Shown here piece after piece: positions 1 through 64,000 of a stretch of 64,000 nucleotides of DNA. Every line of letters starts with the position of its first letter. Position 1 is the stretch's first letter. The notes below the pieces were generated by a model, which saw only the letters and a list, made by a program, of their open reading frames with translations, was not told the origin of the DNA and made no database searches. This DNA comes from Candidatus Omnitrophota bacterium (lineage in GTDB: Bacteria; Omnitrophota; Gorgyraeia; Gygaellales; Profunditerraquicolaceae). Where the stretch lies: assembly GCA_041650795.1 (NCBI GenBank), contig JBAZKK010000002.1, positions 10,731 to 74,730 of the forward strand, written 5' to 3'. The position numbers and the translations under genes were made by a program.

Positions 1-282
1 CGCAAGAAGATCTTAAACGGCATTATCAAGGCCTGCGAGAAACGCCCTATCAGCATCGAGAACATGGAAGACACCGTTACCCAGATCGAGCGCACGATCC
101 AAAAGAAATACGAGCGCGAGGTCCCTGCGGAGAAAATCGGGGAGCTGGTAGCCGAGAAGCTCAAGGCGCTGGACGACGTCGCCTACGTGAGGTTTGCGTC
201 CGTCTATCGGCAGTTCAGGGACGTAGGGCAGTTTATGGTGGAACTGGAAGATATGCTTAAAAAAGATAAACGCAAACGCTAA
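1..282 (+). CDS. nrdR: Transcriptional repressor NrdR, C-terminal ATP-cone portion (5' end lies outside the window)
   Basis: Frame 1 is open from base 1 (RKKILNGIIKACEKRPISIENMEDTV...). ATP-cone-like sequence KIGELVAEKLKALDDVAYVRFASVYRQF is typical of NrdR. Confidence 0.85.
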   Translation, partial: RKKILNGIIKACEKRPISIENMEDTVTQIERTIQKKYEREVPAEKIGELVAEKLKALDDVAYVRFASVYRQFRDVGQFMVELEDMLKKDKRKR

Positions 283-295
283 AGGATAAACGGCT

Positions 296-706
296 ATGTT
301 AGAGATGGAATTAAACAAAATCGTAATTGACGAGAAAAGGCATGATCAGCTTATCGTGCTAAAGGAGAAAAACGGCAACCGCGTCCTGCCGATCGTAATC
401 GGGCTGGCTGAGGCCTCGGCGATAAAATTGAAAATCAGCGGTTTCAATCCTCCCCGGCCGCTGACCCACGACCTTTTTTACAGCGCTATAGAAAACCTCA
501 ATGCCGCGGTAGAGCGGATTATTATCGATAAATTAGAAGACAGCACCTTTCATGCAAAGCTCGTTCTTAAGGCCGCCTCCGGAGAAAGCAAGGTCATCGA
601 TGCCCGCCCGTCTGACAGCATTGCCCTGGCAGTCAGGGCGCGCGCCCCCATCTTCGTAGAGGACGAGGTGCTGAAGAATTCCGAGATGTTCAAAGAGAAT
701 CAATGA
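296..706 (+). CDS. Bifunctional nuclease (BFN/DUF151) family protein
   Basis: LPIVIGLAEASAI, RPLTHDL and IDARPSDSIALAVRARAPIFV match the family signature. ATGA overlap with the next gene. Confidence 0.8.
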   Translation: MLEMELNKIVIDEKRHDQLIVLKEKNGNRVLPIVIGLAEASAIKLKISGFNPPRPLTHDLFYSAIENLNAAVERIIIDKLEDSTFHAKLVLKAASGESKVIDARPSDSIALAVRARAPIFVEDEVLKNSEMFKENQ

Positions 707-1176
707 AGATCGGCGTCATATCAGACAGTCACGATAACATCCCGCGGCTGGAGAAAGCCGTGCGTTTCTTTAACAGAAAAAAGGTGGGTTTCCTGTTGCA
801 TGCCGGGGATTTTATAGCCCCATTTGCAGCGCAAAAGCTGAATCTTCTCGAAATGCCCTGGCAGGGGGTATTCGGCAATAACGACGGTGAGAGAAGCGGC
901 CTGACTAAAATTTCCGCCGGCAGGATCCGGCAAGGCCCTTTAAGGCTGCGGCTGGAAGGCAGGAGGATTACCCTGGTACACGATATCAACAGCATCAACC
1001 CTCATACAGAGAAAGCAGACCTTATAGTCTTTGGCCATACCCATAAGCCGGAGGTTAACAAGATTGAAGGCAAGCTTATCGTTAATCCCGGGGAATGCGG
1101 CGGTTGGCTTAGCGATAGAGCCACCGCGGCAATCGTGGATTTAAGTAAACTCAGCGCCAGTATTATTAAAATCTAG
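703..1176 (+). CDS. YfcE/MJ0936-type metallophosphoesterase
   Basis: Metallophosphoesterase motifs GVISDSHDN, HAGDF, GNNDGE and GHTHKP, in a protein of about 157 aa. Confidence 0.8.
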   Translation: MKIGVISDSHDNIPRLEKAVRFFNRKKVGFLLHAGDFIAPFAAQKLNLLEMPWQGVFGNNDGERSGLTKISAGRIRQGPLRLRLEGRRITLVHDINSINPHTEKADLIVFGHTHKPEVNKIEGKLIVNPGECGGWLSDRATAAIVDLSKLSASIIKI

Positions 1177-1185
1177 ATTCCCTTC

Positions 1186-2628
1186 ATGTCTCTCGCCCCT
1201 GAACCCCAGACCAAAAAACTACTGCAGGATATCCTGTGTTTTTCTAGGAAGAAAAAAGCAGGACTTTATCTGGTAGGGGGTTATCTGCGCGACCTCGTTT
1301 TAAGGCGCCGAAGGCAAAACCCCGATATCGACATCTGTCTCCAAAAAGGAGCCATTAGCTTTGGCGGTACCCTTGCCAGATATCTTAAGGCGGGTTTCGT
1401 AGTTCTGGACAGGGAGCATGGCTCCTGCCGCCTCGTCAAGAACATTAAGGATAGGGTCTATACCCTGGATTTTTCTGATTGGCGCGGCCCTACCCTCCAG
1501 GACGACTTGCTGCACCGCGATTTCACAATCAATACCATGGCTTTAGGGTTGGAAGATGCGTTGGTTCGGAAGCCGCAGCGCGGCAGCTGGATTGACCTTT
1601 ATGGAGCAGGCAAGGACCTGAAGGCCAAGTTAATCCGTATCGTAAACCCCCGTGCCTTTGATGAAGACCCCCTAAGGATCCTAAGGGCATTTAGCCTGGC
1701 TGCAATCCTCGGTTTTAAAATTGAAAAACAAACCCTTTCCCTTGCGCAGGCAAAAGCCGCCAAGCTACGGCGCGTTTCTTTTGAGCGCATACGCGATGAG
1801 TTGTTTAAAATTCTGGATACGCCGCATTCCTATAAGCACTTTTTGCTTATGGACGGCCTGGGGATTCTTAGGTTCATTATCCCCGAGTTTGAGCCGATGC
1901 GCGGGGTAAACCAGGGGCCTTACCATCATCTGGATATCCTAAAACATACCTTTGAGACATTGAGGCAGCTGGAACTTTTGTTGGAGGAGTTGCGCTATAA
2001 AAAGCAGTTGAGTAGTTATCTCGATGAATCCCTTTCGGCCGGCAGAAGGCGCCTTGCCCTGCTTAAATTGGGCGCCCTGTTGCATGATGTCGGTAAACCG
2101 CGGGCAAGGAGGCGGGAGGGGAGTAAGATCAAGTTTCACGGCCATGAAAGGATAGGTTGCCGTATCTCGGGTGAAATTTCACGGCGGCTTAGGCTTTCCA
2201 ATTCGGAATGGCGGGCGTTAGAGAAGATGGTTTTCTGGCACTTGCGTCCCGGCTACCTCGGAGATAATGAAGAGCCTACGCGCCGGGCAATATTCCGTTA
2301 CATGCGCGATACTGCCGAAGAAGCAGCAAGCGTGCTCCTCGTATCCCTGGCTGACCAGCGTGCCACGCGGGGGTCTCTTACTACCCGCAGCTCGCGCCTC
2401 AGGCATGAAAGGGTCTGTTTCAGGTTGATAGGAGAGTATTTCAAAGAAAAGAAGAAAAAGTCGCCAGAGAAGTTTGTTACGGGAGATGACCTGATCAGGG
2501 AATTGGGGTTATCACCCTCTCCGCTTATCGGCAAGCTCCTGAGGGAGCTCAGGGAATTACAGGCAATCGGCAGGATTACTAACCGCCAGCAAGCCCTGGA
2601 AGCTGCCGGGAAATACCTAAAGAGGTAA
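1186..2628 (+). CDS. cca: CCA-adding enzyme / poly(A) polymerase family tRNA nucleotidyltransferase with HD domain
   Basis: GGYLRDLVL..DIDI nucleotidyltransferase motif, RDFTINTMA, and C-terminal HD motif LLHDVGKP / HGHERIG. Confidence 0.75.
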   Translation: MSLAPEPQTKKLLQDILCFSRKKKAGLYLVGGYLRDLVLRRRRQNPDIDICLQKGAISFGGTLARYLKAGFVVLDREHGSCRLVKNIKDRVYTLDFSDWRGPTLQDDLLHRDFTINTMALGLEDALVRKPQRGSWIDLYGAGKDLKAKLIRIVNPRAFDEDPLRILRAFSLAAILGFKIEKQTLSLAQAKAAKLRRVSFERIRDELFKILDTPHSYKHFLLMDGLGILRFIIPEFEPMRGVNQGPYHHLDILKHTFETLRQLELLLEELRYKKQLSSYLDESLSAGRRRLALLKLGALLHDVGKPRARRREGSKIKFHGHERIGCRISGEISRRLRLSNSEWRALEKMVFWHLRPGYLGDNEEPTRRAIFRYMRDTAEEAASVLLVSLADQRATRGSLTTRSSRLRHERVCFRLIGEYFKEKKKKSPEKFVTGDDLIRELGLSPSPLIGKLLRELRELQAIGRITNRQQALEAAGKYLKR

Positions 2629-2667
2629 AACAAGATTATAAAAGTCATAAATTTAATCCGCAGCCAG

Positions 2668-3273
2668 GTGCGTACTTTTAGGATACCCTGGGTAACGGGG
2701 GTTGCCGAAAAAAAGGACCCCTACCGCGTTTTGGTTTCCTGCATTTTGAGCTTAAGGACGAAAGATAAGACCACGGCCGAGGCAAGTTCCAGGCTGTTTG
2801 AGGCGGCGGATAACCCCTCTCGCATGCTCGCTCTCAAGAAATCCAGGATATCCAGGCTTATTTATCCTGTGGGGTTCTACCGCAATAAAGCCAGGTATGT
2901 CAGAGAGCTGAGTGTCCAGATTATCGATGATTTCTACGGAAGGGTCCCTGATAATTTAGAGGACCTCTTGCAGCTCAAGGGGGTAGGCAGGAAAACCGCT
3001 AATCTGGTTCTGGGCCTGGGTTACGGGATACCCGCTATCTGCGTGGATACCCATGTGCATCGCATCTCAAACCGTCTGGGTTGGGTAAGGACGGGGACTC
3101 CCGAGGATACGGAACCTGCGCTGATGAAGTTATTGCCCCGCAGATACTGGATTGAGTTGAATACGCTCCTGGTCGCTTTTGGGCAGCACATCTGCCTTCC
3201 GGTTTCTCCGCTATGCAGCCTCTGCCGCGTTAGCGGATTATGCCCTAAAAAAGGAGTCAAGCAGCGGCGCTAA
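2668..3273 (+). CDS. nth: Endonuclease III (HhH-GPD DNA glycosylase with 4Fe-4S cluster loop)
   Basis: [15 protein letters not shown] helix-hairpin-helix, [10 protein letters not shown], and terminal Cys cluster [17 protein letters not shown]. Apparent GTG start. Confidence 0.8.
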
Positions 3274-3337
3274 AATGTTAAAGCCCTTGCCTTGGCAGGG
3301 ATTACTGTGTAGAATAAAAGGGCCGATACCTAAAATT

Positions 3338-3853
3338 ATGCTTAACCGCGAAGAATTAGAAGGTTTAATAGTAAAAGACAAGCTCATCGAGGGGTATATG
3401 GACCTCAAGACGCAGCTTACCCCTAATGGCTTTGACCTTACCGCAGAGAAGATATTCGAATTTGACGAGGCAGGTGCATTGGACTTTTCTAATAAGGAGC
3501 GTCGTCTCCCCAAGGGCCGCGAGCTCATCCCCCAAAAATCCGCAACAGAAGATAAGTTCGGCTGGTGGGATTTGAAAAAAGGCATATACAAGGTAAGGAC
3601 TAACGAGGCGGTAAATATGCCCCGCGACCTGGCAGGCCTGGCTTTTACGCGTACCTCATTATTGAGGATGGGTGTTTTTACCCAGCACGGGGTCTGGGAT
3701 GCGGGGTTTCGCGGCAAGAGCGAATTTGTGTTAGTAATAGATAATCCTAAGGGAGCAAGGATTAAGCAAAACGCCAGGGTGGCGCAGATGGTTTTCTTGA
3801 GGATTAACGAGACGCAGGATGGCTACCAAGGCATCTACAACAACATAAAGTAG
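3338..3853 (+). CDS. dCTP deaminase / dUTPase-fold (Dcd-Dut family) protein
   Basis: LTPNGFDLT and GVWDAGFRGKSEFVLVIDN are trimeric dUTPase-fold motifs. The ORF-track start at 3179 overlaps nth, so the in-frame ATG at 3338 (MLNREELEG) was chosen. Confidence 0.7.
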   Translation: MLNREELEGLIVKDKLIEGYMDLKTQLTPNGFDLTAEKIFEFDEAGALDFSNKERRLPKGRELIPQKSATEDKFGWWDLKKGIYKVRTNEAVNMPRDLAGLAFTRTSLLRMGVFTQHGVWDAGFRGKSEFVLVIDNPKGARIKQNARVAQMVFLRINETQDGYQGIYNNIK

Positions 3854-3910
3854 GGACGGTTCTCAAGTGTGGTTAAAACTGTCCCCTAAAGGGACACATC
3901 TAACCGTACT
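3854..3910. repeat. Intergenic palindromic repeat family 1, copy A (degenerate right end)
   Basis: GGGACGGTTCTCAAG... begins directly after the stop codon. Internal hairpin TGTCCC-CTAAA-GGGACA (3880-3896). The right end TAACCGTAC is a decayed version of the inverted terminus. Confidence 0.75.
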
Positions 3911-3927
3911 TATCCTTAAAAGGGAAT

Positions 3928-4884
3928 ATGGTTATAAAGGATACGGAGATTAAGATTGTGCAGGGCGATATCACGGCACTAGAGGTTGATGCTATCGTCA
4001 ATGCCGCCAATAACAAGCTACTGATGGGTGGCGGGGTTGCCGGGGAGATTAAAAGAAGAGGCGGCAAGATCATTGAGGAAGAGGCAATAAACAAAGGCCC
4101 CATCAAGATAGGGGAAGCGGCGGTTACCTCTGCGGGAGCGCTCTCCGCCAGATACGTGATTCATGCCGCAACCATGGGCATGGATTTTAAAACCGACGAG
4201 ATAAAAATAAGAGATTCTGCCAGGAGCGCATTGAAGGCAGCCGAAGAGCTGAAAATAAATTCTATTGCCTTTCCGGCGCTCGGCTGCGGAGTGGGCGGGT
4301 TTCCTCTTTTGGCTTCAGCCAAGATTATGGCCCAGGAGGCACTCAGGCACTTACGCAGCGCAGACAGCAGCCTGCGGGAGATTATATTCTGCCTTTATGA
4401 TAAAGAGGCCTTTGATATTTTTGATAAAGGAGTAATCGGTTACCTGGATTACGTAACGCATAAGCTTGTAGCCGGACCTTTCCTTACCGTAGATGCCATC
4501 ATTGAGGTGGAGGAAACGGGCAAAGAGCCCGGCATTATCATCATCCAACGCAGTAATCCTCCTTTTGGCTGGGCCATCCCAGGCGGATTCGTGGATTACG
4601 GAGAAAGCCTGGAGGATGCCGTTAAAAGGGAAGCTAAGGAGGAAACCGGCATGGAGTTGACCGATATCCGTCAACTCCACACATATTCCGACCCCTCCCG
4701 CGACCCGCGTTTTCACACGGTCTGCACGGTATTTATTGCCAAAGGTAAAGGTAAGCCCAGGGCAGGAGACGACGCGGCGGGCCTGAAGGTGATTAAATTA
4801 AGCGAAATCAAAAAATTCAATTTCGCCTTTGACCACGGAGGAATCCTGAGGGACTATCTGAAAAAAAAGCAGCTCGCCGGTTAA
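3928..4884 (+). CDS. Macro domain (ADP-ribose binding/deacylase) fused to a NUDIX hydrolase
   Basis: N-terminal IVQGDITALEVDAIVNAANNKLLMGGGVAGEI and IAFPALGCGVGGFP are macro-domain motifs. The C-terminal half has a Nudix box GGFVDYGESLEDAVKREAKEETG. Confidence 0.8.
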   Translation: MVIKDTEIKIVQGDITALEVDAIVNAANNKLLMGGGVAGEIKRRGGKIIEEEAINKGPIKIGEAAVTSAGALSARYVIHAATMGMDFKTDEIKIRDSARSALKAAEELKINSIAFPALGCGVGGFPLLASAKIMAQEALRHLRSADSSLREIIFCLYDKEAFDIFDKGVIGYLDYVTHKLVAGPFLTVDAIIEVEETGKEPGIIIIQRSNPPFGWAIPGGFVDYGESLEDAVKREAKEETGMELTDIRQLHTYSDPSRDPRFHTVCTVFIAKGKGKPRAGDDAAGLKVIKLSEIKKFNFAFDHGGILRDYLKKKQLAG

Positions 4885-4918
4885 AGCAGCAATAATCTAT
4901 ATTAAATTATAATAGAAT

Positions 4919-4962
4919 CCTTACCGTATATTAGCAGACTACTGCGGTGGGGATTTTTTTAT
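4919..4962 (+). terminator. Possible intrinsic terminator after the Macro-NUDIX gene
   Basis: CCTTACCG (4919-4926) can pair with CGGTGGGG (4945-4952), including two G-U pairs, followed by ATTTTTTTATTATTTT. The loop is long (18 nt), so the call is weak. Confidence 0.35.
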
Positions 4963-5169
4963 TATTTTATGGAAAGAAAGCGTTTTCTAAAATATGCTTT
5001 ATAGCATTGAAGATGATAGCGTAACATATTATACTTGAAACAGATGCTGTATTTATAGCCTTTCTTTTATTAATATGTGAAAATAATAATATCACACTAA
5101 ACAATAAAATGCCGCGCCAACCCCAAATATTTTTATAAATATCAATAGAAAAAAGAGGGGATGCTTTGA

Positions 5170-7755
5170 ATGAATAGAGTTAATTTTATCATAGCGCTGT
5201 TGTTAGCATCGGCGGTGAGCAGTCCATTAACCGGCGTAGCCTTGGCCCACAGGAATTTTAATGGTATAGATTACGGCTATACCGAAATACGGATTCCTGC
5301 TATAGACAAACAAGAATGGAAAATGATAAAAAATTTAGATAAACCTGCTGTTTCAGTTTCTACAATTGATATCGAGCCTTTTCTTAAAATATTATTGAAC
5401 TCCGCAGCCAAACCCGAAGAGCGTATTGAGGCGGCTGATGCTTTGGCTGCGGCGGTTACAGATTCCAGCAGCACCATGACAGATGAGACTAAAGGCGAGA
5501 TTGTTGGAGCCTTAGTTCAGGTTTTAGGAAGCTCGACTGAGGCTGAAGTCCGCATAGGAGCGGCTAATGCCTTAGGCAAGATAGGAGATCCTATCACTAG
5601 TAAGGCATTAAGGTATTGGAGTAAAAATGCCGCTGATGATGGCATTAAGGCTGCTGCTGCGGATGCCCTTAAGAATATAAGCGGCGCTGATATCATGACT
5701 AGCGAAGAGGCGTTTCAAATATTATTGAACTCCGGAGCCGAACCCGATGAACGCGTTAATTCAGCTAATACTTTGGCTGGATTGGCTAAGTCAGGCACCC
5801 AAGATGATAAGAACGAGATTGTTGGAGCCTTAGTCCAGGTTTTAGGGAGCTCGACTGAGGCTGAAGTCCGCATAGGAGCGGCTAGCGCCTTAGGAGCGAT
5901 AGGGGATTCAAGCGCTATTGAGGCTTTAACGTATTGGAGCGCACATGCCGGTGATAAAGGCATACGGGATGCTTCAAGCGCAGCCCTTGAATTAATAAAG
6001 GGCAGTAGCGTTACAGGAGCCTCTAGCGTTTCGGAGGATGACGCTGGCGAAATACAAGCCCCGCTTGGAACTGTCGGCATAGAGAACGACGCTTTTGCCG
6101 GCGCTACCGGATTTTTCAGCGCTAACAAGTTTGATGATAATCCAATGGCCGGTAATGTTCAGGACACCTGTTCCATTGAATCCCGTGTCCCCTACAATGA
6201 TAAGATTCTTAGTGATCCCAGAGCCGGAACTGATCCGATTATTGAAAGCATGGGTCTTTTTATCCTCAATAATAGTAATGAGGATTTAACAGCCTCTGCC
6301 ATCCAGGATAAGCCTCAAGAGGATGTTGTTGATTCGTCCGGTCTTAATGGAGAGGAGTTAAATGCCCCTGAAGGTTTAAATGATGCCAAAATCGCAAACC
6401 ACGATCTAACTGCTGAACTCGGCTCAGGCAGTGAAGTTTCTTCGTTTTCTGGGCAACCACAGGTATTTTATGTTAATACCCTCCTTCCGGATAGTTATAA
6501 AACACTCCAGACTACTCTAAAGGTAGATGAGGCAGGAAAGGGTTGGTTTCCGGATAACCTAAGATCCCGTCCTATTCCAGATGATAGCGCTCCGAGCGAT
6601 ATTAAAGGCAAGGCGACGATACCTCTGGAGAAAAACCGGCAACTCCTTAACTATCTTAATGTTGACGGTAAGGGTAATAGCAGGTATGAAAAGACCGGGA
6701 TTTCTACCTGGTGCAATATATTTGTTTGGGATTATACCAGCATGCGTGGTTATGAGGTTCCGCATTGGCTCAATGGGGGGGAGTTGTCAGCTAATGGGGT
6801 TAGCGAATGGTTGCAGAATGCCGGAGATTATGGCTGGGAGGAGGTTTCCCCTGAAAAGGCTCAAAACCTGTCAAATGAAGGATATGTAGTAGTAGCAGCT
6901 CAGCGCAATGCAGGAGGCACCGGCCATGTCGCAATAGTCATACCGGAAGAGTTAGCTCAAGAGGGGATAGAGGCAGGCATAGGTAAGGATGGCAAATTTT
7001 ACCCTATTATAGCTCAGGCAGGTCAAAAGAATTTCGTCGGTAGGCGAGCCGATGACCCGAATGCCTTTTCTGCCGATGGGGCAAAGATAAGTTATTATGT
7101 AAATAGACTTCCAGGAGGATATGAATTGGAACCCCCAACTCCGCTATATTTTGCAGGTGAGGATAATTATCATGAGCTGACGCATGAAAATGCGACTGTG
7201 GAGCCTAGGCTGATCGTGCTTCATAGCGACCTTGGTAACGGTACGACCGAGAATACCTACAATGGCTTATCGGCTATTGTTATGGACCGCCCCACAGCGG
7301 TTTATAATAGCAATGGTGAGCTAATAGGGGATAAGGAAGTGGATCGTAGTAGTAATGTGCATTTTGCAGTCGGCAGGGATGGAACGGTATGGCAACTTCT
7401 GCCTATGTATGAAGATTCGGTAAACGTATCTTACGGGGTGTTCGGTTATCGTGATGCTATAAGTATTGAGATGGGGGGAACGCTAGAACAGTTTAAAGGC
7501 GACAATATTTCCGAAGAACAATTAAATGCTACACTGGACCTTGTTATTAACATAATGGTTCAATATAATATTAAATATGACAATGTGTTGGGGCATTATG
7601 AGTGTGACACTGCTACTTATGCGAACGGCGATACCTGGGACCGGGGAAAGTCTGACCCCGGAGTTGAGTTTATGCAGGTATTCCGGGTCCGCCTGGCGCA
7701 GGAGCTTAATGCGCGGCATCTTGATTTTGGCCAACCGGCTGATCTTATGTTATAA
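5170..7755 (+). CDS. Exported multidomain cell-wall hydrolase: signal peptide, two HEAT-like repeat modules, CHAP/NlpC-P60-like Cys-His domain, Amidase_2 (N-acetylmuramoyl-L-alanine amidase) domain
   Basis: Signal peptide MNRVNFIIALLLASAVSSPLTGVALA. HEAT-like EVRIGAANALGKIGD occurs twice. STWCNIFVWDY (Cys515) and GTGHVAIVIPE (His586) form a candidate Cys-His pair. Amidase_2 motifs are IVLHSD, HFAVGRDG, ISIEMGG and LGHYECD...KSDPG. Confidence 0.75.
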   Translation: MNRVNFIIALLLASAVSSPLTGVALAHRNFNGIDYGYTEIRIPAIDKQEWKMIKNLDKPAVSVSTIDIEPFLKILLNSAAKPEERIEAADALAAAVTDSSSTMTDETKGEIVGALVQVLGSSTEAEVRIGAANALGKIGDPITSKALRYWSKNAADDGIKAAAADALKNISGADIMTSEEAFQILLNSGAEPDERVNSANTLAGLAKSGTQDDKNEIVGALVQVLGSSTEAEVRIGAASALGAIGDSSAIEALTYWSAHAGDKGIRDASSAALELIKGSSVTGASSVSEDDAGEIQAPLGTVGIENDAFAGATGFFSANKFDDNPMAGNVQDTCSIESRVPYNDKILSDPRAGTDPIIESMGLFILNNSNEDLTASAIQDKPQEDVVDSSGLNGEELNAPEGLNDAKIANHDLTAELGSGSEVSSFSGQPQVFYVNTLLPDSYKTLQTTLKVDEAGKGWFPDNLRSRPIPDDSAPSDIKGKATIPLEKNRQLLNYLNVDGKGNSRYEKTGISTWCNIFVWDYTSMRGYEVPHWLNGGELSANGVSEWLQNAGDYGWEEVSPEKAQNLSNEGYVVVAAQRNAGGTGHVAIVIPEELAQEGIEAGIGKDGKFYPIIAQAGQKNFVGRRADDPNAFSADGAKISYYVNRLPGGYELEPPTPLYFAGEDNYHELTHENATVEPRLIVLHSDLGNGTTENTYNGLSAIVMDRPTAVYNSNGELIGDKEVDRSSNVHFAVGRDGTVWQLLPMYEDSVNVSYGVFGYRDAISIEMGGTLEQFKGDNISEEQLNATLDLVINIMVQYNIKYDNVLGHYECDTATYANGDTWDRGKSDPGVEFMQVFRVRLAQELNARHLDFGQPADLML

Positions 7756-7802
7756 AGTAGCTTTTTCTAAATATGTATTAGGTATATCAGATAGAATATC
7801 AG

Positions 7803-9680
7803 CTAACCTTCCCTCAGCTGTTTTTCCGCATCCACGATATCCCTGTTAATCACGCGCACCGTTTCTTTAATCCTTTCCTTTAAGAGATAGGAGGCTACCT
7901 GGGCGTCATAGATTTCCCTGAGCACCTGCACGCTCATGCGGAAATAACGGATTATCTCGCCTTCATCGGTATCTGTGTATTGCAGGACCTTGTCAAAGCG
8001 CGTACCCCGGAGCCACGCTTCCATACAAGCGCTTAAATGGAAATAAGGCCTTTTGCTGATGGGGTAAATCCGGTATTTGCGTTCTTTTTCTTTTATCTCT
8101 TCGTATAATTCATCGCAGGCATTCTTCAAGTGGCGGCTGTTCTTGGAGATGTTGGATAGGCGCTGGTTCTTGCGCGGCTCAAAGACAACCGCGGCAGCGA
8201 GGGTGCCGAGCCCAAATTCATCAACCTGCTCCAGGATATTGCGGCTGTAAAGCTCGCTCAATAGCAGCTCGTATCCGTAGACATTCTTGGCAAACTGCCC
8301 TTTATCGGTAAGGGCCCCGTTTTCAATATAACCTAATTCCGTCAAAAGATTCAGTTTTGCCTGCATCAGCCTCAAGGCCTCCTTCTGCTCGTATTTTTTA
8401 GACTGAAAGTAATGCAAGGAGGAGGGGTAGATGTCGAATATACCCTCTTTGTGTTTTTCGTAGAGGTTGAGCAGCGTGGCATAAGAGGTGTTCAGCTGGC
8501 TGCGCACTTCCTCAGGAGGACTGTAGATAACCCATTTTACCTCGTCAAATTTGATGCGGAGAGGATTTATGCGGCAGTAAACAAAACCTTCCTTATCCAT
8601 CCCGCGCCTGCCGGCGCGTCCCGCCATCTGGTAGAAATCCCTGGTTTTAAGGGGACGCACAAAACGGCCGTAGTATTTGCGCAGGTCGTCGAAGATAACC
8701 GAACGGCTCGGCATGTTTATCCCCAAGGCAAAGGTCTCGGTAGTGAATATGACCCGGAGCAGGCGGCTGGTAAAAAGCCTTTCGATTACCTCCTTAAGGG
8801 TAGGCAGCATCCCGGCGTGATGGTAGGCAACCCCTTTTTGCACCAAAGGCCGCATCTGGTTGGCGGACTTCTCGTGGGATAGCTCAAAGCGCCTGCAGAG
8901 GTCGTCGTAATATTTCAGTATTTTTTCTTTCTCTGCCGCGTCGAGGAAGTCGTAGTTATAGGCCTCCGAGGCGAGGTCTTCGGCCCGGCGCCTTCCAAAG
9001 ACAAAGTATATGCAAGGTAGCCCGTTTTTCTGCTGCACGTATTTAATCAGGGTCGCGAGCTTGTTGGGGTAGCCGTATTTTATTCTTTTGAGCTCCGTGA
9101 TGTTGTTCAATATTTCGTTGCGGCACTGATAGAGAAAATGCAGCGGCACCGGCCTTTTTTCTTCCGTCACGGTTTTGACTGGCCTGTTATGTATGCTTTC
9201 AATCCATGATGCGAATTCCCTGATGTTCGGGATGGTGGCGGAGAGGGCCAGTATATTCATATGCCTTGGTAAGAATATCAGCGATTCCTCCCAGACAGTG
9301 CCGCGTTCGGGATTATCGATGTAATGCACCTCATCGAAGATAATCCATTCGTAACCGGAGAGGCTTTCAGGTTCATCAAGGACCTTATTGCGGAATATCT
9401 CGGTGGTCATAATCAAGACTGGAGCATAGGGGTTTAAGGAAACATCCCCGGTTAATATCCCGATATTGTCGCCGTATTCTGCCTGGAAGTCTCGGAATTT
9501 CTGATTGGAAAGGGCTTTGATAGGCGCGGTGTAAATTACGCCGGATTGTTTTTTGATGCAGGTAGTTATGACGTGTTCGGCAATGGCGGTTTTGCCGGCT
9601 CCTGTCGGCGCAGAAACGATTACCGAGAACCCGTCGTTAATATAATCAATGGCTTCCTGCTGGAATCGGTCGTAAATCAT
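7803..9680 (-). CDS. Ski2/HelY-like DExH-box (superfamily 2) helicase with DSHCT-like C-terminal domain
   Basis: Motif I APTGAGKT, motif II DEVHY, motif III SAT, AYHHAGMLP and motif VI QMAGRAGRRG. C-terminal EAWLRGTRFDKVLQYTDTDEGEIIRYFRM resembles DSHCT. This is the only convincing minus-strand gene in the window. Confidence 0.85.
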   Translation of the reverse strand: MIYDRFQQEAIDYINDGFSVIVSAPTGAGKTAIAEHVITTCIKKQSGVIYTAPIKALSNQKFRDFQAEYGDNIGILTGDVSLNPYAPVLIMTTEIFRNKVLDEPESLSGYEWIIFDEVHYIDNPERGTVWEESLIFLPRHMNILALSATIPNIREFASWIESIHNRPVKTVTEEKRPVPLHFLYQCRNEILNNITELKRIKYGYPNKLATLIKYVQQKNGLPCIYFVFGRRRAEDLASEAYNYDFLDAAEKEKILKYYDDLCRRFELSHEKSANQMRPLVQKGVAYHHAGMLPTLKEVIERLFTSRLLRVIFTTETFALGINMPSRSVIFDDLRKYYGRFVRPLKTRDFYQMAGRAGRRGMDKEGFVYCRINPLRIKFDEVKWVIYSPPEEVRSQLNTSYATLLNLYEKHKEGIFDIYPSSLHYFQSKKYEQKEALRLMQAKLNLLTELGYIENGALTDKGQFAKNVYGYELLLSELYSRNILEQVDEFGLGTLAAAVVFEPRKNQRLSNISKNSRHLKNACDELYEEIKEKERKYRIYPISKRPYFHLSACMEAWLRGTRFDKVLQYTDTDEGEIIRYFRMSVQVLREIYDAQVASYLLKERIKETVRVINRDIVDAEKQLREG

Positions 9681-9685
9681 ACTTA

Positions 9686-9778
9686 GGGACGGTTCTGAAC
9701 TTAAAGCTGGATTGTCCCCTAAGAAGGGGATATCTGCCTGCCGGCAGGCAGATATTTGTTTTTGAGGTTAGAACTGCC
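9686..9778. repeat. Intergenic palindromic repeat family 1, copy B (carries an extra 26-bp perfect palindrome)
   Basis: Left end GGGACGGTTCTGAAC (9686-9700), hairpin TCCCC-TAAGAA-GGGGA, perfect palindrome ATATCTGCCTGCCGGCAGGCAGATAT (9730-9755), and degenerate inverted right end GGTTAGAACTGCC (9766-9778). Confidence 0.8.
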
Positions 9779-9782
9779 ATTT

Positions 9783-9811
9783 ATTATAAGCTAAATTTGT
9801 TGATTTATCTA
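9783..9811 (-). promoter_or_regulatory. Putative sigma70-type promoter for the helicase gene
   Basis: On the minus strand, -35 TAGATA (complement of 9806-9811), a 17-nt spacer and -10 TATAAT (complement of 9783-9788). The predicted start falls at the edge of repeat copy B. Confidence 0.45.
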
Positions 9812-9828
9812 TCTAAAAATACTACAAT
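9800..9828 (+). promoter_or_regulatory. Putative sigma70-type promoter for the DUF3786-like gene and SNase gene
   Basis: -35 TTGATT (9800-9805), 17-nt spacer, -10 TACAAT (9823-9828). ATG codons lie at 9830 and 9836, which implies a leaderless or near-leaderless mRNA. Confidence 0.5.
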
Positions 9829-9829
9829 A

Positions 9830-10387
9830 ATGGAAATGGGCTATGGGCTAGCCTTAAGCAAGGCTTGGAATGAACTTAAGAAAACCGGTCTTTCTCAGGG
9901 GAGTGTCGTTAGGTTCCTTGCGGACGAGTACGCTTTGGATTTGGAGTCGCAGAGGGTTATGTCTTTATCTTGCAATGCGCCGGCCAAGGATTTTACGGCA
10001 ATCCTGATTTTACATTACCTGACAGCCGTTTCCCGTGGCCTGCCGTACCTGGAGCGCCATTGGGTTTCATTCAGGGAATTGGCGGGGATAGAGGGGTATT
10101 CTGCGGCTTTCCGTAAGCGCGCTATCGAGCCGATACTGCGTAAATACGGCAATAACGCCGAAGGGCTGTTGGGCGCGTTAAAGAGGTTGCCTGGCCAGAG
10201 GGCTCCTGAGGCTGATGTAGGCATTGTCCTGGAGGTATTTAACGGGGTGCCGGCGATGATTTTGCTCTGGCGTTCCGATGAAGAGTTCGCTGCCGAGGCA
10301 GCCATGCTTTTTGACGCCAGCATCAAGCATATCTTTTGCACCGAGGATATCGCGGTCCTGGCAGGGGTTATCGCCAGCGCACTGTAG
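9830..10387 (+). CDS. DUF3786-like protein of unknown function
   Basis: ALSKAWNEL, FLADEYALDLESQRVMSLSCNAPAKDFTAILILHYL, LWRSDEEF and LFDASIKHIFCTEDI match my recollection of DUF3786 proteins. The start could be ATG 9830 or 9836; the ORF-track TTG at 9797 lies inside the promoter. Confidence 0.55.
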   Translation: MEMGYGLALSKAWNELKKTGLSQGSVVRFLADEYALDLESQRVMSLSCNAPAKDFTAILILHYLTAVSRGLPYLERHWVSFRELAGIEGYSAAFRKRAIEPILRKYGNNAEGLLGALKRLPGQRAPEADVGIVLEVFNGVPAMILLWRSDEEFAAEAAMLFDASIKHIFCTEDIAVLAGVIASAL

Positions 10388-10396
10388 AAAAGGAGG

Positions 10397-10966
10397 ATGG
10401 GTGTGAAAAGGGCGAGCGTTATCATTTCCGTTATTATGTTGCTGTTGGCAGTTGCTCTGATTTTTGCAGCCGATGAGCCATTTAAGATTTATACCAGCGG
10501 CGACGGTAAATTCAGCATCCCTTTCGGTAAAACCTATAATTATTCTGATATCTATGTTAGGAGGGTTATTGACGGAGATACTATCCAACTGGAAAACGGG
10601 GAGCGGCTGCGGCTCATCGGTATTGACACCCCGGAGATGCACGAATCAGACAAGCTCTACCGCGACAGCGAGCGGAGCGGCCAGGATATTAAGGTGATTA
10701 TAAAGATGGGGCAGCGCTCCTATGAGTTTACCAGGAAGCTGGTGGAGGGCAAGCGCGTCAGCCTTGAGTTTGACGCCGAAAAATACGATAAATACAACAG
10801 GCTCCTGGCCTACGTTTATTTAAAGGACGGTACCTTTGTCAATGCCGAGATTGTCAAAGGAGGATACGCCTCGCTCATGACTATTCCGCCCAATGTAAGG
10901 TATGCGGATTTATTTTCCAAACTCTACCGCGAGGCCCGCGAGAACAAACGCGGCCTCTGGCGGTAG
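10397..10966 (+). CDS. Membrane-anchored or secreted thermonuclease (staphylococcal nuclease, SNase) homologue
   Basis: N-terminal hydrophobic segment VIISVIMLLLAVALIFAA. SNase motifs VIDGDTIQLENGERLRLIGIDTPE and NRLLAYVYL..GTFVNAEIVKGGYA. AAGGAGG ribosome-binding site upstream. Confidence 0.8.
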   Translation: MGVKRASVIISVIMLLLAVALIFAADEPFKIYTSGDGKFSIPFGKTYNYSDIYVRRVIDGDTIQLENGERLRLIGIDTPEMHESDKLYRDSERSGQDIKVIIKMGQRSYEFTRKLVEGKRVSLEFDAEKYDKYNRLLAYVYLKDGTFVNAEIVKGGYASLMTIPPNVRYADLFSKLYREARENKRGLWR

Positions 10967-10976
10967 TCAGCCAAGA

Positions 10977-11051
10977 GGGACGGTTCTGAACTCAAAGCTA
11001 ACCTGTCCCCGCATTGAGGGGGCAGGTTTAGTCCAACCCGAGAACCGTCCC
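10977..11051. repeat. Intergenic palindromic repeat family 1, copy C (most intact)
   Basis: Perfect 11-bp terminal inverted repeats GGGACGGTTCT (10977-10987) and AGAACCGTCCC (11041-11051), with internal hairpin AACCTGTCCCC-GCATTGA-GGGGGCAGGTT. Confidence 0.85.
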
Positions 11052-11068
11052 TAAAAAGGGAGGTATTT

Positions 11069-12109
11069 ATGTTGAGATTTTTATCTGCAGGTGAATCGCA
11101 CGGTAAGGGTATCCTCTCGATACTGGAGGGCATGCCTGCGGGCTTACGGCTGGACGAGGGTTTCATTAACATGGAATTAAAGCGCCGCCAGGCTGGATTC
11201 GGCCGCGGCAGGCGCATGAAGATTGAGAACGACCGCGCTGAAATCCTATCGGGCCTTAAAAACAATATTACCCTCGCAAGCCCCCTGGCAATACTTGTCA
11301 AGAATAAGGATTCCAGCATTGAAAAGATGCCCAGGGTTTTTTCCGCCCGGCCAGGGCATGCGGATCTGGCAGGGTTTTTAAAATACGGATTCAGCGATAT
11401 ACGCGAGGTTCTGGAGCGCGCCTCGGCGCGCAACACCGTAGCAACGGTAGCTGTTGGGGCGGCATGCAAGAAACTACTGAAGGAGTTTGATGTCGAGTTT
11501 ACCAGCAAGGTGCTTTCCATCGGATCCGAGGCAACGCCTGTCGGGATGAAGAGAAAGATCCAAGAGGCGATCAAGAGGAAGGATACCGTAGGCGGAATAT
11601 TTGAGGTAACAGCCTCCCTTGTCCCGCCGGGTCTTGGCAGTTACGTTCAGCCTGACCGCCGGCTTGATGCAAGGCTGGCTGCGGCAATAATGGCAATCCC
11701 CGGGGTCAAGGCAGTCGGTTTTGGCCTGGGGTTCGGTTACGCCAGATACTTTGGCTCCGAGGTGCACGACCCTATTTATTACAGCAGGAAGAAGGGGTAT
11801 CTGCGCAGGACAAACAATGCCGGCGGCATCGAAGGCGGCATATCAAACGGCAGTAGCATAATACTGCGCGCCTGCATGAAGCCCATCTCTACGCTGCTTA
11901 GACCCCTGGATTCGGTGAACCTTATCAAGAGGTGCGCCAGCAAGGCCAGTATCGAGCGTTCTGATATCTGTGTGGTTGAGGCAGCGGGAGTGGTGGCAGA
12001 GTCTGCTGCGGCCCTGGTATTAGCCGATGCGTTTCTGGAGAAATTCGGAAGCGATTCCTTGAAGGATATAAAGGAAAGCTACCGGCGTTACCTTAAAAGA
12101 ATACGTTAG
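11069..12109 (+). CDS. aroC: Chorismate synthase
   Basis: MLRFLSAGESHGKGILSILEGMPAGL N-terminus and GRGRRMKIE, with full-length similarity to AroC. Confidence 0.9.
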   Translation: MLRFLSAGESHGKGILSILEGMPAGLRLDEGFINMELKRRQAGFGRGRRMKIENDRAEILSGLKNNITLASPLAILVKNKDSSIEKMPRVFSARPGHADLAGFLKYGFSDIREVLERASARNTVATVAVGAACKKLLKEFDVEFTSKVLSIGSEATPVGMKRKIQEAIKRKDTVGGIFEVTASLVPPGLGSYVQPDRRLDARLAAAIMAIPGVKAVGFGLGFGYARYFGSEVHDPIYYSRKKGYLRRTNNAGGIEGGISNGSSIILRACMKPISTLLRPLDSVNLIKRCASKASIERSDICVVEAAGVVAESAAALVLADAFLEKFGSDSLKDIKESYRRYLKRIR

Positions 12110-12146
12110 AAATCCCCGCCCCCTTCGTCTATTAACGCAGAAGGAG

Positions 12147-12410
12147 GTGATTCCGGTGGAGGGAACGGATTTAAAGGTAGTGCGGCTTTACCGCCTGGAA
12201 GGGGATTCCAAAACCAAGGCCTTTGTGGACATAGCGCTAGGGGATTTTATCGTTAAAGGCCTGAAGGTCTTGGAAGGCAAAAACGGGCTGTTCCTCGGTA
12301 TGCCGCAGGAAAAGGCTAAAGACGGAAAATGGTACAATGCCTTTTATCCTGCGACAAAAGAGGCGCGTTCCAGTCTTACAGACGCGGTTTTAGCCGTTTA
12401 CCGGAGTTAG
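12147..12410 (+). CDS. spoVG: SpoVG family protein
   Basis: KAFVDIALGDFIVKGLKVLEGKNGLFLGMPQEKAKDGKWYNAFYP is typical SpoVG. GTG start after an AGGAGG site. Confidence 0.85.
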   Translation: MIPVEGTDLKVVRLYRLEGDSKTKAFVDIALGDFIVKGLKVLEGKNGLFLGMPQEKAKDGKWYNAFYPATKEARSSLTDAVLAVYRS

Positions 12411-12450
12411 GACAAGCCCCGCCTTAAAAGCGGGGCTTAAAATAACTCCG
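12402..12450. other. Nested stem-loop between spoVG and aroK
   Basis: Inner stem AAGCCCCGC (12414-12422) pairs with GCGGGGCTT (12430-12438). Outer stem CGGAGTTA (12402-12409) pairs with TAACTCCG (12443-12450). No downstream U tract on the + strand. Confidence 0.5.
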
Positions 12451-12505
12451 TAGTCCATTATTGGCGCTCCGGCCGAGTTGGCGAGGCCGGTGGGAGATGA
12501 TAGGC

Positions 12506-13054
12506 ATGAATAATATTTATTTAGTGGGTTTTATGGCTACCGGTAAAACAGCTGCAGGCAAGGAGCTTGCCCGCAGGAATAAGCTGTGTTTTATCGACCT
12601 GGATGAGCTGATTGAACTTAAGGCAGGCAGGACTGTCCGCGATATCTTTGCCCAAAAAGGGGAGCCGTATTTCCGTAAGCTGGAAAAAGAGGTTTTAAAG
12701 GAAGTTGCGCGGGAGAATAATTTTGTGGTTGCCTGCGGAGGCGGAATCGTTATAGATAAAGAGAATATCGCCATCATGAAAAACACGGGCAGCGTCATCT
12801 GCCTGACTGCCGGGCCCCGCGTGATTTTAAAGAGGACAGCAGGTTTCACCCACCGCCCCCTCTTGGATGTCAAAGATCCCGCAAGACAGATAGAATTATT
12901 GCTTAAGCTGCGCGCCCCTTACTATGCCAGGGCAGATAAGACCCTGGATACCTCTGGGTTGACGGTGAAAGGCGTAGCAGAGAAAATCCTGAGGGTGCTT
13001 AAGCCGCAGCCCTCCGGCCGCAAGAAAGGGAGCAGGAGTAAAAAACGCAGATGA
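12506..13054 (+). CDS. aroK: Shikimate kinase
   Basis: IYLVGFMATGKTAAGKELA P-loop, followed by FRKLEKEVL and ACGGGIV. ATG 12506 is preferred over the ORF-track TTG at 12461. Confidence 0.85.
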   Translation: MNNIYLVGFMATGKTAAGKELARRNKLCFIDLDELIELKAGRTVRDIFAQKGEPYFRKLEKEVLKEVARENNFVVACGGGIVIDKENIAIMKNTGSVICLTAGPRVILKRTAGFTHRPLLDVKDPARQIELLLKLRAPYYARADKTLDTSGLTVKGVAEKILRVLKPQPSGRKKGSRSKKRR

Positions 13055-14151
13055 CTGATAAGGAGGCGCTGCTCGCTCTGAATTTAATCGGTAGCATCGG
13101 TAGCGTAAGGCTTAACAATCTCTTGCGTTGTTTCGGCTCCGCCAGCCGCATATTCTCTGCCCGGCGCCAGGAGTTAATCCGTGCCTGCGGCATCGGGGAA
13201 AACATCGCTTCCAGAATAACCTCTTTTAACAGCGAGGCGCTTTCAAGGGAGTTTTCTTTAGCCAAAAGGTATGGGCTTAGCATTATTACGCAGTCGGAAA
13301 GAGACTACCCCGAGAATCTGAAGAATATTCCCGACCCGCCCCTGGTGCTTTACGTAAAAGGTAGCTTAAGCCGGGATGACGATCTTGCCTTTGCTATCGT
13401 GGGTTCGCGCCTGGCTTCTGTTTACGGCTTAACCAATTCCGAGCATTTTGCGGGAGAGCTGGCCTGTCTGGGGTTTTCCGTTGTTTCCGGAATGGCGCGC
13501 GGCATTGACACTGCAGCCCACCGCGGCGCCCTAAGGGCAGGCGGCCGGACCATTGCGGTCATCGGCAGCGGATTCAACCACATCTATCCGCGGGAAAACA
13601 AAGGCCTGGCAGAGAGGATCTCCGAAAACGGAGCCGTAATATCGGAATTCCCCATAGATGCCAGCCCCTTAAAGCAGAACTTTCCGCGGCGTAACCGCAT
13701 TATCAGCGGATTAAGCCTCGGGGTATTAGTAGCAGAGGCAGCTTTAAACAGCGGGGCCCTTATCACTGCGGATTTTGCCCTTGAGCAGGGCAGGGAGGTT
13801 TTTGCCTTACCCGGTAAAATTGATGTCATGACATCTTCCGGCACCAACGGTTTAATCAAGCAGGGCGCAAAGCTGGTTTCGGGCATAGATGATATCCTGG
13901 AAGAATTAAAATCCCCTCTCATGGCAAGGGTTTGCCGGAAAGAAAAAGAGGACTCCCCTGAAATAAAGAGGGATTCTATTGACAGGGAAGAGGCGCTGTT
14001 ATATAACTTGATTCCGAAGGAGCCGGCATCGCTGGATAATATTATAGAGAAGAGCGGGCTTGGCATCCCGCGTTTATCGGCGTTATTGCTGGAGCTCGAG
14101 TTTAAAAAATTAATCCGGGAGCTGCCCGGGAAGAATTTTGTCAGGACCTGA
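13051..14151 (+). CDS. dprA: DNA processing protein DprA (Smf)
   Basis: AIVGSRLAS.YG, SGMARGIDTAAHRGAL, GGRTIAVIGSG and the FPRRNRIISGLS motif set. ATGA overlap with aroK. Confidence 0.85.
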   Translation: MTDKEALLALNLIGSIGSVRLNNLLRCFGSASRIFSARRQELIRACGIGENIASRITSFNSEALSREFSLAKRYGLSIITQSERDYPENLKNIPDPPLVLYVKGSLSRDDDLAFAIVGSRLASVYGLTNSEHFAGELACLGFSVVSGMARGIDTAAHRGALRAGGRTIAVIGSGFNHIYPRENKGLAERISENGAVISEFPIDASPLKQNFPRRNRIISGLSLGVLVAEAALNSGALITADFALEQGREVFALPGKIDVMTSSGTNGLIKQGAKLVSGIDDILEELKSPLMARVCRKEKEDSPEIKRDSIDREEALLYNLIPKEPASLDNIIEKSGLGIPRLSALLLELEFKKLIRELPGKNFVRT

Positions 14152-14152
14152 T

Positions 14153-16120
14153 ATGAAAGATAAAAGTTTAGTGATAGTCGAGTCGCCCACCAAAGCCAAG
14201 ACCATCGGGAAAATACTGGGAGATGATTTCAGCGTGGTTTCCTCCATGGGGCATCTGGTTGACCTGCCGCAGAAGAAATTAGGAGTGGAGATTGAAGATA
14301 AGTTCCAGCCTTCTTATGTAGTAATCCCCGCCAGGAAAAAAACCTTGAGCAGCTTAAAGAAGGAAGCCAAGGGCAAGGGCCTTATCTATGTCGCTACGGA
14401 CCCGGACCGCGAGGGAGAGGCTATTGGTTGGCACATCAAGGAGCGGCTTTTTCAAGATAGGGATGTCAAGCGGGTTGTTTTCCATGAGATTACCTCCCAG
14501 GCGGTAAATGAGGCTTTCGGGCAGCCGCGGGATTTTGATATGAATATGGTGGAGGCGCAGATCAGCCGCCGGGTCCTCGATAGGGTAGTAGGGTATTTCT
14601 TAAGTCCCCTTCTTTGGAAGAAGATCGCCCGAGGCTTGAGCGCCGGGAGGGTTCAGTCCGTTGCCTTAAAGCTGATAGTGGAGCGCGAGAAGGAAATCCG
14701 CAGGTTCACCCCGCAGGAATACTGGGAGATTGAAGCAGAGCTCCTCAAGAAAAACGGCGCTTCATTTCTCGCTAAACTCGAAAAGGTCGATGGCGAGAAG
14801 CCGAAGATAAGCATTAAAGAGGAAGCCGGGGCAGTTGCCTCCGATATCAAGACCAGGACTTTCTCGGTATCGAATGTCGAGAGAAAAGACAAAAGGCGCC
14901 ATCCCTACGCTCCGTTCATTACCAGTACCCTGCAGCAGGAGGCCTTTAATAAATTACACTTCAACGCCTCCCGCACCATGATGTTGGCGCAGCAGCTTTA
15001 CGAGGGCATTGATATCGGCGAAAGCGGACCGGCGGGGCTTATCACTTATATGCGCACGGATTCCACGCGCGTGGCTCCGGAGGCAATCACAGAGGTGAGG
15101 GGGCTGATAACCGGCCGCTACGGCAAGGATTACCTTCCCGAATCTCTCAATGTCTATAAAGTAAAAAAATTTGCCCAGGAAGCGCACGAGGCAATCCGGC
15201 CCAGTATGGTTAACCGCTCACCGGATTCGCTTATTCGTTACCTGACGCCCGATCAATTGAAACTGTATGATTTAATCTACCGCCGTTTTGTGGCGAGTCA
15301 GATGGTGCCGGCGCTTTATGCCGTTACCACCGTGGATATCAAGGCTGAGAGGTATTTATTTAGCGTCTCTTCCACCGAGCTTATCTTTGACGGCTTCAGC
15401 GCTGTTTATAACTCCGATAATGAGCAAGAGGATAAGAAAAATAAGATACCGCCGCTGGAGAAGGATGAAGCACTGCAATTGCTGAATCTTCTGCCATCCC
15501 AGCATTTTACTAAGCCACCTGCGAGGTTTTCCGACAGCTCGCTGGTCAAGGCCCTGGAGGAGGACGGCATCGGCAGGCCTTCTACCTACGCCCCGATTAT
15601 TTATACCCTTCTTCATCGTGATTACGTGCGCCGGCTCAAAGGATATTTCCACCCTACGGAATTGGGGATTAAGGTCTGCGAGCTTCTGATGGAGTATTTC
15701 CCCAAGATCATGGACGAGGGGTTTACCGCAGCAATGGAGGAAGAGCTGGATGAGATTGAGGAAGGCAGGATGGAACGCCTGAAGGTGCTGGAGGATTTCT
15801 ACCAGCCTTTCAAGGAGAGTCTGGACTTCGCCCAGAATAACATTAAAAAAGAGGTGGTTGAGACCGGAGAGGCATGCCCCCAGTGCGGCAAACCCATAAT
15901 CATCAAATGGGGAAGGAAGGGAAAATTCCTGAGCTGTTCCGGTTTTCCGGAGTGCAAATACTCAAAGTCCATTACCACCGGCGTCAAATGCCCCGAGGCC
16001 GGATGCGGGGGGGAATTGATTGAGAGGCGTTCCAAGAGAGGATTCTTCTACGGCTGCACCAATTATCCCAAGTGCCGGTTTGTTTCAAAGACCCTTCCCG
16101 AGCAGAAAAAAGACACATGA
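14153..16120 (+). CDS. topA: DNA topoisomerase I
   Basis: Toprim region LVIVESPTKAKTIG and DPDREGEAI, the active-site region, and two C-terminal Cys4 zinc ribbons (CPQCGK...CSGFPEC; CPEAGCGG...CTNYPKC). Confidence 0.9.
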   Translation: MKDKSLVIVESPTKAKTIGKILGDDFSVVSSMGHLVDLPQKKLGVEIEDKFQPSYVVIPARKKTLSSLKKEAKGKGLIYVATDPDREGEAIGWHIKERLFQDRDVKRVVFHEITSQAVNEAFGQPRDFDMNMVEAQISRRVLDRVVGYFLSPLLWKKIARGLSAGRVQSVALKLIVEREKEIRRFTPQEYWEIEAELLKKNGASFLAKLEKVDGEKPKISIKEEAGAVASDIKTRTFSVSNVERKDKRRHPYAPFITSTLQQEAFNKLHFNASRTMMLAQQLYEGIDIGESGPAGLITYMRTDSTRVAPEAITEVRGLITGRYGKDYLPESLNVYKVKKFAQEAHEAIRPSMVNRSPDSLIRYLTPDQLKLYDLIYRRFVASQMVPALYAVTTVDIKAERYLFSVSSTELIFDGFSAVYNSDNEQEDKKNKIPPLEKDEALQLLNLLPSQHFTKPPARFSDSSLVKALEEDGIGRPSTYAPIIYTLLHRDYVRRLKGYFHPTELGIKVCELLMEYFPKIMDEGFTAAMEEELDEIEEGRMERLKVLEDFYQPFKESLDFAQNNIKKEVVETGEACPQCGKPIIIKWGRKGKFLSCSGFPECKYSKSITTGVKCPEAGCGGELIERRSKRGFFYGCTNYPKCRFVSKTLPEQKKDT

Positions 16121-16989
16121 TGCAAAGGTATATCGAGAAGTTTGTCCGCTATCTGGAGATTGAAAAGAACTATTCCAGCCATACCATTCTCAATTATAAG
16201 CTGGACCTCAATGATTTCGGCAACTTCTTGCAAGAGACGCCGCCGGAGAAGATAGATTACCTCCTGCTGCGTAAATACCTGGCTAACCTAAAAGACAAAA
16301 ACCTCAATGCCCGCAGCGTAGCGCGGCGGCTTTCAACGCTTCGTTCATTCTTCAGGTTTCTTACCCGTGAAGGTCTCCTCAAGGATAACCCCATTTTAAG
16401 CCTCTCCAGCCCCAAGATCGATAAACACCTCCCGGAATTCCTGACTGAGGAAGAGGTGGCTAAATTAATATCTTCCGTGATGCTAAGGGGTGAAAATGAT
16501 GAGAGAGGGTTGCGCGACCGTGCGATACTGGAGATGTTCTACAGCACCGGGATGCGGATTTCCGAACTGGTGGGCTTGTGCCTTGACGACATTGATTTTA
16601 TCGGAGGCGTGGTAAAGGTAAAAGGCAAGGGTAAGAAAGAACGCATGCTGCCGGTAGGCAACTGCGCCATCTCAGCCATCCGCGGTTACCTTGACAAGAG
16701 GAAAAAGCAGTCCGCGGCGCTCTTCCTGAACAAAAACGGCAGCGCCATCAGCGGGCGCGGCGTCAGGAACATCGTAAAAAAATACCTGAGGCTGGCGAGC
16801 ATCAAACAGGGGGTGTCGGCGCATACCCTGCGGCATTCCTTTGCTACTCACCTTTTAAACCGCGGCGCGGATTTAAGGAGCGTACAGGAATTGCTCGGGC
16901 ACGCCAACCTTTCCACTACCCAGATCTACACGCATCTTACTACCGAGAGACTGAAGAATATCTATGACAAGGCCCATCCCCGGGCGTAA
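16117..16989 (+). CDS. Tyrosine recombinase, XerC/XerD family
   Basis: The conserved Arg-His-Arg-Tyr catalytic context is visible, including HTLRHSFATHLL and LLGHANLSTTQIYTHL. ATGA overlap with topA. Confidence 0.8.
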   Translation: MMQRYIEKFVRYLEIEKNYSSHTILNYKLDLNDFGNFLQETPPEKIDYLLLRKYLANLKDKNLNARSVARRLSTLRSFFRFLTREGLLKDNPILSLSSPKIDKHLPEFLTEEEVAKLISSVMLRGENDERGLRDRAILEMFYSTGMRISELVGLCLDDIDFIGGVVKVKGKGKKERMLPVGNCAISAIRGYLDKRKKQSAALFLNKNGSAISGRGVRNIVKKYLRLASIKQGVSAHTLRHSFATHLLNRGADLRSVQELLGHANLSTTQIYTHLTTERLKNIYDKAHPRA

Positions 16990-17001
16990 AAGGAGCAGGC
17001 G

Positions 17002-18285
17002 ATGCGCCTCGTGTATAATTTAATAGCCCTGGCAGTAACCCTGGCGTATCTTCCGGCGTATCTGGCGCGCCGTAAGTTCCATCGCGGTTTTCTGAGGCGC
17101 CTAGGCATCCTGCCTCAAGACCTAATGATGAAGCGGCCTATCTGGATCCATGCCGTCAGCCTCGGGGAGGCCAAGGCGGTCAGGACGCTGGTGGAGATAC
17201 TGCGCAGCGTTTATCCCCAAAAGCAGTTTGTATTCTCGACGGTTACCACTACCGGCAATAAAATTGCCCGGGAGATGGCAAGGGAAGGGGATCTGGTAAC
17301 TTATCTGCCGCTGGATTTTAGTTTTAGCGTAAGAAATACCATTGCCAGGATCAATCCGTGTATTTTTATTATTGCGGAGACCGAGATCTGGCCAAACCTT
17401 ATTTCCTGTCTTTTCGGCAGAGGCATACCTGTCGTGATAGTCAACGGCAGAATATCGGACCGCTCCTTCAGGGGGTACCGCATCATAAAATTCCTCTTTG
17501 AGCCGATACTCAGGAAGGTCAGTCTTTTTTGCGTGCAGAGCGATAGCGATGCCGCCAGGTTTGTTGCCCTGGGAGTGGCCCCGCAGAATATCCGCGTAAG
17601 CGGCAATATGAAATTTGATATTGAGGATAACCCGCGCTTGGAAGATGACGCCGCCGGTTACCGCCGGAAACTGGGGCTTGGAGAAGGGGATAGGCTTTTG
17701 GTTTGCGGCTCTACCCATCCCGGTGAAGAGGAGCTTCTTCTGGATGTATACCGGCAGTTATCAGGAGATTACCGCCGTCTCCATCTTCTTCTTGCGCCGC
17801 GTCACCCTGAAAGGTCGGTGCAGGTAGGAGACCTTATACGCAAAGCGGGTTTCCAGCCTTCGGCGACTAGCCGTTTAGGGCAGGGAGGTTCAAAAGGAGA
17901 GAAGGTATTTATCGTTGACAGCATAGGCGAGTTAATGGGGTATTATGCGGCAGCAGACCTGGTTTTCATCGGCGGCAGTCTTATAAAAAAAGGGGGGCAC
18001 AACATACTGGAGCCGGCAGTGCTGGCAAAGCCGGTTATCTTCGGGCCTTATATGTTTAATTTCAGGGATATCGCCAGGATGTTTTTGGATAATCAGGCTG
18101 CGCTTTCAGTGCGCGGCAGCGGGGAATTAAAAACAAGACTTAAGGAATTATTGGATAATCCTGCGAAGGCCCTGCTTCTGGGAGTCCGCGGCAGGCAATT
18201 GATACTGGAGAACCGCGGGGCGACCGGAAGGATCCTGAAAGAAATTGAATCTTTTCTCCCTGCCTCCGGATCGCCTCTTCATTAG
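17002..18285 (+). CDS. waaA: 3-deoxy-D-manno-octulosonic acid (Kdo) transferase
   Basis: PIWIHAVSLGEAKA, IAETEIWPNL and GGSL...GGHNILEP are typical WaaA/KdtA motifs. Confidence 0.85.
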   Translation: MRLVYNLIALAVTLAYLPAYLARRKFHRGFLRRLGILPQDLMMKRPIWIHAVSLGEAKAVRTLVEILRSVYPQKQFVFSTVTTTGNKIAREMAREGDLVTYLPLDFSFSVRNTIARINPCIFIIAETEIWPNLISCLFGRGIPVVIVNGRISDRSFRGYRIIKFLFEPILRKVSLFCVQSDSDAARFVALGVAPQNIRVSGNMKFDIEDNPRLEDDAAGYRRKLGLGEGDRLLVCGSTHPGEEELLLDVYRQLSGDYRRLHLLLAPRHPERSVQVGDLIRKAGFQPSATSRLGQGGSKGEKVFIVDSIGELMGYYAAADLVFIGGSLIKKGGHNILEPAVLAKPVIFGPYMFNFRDIARMFLDNQAALSVRGSGELKTRLKELLDNPAKALLLGVRGRQLILENRGATGRILKEIESFLPASGSPLH

Positions 18286-18331
18286 GGCATAAACCGTTTT
18301 TTCTTCTAAACTAAACAGGTTTTTTGCTAAT

Positions 18332-19267
18332 ATGGTCAGGATTATAAGAATAAGCTTACCGGTATTAATATTTGCTTTTTTCTCCGGGGGATATTCTTTG
18401 GCTGAAAATAAAGCAGAGAATCCGAGTGCCTCTACGCTTACGGAATTTCGGCAGGCCCTTCGCAAGATTGTTGTGGTAAAGGAGGAGAGGTTTGCCGGCG
18501 AATTCGATTCTTATGTGCGCTACATGCCTTCCAGCGGCGCTGCCGGGCAATCCGGAAAAGTGGGCGTGGTGGATTCGTTTTCAGAGTATAGCTACGAGAC
18601 CAAGGCCTTTGGGAAGCTGCCGGTGGAGCTTGTATTGGGAACCGAATATATGGGGATAAAGAATAGTACCGCGGTAAAGCTCCCATCGCATCTGACCTCC
18701 GTATCTTTTGGCGCCGAAACCGTAGTTCCATTTTTCAATATCAGTAAGGTTTATTTTTCGGCAGGCCTGGCCTCTTTATTTACCGGAGACGGTTGGAGCT
18801 TCCATTCGTCTTCTTTCAGGATACCGCAGCGTTACTTCTTGATTTACCAGCCGAACGAACAATTAACATTAGTATGCGGGATAGGGGTGTGGCCGGATTA
18901 TAAGGAGACAGTTTGGCCGATTGCAGGATTTATCTATAAGCCTAACGAGAAGCTTGTCTTTAACCTTGTGCCTAAGGAGCCCGAGATCTCCTATGCCGTA
19001 GATGAAAGGTTAACTATTTTTGCGCAGGGGGATATGTCGCAGAGCGAATACGAGGTTAAGCAGGGCCAGCGCAAGAATGCGGTATTGGAGTATAACGAGA
19101 TACGCCTCGGAGCAGGCGCAAGGTATAAATTCAACCGTCACCTTAAATGTTCTGTTTCGGCCGGCAGCATATTTGACCGCTCTATTAAGTACCGTGATGA
19201 TAGCCTGGGCAAGGTGGCGGTCAAGAACGGCTTCTATACAGAATTCCGGATGGACCTTGGTTTCTGA
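18332..19267 (+). CDS. Hypothetical outer-membrane beta-barrel protein
   Basis: Signal peptide ending FFSGGYSLA, alternating amphipathic beta-strand-like segments, and a C-terminal ...FRMDLGF ending in an aromatic residue as in many OMPs. No family recognised. Confidence 0.5.
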   Translation: MVRIIRISLPVLIFAFFSGGYSLAENKAENPSASTLTEFRQALRKIVVVKEERFAGEFDSYVRYMPSSGAAGQSGKVGVVDSFSEYSYETKAFGKLPVELVLGTEYMGIKNSTAVKLPSHLTSVSFGAETVVPFFNISKVYFSAGLASLFTGDGWSFHSSSFRIPQRYFLIYQPNEQLTLVCGIGVWPDYKETVWPIAGFIYKPNEKLVFNLVPKEPEISYAVDERLTIFAQGDMSQSEYEVKQGQRKNAVLEYNEIRLGAGARYKFNRHLKCSVSAGSIFDRSIKYRDDSLGKVAVKNGFYTEFRMDLGF

Positions 19268-19326
19268 TGCCTCATTGTTACCTGTCATTCAACCCTGCCC
19301 ACCGCCTTTCCTTAATAATATAGGGT

Positions 19327-19355
19327 TTTATCTCTAATGCGTTGTGTGTTATAAT
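19327..19355 (+). promoter_or_regulatory. Putative extended -10 promoter for the DUF1805/yjbQ pair
   Basis: TGTTATAAT (TG at 19347-19348, TATAAT at 19350-19355) with a weak -35 TTTATC (19327-19332). It lies inside the ORF-track start at 19344, which argues for ATG 19371 as the real start. Confidence 0.45.
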
Positions 19356-19370
19356 ATTAACCTGGCTAAG

Positions 19371-19661
19371 ATGTTAAAATACAAGAAGATAAAGATTGGC
19401 AAAGGGTTTATAGAGACACTCGTAATGGATCTCGCCAAAAAGCGCCTTATAGTTTTAAGAGGCAGGTACGGGTATGTCATGTGCGGTTACCTTAACCTTA
19501 AGGCCGCCCGGAATTTTAATGATGCGGCGGCAAAAATCACGGGCGTCTCTAATATTAAAGGGGCCTTAAAGGCAAAGGTATTCGCCAGCACCCCCCGGGC
19601 GCGGAGGCTTGGGGTATATCCCGGTCAGCCGATAAGGGAAGCGTTAAAGCTCATGGCCTGA
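19371..19661 (+). CDS. DUF1805 (YunC-like) domain protein
   Basis: LIVLRGRYGYVMCGYLNL.AA....AAAKITGV......L.AKV resembles the YunC/DUF1805 signature. Size is about 96 aa. Confidence 0.65.
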   Translation: MLKYKKIKIGKGFIETLVMDLAKKRLIVLRGRYGYVMCGYLNLKAARNFNDAAAKITGVSNIKGALKAKVFASTPRARRLGVYPGQPIREALKLMA

Positions 19662-20080
19662 TGAAGATTATTAACGAAAAGATCTCCCTTAACACCAAGG
19701 GAAACCCCGACCTTCTCGATATTACCGCAGATATCAAGAGGATCCTTGACTCGACCAACCTTAAGCGGGGCAGCGTTACGGTTTTTGCGGTCGGCTCCAC
19801 CGCAGCCATTACCACCTTTGAATACGAGCCCGGACTCCTTCAGGATATGCAGGATATCTACGAGAAGCTCGTTCCTCGCCGCAAGGGTTATTATCACGAT
19901 GATACCTGGGGGGATGCCAATGGTTTCAGCCATCTGCGCGCTGCCTTGCAGGGGCCATCTTTGACCATTCCCTTTGACGAAGGGAAACTTCTGCTGGGGA
20001 CCTGGCAACAGGTAGTGCTGGCCGAATTTGACAATCGGCCGCGTAAACGCCAGGTGTTAATTCAGATTATAGGTGAATAA
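19661..20080 (+). CDS. yjbQ: YjbQ/UPF0047 family protein (secondary thiamine-phosphate synthase)
   Basis: ITADIKRIL, VFAVGSTAAITTFEYEPGL, SHLRAALQGPSLTIPF..GKLLLGTWQQVVLAEFD. The start overlaps the upstream stop codon. Confidence 0.8.
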   Translation: MKIINEKISLNTKGNPDLLDITADIKRILDSTNLKRGSVTVFAVGSTAAITTFEYEPGLLQDMQDIYEKLVPRRKGYYHDDTWGDANGFSHLRAALQGPSLTIPFDEGKLLLGTWQQVVLAEFDNRPRKRQVLIQIIGE

Positions 20081-20081
20081 A

Positions 20082-21155
20082 ATGCGCAATTACCTCTATC
20101 GTCTTGCTACGGATTCATCAGGCGGAATCATTGCCGGGTTTATGAAGGCGTTGCTTTGGGTATTATCATGGTTTTATGGGCTGGTGGTGCGGGTTCTGAT
20201 TTTCATGCGCTCGCGCAGACCTAAAAAAGCGGGATGTCTGGTTGTCAGCGTCGGAAATATTACGGTAGGGGGCACAGGCAAGACAAGCCTGGTGGAGTTC
20301 ATATGCCGTTACCTTAAGGACAACGGCCGCAAACCAGCAGTGCTCACCCGCGGTTACAAGAAGCCCCGTCTGGCAGGCCGCAGGCCGCAGTGCGCTTATG
20401 AAACTATGGGGGACGAGCCGTATATGCTGCAGAGGAACCTCAAGGATGTCTTGGTGATAGTTGACGCCGATCGCTTGCGCGGGGCCAGGCAGGCGCACGA
20501 TTACTACGGGGTTGATACGGTAGTGCTGGATGACGGCTTCCAACAATGGGGAATCAAGAAGGATCTGGATATAGTCGCTATCGACGCAACAGACCCTTTC
20601 GGTAATCGTAATATGCTTCCCCGTGGAATCCTGCGCGAACCGCTTTCTTCCCTCAGGCGCGCGGATATACTAGTATTGACCAAGACGAACCTTAACCCCG
20701 ATAACCAGGATATCAAGGATTTTTTAAGCGGCATAAATCCCCGCGCCTTCATCGCAGAGAGTATTCATCAGCCGCTAGGGTGTTATCTCCTGGGTAGAGA
20801 GAACGATATGCTGGGGGCGGATTTTCTTAAGGGCAAGACGCTGGCTTTATTTTCAGGTATTGCCGACCCCGATTCATTCGAAAACCTGGTTTTAAGCCTG
20901 GGCGCCCAGGTGGGGCTCGCCTTTACTTTTGACGACCATCACCGTTATACCAAGAGCGACATCGATGGCATAATGGCTGCAAGCCGCCAGAAAGGCATCT
21001 CTACCATCGTTACCACCGAGAAGGATGCCGTGAGGCTGCGGCAGGTTTGCGCCGGTCCAGGCAATACGCAGATACTGGTGTTACGTATCGGATTGAAGAT
21101 TACGCATAATGAAAAAGGACTACTGGATAGATTACTTGGGATATACCGCCCTTAA
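20082..21155 (+). CDS. lpxK: Tetraacyldisaccharide 4'-kinase
   Basis: VSVGNITVGGTGKTSLV P-loop, VLTRGYK and DDGFQ. ATG 20082 is preferred; the in-frame GTG 20073 would overlap yjbQ. Confidence 0.85.
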   Translation: MRNYLYRLATDSSGGIIAGFMKALLWVLSWFYGLVVRVLIFMRSRRPKKAGCLVVSVGNITVGGTGKTSLVEFICRYLKDNGRKPAVLTRGYKKPRLAGRRPQCAYETMGDEPYMLQRNLKDVLVIVDADRLRGARQAHDYYGVDTVVLDDGFQQWGIKKDLDIVAIDATDPFGNRNMLPRGILREPLSSLRRADILVLTKTNLNPDNQDIKDFLSGINPRAFIAESIHQPLGCYLLGRENDMLGADFLKGKTLALFSGIADPDSFENLVLSLGAQVGLAFTFDDHHRYTKSDIDGIMAASRQKGISTIVTTEKDAVRLRQVCAGPGNTQILVLRIGLKITHNEKGLLDRLLGIYRP

Positions 21156-23055
21156 GCTGCTGGGGCCGTTGATCCGCGCTCTCCCCGTGTTTTTTAGTTT
21201 TTTTATCGGCCGGCGGCTCGGAGATTTGTTTTACTGCCTGGACAGCCGCCACCGCGCCCTAGTCTATTCAAATATCAAAAGGGCTTTGGGGGATAGCCTA
21301 CCTTGCTGCCGCATAAAAAAGATTACCCGCGAGTTCTATCAGGCCTACGGACAGAATTTCATTGAGATATTCCTGATACCGCGCATCGACCATGCCTACA
21401 TCGATAAGTACGTCAGTTTCGAAGGGCTCTCTTTTATCAAGGATGCCGTTGCGCGCGGCAAGGGGCAGATATTTCTCGGCGTTCACGCCGGCAGCTGGGA
21501 ATTATCCTCGTTGTTCTGCATGAGGTTCGGGATTGCCTACAACATCTTTGTGCGTAACCAGAGATATCCGCGCCTTGGGCAGCTGCTGGATTCTTACCGC
21601 ACCCAAAAAGGGGCGCGCATGATTAAGAAGGAAAACGAGCTGCGCCAGCTCATCCGCGTATTTGGGGATAACGAGGCGGTAGGGATGAGCCTGGACCAGG
21701 GGGGCAGGGAAGGGATGCTTTTGGATTTTTTCGGCAGGGACGCTTCTTTTGCCACCGGAGCCGTAAGGCTGGCGCTTAAATATAATCTAGCTATTGTCCC
21801 TACGTTTAATACTAGGGTTAAGGGGCCCTACCTAAAGTTTATGCTGGGTCCGATATTTGAGGTCCAAAGGAGTGGAGATATTGAGAATGATGTCCGGCAT
21901 AACCTTAAGCGCTTAGTTGCCTTCTACGAGGACTACATACGCAAATACCCCAAGGATTATCTTTGGTCCTATAAGGTATGGAAATATAGCTTAAAGAGAG
22001 AAATCATTATTTTGAGCGACGGCAAAACAGGCCACCTCAGGCAATCCCAGGCGCTGGCGCGGATTGCCGGGAATTTCCTGGCATCCCGCGGGTTTACGGC
22101 AAGCATCGTTATCAGAGAGGTAAAATTCAGAAGCCCCCGGCACATCCTTTTTTTAAAGCTTAAAACCATGTTTTCGGGCAGGTACAGCTGCCAGGGGAGC
22201 TTATGCCGCTTAAAGAATGCGCTTACCTCCGATGCCTACCAGGGGTTAATGATGCAGTCTCCGGATATTGTTGTATCCTGCGGTTCGTCGCTGGCTGCGC
22301 TTAACTGGCATATTGCGCGGGAAAACCTTGCCAGGTCCATCGTGATTATGAGGCCGTCGTTGGTGAGTCCCAGGAAATTTGATTTGACGGTTGTACCGCA
22401 GCACGACCTTCCAAGGCCCGCTAAAAATCTGGTAATAACCCGGGGCGCCCTGAATATGGTTGACGCTGATTATTTACGGATGCAAGGCGGCATGCTAAGG
22501 CAGTATCTTAGGGATAAGGCGGTTTCTGAGCCATGTATCGGCGTCTTCTTCGGCGGCGACAGCAAGGGTTTTTCTCTTGACGCAACGCTGGTATCCGAGG
22601 TTATCCGTCAGCTCAAGGATGCGGTAGCGGGCTTGGGCGCCGACATACTCGTGACTACCTCCAGGCGCACCTCGCCCGAGATCGAAGGGTTAGTCAAAAA
22701 CGAATTTAAGGATTATCCTCCCTGTAAATTCCTGGTGATTGCAGGCGAGGAAAACCACGATTTGGCTGTCGGCGGCATATTGTCTTTGAGTTCGCTTTTG
22801 GTAGTTTCTCCGGAGAGCATCTCCATGATATCGGAGGCGGTCAACAGCGGCAAATACGTCGTGGTCTTTGATGCCCGCGGTTTAAGCTTAAGGCACCGCA
22901 GGTTTCTTGATTCCGCATCAGCCCGTAGGCATATTTACCTTTCCGGCGCATCTTCCCTGGCCAGCTTTATCGGCAGCCTCTGGAAGGATAAGCCGGGGGT
23001 TTGTGTCTGGAATGATAAAGATCTCGTAAGAGAAGCCCTGGAGAGGGTTTTATAA
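21109..23055 (+). CDS. Fusion of an LpxL/HtrB-type lipid A (Kdo2-lipid IVA) acyltransferase with an ELM1/DUF1022-like domain
   Basis: The N-terminal ~300 aa carry the HAGSWE (HX4E) acyltransferase motif. From about nt 22000, IIILSDGKTGHLRQSQALARI, IGVFFGGDSKGF and LVTTSRRTSPE are ELM1/DUF1022 signatures. Confidence 0.75.
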   Translation: MKKDYWIDYLGYTALKLLGPLIRALPVFFSFFIGRRLGDLFYCLDSRHRALVYSNIKRALGDSLPCCRIKKITREFYQAYGQNFIEIFLIPRIDHAYIDKYVSFEGLSFIKDAVARGKGQIFLGVHAGSWELSSLFCMRFGIAYNIFVRNQRYPRLGQLLDSYRTQKGARMIKKENELRQLIRVFGDNEAVGMSLDQGGREGMLLDFFGRDASFATGAVRLALKYNLAIVPTFNTRVKGPYLKFMLGPIFEVQRSGDIENDVRHNLKRLVAFYEDYIRKYPKDYLWSYKVWKYSLKREIIILSDGKTGHLRQSQALARIAGNFLASRGFTASIVIREVKFRSPRHILFLKLKTMFSGRYSCQGSLCRLKNALTSDAYQGLMMQSPDIVVSCGSSLAALNWHIARENLARSIVIMRPSLVSPRKFDLTVVPQHDLPRPAKNLVITRGALNMVDADYLRMQGGMLRQYLRDKAVSEPCIGVFFGGDSKGFSLDATLVSEVIRQLKDAVAGLGADILVTTSRRTSPEIEGLVKNEFKDYPPCKFLVIAGEENHDLAVGGILSLSSLLVVSPESISMISEAVNSGKYVVVFDARGLSLRHRRFLDSASARRHIYLSGASSLASFIGSLWKDKPGVCVWNDKDLVREALERVL

Positions 23056-23057
23056 TC

Positions 23058-25148
23058 ATGAATATACTGCAGGTATTGCCGGAACTTAATGTCGGCGGCG
23101 TGGAGAGCGGGACCCTGGATCTAGCCAGGCACTTGGTGAAGACCGGGCATAAGGCAGTGGTGGTTTCCCACGGCGGCGGATTAGTGAAAAACATAGAAGC
23201 AGCCGGAGCCATCCATTATACCCTGCCGGTACACAAGAAATCTCTTTTTTCAATGATGAAGATGGTTTTGAGGCTTGCCGAGATTATCAGGAAGGAAAAG
23301 ATTGATATCGTGCACGCCCGTTCGCGCGTGCCGGCCTGGATTGCATATTTTGCCTGCCGCCGCACCAGGACCGTCTTCATTACTACCTGCCACGGTTATT
23401 ATAAAAGGCATCCTTTTAGCTATGTGATGGGTTGGGGCAAGAGGGTGATTGTTTTAAGCAATGTCATAGGCAGGCACATGATTGACGATTTCGCAGTGCC
23501 CCACGAAAGAATCAGGTTCATACCGCGCAGCGTAGATCTCCAGAGATTTAAGTATATAAGCCCCGATACTAAAAGGAAGCAGGATTTTAACGTCGGCATT
23601 ATCGGCAGGATTACTCCTCTCAAGGGCCACCTTCATTTTATCAAGGCGATGAGTAAGGTTGCCCGCCAGATTCCCCGCCTGCGCATCTGGATTGTCGGCG
23701 ATGCCCCGGCATCCAAGGAGACCTACCGTGAGGAGGTGCAGGTCCTGGTGCGGCGGCTCGGGCTCTGGCACTGCACTGAATTTCTCGGCATCCAGAGGGA
23801 TATCCCGGCAATTATGGCGCAACTGGATACGCTGGTCTTGGCTACCACTACGCACGAGGCCTTCGGTAGGGTGATCGTGGAAGCGCAGGCAGCAGGGGTG
23901 CCGGTAGTAGCGACAAAGGTCGGGGGGGTAGTGGATATCATCGAAGATAACAAGACCGGTTTACTGGTGGCACCGGCTGAAGATGATGATATGGCGGAGG
24001 CGGTCCTAAAGATTTACCGTGACCCGGAATTAGCTGCGGGACTGGCCGAGCGCGCCTACCGCAAGATTGAAGAGAAATACCGGGTAGAATTGATGGTAAA
24101 AAACACCATGGATGTTTACATGGAAGCCCTCGATAGTTTTAAGGCGCTGGTTATGAAGTTCAGTTCGGTGGGAGACGTAATCCTTTCGGTTCCGGCAATC
24201 CGCGCCATCAAAGAAAAGTTCGGCAGGCATTATAAACTCAGCTGTTTGGTAGGGGAGCCTTCGAAGGACGTATTGATGCGATGCCCTTACATTGACGAAT
24301 TACTGGTGTGCGATTTCAAGAACCGCGACGCGGGGGCAAGGGGTCTGGCGGGATTGGGGCGCATGTTGAGAAAGAGGAGTTTCGATATGGTAGTAGACCT
24401 GCAGAATAACCGCAAGAGCCATATCCTGGCGGCGTTGAGTATGAGCCCGGACCGCTATGGTTGGGATAACAGGAAGTTGGGTTTTCTTCTAAACCACCGC
24501 CTTAAGGATAAGAGGACCTTGACGGAACCGATAAGGCATCAGTTTATGGTTTTGAATATGTTAGGCATTGAATTAGAAGATGCGCATCTAGAATTGTGGC
24601 CGTCTGAAGAGGACCGGCGTTACGTAGATGAGTTTTTGGACTCGCAGTGGCTAAGCGCAAAACAGGCGCTGGTAGGGGTGAATATTAGTGCCAGCAGCCG
24701 CTGGCTTACCAAGGACTGGCCGCTGGAGCATATTGCCGGGTTATGCGAGGAATTAAAAAAACAGGATACACGCGTAGTAGTAACGGGGACGTCCGAGGAT
24801 ATCCCCCAGGCGATGGTGCTTTTGGGGATGACGCGGGATGCCAGGCCCATCAATGCCTGCGGTAAGACTACCATAAACCAGCTCGCCTGCCTCATAAAGA
24901 GATGCAGCGTTTACATATCTTCTGATTCCGCTCCGCTGCATGTGGCAGCCGCAGCCGGCACCCCCTTCATTGCGCTCTTCGGCCCGACTGACCCCAGGAG
25001 GCACCTCCCGCCGGCTGAGAATTTTGTCGTGATACGAAAAGAATTGAGTTGCGGCCCCTGCTATAAATCGAAATGCCGCAGGCCCAGATGCATGCAGTTG
25101 ATACGGCCCGAAGAGGTACTGGAGGCCGCCGGGGAATTTTTAAAATGA
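23058..25148 (+). CDS. Fusion of a GT4 glycosyltransferase (N-terminal) with a GT9 heptosyltransferase-like domain (C-terminal)
   Basis: GT4: MNILQVLPELNVGGVESGT and E..FGRVIVEAQAAGVPVVATKVGG. GT9 from about nt 24140: MKFSSVGDVILSVPAIRAIKEKF, SSDSAPLHVAAAAGTP and terminal CGPCYKSKCRRPRC. Confidence 0.8.
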   Translation: MNILQVLPELNVGGVESGTLDLARHLVKTGHKAVVVSHGGGLVKNIEAAGAIHYTLPVHKKSLFSMMKMVLRLAEIIRKEKIDIVHARSRVPAWIAYFACRRTRTVFITTCHGYYKRHPFSYVMGWGKRVIVLSNVIGRHMIDDFAVPHERIRFIPRSVDLQRFKYISPDTKRKQDFNVGIIGRITPLKGHLHFIKAMSKVARQIPRLRIWIVGDAPASKETYREEVQVLVRRLGLWHCTEFLGIQRDIPAIMAQLDTLVLATTTHEAFGRVIVEAQAAGVPVVATKVGGVVDIIEDNKTGLLVAPAEDDDMAEAVLKIYRDPELAAGLAERAYRKIEEKYRVELMVKNTMDVYMEALDSFKALVMKFSSVGDVILSVPAIRAIKEKFGRHYKLSCLVGEPSKDVLMRCPYIDELLVCDFKNRDAGARGLAGLGRMLRKRSFDMVVDLQNNRKSHILAALSMSPDRYGWDNRKLGFLLNHRLKDKRTLTEPIRHQFMVLNMLGIELEDAHLELWPSEEDRRYVDEFLDSQWLSAKQALVGVNISASSRWLTKDWPLEHIAGLCEELKKQDTRVVVTGTSEDIPQAMVLLGMTRDARPINACGKTTINQLACLIKRCSVYISSDSAPLHVAAAAGTPFIALFGPTDPRRHLPPAENFVVIRKELSCGPCYKSKCRRPRCMQLIRPEEVLEAAGEFLK

Positions 25149-26224
25149 GAATAATCTATCTTGCCAACCATCTCAATATCGGAGGCATTACCAGCTATGT
25201 CTTTTCCCTGGCCTCCGGCATGAAAGAGAGGGGACACGGCGTTTATGTCGCTTCCGGAGGAGGCAGGATGGAGGATGATTTCAGGCGCGAAGGTATTGTC
25301 TGCGTCAGGGCGCCGCTTGAGACCAAATCCGAAGTAAGTCCGCGCCTGGCAGTGAGTTTTTTTAGGCTGTTGCCGTATATCAAAAAAAACAGGATTGACG
25401 TCATCCATTGCAATACCAGGGTAACGCAGGTGTTAGGGTGTCTCCTGGAGCGCGCCAGCGGCATAGCGCATATTTCCACCTGCCACGGATTTTTCAAAAG
25501 GAGGGTTTCGCGCCTGCTTTTTCCCTGCTGGGGCAGGAAGGTTATCGCTGTCAGCGAGGCGGTGCGTGAGCACCTGATCGGGGATTTTGGGATTAACCCC
25601 TCGGATATCGTCGTAATCCATAACGGTATTGATACGGAGAGGTTTGCGGTTAGAATTAAAAAAGATTTAGACTTAGGAGAGGGGCCGGTGGTCGGCATTA
25701 TCGCGCGGCTTTCCGATGTAAAAGGGCATGCCTATCTTATCCGGGCGATGCATGAGGTTACGGCGAGATTCCCATCGGTCAAGCTTTTAATTGTTGGCGA
25801 CGGTAAAATAAAAAATGAGCTTCTGAGGTTGACTAATGAGCTGGGCCTGGGTAAGAACGTCTCTTTCCTGCCGGCCGCAGTTGACACGCGGGAAGCGTTA
25901 TCGGCGATGGACGTATTTGTTTTGCCTTCTCTGGCAGAGGGGTTGGGTTTGAGCCTGATGGAGGCGATGGCAGCAGGACTGGCGGTAATTGGCTCCGATA
26001 TCGGAGGTATTAGGAGCCTGATTCAGAATGGCCATAACGGCATCCTGGTTGAAAGCCGCAATGTAGACGCATTGAGCCGGGAGATTTCAGCTTTATTGCA
26101 GGATAAACAGAGGAGACAGCGGCTGGGAGATAACGCCGCAAGATTCATCAGGGAGAATTTTTCTCTCTCCCGGATGACTGAAAAGACGGAAGAGGTCTAT
26201 AAAATATGCTTTGGCGCAGGTTAA
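25145..26224 (+). CDS. GT4 family glycosyltransferase
   Basis: MRIIYLANHLNIGGITSYV and LPSLAEGLGLSLMEAMAAGLAVIGSDIGG. ATGA overlap with the upstream gene; the ORF-track start at 25073 is rejected. Confidence 0.8.
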   Translation: MRIIYLANHLNIGGITSYVFSLASGMKERGHGVYVASGGGRMEDDFRREGIVCVRAPLETKSEVSPRLAVSFFRLLPYIKKNRIDVIHCNTRVTQVLGCLLERASGIAHISTCHGFFKRRVSRLLFPCWGRKVIAVSEAVREHLIGDFGINPSDIVVIHNGIDTERFAVRIKKDLDLGEGPVVGIIARLSDVKGHAYLIRAMHEVTARFPSVKLLIVGDGKIKNELLRLTNELGLGKNVSFLPAAVDTREALSAMDVFVLPSLAEGLGLSLMEAMAAGLAVIGSDIGGIRSLIQNGHNGILVESRNVDALSREISALLQDKQRRQRLGDNAARFIRENFSLSRMTEKTEEVYKICFGAG

Positions 26225-27015
26225 CAATCATTGTTTTGGTAATTATCTTGATTCTCGGAGGTGGCGTATATCTTTGGTTTAATAAGCTGATGCAGGAACA
26301 TTACGTGGTGCCGATACTGATGTATCATTCCATAAGCCCCAAGATTGACGAACGCATCAAGCGGCTGATAGTAAGCCCCCGCTCCTTTGAGCGCCAGATG
26401 CGTTTTTTAAAGAAATATAACTATAATGTAATACCTCTGGAATCCCTGGCTGAATTAATCCGCGATAAAAAACCCATACCGCCGAAAACCGTTGCCATTA
26501 CGTTTGACGACGGCTATAGGGATTTTTACACCTATGCCTTCTCCGCGCTTGAGAAATATGGGCTCCCCGCCACGATGTTTATCATTGTGGATGAGGTTGG
26601 CCGGCCGCAAGGGGACAGGCTCGGCTGGCAGGAGATCCTCCGGATGCAGGGGTCAGGACTGATTACCTTTGGCAGTCATACCATGGGACCGGAGCCCCTG
26701 ATAAAGATTAAATCCCCGGCAGAGCTGAAAAGGCAGATATTTTTATCCAAAAAGATACTAGAGGAAAAACTGGGGCAGCCGGTAAGGGCGTTTAGTTATC
26801 CCGAAGGGATGTTTAACCCCTTTATCCGTCAGATGGTTATTGATGCCGGCTATAAGCTCGCGGTATCTACCCATCCCGGCAGGGGGTATCCCGATGACGA
26901 TGTCTTCGCCCTGAAACGGCTTAGGATATCTTACAGCTCCGACAATCTTTTGGTGTTTTGGTTTGAGACGTCCGGCGTATATAACTTTATTCGCGAGTGT
27001 GACAAAGACAACTAA
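26206..27015 (+). CDS. Polysaccharide deacetylase (CE4) with N-terminal membrane anchor
   Basis: TM segment LTIIVLVIILILGGGVYLWF, followed by NodB-type motifs ITFDDGYRDFY and FGSHT. Confidence 0.8.
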   Translation: MLWRRLTIIVLVIILILGGGVYLWFNKLMQEHYVVPILMYHSISPKIDERIKRLIVSPRSFERQMRFLKKYNYNVIPLESLAELIRDKKPIPPKTVAITFDDGYRDFYTYAFSALEKYGLPATMFIIVDEVGRPQGDRLGWQEILRMQGSGLITFGSHTMGPEPLIKIKSPAELKRQIFLSKKILEEKLGQPVRAFSYPEGMFNPFIRQMVIDAGYKLAVSTHPGRGYPDDDVFALKRLRISYSSDNLLVFWFETSGVYNFIRECDKDN

Positions 27016-27024
27016 AAGCCAAAA

Positions 27025-28050
27025 ATGCCCAAGCGCATACTTATTTTTAACGTAAACTGGCTGGGTGACGTGCTTTTTTCTACCGCCGTAATACGCAACC
27101 TGCGGCGCAATTTCAGGGAGAGTTATCTGGCCTGCATAATCCCCAGCCGCTGTTATGCCGTCTTGAAGGATAACCCTTACCTGGACGAAATCATTATTTA
27201 CGACGAAAAGGACAGGCACAGAGGGGTTTTGGCAAAGCTGAGCTTTATCGGTTACTTAAAAAGCAAAAGGTTTGACACCGCTTTTCTGCTGCACCGTTCC
27301 GCCAGCAGGGCCTTGATCTGCTGGATGGCCGGGATACCCGAGCGCATAGGTTATTACACCCCAAAGCGCGGCTTCCTCCTTACCAAGAAGATTGCCCCCA
27401 TACCTCAGGATAGCCTTCACCGCATCGATTATTATCTCAACATCATAGAAAAAGCAGGCGTGAGGGTCGAGGACAGGTTCAGCGATTTTTTTGTCAGTGA
27501 CAATGACCGCGAGGCCGCCGTACGTTTCCTGCAGGATAACGGTATAAACAACGGCGATTTCCTGGTGGGGATAAATCCCGGAGGCAACTGGATGCCTAAG
27601 CGTTGGCCAAAGGAGTATTGGGCTCGCCTGGCTGATATGCTGATTGAAAAGCTCGATGCTAGGGTTGTTATCACCGGCAGCCCCTCTGATATTGCTCTTG
27701 CCGGTGATATCCGGCTTTTGATGAAGGAGAGGCCGTTGGTTGCCTGCGGTAACACCAATCTTAAGCAATTTGCCGCCCTGGCTATAAGGATGGACCTGTT
27801 TATCTCAGCCGACAGCGGGCCGCTGCACATTGCCAATGCCGCGGGATGCAAAAATATCATTGCCATCTTCGGCCCCACGTCCCTTAAGGTCACCTCGCCG
27901 TATCCATTAAAGAACGTAAGGATAATGCAGAAGGAGATTGGTTGCGTTATCCCCTGTTATAGCAATGATTGCCGGGAGAACCGCTGCATGCTTGCGGTTA
28001 TCCCCGATGACGTTTTCCGGCAGGCCTCCGAGATTAAAGGCAAGACATGA
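27025..28050 (+). CDS. GT9 family glycosyltransferase (LPS heptosyltransferase-like)
   Basis: ILIFNVNWLGDVLFSTAVIRNLR, GINPGGNW..KRWP, SADSGPLHIANAAG and terminal CVIPCYSNDCRENRC. Confidence 0.8.
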   Translation: MPKRILIFNVNWLGDVLFSTAVIRNLRRNFRESYLACIIPSRCYAVLKDNPYLDEIIIYDEKDRHRGVLAKLSFIGYLKSKRFDTAFLLHRSASRALICWMAGIPERIGYYTPKRGFLLTKKIAPIPQDSLHRIDYYLNIIEKAGVRVEDRFSDFFVSDNDREAAVRFLQDNGINNGDFLVGINPGGNWMPKRWPKEYWARLADMLIEKLDARVVITGSPSDIALAGDIRLLMKERPLVACGNTNLKQFAALAIRMDLFISADSGPLHIANAAGCKNIIAIFGPTSLKVTSPYPLKNVRIMQKEIGCVIPCYSNDCRENRCMLAVIPDDVFRQASEIKGKT

Positions 28051-30107
28051 AGATTTTATTTATTACCTTAAGCAATATCGGAGACGCCATCTTTACCTTA
28101 CCGGTGTTGGATGTCCTGCGCGGCAATTTAGCTTCACCGCGCATAACAGTAGTGGCTAGCGGTTGCACCAGAGAGATATTCCAGGATAGCCCTGGAGTCG
28201 AAAGCGTGGTAGTTTACGACAAGCATGCTCCCCTGAAAGAGAAGATCGCGCTTTTAAGGAGACTGCGGAGGGAGAGGTTTGAGGTGGTAGTGGACCTGCG
28301 CAACAGTCTTACGGGGGTTTTAATCCCGGCCAGGCAGAAGACCTCGCCTTTTCTGCATCCGCCGGCCGCAATAAAGCACATGAAGGAAAGGCACCTTTAT
28401 AAAATCCGCCGTATTATTGGCAAATTAAAAAACAGCAATGCCGCCAACTGCGAAAGGGCATTAGCAGGGAGGCCGGAGGACGAGGCATATATCAATAGGC
28501 TCTTGGCCAGCCGAGGCATTACTTCTAAGGATGCCATTGCCATTATCGGCGCAGGAACCAGGAGCAATACCAAGAGGTGGCCGGGCGATAAATTCCTGGA
28601 GCTTGCCGTAGAGCTTATCAGGGAGTTGCATCTGGCGGTTATCCTTACCGGAGATAAGGAGGACGTCCCGGCCAACAGTTATATCAGCCGGCGCATCGGA
28701 GACGGCATCCTTGACCTTTCCGGAATGACTACCATACCGCAGCTGGCATGCCTTATTAATAAAGCAAGGGTCGTTGTCACTAACGACAGCGCCCTGCTGT
28801 ATCTGGCAAGCTATCTTAATGCGCCTGTGGTTGCCGTATTCGGGCCTACCGATGAGAATAAATACGGTCCCTGGTCGCAGAATAGCGCGGTAGTAAAGAA
28901 AGACATCTTCTGTCGTCCATGCGAGAAGGCGCAGTGCCGTTTTTCTTCTCTCAAATGCCTGCAGATTATAACCGTAGAGGATGTTATGCGGCAGGTAAAG
29001 AGGATTCTTAATCCACAGGATAAAACGGTAGTATTGCGTCCCTATGTTGCGGTTCCCGATAGGGATTTCCAGCGTATCTTGGTGGTGCGCACGGACAGGA
29101 TAGGGGACGTGCTCCTTTCTACCCCGGTTATCAAGGCGCTGAGGGATAATTACCCACATGCCTACATCGCGATGATGGTTTCCCCGTATGCCAAGGATGT
29201 GGTGGAAGGCAACCCCTACCTTGACGAGGTGATTATCTACGACAAGGAAGCCAAGCATAAGGGCTGGCGCCGCAGTTTTAAATTCGCCAGGAACCTTAGG
29301 AAGAGAAGGTTTGATCTAGCATTGATACTGCATCCTACCAACCGGGTGCATCTGGTGTCTTTTATTGCCGGGATACCCATGCGCGTAGGCTATGACCGTA
29401 AATTAGGATTCCTTCTCAGCGATAAGCTCAAGCACCTCAAGCAACTGGGCCAGAAGCACGAGTTGGAGTATAACCTTGACCTTTTGCGTTACCTGGGAAT
29501 CGAGGCAGAGGATAAAAAAACATTTATGCCTATCATGGCGGAGTCGGAACGTTGGGTTGAGAGCAAATTAGCGGAAGAAGGGGTAGGGGCAGACGATAAA
29601 CTTCTGGCTTTGCATCCAGGCGCCAGCTGTCCTTCCAAGACCTGGCCTTCAGGAAGATTCGCAGAGGTCGCGGATAAATTATCGCTTAAGCATGGTTTCA
29701 AGGTTATCATCCTTGCCGGTCCTAAGGATAAGGTTTTGGCCGGAAGGCTTGCAGCTCAGATGCGCACGAAAGCCCTCAACCTGGCAGGGAAGACTTCGGT
29801 CAGCCAGCTGGCGAGTATCATCAGGCGCTGCAGGCTTTTTATTTCCAATGATTCCGGTCCGGTACATATTGCTTCGGCAGTAGGCACTCCGGTAATATCG
29901 ATATTCGGCCGTTCGCAGGATGGTTTGAGCCCGAGGCGCTGGGGGCCATTGGGGTTAAAAGATAGAATCCTGCACAGGAAGGTTGGCTGTATTGAATGCC
30001 TGGCACATAATTGCAGGAAAGACTTAGCTTGCCTTAAGGCAATCGGCGTAAATGACGTGTTGGCTGCCGCAGATTCTATTCTTAAAGAAGAAAGGGCAAA
30101 TAAATAA
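28047..30107 (+). CDS. Tandem double GT9 (heptosyltransferase-like) protein
   Basis: Module 1: MKILFITLSNIGDAIFTLPVLDVLR...TNDSALLYLASYL...CRPCEKAQC. Module 2 from about nt 29065: ILVVRTDRIGDVLLSTPVIKALR...SNDSGPVHIASAVGTP...CIECLAHNC. Confidence 0.8.
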   Translation: MKILFITLSNIGDAIFTLPVLDVLRGNLASPRITVVASGCTREIFQDSPGVESVVVYDKHAPLKEKIALLRRLRRERFEVVVDLRNSLTGVLIPARQKTSPFLHPPAAIKHMKERHLYKIRRIIGKLKNSNAANCERALAGRPEDEAYINRLLASRGITSKDAIAIIGAGTRSNTKRWPGDKFLELAVELIRELHLAVILTGDKEDVPANSYISRRIGDGILDLSGMTTIPQLACLINKARVVVTNDSALLYLASYLNAPVVAVFGPTDENKYGPWSQNSAVVKKDIFCRPCEKAQCRFSSLKCLQIITVEDVMRQVKRILNPQDKTVVLRPYVAVPDRDFQRILVVRTDRIGDVLLSTPVIKALRDNYPHAYIAMMVSPYAKDVVEGNPYLDEVIIYDKEAKHKGWRRSFKFARNLRKRRFDLALILHPTNRVHLVSFIAGIPMRVGYDRKLGFLLSDKLKHLKQLGQKHELEYNLDLLRYLGIEAEDKKTFMPIMAESERWVESKLAEEGVGADDKLLALHPGASCPSKTWPSGRFAEVADKLSLKHGFKVIILAGPKDKVLAGRLAAQMRTKALNLAGKTSVSQLASIIRRCRLFISNDSGPVHIASAVGTPVISIFGRSQDGLSPRRWGPLGLKDRILHRKVGCIECLAHNCRKDLACLKAIGVNDVLAAADSILKEERANK

Positions 30108-30110
30108 ATT

Positions 30111-30530
30111 ATGCCGGAATCCGGAGTAGGCCTTAAAAAAGAAAAGATGCTGCATGATAGGATGCGCGAGCTTGGGGTGAGGGAAGAGGATATTGTCGAA
30201 AAATTCAGCCGTTCCCAAGGGCCGGGTGGGCAGAACGTTAATAAGACCTCTACTTCCGTGTGGCTTAAGCATGTCCCTACCGGTATACAGGTAAAGTGCC
30301 AGCAGGAACGTTCCCAGGCGCTCAACCGTTATATAGGGCGCAGGACCCTTTTGAATAAGATTGAAAATATGATATTAGGGAGATTTTCCGAAGAGAGGAG
30401 GCGCATCGAGAAGATCCGCAGGCAGAAGCGCCGGCGTTCCCGCAGGGCGAAGATAAAAATCCTGGAGGCCAAGCGCCGCCAGGCAGAAAAGAAGGTCTTT
30501 CGGCAGAAGGTGCTAGGCCCTGATTATTAG
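30111..30530 (+). CDS. arfB: GGQ-domain peptidyl-tRNA hydrolase, ArfB/ICT1-like ribosome rescue factor
   Basis: SQGPGGQNVNKTSTSV GGQ motif, about 139 aa, with a strongly basic C-terminal tail RRRIEKIRRQKRRRSRRAKIK. Confidence 0.7.
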   Translation: MPESGVGLKKEKMLHDRMRELGVREEDIVEKFSRSQGPGGQNVNKTSTSVWLKHVPTGIQVKCQQERSQALNRYIGRRTLLNKIENMILGRFSEERRRIEKIRRQKRRRSRRAKIKILEAKRRQAEKKVFRQKVLGPDY

Positions 30531-30586
30531 AAACACTTTCCCGTTCAGGTTGGAAGGTGTTTCCCGATTGCCTCGGAAAGTGTTTC
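30530..30586. repeat. Repeat family 2 element: three copies of a 12-nt arm able to form alternative hairpins
   Basis: GAAACACTTTCC (30530-30541), GGAAGGTGTTTC (30552-30563) and GGAAAGTGTTTC (30575-30586). The first arm is complementary to both later arms. A U-rich TGTTT follows. Confidence 0.7.
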
Positions 30587-30607
30587 TGTTTAGGGAGGTT
30601 AAAAAGG

Positions 30608-30635
30608 TTGATTTAGCGGTATTTTATGATAAAAT
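30608..30635 (+). promoter_or_regulatory. Putative sigma70 promoter of the DHS-like / heptose kinase / kds / lpt operon
   Basis: -35 TTGATT (30608-30613), 16-nt spacer, extended -10 TGATAAAAT (TAAAAT at 30630-30635). The ATG at 30647 follows about 11 nt after the -10 with no Shine-Dalgarno sequence. Confidence 0.5.
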
Positions 30636-30646
30636 TATAGCCTCGT

Positions 30647-31576
30647 ATGCTTAATATAAATAAGGTAAAGAGATATTCCATAAGAAAAAGGTATAGCAAG
30701 GTGGATAAGAGCAGTTTTGCCCATCCTCCTGCCAAGGGCAGGAGTTTTCTCGGGTTTTATCGTTGCCTTCCGCGGATCCTAAAGGCCCGTGATTTGCATG
30801 ATGTGGTGGATGCGCTGGTAAAAGCCAAGCGTTCCAATAAAGGCGTAATATTTATGGCCGGCGCGCACGTGATTAAATGCGGCTTAAATCCGGTGCTGAT
30901 TGAGTTAATCAAGAAAGGCGTCGTTACCTGTCTTTGCCTTAACGGCGCAGGCATGATTCATGACTTTGAGATTGCCTTCCAGGGAAAGACCTCGGAGGAC
31001 GTAGCCAGCAACCTCAAAACCGGCAGGTTCGGGATGGGCCGCGAAACAGCCGATTTTATCAACGGCGCAGCTAAAGAAGGGGTAGCAGCCGGCTTAGGGC
31101 TGGGAGCTTCCCTGGGTTCTAAGATATCATTTTCCAAATTGCCTTACCGCCAAAACAGCGTCATCTCTCAGGCGTATAAACATAAAGTCCCGGTGTGTGT
31201 CTTTATAGCAATCGGCACCGATATCATCCATCAGCATCCTTCGTTCGATCCCGCCCTGACCGCAGAAGGAAGCTTCAGGGATTTTCATCTTTTAGCAGAA
31301 GAGGTATCCGGACTTAACAGCGGGGGCGTGGTTTTAAATTTCGGCTCCGCCGTAATATTGCCGGAGGTATTCCTTAAGGCATTGAACCTGGCGCGTAATC
31401 TGGGGATGAAGGTACGTAATTTTACGAGCGCAAATTTCGATATGAGTTACCATTACCGCCCGCATCAGAACGTAGTATCAAGACCGGTTTCCTCCGGAGG
31501 GAAAGGTTATTATATCGTCGGCCACCACGAGATTATGCTGCCGCTTTTGGCACAGGCAGTGCTGGAAGAACTATGA
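30647..31576 (+). CDS. Hypothetical protein with deoxyhypusine-synthase-like (DHS-like NAD-binding fold) sequence pattern
   Basis: IFMAGAHVIKCGLNPVLIELIKKGVVTCLCLNGAGMIHDFE and AYKHKVPVCVFIAIGTDIIH resemble the two conserved DHS blocks. This is read by eye only. Confidence 0.4.
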   Translation: MLNINKVKRYSIRKRYSKVDKSSFAHPPAKGRSFLGFYRCLPRILKARDLHDVVDALVKAKRSNKGVIFMAGAHVIKCGLNPVLIELIKKGVVTCLCLNGAGMIHDFEIAFQGKTSEDVASNLKTGRFGMGRETADFINGAAKEGVAAGLGLGASLGSKISFSKLPYRQNSVISQAYKHKVPVCVFIAIGTDIIHQHPSFDPALTAEGSFRDFHLLAEEVSGLNSGGVVLNFGSAVILPEVFLKALNLARNLGMKVRNFTSANFDMSYHYRPHQNVVSRPVSSGGKGYYIVGHHEIMLPLLAQAVLEEL

Positions 31577-32598
31577 ATGCCAAGCGCCTAAAGGAAATCG
31601 TCTCTAGATTCCACCGGAGCAGGATACTGGTAATCGGGGATTTGATACTGGATGAATATATCTGGGGAGATGTGCAGAGGATTTCCCCCGAGGCCCCTGT
31701 CCCGGTGGTCTGGGCCAATAAGAGGACATTCGTGCCGGGCGGCTCCGCCAACGTCGCCAATAACATCTCTGCCCTGGACGGCAAGGTCTGGCTGCTGGGT
31801 GTCACGGGCAGCGATAAGAATTCCACTATCCTGCGCAGCGAATTAAAAAAAAGGGGTATAAATACCAAAGCGGTATTTACGGAGCCGAGGCGTCATACCA
31901 CGGTTAAGACCCGCATAGTGGCCGGCCACCAGCAGATGGTAAGGGTGGATTGGGAGCATACCGATTCCCTCCCCAGCGCCTTAAACCGCAAAATCGCATC
32001 ATTTATCAAGAACAATATCGGCGACTTTGACGCGGTGATTATCGAGGATTACGGAAAGGGAGTGATCAACGCCCATCTTTTACAGGAGCTGTCGGATATC
32101 TGCCTCCGCAATAAAAAAATTATTACCGTTGACCCCAAGGAGGAAAATTTCCAGTATTATCGCGGGGTTACCGCCATCACCCCCAACCGCAAAGAGTTGG
32201 AAAACGCCATCCGCGACCTTAAGGTCAGGGATACCACCAACACTTTCAGGGTGCATAATGACAAGCTCCTTAAGGATAGCGATATTGAGTTGGCAGCCCG
32301 CGAGATAATCAAGTATCTTTCGCTGGAATCTCTCCTGGTGACTCTCGGCGAGCATGGAATGCATCTTTTTGAAAAAGGGGGCCGTACCACGCGGATACCC
32401 ACCGTAGCCCAGGAGGTCTTCGATGTCTCTGGCGCAGGTGATACCGTCATTTCGTGTTTTACGTTGGCGCTTGCATCGGGAGCCTCGAAACTGGAGGCAG
32501 CCTTCATAGCTAATTTTGCCGCAGGCATAGTAGTAAGCAAACTCGGCACCGCAGTAACCGACAGAAGGGAATTACTGGCCAGGATACGGTCAGGTTAA
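31573..32598 (+). CDS. hldA: D-glycero-beta-D-manno-heptose-7-phosphate kinase (HldE domain I only, PfkB family)
   Basis: ILVIGDLILDEYIWGDVQRISPEAPVPVV closely parallels the HldE N-terminus. VFDVSGAGDTV is the PfkB motif. No adenylyltransferase domain is present. Confidence 0.8.
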   Translation: MNAKRLKEIVSRFHRSRILVIGDLILDEYIWGDVQRISPEAPVPVVWANKRTFVPGGSANVANNISALDGKVWLLGVTGSDKNSTILRSELKKRGINTKAVFTEPRRHTTVKTRIVAGHQQMVRVDWEHTDSLPSALNRKIASFIKNNIGDFDAVIIEDYGKGVINAHLLQELSDICLRNKKIITVDPKEENFQYYRGVTAITPNRKELENAIRDLKVRDTTNTFRVHNDKLLKDSDIELAAREIIKYLSLESLLVTLGEHGMHLFEKGGRTTRIPTVAQEVFDVSGAGDTVISCFTLALASGASKLEAAFIANFAAGIVVSKLGTAVTDRRELLARIRSG

Positions 32599-32609
32599 TT
32601 TTTAAGGCA

Positions 32610-33353
32610 ATGAATGTTATCGGAGTAATACCGGCAAGATATTCATCTACCAGGTTTAACGGTAAGGTCCTGGCGGACCTTTGCGGCAGGCCGCTCCTGC
32701 AGCACGTTTGGGAGCGGGCAAGGGGGGCCAGGCTTCTGGATGACCTCATAGTTGCCTGTGACGACGAGAGGGTTTTTCAGGCAGCCGGCGGCTTCGGGGC
32801 CAAGGCTGTGATGACTGCCAGGGCTCATGTCTCTGGCACGGACAGGATCTCGGAGGTAGTAAACCCCCTGGATGTCAGGATAGTAATCAATATCCAGGCG
32901 GATGAGCCGCTGATACATCCTACGATGATAGACGCTTTAGCCCAGACGCTCCTGGATGACAGCTCGCTTTCCATGGCTACCCTGATGCAGAAGATAGACG
33001 ATACCGCTCTGATTCGCGACCCGCATGCCGTTAAGGTGGTGGTGGATAAGAACGGATTCGCTTTATATTTTTCCCGTGCCCCCATCCCGTTCTGTGCTCC
33101 CAACTCGGAGGTCAGGGATCCAGCTTATTATAAGCATATCGGATTATACGGTTACACCAAGGATTTCCTTTTTGTTTATAAAAATCTCCCCGTCTCCAGG
33201 TTAGAAGAGATTGAGAGGCTTGAGCAGCTCAGGGTGCTCGAGGGGGGCTATCGCATAAAGGTTATCGAGACCAAACACGACACTATCGGGGTGGATACGC
33301 CCGAGGACCTTGAAAGGGTAAGGCAGTATCTGGAGAACAGGAAGGGGCAATGA
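32610..33353 (+). CDS. kdsB: 3-deoxy-manno-octulosonate cytidylyltransferase (CMP-Kdo synthetase)
   Basis: VIGVIPARYSSTRFNGKVLADLCGRPLLQHVWERA, INIQADEPL and YKHIGLYGY. Confidence 0.9.
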   Translation: MNVIGVIPARYSSTRFNGKVLADLCGRPLLQHVWERARGARLLDDLIVACDDERVFQAAGGFGAKAVMTARAHVSGTDRISEVVNPLDVRIVINIQADEPLIHPTMIDALAQTLLDDSSLSMATLMQKIDDTALIRDPHAVKVVVDKNGFALYFSRAPIPFCAPNSEVRDPAYYKHIGLYGYTKDFLFVYKNLPVSRLEEIERLEQLRVLEGGYRIKVIETKHDTIGVDTPEDLERVRQYLENRKGQ

Positions 33354-33354
33354 G

Positions 33355-34173
33355 ATGCGGACGGTAAAGATAGGCAATATCAGAATCGGCAGGGCGAGCC
33401 GCCTGGTTTTAATCGCCGGCCCCTGCGTATTGGAGTCGGAACGCATGGCAATAGAGGCGGCCCGCAAGATCAAGGACATCACCCACAGACTCAATATCCC
33501 CTATATTTTTAAATCCAGTTTTGATAAAGCCAACCGCCTCTCGGTAGATTCTTATCGCGGGCCGGGGATTAAAAAGGGGCTCGAGATGCTTGCCAAGGTA
33601 AAGGAGAAGGTAGGCGTCCCCATCCTAAGTGACATCCATTGCCAGAAGGAGATAAAGGAGGCGGCCGAGGTTTTGGATATTATTCAGATACCGGCTTTCC
33701 TCTGCCGTCAGACCGATATAGTGCTGGCAGCGGCGATGACCCAGAGGGTAATCAATATCAAGAAAGGGCAGTTCCTGGCGCCCTGGGATATTATGCCGAT
33801 TGTGCGTAAGATCGAGTCTACCGGAAACCGCAGGATAATCATTACCGAGCGCGGGGTATCCTTCGGTTACAATAACCTTGTTTCGGACTTCAGGGCCTTA
33901 AAGATTATCAGGGATTCCGGATATCCGGTTATCTACGATGCCACCCATAGCGTGCAGTTGCCGGGAGGCAAGGGCGATTGCTCCGGAGGTCAGCGTGAAT
34001 TCGTTGGTTCGCTTTCGCGCGCCGCAGTGGCTTTCGGCTGCGACGGGCTCTTTCTTGAGGTCCACCCCGACCCCGATAATGCCCCTTGTGACGGTCCGAA
34101 CATGATAGCGCTCTCAGACCTGGAGAAATTATTGAAACAGATCAAAAGGATAGAAGGTGTGTTATGGCGATAA
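33355..34173 (+). CDS. kdsA: 3-deoxy-8-phosphooctulonate synthase
   Basis: LIAGPCVLES, FKSSFDKANR, IQIPAFLCRQTD and YDATHSVQLPGG. Confidence 0.9.
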   Translation: MRTVKIGNIRIGRASRLVLIAGPCVLESERMAIEAARKIKDITHRLNIPYIFKSSFDKANRLSVDSYRGPGIKKGLEMLAKVKEKVGVPILSDIHCQKEIKEAAEVLDIIQIPAFLCRQTDIVLAAAMTQRVINIKKGQFLAPWDIMPIVRKIESTGNRRIIITERGVSFGYNNLVSDFRALKIIRDSGYPVIYDATHSVQLPGGKGDCSGGQREFVGSLSRAAVAFGCDGLFLEVHPDPDNAPCDGPNMIALSDLEKLLKQIKRIEGVLWR

Positions 34174-35132
34174 ACGTGTTGAAGCGAGCTAAAGAGGTTC
34201 TCAGTATCGAGGCCAAGGCGATCAGCGACCTCAAAAACAGGATTAACCGCGATTTTCAAAAGGCGGTGCAGATTATCATGAATACCAGGGGTAGAGTAGT
34301 GGTCAGCGGCATGGGCAAGGCCGGCATTATTGCCCAGAAGCTTTCCGCGACCCTCTCCTCTACCGGTACCCCGAGCTTATTCTTGCATTCAGCCGAGGCT
34401 ATCCATGGGGACCTGGGACGCGTGGTTTCGGATGACACCGTGATTATACTGTCTAACAGCGGAGAGACGGACGAGGTCAAAAAGTTCCTCCCGCTTCTTA
34501 AAAAAATAGGCGTGCCTATCATTTCTCTGACCGGCAACACCCGTTCTGTGCTGGCGCGTTACAGCGACGTGGTTTTAAATAGCGCGGTGGAAAAAGAGGC
34601 CTGCCCGTTGGGCCTGGCTCCTACCGCCTCTACTACCGCGATGCTGGCAATGGCTGACGCACTGGCAGTGTGCCTCCTGGAACTGAAGGGTTTCAAGGAG
34701 AAGGACTTCGCTTTTTACCACCCCGGCGGCCTGCTCGGCAGGAGGCTCCTTTTGAAAGTAGGAGATATCATGCGCACCGGCAGCTCCCACGCCGTGGTGC
34801 CTAAAGACAAAAAGGTCTCCGAGGTTTTATTTAAAATAACCCATTCCCGCGCCGGAAGCGCTACGGTGGTAGACAAAAACGGGAAACTGGCCGGTATTTT
34901 TACGGACGGTGACCTGCGCAGGCACCTGGAGGCTGACCCCGACCTTGCCAGGCGTAAGGTCAAGGACGTAATGACCAAAAACCCCATTGCGGTCAAGCCC
35001 CAGATGCTGGCGGCGGAGGCAATGCGGATCCTGGAAGGCAGGAATATTGACGAGGTACCGGTAATCGACGATAAAGGCAGGCCCGTCGGGGTTCTGGACG
35101 TGCAGGATTTATTGAAAGCGGGACTAGTTTAA
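34164..35132 (+). CDS. kdsD: Arabinose-5-phosphate isomerase (SIS domain plus two CBS domains)
   Basis: VVVSGMGKAGIIAQKLSATLSSTGTPS and HPGGLLG, with a CBS pair in the C-terminal part. Confidence 0.9.
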   Translation: MAINVLKRAKEVLSIEAKAISDLKNRINRDFQKAVQIIMNTRGRVVVSGMGKAGIIAQKLSATLSSTGTPSLFLHSAEAIHGDLGRVVSDDTVIILSNSGETDEVKKFLPLLKKIGVPIISLTGNTRSVLARYSDVVLNSAVEKEACPLGLAPTASTTAMLAMADALAVCLLELKGFKEKDFAFYHPGGLLGRRLLLKVGDIMRTGSSHAVVPKDKKVSEVLFKITHSRAGSATVVDKNGKLAGIFTDGDLRRHLEADPDLARRKVKDVMTKNPIAVKPQMLAAEAMRILEGRNIDEVPVIDDKGRPVGVLDVQDLLKAGLV

Positions 35133-35678
35133 ATGAACGACGCCAACGCGCTTGATGTCAATATCGCGGCAAAGGCAGCCAAGGTCAAGCTTCTCCTTCT
35201 TGACGTAGACGGTGTTTTAACCGACGGCCGCATCATCTATGACTCCAAGGGCCGCGATTCAAAATTCTTCGACGTTCACGACGGGATGGGGGTTTACCTT
35301 TTGTACCGCGCCGGCATCCCCACTGTCCTCATTACCGCCAAGAGCTCGCGCTCAATCAGGCCGCGCGCCAGGGATATGCGGGTCTCCGAGGTATTCGCGG
35401 ACATCTCTCCTAAGAGCGCGGTGCTGGATAGGATCTTGAAGAAATACCGCCTGACTTGCGACCAGATATGCTTTGTGGGCGATGACCTGGTAGACCTTTG
35501 CCTGATGAAGAAGGTGGGGTTTGCGGTAGCAGTCTTCAACGCCTCCCCGGAGATAAAACAGGCAGCCTCTTACATTACCATCAGGCACGGAGGAAGAGGC
35601 GCGGTGCGCGAGGTCAGCGAGTTGATCCTTAAATCCAAGGGCAGATGGAAAGAAATGGTCCGCCTCTATGATATCTAA
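35133..35678 (+). CDS. kdsC: 3-deoxy-D-manno-octulosonate 8-phosphate phosphatase (HAD family)
   Basis: LLLLDVDGVLTDGRIIYDSKG, VGDDLVDL and the family-typical tail. Confidence 0.85.
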   Translation: MNDANALDVNIAAKAAKVKLLLLDVDGVLTDGRIIYDSKGRDSKFFDVHDGMGVYLLYRAGIPTVLITAKSSRSIRPRARDMRVSEVFADISPKSAVLDRILKKYRLTCDQICFVGDDLVDLCLMKKVGFAVAVFNASPEIKQAASYITIRHGGRGAVREVSELILKSKGRWKEMVRLYDI

Positions 35679-36606
35679 ATGCCTCATATGGATATCGGCA
35701 CTCTTTTTATCGTGCGGTGCACCTTTATACGCGTTGGACAGCGGGGCGCTTGAGTCGGCTCAGCAGATTAATGAATTCTCGCTGGCCGGTTATGGCGAGA
35801 AAGGCAAGAAGACCTGGGACCTAAGCGCCCACTCCGCGGACATCTTTGATAATATCGTAAAATTAAAAGAAATAACCGGCAACCTCTACGGAGACAGCGA
35901 GGATATCGCCTTGAGCGCCAGGAAAGGGGATTTCGATAAAGTAAATTCCCGGGTTCACCTGGAGGACGAGGTAGTTATCACCAGCTCCGGAGGAGCGAGG
36001 CTCACTACCGATAGCCTGGATTGGGACCGCAAAAAGCAGGTTGTCTCTACCAAAGAGCTTGTAAATATCGAGAAAGGAAACATGGTTACCAGCGGTCGAG
36101 GCGCGACAGGCAATACCGATTTAAAACGCGTCAACCTTAACGAGGACGTCAAGGTGGAGATAACGCAGGAAGAAAAAGCGCCATCGCCGTCCGATAAGAA
36201 GGTCGGCGGCGAAAAAATCACCATTACCTGCGACGGGGCGCTTGAGGTGGATTACGAAAAAAATGTTGCAGTGTTCAATAAAAATGTTAAAGTAGTAAGG
36301 CATGACCTGGAGATCGACAGCGACACAATGGAGGTTTATTTCATACCTTCCCGCAAAGATGCCGAAGGCGGCTTCTCGGGCACCGGGGAAAAAGCGGCCG
36401 GCGCCGGCGATATGAGCGCCGCGGCAATGGGCAATAGCATAGACAGGATTATCGCGCGCGGAAATGTCAGGATTGTGCGCGGGGATAACGTCTCTTATAG
36501 TGATGAAGCGATGTATAGCAGCCTGGATAAGAAGATTACGCTCTTGGGCAAACCCAGGCTCATAATTTATTCGGCGGAGGAGCTTAATGCACCTGCTGGA
36601 AATTAA
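35668..36606 (+). CDS. LPS transport periplasmic protein with LptC-like and LptA/OstA-like halves (apparent fusion)
   Basis: N-terminal signal/anchor, then an LptC-like region ([24 protein letters not shown]...). After a Ser/Pro/Lys linker near nt 36170-36220 comes an OstA-like half ([24 protein letters not shown]...[19 protein letters not shown]). Confidence 0.6.
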
Positions 36607-37309
36607 GGCCATCACCAAGTCCTACGACGGCAGGCAGGTCGTTAAAGGAATAGACCTTTTAGTCAAGCGCGGGGAGATCGTAGGGCTCTTGGGCCCTAAC
36701 GGCGCAGGCAAGACTACCACTTTCTATATGGTGGTGGGGATTGTTTCCCCGGATAACGGCAGGATTGTTTTTGATAACCAGGACATCACGAGGCTGCCCA
36801 TACACGAACGCGCCCGTTACGGCATCGGTTACCTTTCGCAGGAACCGTCGATTTTCAGGAAATTGAGCGTACGCGATAATATCATGGCAATCTTGGAAAC
36901 CCTGCCGATAACCAGGCATGAGAGGGAGGAGAGGCTGGGGGAGCTTCTTAAGGAGCTCAACATATCGCATCTGGCGAAGAATAAGGCCTATACCTTGTCC
37001 GGCGGAGAGAGGAGGCGCCTGGAGATTACCAGGGCGTTGGTGAGCAACCCGTCCTTTATACTGCTGGATGAGCCTTTTTCCGGAATCGACCCTATCGTAG
37101 TCAGCGAGGCCCAGGAGATTATCAAGGAACTTAGGACCAAGGGGCTGGGGATTTTATTGACAGACCACAATGTGCGCGAGACCCTTTCCATTACCGACCG
37201 GGCATACCTGATAGCCGACGGCAGGATACTTATTTCCGGCACGGCGCAGGATTTGATCGCCGACCCTAAGGCGCGCGAGCTGTATCTGGGCGAAAAGTTC
37301 AGCATGTAA
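36587..37309 (+). CDS. lptB: LPS export ABC transporter ATP-binding protein
   Basis: [14 protein letters not shown] Walker [12 protein letters not shown] signature and ILLDEPF Walker B. Sits in the conserved kdsD-kdsC-lptC-lptA-lptB order. Confidence 0.9.
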
Positions 37310-37326
37310 GGAGAGTTATCTAAGAT

Positions 37327-38205
37327 ATGAAGACAGAGATCAAGAAAATCGACGGTACCAAAAGAGAATTGCACATCGAGGTGGAAGGGGATGTCGTCAA
37401 CAATAAATTCGACGACGTATTGAAAAAAATAGGCCAGGAAGCAAAGGTAGCGGGTTTCAGGCCGGGGCATGCCCCCCGCGATGTCATCGAGAAACATTAT
37501 TCCTCCCAGGCCCATGAGCAGGTGCTGAAGGAGCTTATCCCGGATGTCTATAACCAGGCGATAGAGAAGGAGGGGCTTGATGTAATCGAACTGCCGAATA
37601 TCTACGACGTTAAGCTCACCCGTAGCAATCTCGCTTTCAAGGCGGCGGTAGAGGTTACCCCGGAAATAAAACTCGGTAATTATAAAGGCATAAAGGTCGA
37701 ATATAAAAATATCGAGGTTACGCCGGAAGAGCTAAAGCGCCGCATAGATTCCTTAAGGGAATCACGCAAGGCCCAGGAGGCCGACGATAGCTTTGCCAGG
37801 GGGCTCGGATATCCTGGTCTGGCTGAACTGGAGAAGACGCTATCCCAACAGGTCTTTCTGGAGAAGGAAAAGCAACAGCACCGCAGGATCGAGGAGAACT
37901 TAATCGAGGCGCTTACAAAACAGGCAGATTTCAAGCTCCCGGAGTCGATGGTAAAGAGGCAATTGGAGGATTTCCTGCGTAGGGCAAAGCTGGACCTGGC
38001 GTTAAAAGGCGTTGCGCGAGAGAAGATTGACGAGAATGAAGGGGAATTGAAAAAAGATTTGGAGCCAGAGGCCCGTTCACAGGTCAGGACCTATCTTGTC
38101 CTGGCGGCGGTGGCGCGCAAGGAGAATATCGCTATAAATGACGAGATGCCGGCGAAGGTATTGGAATTCCTTTTAAGAGAGGCCAGTTGGCAGCAGGTAA
38201 AATAA
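37327..38205 (+). CDS. tig: Trigger factor lacking the central FKBP-type PPIase domain
   Basis: N-terminal ribosome-binding domain with [16 protein letters not shown]. The sequence runs from ...[18 protein letters not shown] directly into the C-terminal arm region (DDSFARGLG...). The protein is 292 aa; as I recall, canonical trigger factors are substantially longer. Confidence 0.75.
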
Positions 38206-38216
38206 GGGAGGCACAG

Positions 38217-38825
38217 ATGAGCACAAAGATGCAGACCTTGGTCCCCATGGTAATCGAGCAGAACCCCCGCGGTTATGAGCGCGCTTACGATATCTTTTCA
38301 CGGCTTTTAAAGGACCGCATTGTTTTCATCGGAACTCCGATTGACGATGCCGTCGCAAATCTTATCATCGCCCAGATGCTGTTTCTGCAGATGGAGGATT
38401 CCCATAAGGAAATCAATGTTTACATCAATTCCCCCGGAGGCTCGGTTACCGCAGGCCTGGCGATATATGATACGATGCAGTTCGTAAAGTGCGAGGTGGC
38501 CACTTACTGCGTCGGACAAGCCAGCAGTATGGGGGCATTACTCCTTTGCGCCGGCACCAAAGGCAAGCGTTCTGTCCTGCCGAATTCACGCATTATGATC
38601 CATCAGCCATGGGGAGGTATCGAGGGTGCGGCAGAGGATATTTCGCGCCATGCAAAGGAGATACTCAAGATGCGCGACCGCATAAACGAAATCTTAGCCA
38701 GGCATACCGGTCAGCCGCTGGAGAAGGTGCAGAAAGATACTGATCGCGATTATTTTATGTCCGCTGAAGAAGCCAAGAACTACGGTTTAGTAGACGAAGT
38801 TATCATCAGCCAGAAGATAAAATAA
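38217..38825 (+). CDS. clpP: ATP-dependent Clp protease proteolytic subunit
   Basis: [26 protein letters not shown] (active Ser) and IMIHQP (His). ATG 38217 follows a GGGAGG site. Confidence 0.9.
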
Positions 38826-38840
38826 AAGGAGATAGAGTAA

Positions 38841-39977
38841 ATGAGGAAGAGATACCTGCTTACACCGGGGCCTACCCCGTTGCCTTATGAGGTTTCGGAG
38901 GCCCAGGCCCGCCCGATAATACATCACCGCACCCCGCAGTTTCAGGCCTTCCTTAAAGAGGCGAGCGAAGGGCTAAAATACGTATTCCAGACGCAAAACG
39001 AGGTCTTCATCCTTGCTTCTTCCGGGACAGGTGCAATGGAAGCGGCAGTGGTGAATATTTTATCTGCCGGCGATATTGCCTTGACGGTAGAAGGAGGCAA
39101 ATTCGGGGAGAGGTGGACCGAGATCTGTTCCTCCTACGGGATTGAAACTGAGTTACTGAAGGTGGAATGGGGTAAAGCGGTTGATCCTAAGGAAATTTCC
39201 AGGCGCCTGGCAGCCAACCCCAGGATCAAGGCGGTCTTTACCACCCTCTGCGAGACCTCTACCGGCGTAACGTACGATATTGAGGCCATAGGCAAGGCAG
39301 TCAAGGACACCAGCGCTGTTTTGGTGGTGGACGCTATTTCGGGTCTCGGGGCAGTAGATTTAAAGACTGATGCCTGGGGTGTTGATATCTGCGTTTCGGG
39401 TTCCCAGAAAGGCCTGATGCTTCCGCCCGGGCTGGGTTTTATTTCGGTCAGCACCAAGGCCTGGAAGAAAATAGAAGAATCCAAGGCGCCCAAGTATTAC
39501 TTTAGCCTTAAGTTATGCCGTAAGGCCATGGAGAAAACCGATACCCCTTTTACGCCAGCCATTTCTTTGATTGTCGCTCTCATCGAGAGCCTGCGGATTA
39601 TCCGCCAGGACGGCTTGGATAAGGTTTTTAGCCGGCACAGGAAGATGGCAGATGCTACCCGCTCGGCGGTCAAGGCCCTGGGGTTGGAATTATTCGCGCC
39701 TACCGCGGCCTCGGATGCGGTGACTGCAGTCAAGGTTCCTGCCGGTATTGACGGGGAGAAGCTCGTCAAGACGATGCGCGATACCTACGGCGTTACCATC
39801 GCCGGGGGGCAGTCGGAATTAAAAGGGAAGGTTTTCCGCATTGCCCATATGGGTTATATCGAGGAGTTCGATATCATTGTCGGCATCTCGTGTCTGGAGA
39901 AGGTCCTGCACCAGATGGGATATAAATTCCAGCTCGGCTCAGGGGTAGGGGCTGCACAGGAGATATTCTTAAGCTAA
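38841..39977 (+). CDS. Class V PLP aminotransferase (serine-pyruvate / alanine-glyoxylate / phosphoserine aminotransferase-like)
   Basis: LLTPGPTPLP, SGTGAMEAA and SGSQKGLMLPPGLG (PLP lysine). Adjacent to serA. Confidence 0.75.
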   Translation: MRKRYLLTPGPTPLPYEVSEAQARPIIHHRTPQFQAFLKEASEGLKYVFQTQNEVFILASSGTGAMEAAVVNILSAGDIALTVEGGKFGERWTEICSSYGIETELLKVEWGKAVDPKEISRRLAANPRIKAVFTTLCETSTGVTYDIEAIGKAVKDTSAVLVVDAISGLGAVDLKTDAWGVDICVSGSQKGLMLPPGLGFISVSTKAWKKIEESKAPKYYFSLKLCRKAMEKTDTPFTPAISLIVALIESLRIIRQDGLDKVFSRHRKMADATRSAVKALGLELFAPTAASDAVTAVKVPAGIDGEKLVKTMRDTYGVTIAGGQSELKGKVFRIAHMGYIEEFDIIVGISCLEKVLHQMGYKFQLGSGVGAAQEIFLS

Positions 39978-39989
39978 GCGGAGGATTGA

Positions 39990-41576
39990 ATGTATAAGAT
40001 ACTTGTAAGCGATCCCCTTTCCGATAAGGGTTTAAAGATTTTAAGAGAAGTCAAGGAATTCGAGGTAGACGTTAAAATTGATTTAAAAACCGAAGCCCTA
40101 AAGGCGGTTATCAAGGATTACGACGCCCTGGTTGTGCGCAGCGCCACCAAGGTCACGCGTGAGATTATCGAGGCTGCCGGGAAACTTAAGGTTATCGGAC
40201 GGGCAGGGGTCGGCCTGGATAACGTTGACCTTGAAGCAGCTACCCAGAAGGGGATTATAGTGATGAACACCCCTGCCGGCAATACCATCTCTACGGCGGA
40301 GCATACCTTTAGCATGGTACTGGCGCTATCCAGGAATATCGCCCAGGCCAACTCCTCCATCAAAAAGGGGGAGTGGAAGCGCTCCAGATTCATCGGGGTG
40401 GAGCTTTACGGCAAGACCTTAGGGGTAGTGGGGCTGGGGCGTATCGGAAGCGAGGTCGCCAGGCACGCCTTGTCTTTCGGGATGAAGGTCCTGGCGTATG
40501 ACCCGTTTCTTTCGCGCGATGTTGCCAAGGGGATGGGTATTGAGCTTGTGGAATTGAAGGATTTATTCAAGCGGGCAGATTATATCAGCGTGCATACCCC
40601 GCTTACGGCGGAGACGACGCATATTATCTCAGGCAAGGAATTTTCCCTGATGAAGAAAGGTGTGCGTATCATCAACTGCGCCAGGGGAGGCATCGTTGAT
40701 GAGGAGGCATTACTCACTGCCATTAAAGAGGGAAAGGTCGCTGGAGCGGCGCTTGATGTTTTTGAAAAAGAGCCTCCGTCGGCTGATAGCGAACTTCTGA
40801 AGCTCGAGAATGTGGTCGCTACCCCTCATCTGGGCGCATCCACAGAAGAGGCGCAGGTGAATGTAGCAGTCGAGGTGGCGGAGATTGTGCGCGATGCGCT
40901 GCTTGGCTGCGGGATACGCAATGCCGCAAATTACCCCTGTGTTGACGCCGAGGTGTACAAGGTACTTGAACCCTACGTCAATCTCTCCGAGAAACTTGGC
41001 GTCTTTGCCAGCCAGCTGGCAGAAGGAAGATTCCAGGAGGTAAGCATTAATTACAGCGGTGATATCATCCAATACGATTTAAGCGCCCTGACTATGGCGC
41101 TGGTAAAGGGGCTGCTTTCCCCGATATTGAAGGATACGGTAAATTTTATCAATGCCACCAGTCTCGCAGGAGAGAGAGGTATTCTTATCAAGGAATCCAA
41201 GTCTTCCAAGGAAGAGGAATTTGTCACCCTGATAAAGGTGGAGATTAAGACCGATAAGGGCTCGCGCGTAGTCGCCGGTACACTCTCTTCCAACAAACAG
41301 CCGCGCATCGTCAAGATTGATGATTATTATGTTGAGGCCACGCCGGCGGGGGAGATGCTTGTGCTGCAGAACTGGGACCGCCCGGGTATCATCGGCTATC
41401 TCGGCACACTGATGGGTAAACACAATATCAATATTGCCAGCATGACCTTCGGCCGCGAGAAGCGCAAGGGCAAGGCCATCAGCCTTTTCAATGTTGATAG
41501 CCCGGTCTCCGAGGAACTCCTGGCCAAGATTAAAAAGAACGAAGACATCATTGCGGTAAAAACAATCAAAGTTTAA
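39990..41576 (+). CDS. serA: D-3-phosphoglycerate dehydrogenase (long form with ASB and ACT domains)
   Basis: GVVGLGRIGSEVA NAD-binding motif, NCARGGIVDE, ATPHLGAST and a C-terminal ACT-like region. Confidence 0.9.
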   Translation: MYKILVSDPLSDKGLKILREVKEFEVDVKIDLKTEALKAVIKDYDALVVRSATKVTREIIEAAGKLKVIGRAGVGLDNVDLEAATQKGIIVMNTPAGNTISTAEHTFSMVLALSRNIAQANSSIKKGEWKRSRFIGVELYGKTLGVVGLGRIGSEVARHALSFGMKVLAYDPFLSRDVAKGMGIELVELKDLFKRADYISVHTPLTAETTHIISGKEFSLMKKGVRIINCARGGIVDEEALLTAIKEGKVAGAALDVFEKEPPSADSELLKLENVVATPHLGASTEEAQVNVAVEVAEIVRDALLGCGIRNAANYPCVDAEVYKVLEPYVNLSEKLGVFASQLAEGRFQEVSINYSGDIIQYDLSALTMALVKGLLSPILKDTVNFINATSLAGERGILIKESKSSKEEEFVTLIKVEIKTDKGSRVVAGTLSSNKQPRIVKIDDYYVEATPAGEMLVLQNWDRPGIIGYLGTLMGKHNINIASMTFGREKRKGKAISLFNVDSPVSEELLAKIKKNEDIIAVKTIKV

Positions 41577-41598
41577 GATTATCGGAGGCTTTAGCGAA

Positions 41599-43329
41599 GT
41601 GAAAATCCGCACCTTTGCTCTGCTGTTTATTTTTCTTACCAGCGGCTGGACAATGGCCCGGGCCAAGGAATTTAATATCCTTTATACCGGCGGAACCCAC
41701 GCCATGCTCTATCCCTGCAATTGTCCTATTGAGCCTGACGGCGGTATTGCGCGCCGCGGGAGCCTTATCAAAGAACTCAGGAAGAAAAACCCCAATACGC
41801 TACTCTTGGATTCCGGCGATTTCTTTGCGGGCGGCTTACAGGACGAATATACCCAGAATAGCGGATTGGACATGCAGCGCACAACCATCGAGTTAGAGGC
41901 TATGGTGATAATGGGTTATGACGCGGTCGGCGTGGCCGGCGAAGAGTTTAATTTCACAAAGGATTTTCTGGAAAAAAGCATCAAGGAGGCAAAGTTCACT
42001 TTTCTCTCGGCCAATATCAAGTCCCCTCTTATGCGCCCCTACGTGCTCAAGGAAATAGACGGGGTGAAGTTTGGGATTACCTCCGTTATCAGTCCTTCTG
42101 TTCTAACCAAGGTCGGAGGGCTGGAGTTGTCAGAGCCGGGGGAGTCTTTGGGAAAAGTGCTTGCGCGCATGAAAAAGGAAGGCGTTGACATAGTAGTGCT
42201 CTTGAGCCGGATGGATGAAGCGCGGGACATGAACCTGATAAAAGAGGTGCCGGGAATCGATGTTATTATCGACGGCCAGGGCAGGGGCAAGGACGATATC
42301 TTTTTGAAGAGCGGCCCTACGCTCATTGTAAAGACATCCTGGCAGGGGAGGCATTTAGGGAGGTTGATGCTGGATATAGACGCCAGCAAGAAAATCGTCA
42401 ATTATAAGGCAGAACTCCTTAGGCTTTCGGATGAGATCCCCGATGAGCCGGCGATAACCGCAATCCTGCCGCAGTGCTTTTCCGACGCCAATTGTAAAAA
42501 GGGAAGCGTCAGAGGTTCCTGTAATAATCCCGGCACGCCGAAGGCGCGATGCGCATTTGCCAGGTCTGCTACAATCAGGTCGCTGGTTATAACTTCCAAG
42601 GGATGCGCTGTCTGCGATGCAGAGAAGGTGATAGGTTACTTAAAGAAGGAATTCCCGGGGCTTAGCGTGTCTTATCTCTATTACGGCAGCCGTAAGGCGG
42701 ATAGGTTGATTGCCGATTTCGGCATCAAGGGGCTTCCGGCTTATCTATTGGAGAAAGAGATAGAAAAGGAACCTAACTTTAGCAAGCTGGCGGATAAGGC
42801 AGTTCTTAAGGGGGATTATTACGTCCTGGAACCCAACTTCAGCGGATTGGCTTATTTGTTGGGCCGCAGGAAACAAAAAGGAAACATAGATGTCTTCCTT
42901 AGCCTTTATGATGCAAGTGCCGTCGGCATTCTGGAGAATGTCAGGCAGTATCAGCCGGCGTTGCACTTTCTGGTTACCGAGCAGGGAAGCGATTTTAGCG
43001 CTCTCAAGGGCAAGCCCGAGGTGGAAGAGAGCCTGCGCAGCGTCTGCGTCCAAAAATATTACCCTAAGCGTTACTGGGATTACCTTGTCTGCCGCGCCGC
43101 TAACATCAGCAGCAGCTGGTGGCAGGAATGCGCTTCCGGTATCGATGTGTCCAAGATTGCCGCGTGCGCCAGGGGCCAAGAGGGGGAGGCGCTTTTAAGA
43201 GACAATATCAGGCTGAACAAAGAGTTGGAGATTATGTTCGGCCCGCTATACCTTATTGATAATAATGAGATTTTTGGAATCCGCGGGGTGCCCAGCAAGG
43301 AAGAATTCCGCAGGATCTTTAAAAAATAA
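41599..43329 (+). CDS. Secreted protein: 5'-nucleotidase-like metallophosphatase fold with degenerate catalytic motifs, plus Cys-rich thioredoxin/DsbA-like C-terminal region
   Basis: Signal peptide, then YTGGTHAML, LLLDSGDFFAGG, GVAGEEFNF, LLSRMD and IIDGQGR aligned by eye to the DxH / GD / GNHE / H / GHxH motifs with the key residues replaced. C-terminal CAVCD and several further Cys residues. Confidence 0.5.
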   Translation: MKIRTFALLFIFLTSGWTMARAKEFNILYTGGTHAMLYPCNCPIEPDGGIARRGSLIKELRKKNPNTLLLDSGDFFAGGLQDEYTQNSGLDMQRTTIELEAMVIMGYDAVGVAGEEFNFTKDFLEKSIKEAKFTFLSANIKSPLMRPYVLKEIDGVKFGITSVISPSVLTKVGGLELSEPGESLGKVLARMKKEGVDIVVLLSRMDEARDMNLIKEVPGIDVIIDGQGRGKDDIFLKSGPTLIVKTSWQGRHLGRLMLDIDASKKIVNYKAELLRLSDEIPDEPAITAILPQCFSDANCKKGSVRGSCNNPGTPKARCAFARSATIRSLVITSKGCAVCDAEKVIGYLKKEFPGLSVSYLYYGSRKADRLIADFGIKGLPAYLLEKEIEKEPNFSKLADKAVLKGDYYVLEPNFSGLAYLLGRRKQKGNIDVFLSLYDASAVGILENVRQYQPALHFLVTEQGSDFSALKGKPEVEESLRSVCVQKYYPKRYWDYLVCRAANISSSWWQECASGIDVSKIAACARGQEGEALLRDNIRLNKELEIMFGPLYLIDNNEIFGIRGVPSKEEFRRIFKK

Positions 43330-43341
43330 AGAGGTGAACTC

Positions 43342-45856
<2,515 letters not shown>

Positions 45857-45906
45857 AGAAACGCGTTTCAGCCCACTCGGAAAACTGCTTCTGCATTGAA
45901 AAGGGC

Positions 45907-45935
45907 TTGACTAAATTTAGGGTATATGTTATAGT
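45907..45935 (+). promoter_or_regulatory. Near-consensus sigma70 promoter for the OmpA-like lipoprotein operon
   Basis: -35 TTGACT (45907-45912), 17-nt spacer, -10 TATAGT (45930-45935), followed by an AGGAGG site and ATG 45966. Confidence 0.6.
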
Positions 45936-45965
45936 TAACCTTATCCTAAAAACAGGAGGTAACAT

Positions 45966-46613
45966 ATGAGAGCGGCGTCCGTATTTAAAATGGCATTAAT
46001 AATATTGACAGTTACATCCCTTTCCGGATGCACCTTTATTTTCCAAAAGGGCAGGCGTTCGGATATCGAAAAGATACAAGACCTCTCCAGGCAGCTGGAT
46101 GAGCTAGGCCAGACCCAAAAAGTCCTGGAGGCTAGGCTTGCCCAGGAGATTAAGGATAAGCAGATTAAGCTTCAGATGATGGAGAAAGGGCTGGTAATTA
46201 CCTTTGTGGCGGATGTCCTCTTTGATTCCGGCAAGGCCAAGATCAAACCTTCGGCTTATGCTACGCTGGATAAGGTGGCAGAGGTCCTTAAGGACAATGT
46301 CCCCGAATATAATATCGGCATCGAAGGCCATACCGATAATGTCCCGATTAGGTTTTCGGGATGGAAGAGTAACTGGGAGCTTTCCACGGCGCGGGCATTG
46401 AGCGTATTGCATTATCTGGTAGGCGAAGAAGGCGTCGCGCCAACCAGGGTGTCTGCTATCGGTTACGGAGAATACAGGCCGGTTGCCTCCAACGATAACT
46501 CCGAAGGACGTCAGCTCAACCGCAGGGTAGAGATTGTTATCTTGCCCAAGATTTCCAAGGTGAAGGAAACCGCGAGAGAAGAGGTTCCCGCGCCTGCCGA
46601 GAATCTGAAGTAA
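45966..46613 (+). CDS. OmpA/MotB-family peptidoglycan-binding lipoprotein
   Basis: Lipobox LSGC. OmpA-C-like region LFDSGKAKI, GHTDNVPI, SNWELSTARA and NRRVEIVI. Confidence 0.8.
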   Translation: MRAASVFKMALIILTVTSLSGCTFIFQKGRRSDIEKIQDLSRQLDELGQTQKVLEARLAQEIKDKQIKLQMMEKGLVITFVADVLFDSGKAKIKPSAYATLDKVAEVLKDNVPEYNIGIEGHTDNVPIRFSGWKSNWELSTARALSVLHYLVGEEGVAPTRVSAIGYGEYRPVASNDNSEGRQLNRRVEIVILPKISKVKETAREEVPAPAENLK

Positions 46614-46643
46614 TAATATTATTTTTTGACAGTCCTGCCGAAA

Positions 46644-47012
46644 ATGGAAGAAGGAATGAAAGACCGCCTTATCATTATACTATCGGTCCTGACGGTAATA
46701 TTTTTTATCGCAGCCATAGGCTCCTGCGGCAGCGTGCGCAGAGAGAAGATCGCCAAGGATAGGGAAATGGCTACCCGCCTGGACCTGGAAGAGAATGCAG
46801 GCAAGCTCGAGAGTCAGGTAGCCGGCCTCAGCCAGCAGTTAGAGCAGGAGAAAGCGGCGCACGAGACTACCCGTAAGGCATTATCGCAAGAGCAGATTCT
46901 TAACCAGAACCTAAAAGAGGAATTAGAGAAGGTCAGCGAGCTTAAAAAGGCGCTGGAGGAAGATTTAAAGGAAGCGCTGATAAAAGGCAAATCTCCTAGG
47001 AGTAAGAGATAG
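46644..47012 (+). CDS. Small coiled-coil protein with probable lipoprotein signal
   Basis: Hydrophobic N-terminus ending IAAIGSCG (lipobox-like), then about 90 aa of heptad-like charged sequence (LEENAGKLESQVAGLSQQLEQEKAAHE...). The start is uncertain (ATG 46644 or 46656; ORF-track TTG 46626). Confidence 0.5.
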   Translation: MEEGMKDRLIIILSVLTVIFFIAAIGSCGSVRREKIAKDREMATRLDLEENAGKLESQVAGLSQQLEQEKAAHETTRKALSQEQILNQNLKEELEKVSELKKALEEDLKEALIKGKSPRSKR

Positions 47013-47097
47013 AAGGGTGTTTTTCTACGCCCTGTTTAAATAATAAACCGAAGATGAGATAGAAGGAGCGGCACAAAAAGATACGCGCGCGTATTCT

Positions 47098-47124
47098 AAA
47101 AGGGGATGGTTATCCCCTTTTTTG
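47098..47124 (+). terminator. Rho-independent terminator
   Basis: AAAAGGGGAT-GGTT-ATCCCCTTTT stem-loop followed by a T run (47118-47124), downstream of the coiled-coil gene. Confidence 0.8.
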
Positions 47125-47174
47125 TTGAGCAATGACGCTTTGAGAAAGAATAGGAGACCTGTAAGGAGGTGGGT

Positions 47175-48155
47175 ATGGCGATATTGCGTAAGGTAGGGGA
47201 GAAGTTAAAAAACATCGCCGCCAGGAATAAGAAGAGAGTAGGCAGGGCGATCAGCAGAAAAAAAGCCAAAGAAACCGTTGTCAGGGAGGAGAAACGCGAG
47301 ACGCTCGGCATTCACGAAACGGCGGTAGTGCAGGCCAAGTTTTCCACCCCGGAGCCCGGCAGGCCTGTGCGCCGCGCGATGGAAGACCTTCCCGCGGGTT
47401 ATCACGAGAATAAGATAGTCCTGCAGGTGCGGGATCCCTGGTGGTTGCATAGTTACTGGGAACTGACTTCAGACGCCATCGATGCCCTGCGCAGGCGTTT
47501 GGGAGAATCCTTCCGCGGTTCGCGGATGGCGCTTCGGGTCTATGACGTAAGTTATATTATTTTCGACGGGAAAAACGCCAACAGTTACTTTGACATCGAG
47601 GTTAACCCTCAGGCAACCAGCTGGTATATCGATACCAAGGGGCCGGGCAGGTCCTGGTGCGTGGAATTGGGGTTTAGGCTGGCCAACGGCGATTTTATCG
47701 CCATTATCCGTTCCAATACCGTGCACACCCCTATTGACGGGCCATCCTGGATTACCGACGAGGAATGGATGATTCCGGATGACGTGTTTGCGCGGCTCTA
47801 CGGAATGGGGTTTGGCCTGGGGCAGAGTTCTCCGGTAGGAAAGGCCTGGCAGGAACGCTTGAAGAGAGAGCTTTATTCCGGAGCCCTTTCCTCGGGTGCC
47901 AGCCCTGTTAAGAAGCACCTTCAGCAGAAAGGCTTTTGGATGGTGGTAAATACAGAGCTTGTTGTTTACGGGGCAACTGAGCCTGATGCCAAGCTGACCG
48001 TCCAGGGCAAGCCCGTGGCCTTGCGTGCCGACGGGACATTCACCCTGCGCTTTGCCCTTCCTGACGGCAGGCAGGTCATACCGGTCGAAGCGGTTTCAGC
48101 GGACAGCAGCCAGAGGCGTAGCGTAACGCCGATAGTCAGCAGGGAGACCAGATAG
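47175..48155 (+). CDS. DUF4912 domain protein
   Basis: RDPWWLHSYWELT motif and C-terminal beta-rich LVVYGATEPDAKLTVQGKPVALRADGTF. ATG 47175 follows an AGGAGG site. Sits upstream of a GH57 gene, as is usual for this family. Confidence 0.7.
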   Translation: MAILRKVGEKLKNIAARNKKRVGRAISRKKAKETVVREEKRETLGIHETAVVQAKFSTPEPGRPVRRAMEDLPAGYHENKIVLQVRDPWWLHSYWELTSDAIDALRRRLGESFRGSRMALRVYDVSYIIFDGKNANSYFDIEVNPQATSWYIDTKGPGRSWCVELGFRLANGDFIAIIRSNTVHTPIDGPSWITDEEWMIPDDVFARLYGMGFGLGQSSPVGKAWQERLKRELYSGALSSGASPVKKHLQQKGFWMVVNTELVVYGATEPDAKLTVQGKPVALRADGTFTLRFALPDGRQVIPVEAVSADSSQRRSVTPIVSRETR

Positions 48156-48159
48156 GATT

Positions 48160-49734
48160 ATGCATAAAGGCTACCTCTCCATCGTTTTGCACAGTCATCT
48201 TCCCTATGTGCGCCATCCCGATTACGAGGATTTCCTGGAGGAGGATTGGCTCTACGAGGCTATCACCGAAACCTATATTCCTCTGATTGAGGTATTCCAG
48301 CGTCTGATTGATGATAAGGTAGATTTCCGTATCAGCCTGGGTTTGTCGCCTACGCTGGTCTCGATGTTCCTGGATCCGCTCCTTGAGGCACGCTACTTAA
48401 AGCATATCAATAAATTAATAGAGCTGGCGCATAAAGAGGTTGAGAGGACGCGCTGGCAGCCGGAGTTCCAGCACCTGGCACTGATGTACCTCGATAATTT
48501 CTACCGGGCGCGCAGTATATTCGAACGTTACAACGGAAACCTCTCTATACCGTTTAAGGACCTCCAGGATTTAGGAAAGGTCGAGATTGTTACCTGCGGC
48601 GCCACCCACGGTTATCTTCCTTTGATGGAGGCGGTGCGGCCTTCGGTGCGGGCGCAGGTTAAGGTTGCGGCAGACCATTACCAGAAGGTTTTCGGCAGGA
48701 GGCCCGGAGGGATATGGTTGCCGGAATGCGGCTACTACCCTGGATACGACGAGATATTGAAGGAGGCCGGGATAAGATATTTTTTCAGCGATGCCCACGG
48801 CGTGCTGCATGCGACGCCGCGGCCAAAATACGGAGTATTCGCTCCGATATACTGCAAATCCGGAGTGGCCTGTTTCGGCCGGGACCTGGAATCCGCCAAG
48901 CAGGTCTGGTCTTCTATCGAGGGATACCCCGGAGATTATGTCTATCGCGAATTTTACCGCGATATCGGATTTGACCTGGATCACGAATACATTAAACCCT
49001 ATATACATCCCGACGGCATCAGGGTCAACACCGGCATTAAGTATTACCGCATTAGCGGCAGCGAAAACAAACAGCCTTACGACCCTTACCTGGCAAGGGA
49101 AAAGGCTGCCGTGCATGCCGGTAATTTCATGTTCAACCGTGAAAGGCAGATAGGGCACCTTTACGGCTTATTAGGCAAGAAACCGCTTGTCGTCTCGCCC
49201 TATGACGCGGAGCTCTACGGGCACTGGTGGTATGAGGGGGTTATATGGCTGGAGATGTTTTTACGCAAGATACATTTTGACCAGAAGACCATCCGGCTTA
49301 TCACTCCTTCGGAATACCTCGCGGAAAACCCGCGTAATCAAGTAGCCACGCCTTCCATGTCGAGCTGGGGATGGAAGGGTTACAGCGAGATGTGGCTGCA
49401 GGGTCCCAATGATTGGCTCTACCGGCACCTGCATAAGGCATCGGAGCGCATGACGGAGCTGGCCAGGGGATTCCCGCAAAGCGACGGTTTATTAAGACGC
49501 GCGTTAAACCAGGCCTTAAGGGAACTTTTATTAGCTCAAGGCTCAGACTGGGCCTTTATCATGGCTACCGGCACGCATGTGCCGTACGCCACGAAGCGCA
49601 GCAAGGAACATCTTTTGAGTTTCACGCGGCTCTACGAGGACATCAAGTCTAATTATATAGATGAAAAGTGGCTGGCGGATATCGAATACCGCGACAACAT
49701 CTTTCCTGATATCGATTACCGCATACACCAGTAA
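48160..49734 (+). CDS. Glycoside hydrolase family 57 alpha-glucan branching enzyme
   Basis: GYLSIVLHSHLPYVRHP, WLPECGY and SPYDAELYGHWWYEG are GH57 signatures. Confidence 0.85.
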   Translation: MHKGYLSIVLHSHLPYVRHPDYEDFLEEDWLYEAITETYIPLIEVFQRLIDDKVDFRISLGLSPTLVSMFLDPLLEARYLKHINKLIELAHKEVERTRWQPEFQHLALMYLDNFYRARSIFERYNGNLSIPFKDLQDLGKVEIVTCGATHGYLPLMEAVRPSVRAQVKVAADHYQKVFGRRPGGIWLPECGYYPGYDEILKEAGIRYFFSDAHGVLHATPRPKYGVFAPIYCKSGVACFGRDLESAKQVWSSIEGYPGDYVYREFYRDIGFDLDHEYIKPYIHPDGIRVNTGIKYYRISGSENKQPYDPYLAREKAAVHAGNFMFNRERQIGHLYGLLGKKPLVVSPYDAELYGHWWYEGVIWLEMFLRKIHFDQKTIRLITPSEYLAENPRNQVATPSMSSWGWKGYSEMWLQGPNDWLYRHLHKASERMTELARGFPQSDGLLRRALNQALRELLLAQGSDWAFIMATGTHVPYATKRSKEHLLSFTRLYEDIKSNYIDEKWLADIEYRDNIFPDIDYRIHQ

Positions 49735-49763
49735 AACCCGTATAATCCCGGCAGAGTTCTATT

Positions 49764-50486
49764 ATGACTCTAAGCGTAGAAGGCAATATCCCGCGCCATG
49801 TAGCGATTATCATGGACGGTAACGGTCGCTGGGCAAATGAGAGGGGCCTGGCGCGCAGCGCCGGTCACCGCGCCGGTATCAAAGCCGTAAAAGAGGCGGT
49901 TTCGGCAGCAGGCGAGCTAGGCGTCGAGGTGGTTACATTATTTGCGTTTTCTACCGAGAACTGGTCGCGGCCCAAAAAGGAAATAAAGATGCTTATGCGT
50001 GCCTTGGATGATTTTTTGAAGCGTCAGCTCAAGGACCTCAAAAAGAACAATATCCGTCTTGTCGTTATCGGCAGGGATGAACCTTTACCCGCTTATCTGC
50101 GAAGGAAGCTGAAAGATGCCCAGGAGCGGACCGGAGACAATACCGGTTTAACCGTGGTGCTGGCGTTGAATTACGGCGGGAGGCAGGAGATTGTTGATGC
50201 TGCCAGGAGGTTTGCCAGAGCGGCAGCCCGGGGCGAGGTCAGGCCCGAAGCGTTAAACGAAGATTCCTTCGGCAATTATCTTTATACCAGCGGCCTGCCT
50301 GATCCGGATATGCTTATCCGCACCAGCGGAGAGATGCGTATCAGCAATTTCTTGCTTTGGCAGCTTTCTTATGCCGAATTTTATTTTCTCGGGAAATACT
50401 GGCCGGACTTTAAGAAAGAGGATTTTTACAGGGCGGTCAAGGTATATCAGGAAAGGGAGCGCCGTTTCGGCAGGGTCAGGAGGTGA
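49764..50486 (+). CDS. uppS: Undecaprenyl-diphosphate synthase (isoprenyl transferase)
   Basis: HVAIIMDGNGRWA, FAFSTENWSRP and IRTSGEMRISNFLLWQ. Confidence 0.9.
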   Translation: MTLSVEGNIPRHVAIIMDGNGRWANERGLARSAGHRAGIKAVKEAVSAAGELGVEVVTLFAFSTENWSRPKKEIKMLMRALDDFLKRQLKDLKKNNIRLVVIGRDEPLPAYLRRKLKDAQERTGDNTGLTVVLALNYGGRQEIVDAARRFARAAARGEVRPEALNEDSFGNYLYTSGLPDPDMLIRTSGEMRISNFLLWQLSYAEFYFLGKYWPDFKKEDFYRAVKVYQERERRFGRVRR

Positions 50487-50490
50487 ACCT

Positions 50491-51285
50491 TTGTTGTTAA
50501 AAAGGATATTAACTTCAGCAGTGCTTATCGTGATAATTGCTGTGGTGGTATCGTTTGACTGGCTGGTAGGCCTGGCAGTAACCGCTTTTATCGTTGCAGG
50601 GCTATACGAATTCTTCACGATGCTGGAGAAGAAAGGCATTATCATCTATAAATATTTCGGTATCGCCGTAGGGACGGTTATTCCGCTTTCCATAATGCTG
50701 CGGTTTGAGCTTACCAGGGGGTGGGAGCTTTTATTCGTGACCCTGGGGTTATTGTTCCTGATCGTAATGCAGTTCAGGAGGAGCCAGAGCTCAGGGGTTA
50801 TCGTGGGGATATCCACCACTATCTTCGGTATAATCTATGTCTCGTGGTTTTTGAGTTTTCTTATTAAAATACGTTACCTTCCCCGCGGGCTGGAGCTGTT
50901 GGTGGCGGTGCTCGCCATTACCAAGCTTGGGGATATCGGCGCGTATCTGGTTGGTTCACGTTTCGGTAAGACTCCTCTTATGCCGCGCATCAGCCCGCAC
51001 AAATCAGTAGAAGGTGCGGTAGGGGGACTGGTTTTTAGCGTTATCGCAGCATTGCTAAGCAGAGGATTAATAAAGATTGCCTGGCCGCAATTGGTGCTGT
51101 TGGGTATCTTCATCGGCTTGCTTGGTCAGATAGGCGATTTATCAGAATCATTAATGAAAAGGGATTGCGCGGTCAAGGATTCCGGCAGGCTATTGCCGGG
51201 TATGGGCGGGGTTCTGGATGTGATAGACAGCCTGCTTTTTACCGCCCCGGTATTTTATTTCCTCTCCAGCTACGCAGTCATTTAG
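50491..51285 (+). CDS. cdsA: Phosphatidate cytidylyltransferase
   Basis: Polytopic membrane protein with SPHKSVEGAVGG and GDLSESLMKRD motifs. TTG 50491 follows an AGGAGG site; the ORF-track start at 50371 overlaps uppS. Confidence 0.8.
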   Translation: MLLKRILTSAVLIVIIAVVVSFDWLVGLAVTAFIVAGLYEFFTMLEKKGIIIYKYFGIAVGTVIPLSIMLRFELTRGWELLFVTLGLLFLIVMQFRRSQSSGVIVGISTTIFGIIYVSWFLSFLIKIRYLPRGLELLVAVLAITKLGDIGAYLVGSRFGKTPLMPRISPHKSVEGAVGGLVFSVIAALLSRGLIKIAWPQLVLLGIFIGLLGQIGDLSESLMKRDCAVKDSGRLLPGMGGVLDVIDSLLFTAPVFYFLSSYAVI

Positions 51286-51306
51286 CTGTCAGGGTATCGA
51301 AAGGCT

Positions 51307-52461
51307 ATGAAGCGCATTACTGTTTTGGGCTCAACCGGCTCCGTAGGGGTTAATACCCTTAAGGTGGTGCGGGATTTTCCGGAGCACTTTAAGGTAACGG
51401 GGTTAAGCAGCAACGCAAACAGCTCCCTTTTATATCAGCAGATTAAGGGTTTTGCGCCTGAGGCGGTTGCGGTTGTAGATCACCGGGCCGCCATGAAATT
51501 AAAGGCAAAATTAAAGGGGCAAAAGGTTAAGGTTCTTGTAGGCGAGGATGGGCTATCGGAGCTGGCAGGCTACCGCAATGCCGATAAGGTAGTTTTGGCG
51601 ATCAGCGGCTCATCAGCGCTTAGGCCTCTCCTGAGCGCTATTGATAACGGCAGGGTTATTGCTTTAGCCAATAAGGAAGCCCTGGTTATGGCAGGAGAGA
51701 TTATTATGCCGCGCCTGCTGGGAAGGAAATCCCGTCTTATCCCTATTGACAGCGAGCAATCGGCTATCTGGCAATGCCTTGAGGGCGAGGAGAAAACGAA
51801 ATTAAAGCGTATTTACCTGACTGCTTCCGGCGGGCCATTAAGAAAGAGGGGGTTAAGTTCTTTGAAGACGGCCTGCGTGAAGGAGGTCTTAAGGCATCCC
51901 CGCTGGGATATGGGCAGAAAGATAAGCGTGGATTCCGCCACCCTCATGAATAAGGGGCTGGAGGTATTGGAGGCAATGTATCTTTTCGGCATAGCAGCCA
52001 AAAATATTAAGGTGCTGGTGCATCCGGAGGCGATTATCCATTCCATGGTTGAGTTTACGGATGGGGTGATCCTAGCCCAACTTTCCGCCACTGATATGCG
52101 TATTCCCATACAGTATGCCCTTTCTTATCCCGAAAGGCTAAGCAATGCTGCGTTTCCGGAGGTGGATTTCTTGAGGTTGAGGAGGCTTAATTTTGAGAGG
52201 CCGGATTTACGCCGTTTCCCGGCTTTAGGCCTGGCATACCTGGCAGCCGAGGAGAGAGGCACGATGCCGGCAGTTTTGAACGCCGCTAATGAGGTAGCAG
52301 TGGAGGCGTTCCTAAAAAACAGGATCGCTTTTACCGGTATTGCCCAAACTGTGGAATCCGTGATGTATAGCCATAAAAATACAAAAAAGCCCAGCCTTGC
52401 CGATATCCTGGCTGCGGATGAATGGGCCAGAGGCAAGGCGCGCGTTTTAACAGCCGATTAG
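51307..52461 (+). CDS. dxr: 1-deoxy-D-xylulose 5-phosphate reductoisomerase
   Basis: ITVLGSTGSVGVNTL, LANKEALV, DSEQSAI and LTASGGP. Confidence 0.9.
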   Translation: MKRITVLGSTGSVGVNTLKVVRDFPEHFKVTGLSSNANSSLLYQQIKGFAPEAVAVVDHRAAMKLKAKLKGQKVKVLVGEDGLSELAGYRNADKVVLAISGSSALRPLLSAIDNGRVIALANKEALVMAGEIIMPRLLGRKSRLIPIDSEQSAIWQCLEGEEKTKLKRIYLTASGGPLRKRGLSSLKTACVKEVLRHPRWDMGRKISVDSATLMNKGLEVLEAMYLFGIAAKNIKVLVHPEAIIHSMVEFTDGVILAQLSATDMRIPIQYALSYPERLSNAAFPEVDFLRLRRLNFERPDLRRFPALGLAYLAAEERGTMPAVLNAANEVAVEAFLKNRIAFTGIAQTVESVMYSHKNTKKPSLADILAADEWARGKARVLTAD

Positions 52462-52463
52462 AG

Positions 52464-53543
52464 ATGGTTTCCTTGGTTACCTTTATACTTGTTATCGGTA
52501 TTCTTATCATCGTGCACGAATTCGGGCATTTTATGACAGCCAAGATGATAGGGGTGCGGGTAGAGAAGTTTTACGTGGGGTTCGGGCCCCAGCTTTGGAA
52601 GAAGAAAAGGGGGGATACTGAATATGGCCTGGCTGCCATTCCGCTCGGAGGCTACGTGAAGCTTGCAGGCGACAACCCCGAGGAGGCGAAGGGCGAACCT
52701 TACGAGTATTTTTCGCGCAAACCCGGCGAGCGCGCCCTGATTGTATTCTGCGGCCCGCTTTTGAATTACATCCTGGGTTTTTTATGTTTATGGCTGGTTT
52801 TCTCAAGCGGTTATCCTATGCTTACCGCCAAGGTCGGCGGACTTCTTGCCGGGATGGGCGCGGAACAGGCGGGTGTCAGGCCGGGAGACAGGATTATTGC
52901 GATTGACGGGGAGGATATAAAATACTGGGACCAAATGCAGCAGGTTATACGCTCCAAAAAGAAAGCCTCTTGCGTTAAGATAGAGTTGTTGCGTGACGGC
53001 AAGAAATACGGCTTCGATGTCAGGCTGCAGCAGAAAGAACTTAGGGATATTTCGGGTCAGAGGCATATGGTGGGGCTCCTGGGGATAACGCCCGAAGGCG
53101 AAGCGGTTAACGTCAGGCACGGCCCCCTGGAGGCTTTTTCCCTGGGGTTAAAGAGGACTTGCGATATCACCGTTATTACCTGCCGCGGGCTTTGGCAGAT
53201 TATCGCGGGGAGATTATCCCTGCGCGATTCGGTCACCGGACCGCTGGGGATATTCTATATTACGGGTAAAGCTGCCGAGGCCGGGATAAGCGCGGTAATA
53301 CAGCTGGTGGCGGTATTGAGCATAAGCCTGGCGATATTCAACCTCCTGCCGCTTCCGGTTCTAGACGGCGGGCACATATTCTTTTTGGCACTGGAGAGGA
53401 TCAGGGGGAAACGCTTAAGCGCCAGGGCCGATAATATCATTACGAGGGCGGGGTTGTTTTTTATTATTTCCCTGGCAGTAGTGGTTACCTATCTCGATGT
53501 CTGGAGGCTTTTTAGCGATAAGATCGCGGCGTTATTTAAATGA
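52464..53543 (+). CDS. rseP: RIP site-2 metalloprotease RseP
   Basis: HEFGHF zinc motif, a PDZ region, and NLLPLPVLDGGH. ATG 52464 lies just after the dxr stop. Confidence 0.85.
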   Translation: MVSLVTFILVIGILIIVHEFGHFMTAKMIGVRVEKFYVGFGPQLWKKKRGDTEYGLAAIPLGGYVKLAGDNPEEAKGEPYEYFSRKPGERALIVFCGPLLNYILGFLCLWLVFSSGYPMLTAKVGGLLAGMGAEQAGVRPGDRIIAIDGEDIKYWDQMQQVIRSKKKASCVKIELLRDGKKYGFDVRLQQKELRDISGQRHMVGLLGITPEGEAVNVRHGPLEAFSLGLKRTCDITVITCRGLWQIIAGRLSLRDSVTGPLGIFYITGKAAEAGISAVIQLVAVLSISLAIFNLLPLPVLDGGHIFFLALERIRGKRLSARADNIITRAGLFFIISLAVVVTYLDVWRLFSDKIAALFK

Positions 53544-54652
53544 TGCAGTTTAAGAGACGTAAAACCAGGGTTGTCAGGATAGGCAGGATTGTAATCGGAG
53601 GAGATAACCCCATTGCCATCCAGTCAATGGCAAAGGTCAAGACATCCGAGACGGACGCGGTCTTGAGGCAGGCGCAGGATTTAGCATCGGCCGGCTGCGA
53701 GATCCTGCGCGTAGCGGTAAAGGATGAGGCGGACGCCCGCGCCGTAAAAACAATCAAAAAATCCATCAGTATGCCGCTGGTGGCAGATATACATTTTTCG
53801 CAGCGGCTGGCATTGCTGGCGATTGAGAGCGGCGCAGACAAGATACGTCTCAACCCCGGAAATATCCATAAGAGAAAAGAGGTTATGGAGATCGCCCGAG
53901 CCTGCCGTTTGCACCGCATACCGGTAAGGGTGGGCTTGAATTCTGGTTCCTTAAAGACGTTAAAGAGAGGGGCGGGAGGGCGCAGGTCATCCAGAGATAA
54001 TGGCCTTGCAGATATTATGGTAAAGGAGGCCTTAAGTTACCTTAGGATTTTTGAGAGGGAAGGATTTTACGATATTGTCGTGTCGCTTAAGGGTTCGCAT
54101 CTGGTTGATACTATTTGGGCTTACCGCAAGATGAGCAGGCATTGCGATTATCCTTTTCATCTGGGCGTGACGGCAAGCGGCTTGCCCGAATGGGGGACTG
54201 TCAAATCCAGCATCGCAATTGGGGCTTTACTATTAGAGGGTATCGGTGATACAATAAGGGTGTCGCTTTCCGCACCTCCTGCCGAGGAGGTGCAGGTTGC
54301 CCGTTCTATCCTGCAGTCGCTGGGTTTGCGCAATTTCGGATACGAAATAGTAAGCTGTCCTACCTGCGGCAGGTGCGAGGTGGACCTTATCTCCAAGGCA
54401 AGAGAACTCCAGGCAGGATTGAAGAATTTAGGAATAAAGGGGTCCGGTCGCCCCATGAGCATAGCGTTGATGGGGTGCGTGGTTAACGGCCCGGGAGAGG
54501 CGCGCGAGGCGGATATCGGAGTAGCCTTCGCAGCAAAGGAAGGATTATTGTTTAAAAGAGGCAAGCCGCTGCGCAAGGTTTCCTTTAGAGACAGCGTAAC
54601 GGTTCTATTAAAAGAACTCAAGGCAACAGGATGCTGTGGTCTAAGACGTTAA
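53540..54652 (+). CDS. ispG: 4-hydroxy-3-methylbut-2-en-1-yl diphosphate synthase
   Basis: VRIGRIVIGGDNPIAIQSM, LRVAV and SCPTCGRC...GCVVNGPGE. Confidence 0.9.
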   Translation: MMQFKRRKTRVVRIGRIVIGGDNPIAIQSMAKVKTSETDAVLRQAQDLASAGCEILRVAVKDEADARAVKTIKKSISMPLVADIHFSQRLALLAIESGADKIRLNPGNIHKRKEVMEIARACRLHRIPVRVGLNSGSLKTLKRGAGGRRSSRDNGLADIMVKEALSYLRIFEREGFYDIVVSLKGSHLVDTIWAYRKMSRHCDYPFHLGVTASGLPEWGTVKSSIAIGALLLEGIGDTIRVSLSAPPAEEVQVARSILQSLGLRNFGYEIVSCPTCGRCEVDLISKARELQAGLKNLGIKGSGRPMSIALMGCVVNGPGEAREADIGVAFAAKEGLLFKRGKPLRKVSFRDSVTVLLKELKATGCCGLRR

Positions 54653-55881
54653 TACCTACTTTAAGAGAGGTTCCGCAGGAAGCGGAATCGGTGAGCCATC
54701 AATTGATGCTGCGCGCAGGATTGGTGCGCATGCTCTTTGCCGGCGTTTATTCCTATTTGCCTCTGGGTTGGAGGGTTTTGAGGAATATCGAAGAGGTTGT
54801 CCGTCAGGAGATGGAGGCTGCCGGCGCCTCCGAATTGCTGCTGCCGGCCTTACAGCCTCTGGAGCTCTGGCAGCGTTCAGGCCGGGATAAGGATATGGGG
54901 GATGTAATGGTGCGTTTTACGGACCGCAGAGGAAGAAACCTTTGCCTTGGGCCCACCCATGAAGAGGTCATTACGGAGCTCGCAAAGAATCATATTTCTT
55001 CCTATCGCCAATTGCCGCTGGTGTTATACCAGATCCAGACTAAATTCCGCGACGAGATACGGCCGCGCTTCGGTCTGGTGCGGGCCTGCGAGTTTATTAT
55101 GAAGGACGCCTATAGTTTTGACAAGGATGAAGCGGGACTGGATAAGAATTACCAGGCGATGTATGAGGCCTATCAGCGTATCTTCAGGAGGTGCGGTTTG
55201 GATTGCCTGGCGGTTGAGGCAGACTCCGGGGTTATGGGAGGAAAGGTCTCGCACGAATTTATGGTTACGGCCCGGGACGGAGAGGATGCGGTATCGGTCT
55301 GCCCTCAATGCCGCAGGGCATACCCCTTTAATGAAGGCGTAGATTCCGCCTGCCGCGATTGCGGTTTTAACCTAAGCAAGGTTAATGCCATAGAAATAGG
55401 CCATATCTTTAAATTAGGAACCAAATACACCAAGACCTTGAAGGCCGATTTTCTTGATGAAGCAGGCAGGCTTAACCCTATTGTGATGGGTTGTTACGGT
55501 ATCGGGGTCTCCCGCCTTATCTCTGCCGTTATTGAGCAGAATAACGACAAAGACGGGATTATCTGGCCGCTTGAGATTAGCCCTTATAGAGTGCTTATCC
55601 TGCCGCTGGACGTTACCGACGGAGTCATTATGCAGAAGGCCCGTGAGGTTTACGAAGAGCTGGGCAGATTGGGCGTTTCCGTGTTGCTCGATGACCGCGA
55701 TGAGCGCGCTGGGGTTAAATTCAAGGATGCGGATTTGTTGGGGGTATCCCTACAGGTAATTATCGGCAAGGAATCTTTGACGAAGGAGATGCTGGAGTTT
55801 AAGGAGCGCCGCGGAAATAAAAAGAGCTCCGATACCAAGGCAGCAGTTATAAAACGCATCAAGGATACCATTAATGTATAG
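54631..55881 (+). CDS. proS: Prolyl-tRNA synthetase, bacterial type, lacking the INS editing domain (a four-Cys mini-insert takes its place)
   Basis: Class II motifs (FRDEIRPRFGLVRACEFIMKDAYSF; GCYGIGVSR). At 416 aa it is well short of bacterial-type ProRS enzymes that carry an INS domain, as I recall them. CPQCRRAYPFNEGVDSACRDCGF lies between motifs 2 and 3. Confidence 0.85.
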   Translation: MLWSKTLIPTLREVPQEAESVSHQLMLRAGLVRMLFAGVYSYLPLGWRVLRNIEEVVRQEMEAAGASELLLPALQPLELWQRSGRDKDMGDVMVRFTDRRGRNLCLGPTHEEVITELAKNHISSYRQLPLVLYQIQTKFRDEIRPRFGLVRACEFIMKDAYSFDKDEAGLDKNYQAMYEAYQRIFRRCGLDCLAVEADSGVMGGKVSHEFMVTARDGEDAVSVCPQCRRAYPFNEGVDSACRDCGFNLSKVNAIEIGHIFKLGTKYTKTLKADFLDEAGRLNPIVMGCYGIGVSRLISAVIEQNNDKDGIIWPLEISPYRVLILPLDVTDGVIMQKAREVYEELGRLGVSVLLDDRDERAGVKFKDADLLGVSLQVIIGKESLTKEMLEFKERRGNKKSSDTKAAVIKRIKDTINV

Positions 55882-56332
55882 AGATAGCGTTATACTTGAG
55901 CTGCGGGGCTTAATCGAAGAGCATCTTAAGGGGCAGGGGCTGTTTCTGGTGGATCTTATCTGCCGCCGCGAAGGCAGAAATCTTATGCTGCGCGTATTGG
56001 TGGATTACCCCCTGGGAGGCATTGACATTGATACCTGCGCCCGCCTGAATAATGAATTAGGGGCGATCCTCGAGGAAAAGGATATTATCGGGGAGAGTTA
56101 TATCCTGGAGGTTTCTTCTCCCGGTCTAGACCGCTCCCTCAAGAGCAGGGAGGATTTTCGGCGTTGCCTGGGGAGGGAAGCGGTATTTTACCTTTCCGGG
56201 TCAGTCAAGGAAAGGATTGAATGGCGGGGCGTAATCAAGGAGATAGGAGAAGATGGTATTTTAATAGAAAGCTCCGGGGACGAAATAAGCATTCCCCTGG
56301 CGTTAATAAACAAGGCAAGACAGATAGTCTAA
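55874..56332 (+). CDS. rimP: Ribosome maturation factor RimP
   Basis: LRVLVD, YILEVSSPGLDRSLK, and its position upstream of nusA. Confidence 0.85.
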   Translation: MYRDSVILELRGLIEEHLKGQGLFLVDLICRREGRNLMLRVLVDYPLGGIDIDTCARLNNELGAILEEKDIIGESYILEVSSPGLDRSLKSREDFRRCLGREAVFYLSGSVKERIEWRGVIKEIGEDGILIESSGDEISIPLALINKARQIV

Positions 56333-56354
56333 AGGGGCCTAACAGGAGATTTGT

Positions 56355-57587
56355 ATGAGCAAGGAACTATTGGCGATTATCGAACAGATAGAGAGGGAAA
56401 AAGGGATTAAGAAAGAGGTCCTGGTTTCGGCAGTAGAGAGCGCGCTTCTGAGCGCTGCGCGCAAGGTGGTGGATGCTGTGGATGAGGATGAGCTTAAGGT
56501 AGTGTTAGACCAAGAGACAGGGGACGTCAGGGCATATAAGAACAATAAAGAGATTACCTCTATAGATTTCGGTCGTATCGCAGCCTCTACCGCCAGGCAG
56601 GTGATTATCCAGAAGATACGCGAGGCGGAAAAGGAGGTAGTCTTTAGTGAATTCCAAGGAAAGGTAGGCGAGATCGTATCCGGCACGGTCTATCGTTTCG
56701 AGAAAGGCAACATCGTAGTCGATCTCCTCGGAAAGGCCGAAGGGCTCCTGCCGAAACGGGAGCAGTCTGCGCGCGAGGACTTCAGGCAGGGGCAGCGTAT
56801 CCGGGCATTTGTGCTGGATGTCAAAAAGGATGCCCGGGGAGCGCAGATTATACTTTCGCGCACCCACCCCAATCTGGTCAAGGAGTTATTTGAGCTGGAA
56901 GTCCCCGAGATCTACGACGGGGTAGTAGAGATAAAGGCCATTTCGCGCGAGGCGGGAGAGCGCACCAAGATTGCAGTCTGGTCCAAGAACGAAAAGGTGG
57001 ATTCGGTAGGGGCCTGCGTCGGGATGCGCGGGAACCGTGTCAGGAACATCGTCAACGAGCTAAACGGAGAGAAGATAGACATCGTACGTTACAATGAAGA
57101 TATCCGCGAGTACATTAAGGCTGCGCTTGCGCCAGCCAAGATAAACGAGATAAAGCTTGATAAGGATAATATGAAGGCCGAGGTCGTCGTGGATGATGAC
57201 CAGCTTTCCCTGGCGATAGGCAAGCACGGCCAGAACGTGCGCCTGGCTTCCCGCCTGGTAGGCTGGGAGCTGGATATACGCACCAAGGAGATGCTCGCCA
57301 GGGCAGCGATGGAGGCCATCGGCCGGGAAAAAACGCCTGACGCCGGCGAGCCCAAAGAAGCAGGAGAAAAGACAGGCGAGGGATTAGAGGATTTAAGCGG
57401 AGTGGGAGAGAAGACCGTAGCTAAGCTTGAGGCAGCAGGGTTTAAGACGATCGGCGATATCTCAAAGGCCGGCCCCGAAGACTTGATGCAGGTGGAAGGC
57501 ATCGGAGAGAAAAAGGCTAAAAAGTTGATTGCCGAAGCCAAGAAATTGGGGCATAATAAGAAGCCAAATGCTAAAACCAAAGACTAA
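56355..57587 (+). CDS. nusA: Transcription termination/antitermination factor NusA
   Basis: S1 region GEIVSGTVYRFEKGNIVVDL, KH regions GACVGMRGNRV and AIGKHGQNVRLAS, and a C-terminal HhH LSGVGEKTVAKL. Confidence 0.9.
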   Translation: MSKELLAIIEQIEREKGIKKEVLVSAVESALLSAARKVVDAVDEDELKVVLDQETGDVRAYKNNKEITSIDFGRIAASTARQVIIQKIREAEKEVVFSEFQGKVGEIVSGTVYRFEKGNIVVDLLGKAEGLLPKREQSAREDFRQGQRIRAFVLDVKKDARGAQIILSRTHPNLVKELFELEVPEIYDGVVEIKAISREAGERTKIAVWSKNEKVDSVGACVGMRGNRVRNIVNELNGEKIDIVRYNEDIREYIKAALAPAKINEIKLDKDNMKAEVVVDDDQLSLAIGKHGQNVRLASRLVGWELDIRTKEMLARAAMEAIGREKTPDAGEPKEAGEKTGEGLEDLSGVGEKTVAKLEAAGFKTIGDISKAGPEDLMQVEGIGEKKAKKLIAEAKKLGHNKKPNAKTKD

Positions 57588-59688
57588 AAAGGAAAAAGAG
57601 GGTACCGGCGCCAAAAAAAAGGTCGCCAAGAGCGCGCATAAGCCCGCGGCCAAGGCGGCAAGGAAGCCGCAGGTCAAGGCCCCTAAGGCGGCCCGTCCTA
57701 AAAAGGATGTTTCTCATCACCGGCCAGCCGAGAAACCAGAGGCAGTGCTTCAGCATAAAGAAAAGATAACTCAGGCGCCCCCGAAGAAAGAGCCTTCCGT
57801 TATCGTCCAAGAGGCCCCGGCAATAAAGCCGCCGCAGAAAGAGCGCCACGCCCTTCCCGTGTCTGCAGTTGAACCTGTCGTATCAAAGGTTGTTCCTAAG
57901 CCCGAACCCGCGGTTGCCGCTCCGAAACCCGAATTCAAGGAGATAGAATTAAAGCTCCCCGTCAGCATTAAGGACCTGGCGATAAAGTTACAAGAGAAGT
58001 CCTCGGTGCTGCTGAAGGTTCTTTTAGACAAGGGGATTATGTCCGGCATTAATCAAAATCTTGATAATGCCGTGGCAGAAGAGATCTGCGCTAAATTCGG
58101 TTTTAAGATTATCAGCGCCCCAGACGAAGAGGAGCTGGCCCTGCGCGTCCACAAGGAGCCCGACAGCAAAGATGATTTAAGGCCGCGTTCCCCAATAGTT
58201 ACTTTTATGGGACATGTTGACCACGGCAAAACATCGCTGTTGGATGCCATCCGCAAGACCAAGGTTGCAGATTCCGAACACGGTGGCATTACCCAGCATA
58301 TCGGGGCCTACCGGGTTTCGCTGGAGCGCGGGGATATCACATTTCTTGATACCCCCGGCCATGAAGCGTTCACCGCTATGCGCGCGCGGGGCGCAAGCCT
58401 TACCGATATCGTGGTGCTGGTGGTGGCGGCGGACGACGGCATTATGCCTCAGACTAGAGAGGCCATCGACCACAGCCGGGCTGCCGGGGTTTCGATAATC
58501 GTCGCTATCAATAAAATTGATAAGCCCCAGGCTGACGTTGACCGCGTTAAGAAGCAGTTGGGTGAATTAAACCTCCTGGCTGAAGACTGGGGAGGAAAGA
58601 CTATCACCGTCCCGGTATCGGCCAAAACCGGCGAAGGCATTGATAATCTCCTGGAGATGATCATACTGGAATCGCAGATGCTGGAATTAAAAGCTAATCC
58701 CGCGAGACTTGCGCGGGGGGTAGTAGTAGAGGCGAGGATCAGCAAGGGCAAAGGCCCTGTAGCAACGCTTCTGGTAGAGAACGGCACGCTGCATCTTAAC
58801 GATACGATAATCGTGGGCAATGACTACGGGAAGATCCGCGCCATGTTTAATTACCGCGGCCAGCACGTTAATTCCGCGGGGCCTGCAGAACCGGTAGAGG
58901 TCTTGGGGATATCGGGGGTGCCGCAGTCCGGGGAGCAGTTCTTTGTGATGGAAGACGAGAAGGTATGCCGCGATATATCCGCCAAGAGGCAGGAGCAGGA
59001 AAAACAGCAACAGGTTAAGACCGTCAAGAGGATAAGCCTGGAAGACCTGCATTCTCAGATAAAGGAGGGTAAGCTCAAGGAGCTTAAGCTTATCCTTAAG
59101 GCCGATGTCAACGGTTCCCTCGAAGCGATCAAAGATACCCTCGGCAAACTAGATACCCCGGAGATAAAGATGGAGGTTATCCACGAAGCTACGGGTAATA
59201 TCAATTCTTCCGATGTAATATTGGCGGTAGCTTCCAATGCGCTGATCCTGGGCTTTAATGTCAACGCCGACGAACGGGCAAGGGAGGCGATTGAAAAGGA
59301 AGGCGTTGACGTGCGCACCTACAATATCATCTATGAGCTTACCAACGATATCAAGGCAGCGCTGGAGGGTATGCTGGAGCCTAAGATCAAAAAGGTTTTT
59401 ATGGGTAAGGTTGAGATACGCAAGGTATTCAAGCTTTCGCGTTCCGGTTCCATCGCAGGTTGTTTTGTAACCAAGGGCAGGATTAGCCGCAGCGCCCAGG
59501 TGACCCTGACCAGAAACGGGGAGGCAGTCTTTGATGGCAAGATTTCATCCCTGAAGCGTTTTAAGGACGATGTCCGCGAGGTTACAGAGGGTTTTGAATG
59601 CGGCATCGCTATCGGAGGCTTTGAAGATTATCAGGCGGGAGATGTCATTGAGGCCTATGAAATAGAGAAGATCGCCAGAAAACTATGA
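57568..59688 (+). CDS. infB: Translation initiation factor IF-2
   Basis: Lys/Pro/Ala-rich N-terminus, then G domain [17 protein letters not shown] and NKID. ATG 57568 is chosen; it overlaps the nusA end by 20 nt. Confidence 0.85.
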
Positions 59689-60665
59689 AGAAGCGCATCT
59701 TGAGCGGCATGCGGCCCACCGGTAAACTCCACCTGGGGCATTTGGTAGGAGCACTTGAGAACTGGGTTAAACTCCAGGAGCAATACGAGTGCTTCTTTAT
59801 GGTTGCAGACTGGCATGCCCTGATGGGCGAGTATGAGAATCCCGCCGGCCTGCGGGAATACGCCATTGATAATGTAGTCGATTGGCTCAGCGCCGGCATC
59901 AGCCCTAAGAACTCCACCCTCTTTGTGCAATCCAGCGTTCCAGGGCACCTGGAGCTGGCGATGATATTTTCCTGTTTTGTGCCGTTGGGATGGCTGGAGC
60001 GCTGCCCTACCTATAAGGAACAATTACGCGAGGTGAAAACCCGCGATTTACACACTTACGGATTTTTAGGTTACCCGGTGTTGCAGGCCGCCGACATCCT
60101 GCTTTATAAGGCGGATGCCGTACCGGTAGGCGAGGACCAGTTGCCACATCTGGAGCTTACGCGCCAGATCGGCCGGCGTTTTAACGGCCTTTACCAGAAG
60201 GATTTCTTCCCGGAACCCAAGGCTATCCTCACAACGATGCCGCGCCTCTTGGGAATAGACGGCAGGAAGATGAGCAAGAGCTATGATAATGCCATAAACC
60301 TTTCAGATTCCGCGGAGGTTATCGCCAAGAAGGTCGCAGCCATGTTTACCGACCCCAAGCGGATAAAATTCAGCGATAAAGGCCATCCCGACACCTGCAA
60401 TGTTTTCTCATATTACCAGATGTTTTCCCCTTTGATGTTGGATGATGTACGCGATTGGTGCATGCACGCCAAGGTAGGCTGCACTGAGTGCAAAAAGAGG
60501 TTATCTCTGGCATTGATTGAGAGGTTAGAGCCTTTCCATAAGAATAGGCAGGAGCTTCTTGAAGATAAGGCGATGATTGTTAAGATCCTGGAGGAGGGGG
60601 GCAGGCGCGCCGCTGATTTTGCCTCCAGAACCATCAGGGAAGCCCGTCAGGCAATGAAGATATGA
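59685..60665 (+). CDS. trpS: Tryptophanyl-tRNA synthetase
   Basis: SGMRPTGKLHLGH (HIGH-type motif) and KMSKS. ATGA overlap with infB. Confidence 0.9.
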   Translation: MKKRILSGMRPTGKLHLGHLVGALENWVKLQEQYECFFMVADWHALMGEYENPAGLREYAIDNVVDWLSAGISPKNSTLFVQSSVPGHLELAMIFSCFVPLGWLERCPTYKEQLREVKTRDLHTYGFLGYPVLQAADILLYKADAVPVGEDQLPHLELTRQIGRRFNGLYQKDFFPEPKAILTTMPRLLGIDGRKMSKSYDNAINLSDSAEVIAKKVAAMFTDPKRIKFSDKGHPDTCNVFSYYQMFSPLMLDDVRDWCMHAKVGCTECKKRLSLALIERLEPFHKNRQELLEDKAMIVKILEEGGRRAADFASRTIREARQAMKI

Positions 60666-61423
60666 GCTATAAGGTAAGGTTAGAGATATTCGAAGGGCCG
60701 CTGGACCTTTTGCTTTACCTGGTTAAAAAAGACCACCTCAATATCTACGATATCCCGATTGCCCAGATTAGCGAGCAGTATCTTAAATATCTGGAGTTGA
60801 TGCGGATGTTGGACCTCAATATCGCCGGAGAATTCCTGGTGATGGCCGCTACCCTTATGCAGATTAAGTCCAAGATGCTCCTTCCGGCTGAAGAGACACA
60901 GCCTGCCGAAGAAGAGGAGGATCCGCGCGCAGAGCTCGTGCGCCGGCTCCTGGAATACGAAAAATACAAAGAGGTCGCAGAGTCTTTAAGGCAGCGCGAG
61001 GCAGCCCAGCAGGATGTCTTTAAGCGCCCCCGCTCCGAGCTGAATAAGGTTGAAACAACCGCGGGGGGTGAGGTTTATTTCGAGGCAAGCATCTTTGACC
61101 TTATCAATGCCTTTACCAAGGCGTTGGACGAGGTTCCCAAGGAATTATTCTACCAGGTCATCAAGGACGAATTTACCATCGAGGGAAAGGTGCACGAGAT
61201 GCTGCACCTGATGATGGTAGAATCGCACAAGCGCGTAGCGGAGTTATTCGTCAAGTGCAATGGCAAGATAGAGATTATTGTGACATTTCTGGCAATCCTG
61301 GAGTTGATACGGCTCAAAGAGATCGTTATTATACAGAAGGGGTTGTTCGGAGAAATCGAAATCATGCGCAACGACGAAAACATCATTCCCTATGACCAAA
61401 GAAACAAGGCAGAAATTAATTAA
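60662..61423 (+). CDS. scpA: Segregation and condensation protein A
   Basis: FEGPLDLLLYLVKKDHLNIYDIPIAQISEQYL, and a C-terminal winged-helix region VTFLAILELIR. Confidence 0.85.
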   Translation: MSYKVRLEIFEGPLDLLLYLVKKDHLNIYDIPIAQISEQYLKYLELMRMLDLNIAGEFLVMAATLMQIKSKMLLPAEETQPAEEEEDPRAELVRRLLEYEKYKEVAESLRQREAAQQDVFKRPRSELNKVETTAGGEVYFEASIFDLINAFTKALDEVPKELFYQVIKDEFTIEGKVHEMLHLMMVESHKRVAELFVKCNGKIEIIVTFLAILELIRLKEIVIIQKGLFGEIEIMRNDENIIPYDQRNKAEIN

Positions 61424-62465
61424 GGGTACTCCGGAGGCGCCCCGGCACAACGAACTCGTCGCGGCGGAGCGCGAATCCGAAGAAGACGTCATACTCAATA
61501 TATCTCTGAGGCCGGAACGCCTCTCTAATTTCGTAGGACAGAAGGAGACGGTCGAAAACCTCAAGGTCTGCCTTACTGCCGCCAAGCAGCGCAAGGAGCC
61601 TCTGGAGCACATTCTTTTTTCCGGTCCTCCTGGATTAGGCAAGACCTCCCTTGCGCATGTTATTGCCCATGAGATGAACACCAAGATTACCGCTACCTCG
61701 GGCCCTGCGATTGAGCGGGCAGGCGATCTTATCGGCATACTCACGAATCTGGAGAAAGGGGATATCCTTTTTATAGATGAGATTCACCGTTTATCAAAGG
61801 TAGTGGAGGAGTTCCTCTACCCTGCGATGGAGACCTTTCAGATTGATTTTGTCATCGACAAAGGGCCCTATGCCAAGACCATCAAATTTAATCTCAAGCC
61901 CTTTACCCTGGTAGGCGCCACCACCAGGTCCGGGCTGTTATCCTCTCCGCTGCGCGGAAGGTTCGGTATATTCTACCACCTGGATTTTTATCCGGTAGAG
62001 GACCTCGCAAGGATAATCAAGCATTCCGCCAAGATTATAGCCATGGACATAGACGAGGAAGCGGCGGAAGAGATTGCGCGCCGCAGCCGCGGGACGCCCC
62101 GCATTGCCAACCGCCTTCTGCGCCGGGTGAGGGATTATGCCCAGGTGTTGAAAATAGGAAAGATTAACCTTGAGATTGTCTGCCGCACCCTGGATGACCT
62201 GGGGATTGACAGGGCCGGGTTAGACGACATTGACCGTAAGGTTCTGCGGGTAATGCTGGAGTCTTACGGGGGGGGGCCGGTCGGCGTGGAGGCCCTGGCA
62301 GCCAGCCTTAACGAAGAGGTCGACACCATCGTGGATACTGTCGAGCCGTATCTGCTGAAGGTCGGGTATTTGAAGCGGACGCCGCGGGGAAGGGTTGCCA
62401 CCAGAGTTGCCTTCGAACACTTCGGGAAAAAATACGAAAACCAGCAGGAACTCTTCGATAAATAA
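61392..62465 (+). CDS. ruvB: Holliday junction branch migration helicase RuvB
   Basis: LRPERLSNFVGQ, GPPGLGKTSLA, IDEIHRL and GTPRIANRLLRRVRD. Confidence 0.9.
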   Translation: MTKETRQKLIKGTPEAPRHNELVAAERESEEDVILNISLRPERLSNFVGQKETVENLKVCLTAAKQRKEPLEHILFSGPPGLGKTSLAHVIAHEMNTKITATSGPAIERAGDLIGILTNLEKGDILFIDEIHRLSKVVEEFLYPAMETFQIDFVIDKGPYAKTIKFNLKPFTLVGATTRSGLLSSPLRGRFGIFYHLDFYPVEDLARIIKHSAKIIAMDIDEEAAEEIARRSRGTPRIANRLLRRVRDYAQVLKIGKINLEIVCRTLDDLGIDRAGLDDIDRKVLRVMLESYGGGPVGVEALAASLNEEVDTIVDTVEPYLLKVGYLKRTPRGRVATRVAFEHFGKKYENQQELFDK

Positions 62466-62494
62466 CCATAACCAGAAACGTTTTCCTAGCCAAA

Positions 62495-62534
62495 GCTAAA
62501 ACACTTTCCAGCACAATCGGGAAAGTGTTTTAGC
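62495..62534. repeat. Repeat family 2 element: perfect 15-bp-stem hairpin, possibly a terminator
   Basis: GCTAAAACACTTTCC (62495-62509) pairs with GGAAAGTGTTTTAGC (62520-62534) around a 10-nt loop. A degenerate third arm GAAACGTTTTCC lies at 62475-62486. It shares the core AAACACTTTCC with the element at 30530. Confidence 0.7.
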
Positions 62535-62549
62535 ATTTCTCGCTGGATT

Positions 62550-63092
62550 ATGAAATTACTATTGCATGTCTGCTGCGCGCCGTGCCTGATATATCCGTTG
62601 GAGAAGCTTAGGGAAGGGGGTTTTGAGGTTACCGGATTTTTCTATAACCCCAATATTCATCCCTTTGCGGAATACCGGAGCCGCAGGCAGGCAGTGGAGG
62701 GCTACGCCAAGGATATAGGCGTTGAGGTCTGGTACCCAGAATATCAACCGGAGGAATTCTTCCGGTTGGTGAATTTAAAAGAGGCCAATCCGGGAAGATG
62801 CAGGATATGCTGGAGGCTGCGGCTGGGTGAGACTGCAAAGACAGCCGAGGAGAAAGGCTTTAGCCATTTTTCAACCACCTTGCTTGTCAGCCCTTATCAG
62901 GATCAGGAGCCACTGAAGAAGATCGGCAGCGAAGCGACAGGGGAATCCGCAGTAGAGTTTTACTACGAGGATTTTCGCCAGGGGTTTCGCAAGGCGCACG
63001 ATGAAGCGCGCGCTAAAGGCATTTACTGCCAGAAATACTGCGGTTGTATTTATTCGGAGATGGAACGATGCAGGAAGTCGGCAAAACCTTAA
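62550..63092 (+). CDS. queH: Epoxyqueuosine reductase QueH (DUF208)
   Basis: LLLHVCCAPCLIYPLEKL, FFYNPNIHP and CRICWRLRL. Confidence 0.85.
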   Translation: MKLLLHVCCAPCLIYPLEKLREGGFEVTGFFYNPNIHPFAEYRSRRQAVEGYAKDIGVEVWYPEYQPEEFFRLVNLKEANPGRCRICWRLRLGETAKTAEEKGFSHFSTTLLVSPYQDQEPLKKIGSEATGESAVEFYYEDFRQGFRKAHDEARAKGIYCQKYCGCIYSEMERCRKSAKP

Positions 63093-63283
63093 TTATTTTC
63101 GGTGTTATCATATTAGGCCTCGGTTTGCTTTTGACATTTATGAATAAGGTTCCTTTTCTGGGAAAGCTGCCGGGGGATGTATATATCCACAGAAAAAATT
63201 TTACTTTTTATTTTCCGATCGCTACTTCGATATTAATAAGCATCGTGCTTTCGCTGATATTTTGGTTATGGTCAAAGCGATAA
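63068..63283 (+). CDS. DUF2905 small membrane protein
   Basis: GKLPGDVYIHRKNFTFYFPIATSILISIVLSLIFW is the DUF2905 signature. ATG 63068 is preferred over the ORF-track start at 63044. Confidence 0.75.
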   Translation: MQEVGKTLIIFGVIILGLGLLLTFMNKVPFLGKLPGDVYIHRKNFTFYFPIATSILISIVLSLIFWLWSKR

Positions 63284-64000
63284 GGTTAATCATAGTGTTG
63301 TCTATGTTTACTGCATGGAACGCTTGCAGAGCTGAGACATCGCGCCAGGTAAGGGTGGCGATTCTCAAGGATGTCAGCTCCTTCAGGCTCAAGGTCAGGG
63401 GATCTTACGAGGTTATTGAGCCCCGCGGCGGCAAGGTTTTGTCAAAGGGCAGAAACATCAGGACTACGGTTACGGTTTATAAGGACGGGATACTCCTGGC
63501 AGGGGGAGGCTCTGGGGCAGACAGGATCCTGATTAAGGGCAATGACCCGGAGGCCTTTCTTATTAATGACCGAAGTTTCCGGGGCGATATCGAGATTATC
63601 AAGGATGCCTCCGGTCATCTCATGGTAGTTAATTACATCGGTCTGGAGGATTATGTTAAAGGTATCCTTTATCATGAGGCCTCGCATTACTGGCCCGAGG
63701 ATGCGCTTAAGGCTCAGGCAGTGGCATGCCGCACCTATGCTATTTACCAGATGCAGGAGAATGCTGGCTCAGTTTATGACCTTACCAGCGATATATATTC
63801 TCAGGTTTACGGCGGCAAGGTCTCGGAACGATACCGCACCAACAGGGCAGTTGACGATACAAAAGGGGAGACGCTTTTTTATAAAGGAAAGATCTTTCCT
63901 GCCTATTACCACGCTACCTGCGCCGGGCACACCGAGGACGCCTCGGAGCTCTGGAAGATTAATCTTGTGCCTTTAAAAGGCGTGGTCTGCGGTTATTGCA
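63268..64000 (+). CDS. SpoIID/LytB domain protein (3' end outside the window)
   Basis: Not in the ORF track because the frame stays open to the window edge. My own translation from ATG 63268 gives MVKAIRLIIVLSMFTAWNACRAE..., then LEDYVKGILYHEASHYWPEDALKAQAVACRTYA and YYHATCAGHTEDASELW. Confidence 0.8.
   Translation, partial: MVKAIRLIIVLSMFTAWNACRAETSRQVRVAILKDVSSFRLKVRGSYEVIEPRGGKVLSKGRNIRTTVTVYKDGILLAGGGSGADRILIKGNDPEAFLINDRSFRGDIEIIKDASGHLMVVNYIGLEDYVKGILYHEASHYWPEDALKAQAVACRTYAIYQMQENAGSVYDLTSDIYSQVYGGKVSERYRTNRAVDDTKGETLFYKGKIFPAYYHATCAGHTEDASELWKINLVPLKGVVCGYC

What the first reader, a model, noticed from the sequence alone, without database searches (positions are those of the whole stretch)
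3854..11051. Family of palindromic intergenic repeats (GGGACGGTTCT...AGAACCGTCCC) confined to the first 11 kb
Three copies are present: 3854-3910, 9686-9778 and 10977-11051.
- All three start with GGGACGGTTCT(C/G)AA in the same orientation.
- Copy C ends with the perfect inverted terminus AGAACCGTCCC. Copies A and B have decayed versions (TAACCGTAC; GGTTAGAACTGCC).
- Each has an internal GTCCCC...GGGGAC-type hairpin.

They look like REP/MITE-like elements with terminal inverted repeats and variable cores of 57-93 bp. The ends abut gene boundaries tightly. Copy A starts at the stop codon of the dut/dcd-like gene. The AGAACCGTCCCTAA end of copy B sits 5 nt from the helicase ATG. The end of copy C leads into the aroC ribosome-binding site. 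I saw no further copies in the other intergenic spacers, so the three copies delimit exactly the accessory-looking gene set.
Basis: seen in the sequence. Interest (0 to 1): 0.6.

Follow-up and report, generated by a model that had tools for sequence, protein, structure and literature searches.

The report
REP-like palindromic repeats in an Omnitrophota genome
The three repeats are real copies, one intact and two decayed, of a short hairpin-forming mobile-type repeat common in this bacterial lineage. Their end motif flanks a special tyrosine transposase gene in other phyla, and they do not mark an accessory gene island.

Summary
GGGACGGTTCT (motif M) occurs exactly four times in the 64 kb, at 3853, 9686 and 10977 (+) and 11041 (-), against about 0.03 expected. 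The window is a Candidatus Omnitrophota MAG contig.

- **Copies.** Copy C (10977-11051) is an intact 75-nt hairpin. A has lost part of one arm. B has decayed ends and a nested terminator-like palindrome.
- **Family.** The same 71-75-nt element is common in Omnitrophota-lineage genomes: 24 exact M in 307 kb, against 0 in 455 kb of distant controls.
- **Not an island.** A sister species has full copies at all three orthologous sites. The genes between the repeats are syntenic in about 17 relatives, so they are core.
- **Turnover.** Elements come and go at intergenic sites, occur as half-elements, and are flipped between the two sister species.
- **Transposase link.** In Firmicutes, M and its complement flank genes for RAYT-like Y1 (HUH) transposases with a C-terminal HTH (TIRYT, subclass 2.1). 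This held in 8 of 9 gene loci examined.

Best reading: REPIN/MITE-like derivatives of such a "TIRtron", mobilised in trans. No cognate transposase was found in Omnitrophota data, so that step is inferred. A second, related palindromic family sits at 30530-30586 and 62475-62531. Verdict: a new member of a known kind.

The parts
3853..3909 (.). Copy A. Decayed element between dcd (stop TAG 3851-3853) and the Macro-NUDIX gene (ATG 3928). The left arm is intact: GGGACGGTTCT, a 16-nt spacer, then TGTCCCC. The right arm is GGGACA followed by a truncated end, CTAACCGTAC. About 16 nt have been deleted relative to the orthologous full copy, L121 4833-4905.
9686..9778 (.). Copy B. It lies in the divergent spacer between the helicase (minus strand, ATG 9680) and DUF3786. 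The left terminus is intact. The right terminus has decayed to AGAACTGCC. It is orthologous to the full 73-nt copy at L121 8625-8697.
9730..9755 (+). Perfect palindrome ATATCTGCCTGCCGGCAGGCAGATAT, nested in the right arm of copy B and absent from the orthologous L121 copy. It is followed by a T-rich tail and scores as terminator-like on the + strand.
10977..11051 (.). Copy C. Intact 75-nt element between SNase (stop 10964-10966) and aroC (ATG 11069). Its parts are:
- an 11-bp perfect outer stem, GGGACGGTTCT/AGAACCGTCCC
- an asymmetric internal loop, GAACTCA on one arm and CCAACCCG on the other
- an inner stem, TAACCTGTCCCC/GGGGGCAGGTTTA
- a 7-nt loop
30530..30586 (.). Sister family 'X', with a different core: GAACACTTTCC-type units, GAAACACTTTCC / GGAAGGTGTTTC / GGAAAGTGTTTC. 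It starts on the G of the upstream gene's stop codon. It shares the linker motif CCGATTGsCTC with the GGGACGGTTCT family.
   Evidence: (D8, I1)
62475..62531 (.). Second copy of sister family 'X': GAAACGTTTTCC-TAGCCAAAGCT-AAAACACTTTCC-AGCACAATCG-GGAAAGTGTTTT. A third copy lies about 7 kb beyond the window end, at L216 17401-17462.

Best explanation
The three sequences belong to a lineage-wide family of non-autonomous, REPIN/MITE-like palindromic elements.

**Anatomy (shown).**
- The intact form is 71-75 nt.
- Its termini are invariant: (Y)A-GGGACGGTTCT-(C)AA and the complement.
- Between them are an internal loop whose two sides differ, and an inner GTCCCC/GGGGAC stem with a short loop.
- In many copies each half is itself a small hairpin: GGGACGGTTCT, 11 nt, AGAACTGTCCC.

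**Link to a transposase (shown in other phyla).** The terminal motif matches the inverted repeat that brackets genes for RAYT-like Y1 (HUH) transposases with a C-terminal HTH domain. These are the TIRYT of Di Nocera 2013, subclass 2.1 of Quentin 2018. The motif lies upstream on the coding strand and its complement lies downstream.

**Mechanism (inferred).** A transposase of this kind, encoded elsewhere in the Omnitrophota genome, recognises the motif on single-stranded hairpin DNA. It cuts and rejoins the element into intergenic sites, often at or just after a stop codon and frequently next to TA.

**Fate of inserted copies (shown).**
- They lie between co-oriented genes, so they are presumably co-transcribed (inferred).
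- They persist through speciation.
- They flip, lose an arm, or acquire nested insertions.

In the window, C is intact and A and B are relics. They do not bound a mobile island.
For: **1. The family is real and specific to the lineage.**
- There are 24 exact GGGACGGTTCT in 307 kb of loci whose aroC is 63-88% identical to the window's. There are 0 in 455 kb of loci at 53% or less.
- The covariance model finds about 17 distinct elements in the first set and 1 weak hit in the second.
- 17 of the 119 genome loci returned by the pattern scan are Omnitrophota MAGs. Several of these, and a few Planctomycetes-labelled loci, carry full 71-75-nt palindromes.
- The window itself is an Omnitrophota MAG contig.

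**2. It forms a hairpin.**
- Fold z-scores are -5 to -10.
- The inner helix has compensatory changes in 7 of 9 pairs. 96.7% of cells are paired, against 38-58% when partners are slid by 1-3 columns.

**3. It turns over as mobile DNA does inside a conserved syntenic block.**
- Site C is filled in the window and L121, holds only a half-element in L155/L156, and is empty in L122, L123 and L124.
- Site B is full, half or empty in different relatives.
- The spoVG|aroK site is filled in six relatives and empty here.

**4. It flips.** At all three sites the window copy aligns better to the reverse complement of the L121 copy. Scores are 20.5 against 11, 22.5 against 13, and 51 against 32.5.

**5. The motif is tied to a transposase.**
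- The gene bracketed by the motif in Sporomusa acidovorans (L035 70-909) is Y1_Tnp. It passes NCBIfam NF047646, REP-associated tyrosine transposase (84.1 against a cut-off of 80). Its best PDB match is 4ER8, TnpArep.
- Clostridium thermopalmarium L044 4479-5429 is Y1_Tnp plus a DnaA_C-like HTH, and lies between M and its complement.
- Seven loci were fetched through the protein alone, with no use of the motif. Six have GGGAC[GA]GT[TC]C upstream and its complement 9-160 nt downstream: L209, L212, L213, L222, L223 and L224. The seventh, L214, has a GGGACA variant.

**6. The literature describes this kind of unit.** TIRYT genes are flanked by TIRs sharing GGGGWSAS, with moderately abundant dispersed TIR families arranged as dimers or clusters (PMC3733652; PMC6006769). 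GGGGACGG fits 7 of 8 positions. The inner GGGGACA[CG] fits 8 of 8.
Against: **No cognate transposase was found in Omnitrophota.**
- None is in the window, in 20 kb of extra flank, or in any of about 55 held Omnitrophota-lineage loci (HMM scans).
- Three protein searches returned only Firmicutes- or Planctomycetes-named homologues among the best 120 hits each.
- The trans-mobilisation step is therefore inference by motif identity.

**Other points against or limiting the claim.**
- The 5' GTAG/CGTC tag of classical REPs is absent.
- The cross-phylum set was partly ascertained with the exact motif, so the invariance of the outer stem is partly by construction.
- No clean target-site duplication could be shown.
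- Only three copies are seen in 84 kb, and two of them are decaying. Activity in this genome may be extinct.
Confidence: 0.62

Rival explanations
1. They are MITEs derived from a conventional DDE insertion sequence of the IS630/Tc1-mariner type, which duplicates a TA target. That transposase would mobilise them by cut-and-paste of double-stranded DNA.
For: - They have terminal inverted repeats of 11-15 bp, a MITE-like size, and variable interiors that include short AT-rich forms.
- TA directly flanks the GGGAC end in 33 of 64 termini, and A is at -1 in 53 of 64.
- Filled and empty sites are compatible with insertion at a TA.
Against: - No DDE transposase bounded by the motif was seen in any locus.
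- Every transposase gene found bracketed by the motif is Y1/HUH.
- TA is its own complement, so it cannot be told apart from an extension of the inverted repeat.
- Half of the termini lack it.
Confidence: 0.1
2. They are host-selected RNA hairpins. These would be mRNA 3'-end protectors, processing sites or translation modulators inside operons, kept for that function, with mobility irrelevant. This reading is not exclusive of the main explanation.
For: - The hairpins are very stable (-43 to -46 kcal/mol for B and C) and sit in spacers between co-oriented genes.
- They typically lie 0-15 nt after the upstream stop codon.
- They are retained at three orthologous sites in the sister species.
- The length is conserved at 71-75 nt.
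Against: - Orientation relative to transcription is not conserved. All three flip between sister species, and model scores are mixed.
- One copy lies in a divergent promoter region between a putative -10 box and a start codon.
- Copies decay: A is truncated and B is mutated.
- The M hairpins have no U-tract, so they are not intrinsic terminators.
- There is no Rfam match.
- An invariant sequence in the outer stem, rather than covariation there, points to protein recognition of sequence.
Confidence: 0.15
3. They are binding sites for a host DNA-binding protein, such as a nucleoid, gyrase or IHF-type factor or a regulator. The palindrome would then be an operator-like dyad.
For: - The 11-bp sequence is invariant and arranged as inverted dyads.
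- E. coli REP/BIME are known to bind gyrase, IHF and Pol I (established knowledge).
Against: - The flanking genes share no function.
- The sites are gained and lost freely between relatives.
- Nothing links the motif to a regulator gene, whereas it is linked repeatedly to a transposase gene.
Confidence: 0.06
4. They are integron attC-like recombination sites separating gene cassettes.
For: - They are imperfect palindromes of 57-93 nt at gene boundaries.
- They have two stems and an unpaired central region, superficially like the R-box, spacer and L-box of an attC site.
Against: - There is no RYYYAAC/GTTRRRY core site.
- The 'cassettes' are conserved core genes, one of them on the opposite strand.
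- The only tyrosine recombinase nearby is a housekeeping-context XerC-like gene after topA.
Confidence: 0.02

Closest known systems
TIRtron / TIRYT-associated TIR repeat families (Di Nocera et al. 2013, PMC3733652), corresponding to subclass 2.1 TnpA-Y1 with a C-terminal HTH (Quentin et al. 2018, PMC6006769)
   Same: - A G-rich GGGGWSAS-type inverted repeat brackets a RAYT-like Y1 transposase gene.
- The same repeat is dispersed in intergenic DNA as dimers and clusters.
- The transposases found here have Y1_Tnp plus a Bac_DnaA_C- or Sigma70_r4-like HTH.
   Different: - The repeat core here is a longer motif, GGGACGGTTCT(N)AA. It recurs exactly in loci labelled Omnitrophota, Planctomycetes, Bacillota, Bacteroidota and Chloroflexota.
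- In Omnitrophota it forms a regular 71-75-nt doublet.
- Quentin et al. reported finding no REP-like sequences near subclass 2.1 genes.
- The cognate gene has not been seen in Omnitrophota.
REP / REPIN / BIME with RAYT (E. coli, Pseudomonas, Stenotrophomonas)
   Same: - Short intergenic palindromes, with inverted doublets that fold into one long hairpin (REPIN).
- Singlets occur as relics.
- They are mosaics with shared linkers and more than one unit type. Here the types are the GGGAC family and the GAAACACTTTCC family.
- They are associated with a single-copy HUH Y1 transposase bracketed by the same repeat.
   Different: - There is no 5' GTAG or CGTC tag.
- Classical REP sequences are specific to a species or genus, whereas this core is shared across phyla.
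- The transposase belongs to a different subclass with an extra HTH domain.
Bacterial MITEs with TA duplication (Correia/CREE, RUP, Nezha; mobilised by IS630-type elements)
   Same: Size of 50-160 nt, terminal inverted repeats, frequent flanking TA, intergenic location, and co-transcription with neighbouring genes.
   Different: No parent DDE insertion sequence was found. The only genes bracketed by the motif encode HUH Y1 enzymes.
Integron attC sites
   Same: An imperfect palindrome at gene boundaries with asymmetric unpaired bases. Recombination would act on a folded single strand.
   Different: No R'/R'' core sites, no integrase, and no cassette organisation.

Membership tests
REP/REPIN (RAYT-mobilised) | Short imperfect palindromic units, multi-copy, in intergenic DNA | tested here: met
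   There are 3 copies in the window and about 17 in 307 kb of related loci, at the gene junctions mapped. Motif pairs in the genome-scan loci are almost all intergenic, whereas 65 single chance hits lie inside ORFs.
REP/REPIN (RAYT-mobilised) | Inverted doublets that fold into a single hairpin, with singlets as remnants | tested here: met
   The 71-75-nt doublets fold with z-scores of -4 to -10. Half-elements occur at L155/L156 site C and at L144/L150 site B.
REP/REPIN (RAYT-mobilised) | Conserved unpaired 5' tetranucleotide tag (GTAG or CGTC) | tested here: not met
   In 64 termini, only -1 (A 53, G 11) and -2 (T 33, C 17) are biased. GTAG occurs only sporadically. A CGTC-like tag (ACGTCG-GGGAC) is seen only in some Firmicute or viral copies.
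REP/REPIN (RAYT-mobilised) | A cognate Y1 transposase gene in the same genome, bracketed by the same repeat | tested here: inconclusive
   Met in Firmicute genomes in 8 of 9 gene loci. None was found in the window, its flanks or the held Omnitrophota loci.
TIRtron TIR family (TIRYT) | Inverted repeat containing GGGGWSAS | tested here: inconclusive
   The terminal GGGGACGG or AGGGACGG fits 6-7 of 8 positions. The inner GGGGACA[CG] fits 8 of 8.
TIRtron TIR family (TIRYT) | The repeat flanks a RAYT-like gene that has a C-terminal HTH extension | tested here: met
   Met for the motif as such in other phyla. L035 has a Sigma70_r4-like tail, and L044 and L224 have Bac_DnaA_C. Not shown for Omnitrophota.
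MITE of a DDE insertion sequence | A parent IS with the same termini that encodes a DDE transposase, plus a target-site duplication | tested here: not met
   No such gene lies next to the motif in more than 200 loci. TA flanks are present in about half of termini but cannot be distinguished from an extension of the repeat.
Integron attC | R''/R' core sites RYYYAAC ... GTTRRRY and an integron integrase or cassette array | tested here: not met
   The core sites are absent from the sequences. The genes are core and syntenic.
Intrinsic terminator | GC-rich stem directly followed by a U-tract | tested here: not met
   The scan flags none of the three GGGAC hairpins. It flags only the nested palindrome inside B, at 9728-9757.
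Any Rfam RNA family | A score at or above the gathering threshold | tested here: not met
   There is no hit in the window. Only generic miRNA-hairpin hits below threshold appear on related loci.

The most novel reading that the evidence does not exclude
One short DNA word, GGGACGGTTCT, is the conserved substrate of the large and functionally uncharacterised HTH-bearing Y1 transposase subclass (TIRYT / 2.1) across at least five bacterial phyla.

- In Firmicutes it is presented in the loop of genome-specific stems (W-n4-M-n3-W').
- In Omnitrophota it is presented as the base of a regular 73-nt doublet that flips in place.

On this reading these enzymes seed REPIN-like families far outside Proteobacteria. 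The Omnitrophota elements would be maintained by a still unseen, possibly domesticated, member of the subclass.
Probability: 0.4. Interest if true: 0.55.

Novelty: new member of a known kind. Interest (0 to 1): 0.4.

Why it matters
**For annotation.** These hairpins explain most of the long spacers in a very compact genome. They should not be read as island boundaries, terminators or RNA genes.

**For mobile-DNA biology.** Subclass 2.1 Y1 transposases are present in about 15% of strains in Quentin et al. 2018, and no REP-like substrate has been reported for them. An exact 11-mer brackets these genes and also builds dispersed hairpin repeats in several phyla. That gives a concrete, testable substrate for binding and cleavage assays.

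**As a timing marker.** Three elements inverted in place between two sister Omnitrophota species show how fast such palindromes rearrange relative to speciation.

Tried and rejected
- **Known RNA family.** Rfam at gathering threshold found nothing in the window. An E-value scan of 5 related loci and a scan of the Bacillaceae loci found nothing relevant.
- **tRNA-like element.** None was found, despite the 73-nt length.
- **Plasmid or phage origin.** blastn of copy C against plasmids and phages gave only chance 19-mers or nothing.
- **Literature by raw sequence.** The hits were primer strings only.
- **attC sites.** Rejected because the core sites are absent.
- **Tn3-type miniature elements.** Rejected on inspection of the flanks: there is no 5-bp duplication and no inner TAAG in the arms.
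- **rRNA or RNase P fragments.** I compared the motif with conserved 16S, 23S and RNase P segments from memory. Only 6-9-nt coincidences turned up, so I dropped the idea.
- **Finding an Omnitrophota RAYT.** Three attempts were made:
  - a profile of two Firmicute proteins
  - the R. baltica TIRYT taken from the Di Nocera supplement
  - P0035

  The named hits were only Firmicutes or Planctomycetes. HMM scans of every held locus were negative. The ORF next to the motif in L106 is not a transposase.
- **Large insertions at site B in relatives** (L144, L138). The proteins have no Pfam match and there is no transposase.
- **Tandem repeats.** None was found in the window.
Full report
**1. The observation**

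The 11-mer GGGACGGTTCT (motif M below) occurs exactly at 3853, 9686 and 10977 on the + strand and at 11041 on the - strand, and nowhere else in the 64 kb. About 0.03 exact matches are expected. Near-matches are at chance level (13 against 14 in shuffles).

- The three left arms form one repeat family (D6; alignment).
- Copy C (10977-11051) is a perfect-ended 75-nt hairpin. As RNA it folds at -46 kcal/mol with z -6.0. As DNA it folds at -22 kcal/mol with z -4.5.
- Copy B folds as RNA with z -5.3. Copy A is weaker, z -2.6.
- The gene-boundary statements are right. A begins on the G of the dcd stop codon. B ends 5 nt from the helicase ATG. C ends just before the aroC ribosome-binding site.
- The only correction is that A starts at 3853, not 3854.

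**2. Source and neighbours**

The window's proteins are exact matches to a Candidatus Omnitrophota MAG contig of 76 kb. The gene order is:

- CCA-adding enzyme, HhH-GPD glycosylase, dcd, [A]
- Macro-NUDIX, HEAT-repeat amidase, DEAD/DSHCT helicase (minus strand), [B]
- DUF3786, SNase, [C]
- aroC, spoVG, aroK, dprA, topA

56 of about 59 genes are on the + strand, and spacers are few.

**3. The family in related genomes**

A pattern scan of one genome per species returned 119 loci.

- 17 are Omnitrophota MAGs and several more are labelled Planctomycetes.
- Several of these loci hold full palindromes of 68-75 nt of the form AGGGACGGTTCTCAA..TGTCCCC-loop-GGGGACA..TTGAGAACCGTCCCT.

Fetching aroC relatives from metagenomes gave a natural control:

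| Loci | aroC identity | Length | Exact M | Covariance-model hits |
|---|---|---|---|---|
| L121-L158 | 63-88% | 307 kb | 24 | about 17 distinct elements |
| L159-L200 | 53% or less | 455 kb | 0 | 1 weak hit |

In 19 full elements the outer 12-bp helix is sequence-invariant. This is partly by ascertainment. The inner helix keeps pairing through compensatory changes in 7 of 9 pairs.

**4. Not an island boundary**

tblastn shows MacroNudix, helicase(-), DUF3786, SNase, aroC, spoVG, aroK and dprA in the same order in about 17 relatives. The genes between the repeats are therefore core. Only the slot holding the HEAT-amidase gene varies. In the sister species L121 that slot holds an unrelated 202-aa ORF.

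L121 (aroC 88% identical) has full 73-74-nt elements at all three orthologous junctions. This shows two things:
- window copy A has lost about 16 nt of one arm
- window copy B has mutated ends and has acquired a nested perfect palindrome (9730-9755) that looks like a + strand terminator

**5. Turnover**

Within this conserved block the elements come and go.

| Site | Filled | Half-element | Empty |
|---|---|---|---|
| C (SNase\|aroC) | window, L121 | L155/L156 (right half only) | L122 (81% aroC), L123, L124 |
| B (helicase\|DUF3786) | window, L121 | L144, L150 | six relatives |
| spoVG\|aroK | six relatives | none seen | window |

- Where site B is empty, a TATAAT lies 6 nt before the helicase ATG.
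- Short forms with an AT-rich interior sit between the convergent Macro and helicase genes in L125 and L131.
- The flanks are compatible with insertion at TA. TA flanks 33 of 64 termini. TA is self-complementary, and no clean duplication could be shown.

**6. Flipping**

The elements are not perfectly symmetric. One arm carries GAACTCAAAGC. The other carries (T/C)CACCyyr opposite it, which gives a 7 x 7 internal loop.

At all three sites the window copy matches the reverse complement of the L121 copy better than the forward sequence:

| Site | Score, reverse complement | Score, forward |
|---|---|---|
| A | 20.5 | 11 |
| B | 22.5 | 13 |
| C | 51 | 32.5 |

At site C the identities are 65 of 76 (reverse complement) and 58 of 78 (forward). 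The flanking genes are collinear, so the elements themselves inverted or were replaced in situ. This argues against a function tied to one transcribed strand.

**7. What the motif belongs to**

M also occurs, in inverted or tandem pairs, in loci labelled Bacillota, Bacteroidota and Chloroflexota and in Firmicute-type viral contigs. One viral contig has six elements in 6.1 kb. In these loci M is usually embedded between short genome-specific inverted words, for example GCAAGTG-GGGACGGTTCT-TGCTTGC.

The decisive clue came from the genes bracketed by M.
- Sporomusa acidovorans L035 70-909 is Y1_Tnp. It passes NCBIfam 'REP-associated tyrosine transposase', and its best PDB match is E. coli TnpArep, 4ER8.
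- Clostridium thermopalmarium L044 4479-5429 is Y1_Tnp plus a DnaA_C-like HTH.
- The family is very large, with at least 7,800 hits.

I then fetched seven members through the protein alone.
- Six have GGGAC[GA]GT[TC]C upstream on the coding strand and the complement 9-160 nt after the stop.
- The seventh has a GGGACA variant.

This is the 'TIRtron' of Di Nocera et al. 2013: a RAYT-like TIRYT gene flanked by inverted repeats sharing GGGGWSAS, with dispersed repeat families in some genomes. Quentin et al. 2018 equate TIRYT with their HTH-bearing subclass 2.1.

**8. Mechanism**

- *Shown:* the anatomy, the lineage-wide distribution, the turnover, the flipping, and the repeated association of the motif with Y1/HUH transposase genes in other phyla.
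- *Inferred:* that a transposase of this subclass, encoded elsewhere in the Omnitrophota genome, mobilises the elements as single-stranded hairpins, as IS200/IS605 and RAYT enzymes do.

I could not find such a gene in any Omnitrophota sequence available to me. Two of the three window copies are decaying, so activity may be past.

A secondary RNA-level effect is plausible but untested. Candidates are stable hairpins 0-15 nt after stop codons, or the hairpin between the helicase promoter and its ATG.

**9. Rivals**

- *DDE-type MITE with TA duplication:* no parent element was found.
- *Purely functional RNA hairpin:* orientation is not conserved, copies decay, there is no U-tract and there is no Rfam match.
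- *Protein operator:* the flanking genes share no regulon.
- *attC:* the core sites are absent.

**10. Second family**

The covariance model also hit 30527-30589. This and 62475-62531, plus a third copy 7 kb beyond the window end, form a sister family.
- It is built on GAAACACTTTCC/GGAAAGTGTTTC.
- It shares linker motifs with the GGGAC family (CCGATTGsCTC, GCTTTGGGTTG).
- This gives a BIME-like mosaic of two unit types.

The statement that other spacers hold no repeats is therefore true only for the first family.

**11. Verdict**

- The repeat family is real, is correctly recognised as REP/MITE-like, and is wrongly read as delimiting an accessory region.
- It is a new member of a known kind: REPIN-like repeats tied to Y1 transposases.
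- The useful extra is that its 11-nt terminus is shared across phyla and gives a candidate substrate for the poorly understood TIRYT subclass.

Noticed in passing
window 30530-30586 and 62475-62531; L216 17401-17462: A second palindromic intergenic repeat family with core GAAACACTTTCC / GGAAAGTGTTTC. It shares linker motifs with the GGGACGGTTCT family. One copy starts on the G of a TAG stop codon, as copy A does.
   Followed up: partly
window 9730-9755: A perfect 26-nt palindrome, ATATCTGCCTGCCGGCAGGCAGATAT, is nested inside copy B. It is absent from the orthologous L121 copy and scores as a + strand terminator-like site. This is a repeat inserted into a repeat.
   Followed up: partly
window 9779-9840 and the orthologous spacers in L123, L125, L126, L139, L142, L155: The helicase|DUF3786 spacer has conserved back-to-back promoter-like boxes (TTGATT-17-TAcAAT on +, TAGATA-17-TATAAT on -). 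In relatives without the repeat the -10 boxes lie 5-7 nt from the start codons, which suggests leaderless mRNAs. Copy B separates the helicase ATG from its box by about 100 nt.
   Followed up: partly
window 5170-7755: An 861-aa protein with HEAT repeats and an Amidase_2 domain. It has internal 318-330-nt DNA repeats (5384-6003) and lower GC (0.43-0.47). It is the only non-syntenic gene of the region and is replaced by an unrelated 202-aa ORF without Pfam hits in the sister species L121.
   Followed up: partly
L057, L089, L097, L102 (Omnitrophota MAG JBAYES01) and L042: Here the GGGACGGTTCT terminus is followed by arrays of 2-5 units of about 22 nt, each ending in CYACACCYGTCCC. L089 6585-6755 is a 170-nt element with one unit on one arm and five on the other. 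Similar short tandem GGGAC units lie next to the transposase genes in L209, L212 and L214.
   Followed up: no
L015 7671, L112 5212, L107 7221 (Mesobacillus, Syntrophomonas): The 11-mer continues into a conserved stretch of about 36 nt, GGGACGGTTCTTAAAGCGGACAATCGGAAGTTTTGC. An imperfect inverted partner lies about 100 nt away, enclosing a terminator-like hairpin. There is no Rfam match. This may be another element type built on the same terminus.
   Followed up: partly
L204 (IMG/VR contig, 6.1 kb): Six GGAAC-GGGACGGTTCT-GTTCC hairpin elements separate almost every gene of a phage-like region (DUF2612, NlpC/P60 endolysin, SH3 proteins). That is about one element per kilobase.
   Followed up: no
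L144 4680-8850 and L138 6838-8772: In two relatives the helicase|DUF3786 spacer, which is the site of copy B, holds 2-4 kb insertions encoding proteins without Pfam hits. In L144 a full 73-nt element (5485-5557) lies inside the reading frame of a 1213-aa ORF.
   Followed up: partly
window 12414-12438: A small GC-rich hairpin, AAGCCCCGCCTTAAAAGCGGGGCTT, lies directly after spoVG. This is the junction where relatives carry a GGGACGGTTCT element.
   Followed up: no
whole window: 56 of about 59 genes are on the + strand, and cumulative GC skew rises monotonically. The window therefore lies within one replichore, with genes co-oriented with replication.
   Followed up: no
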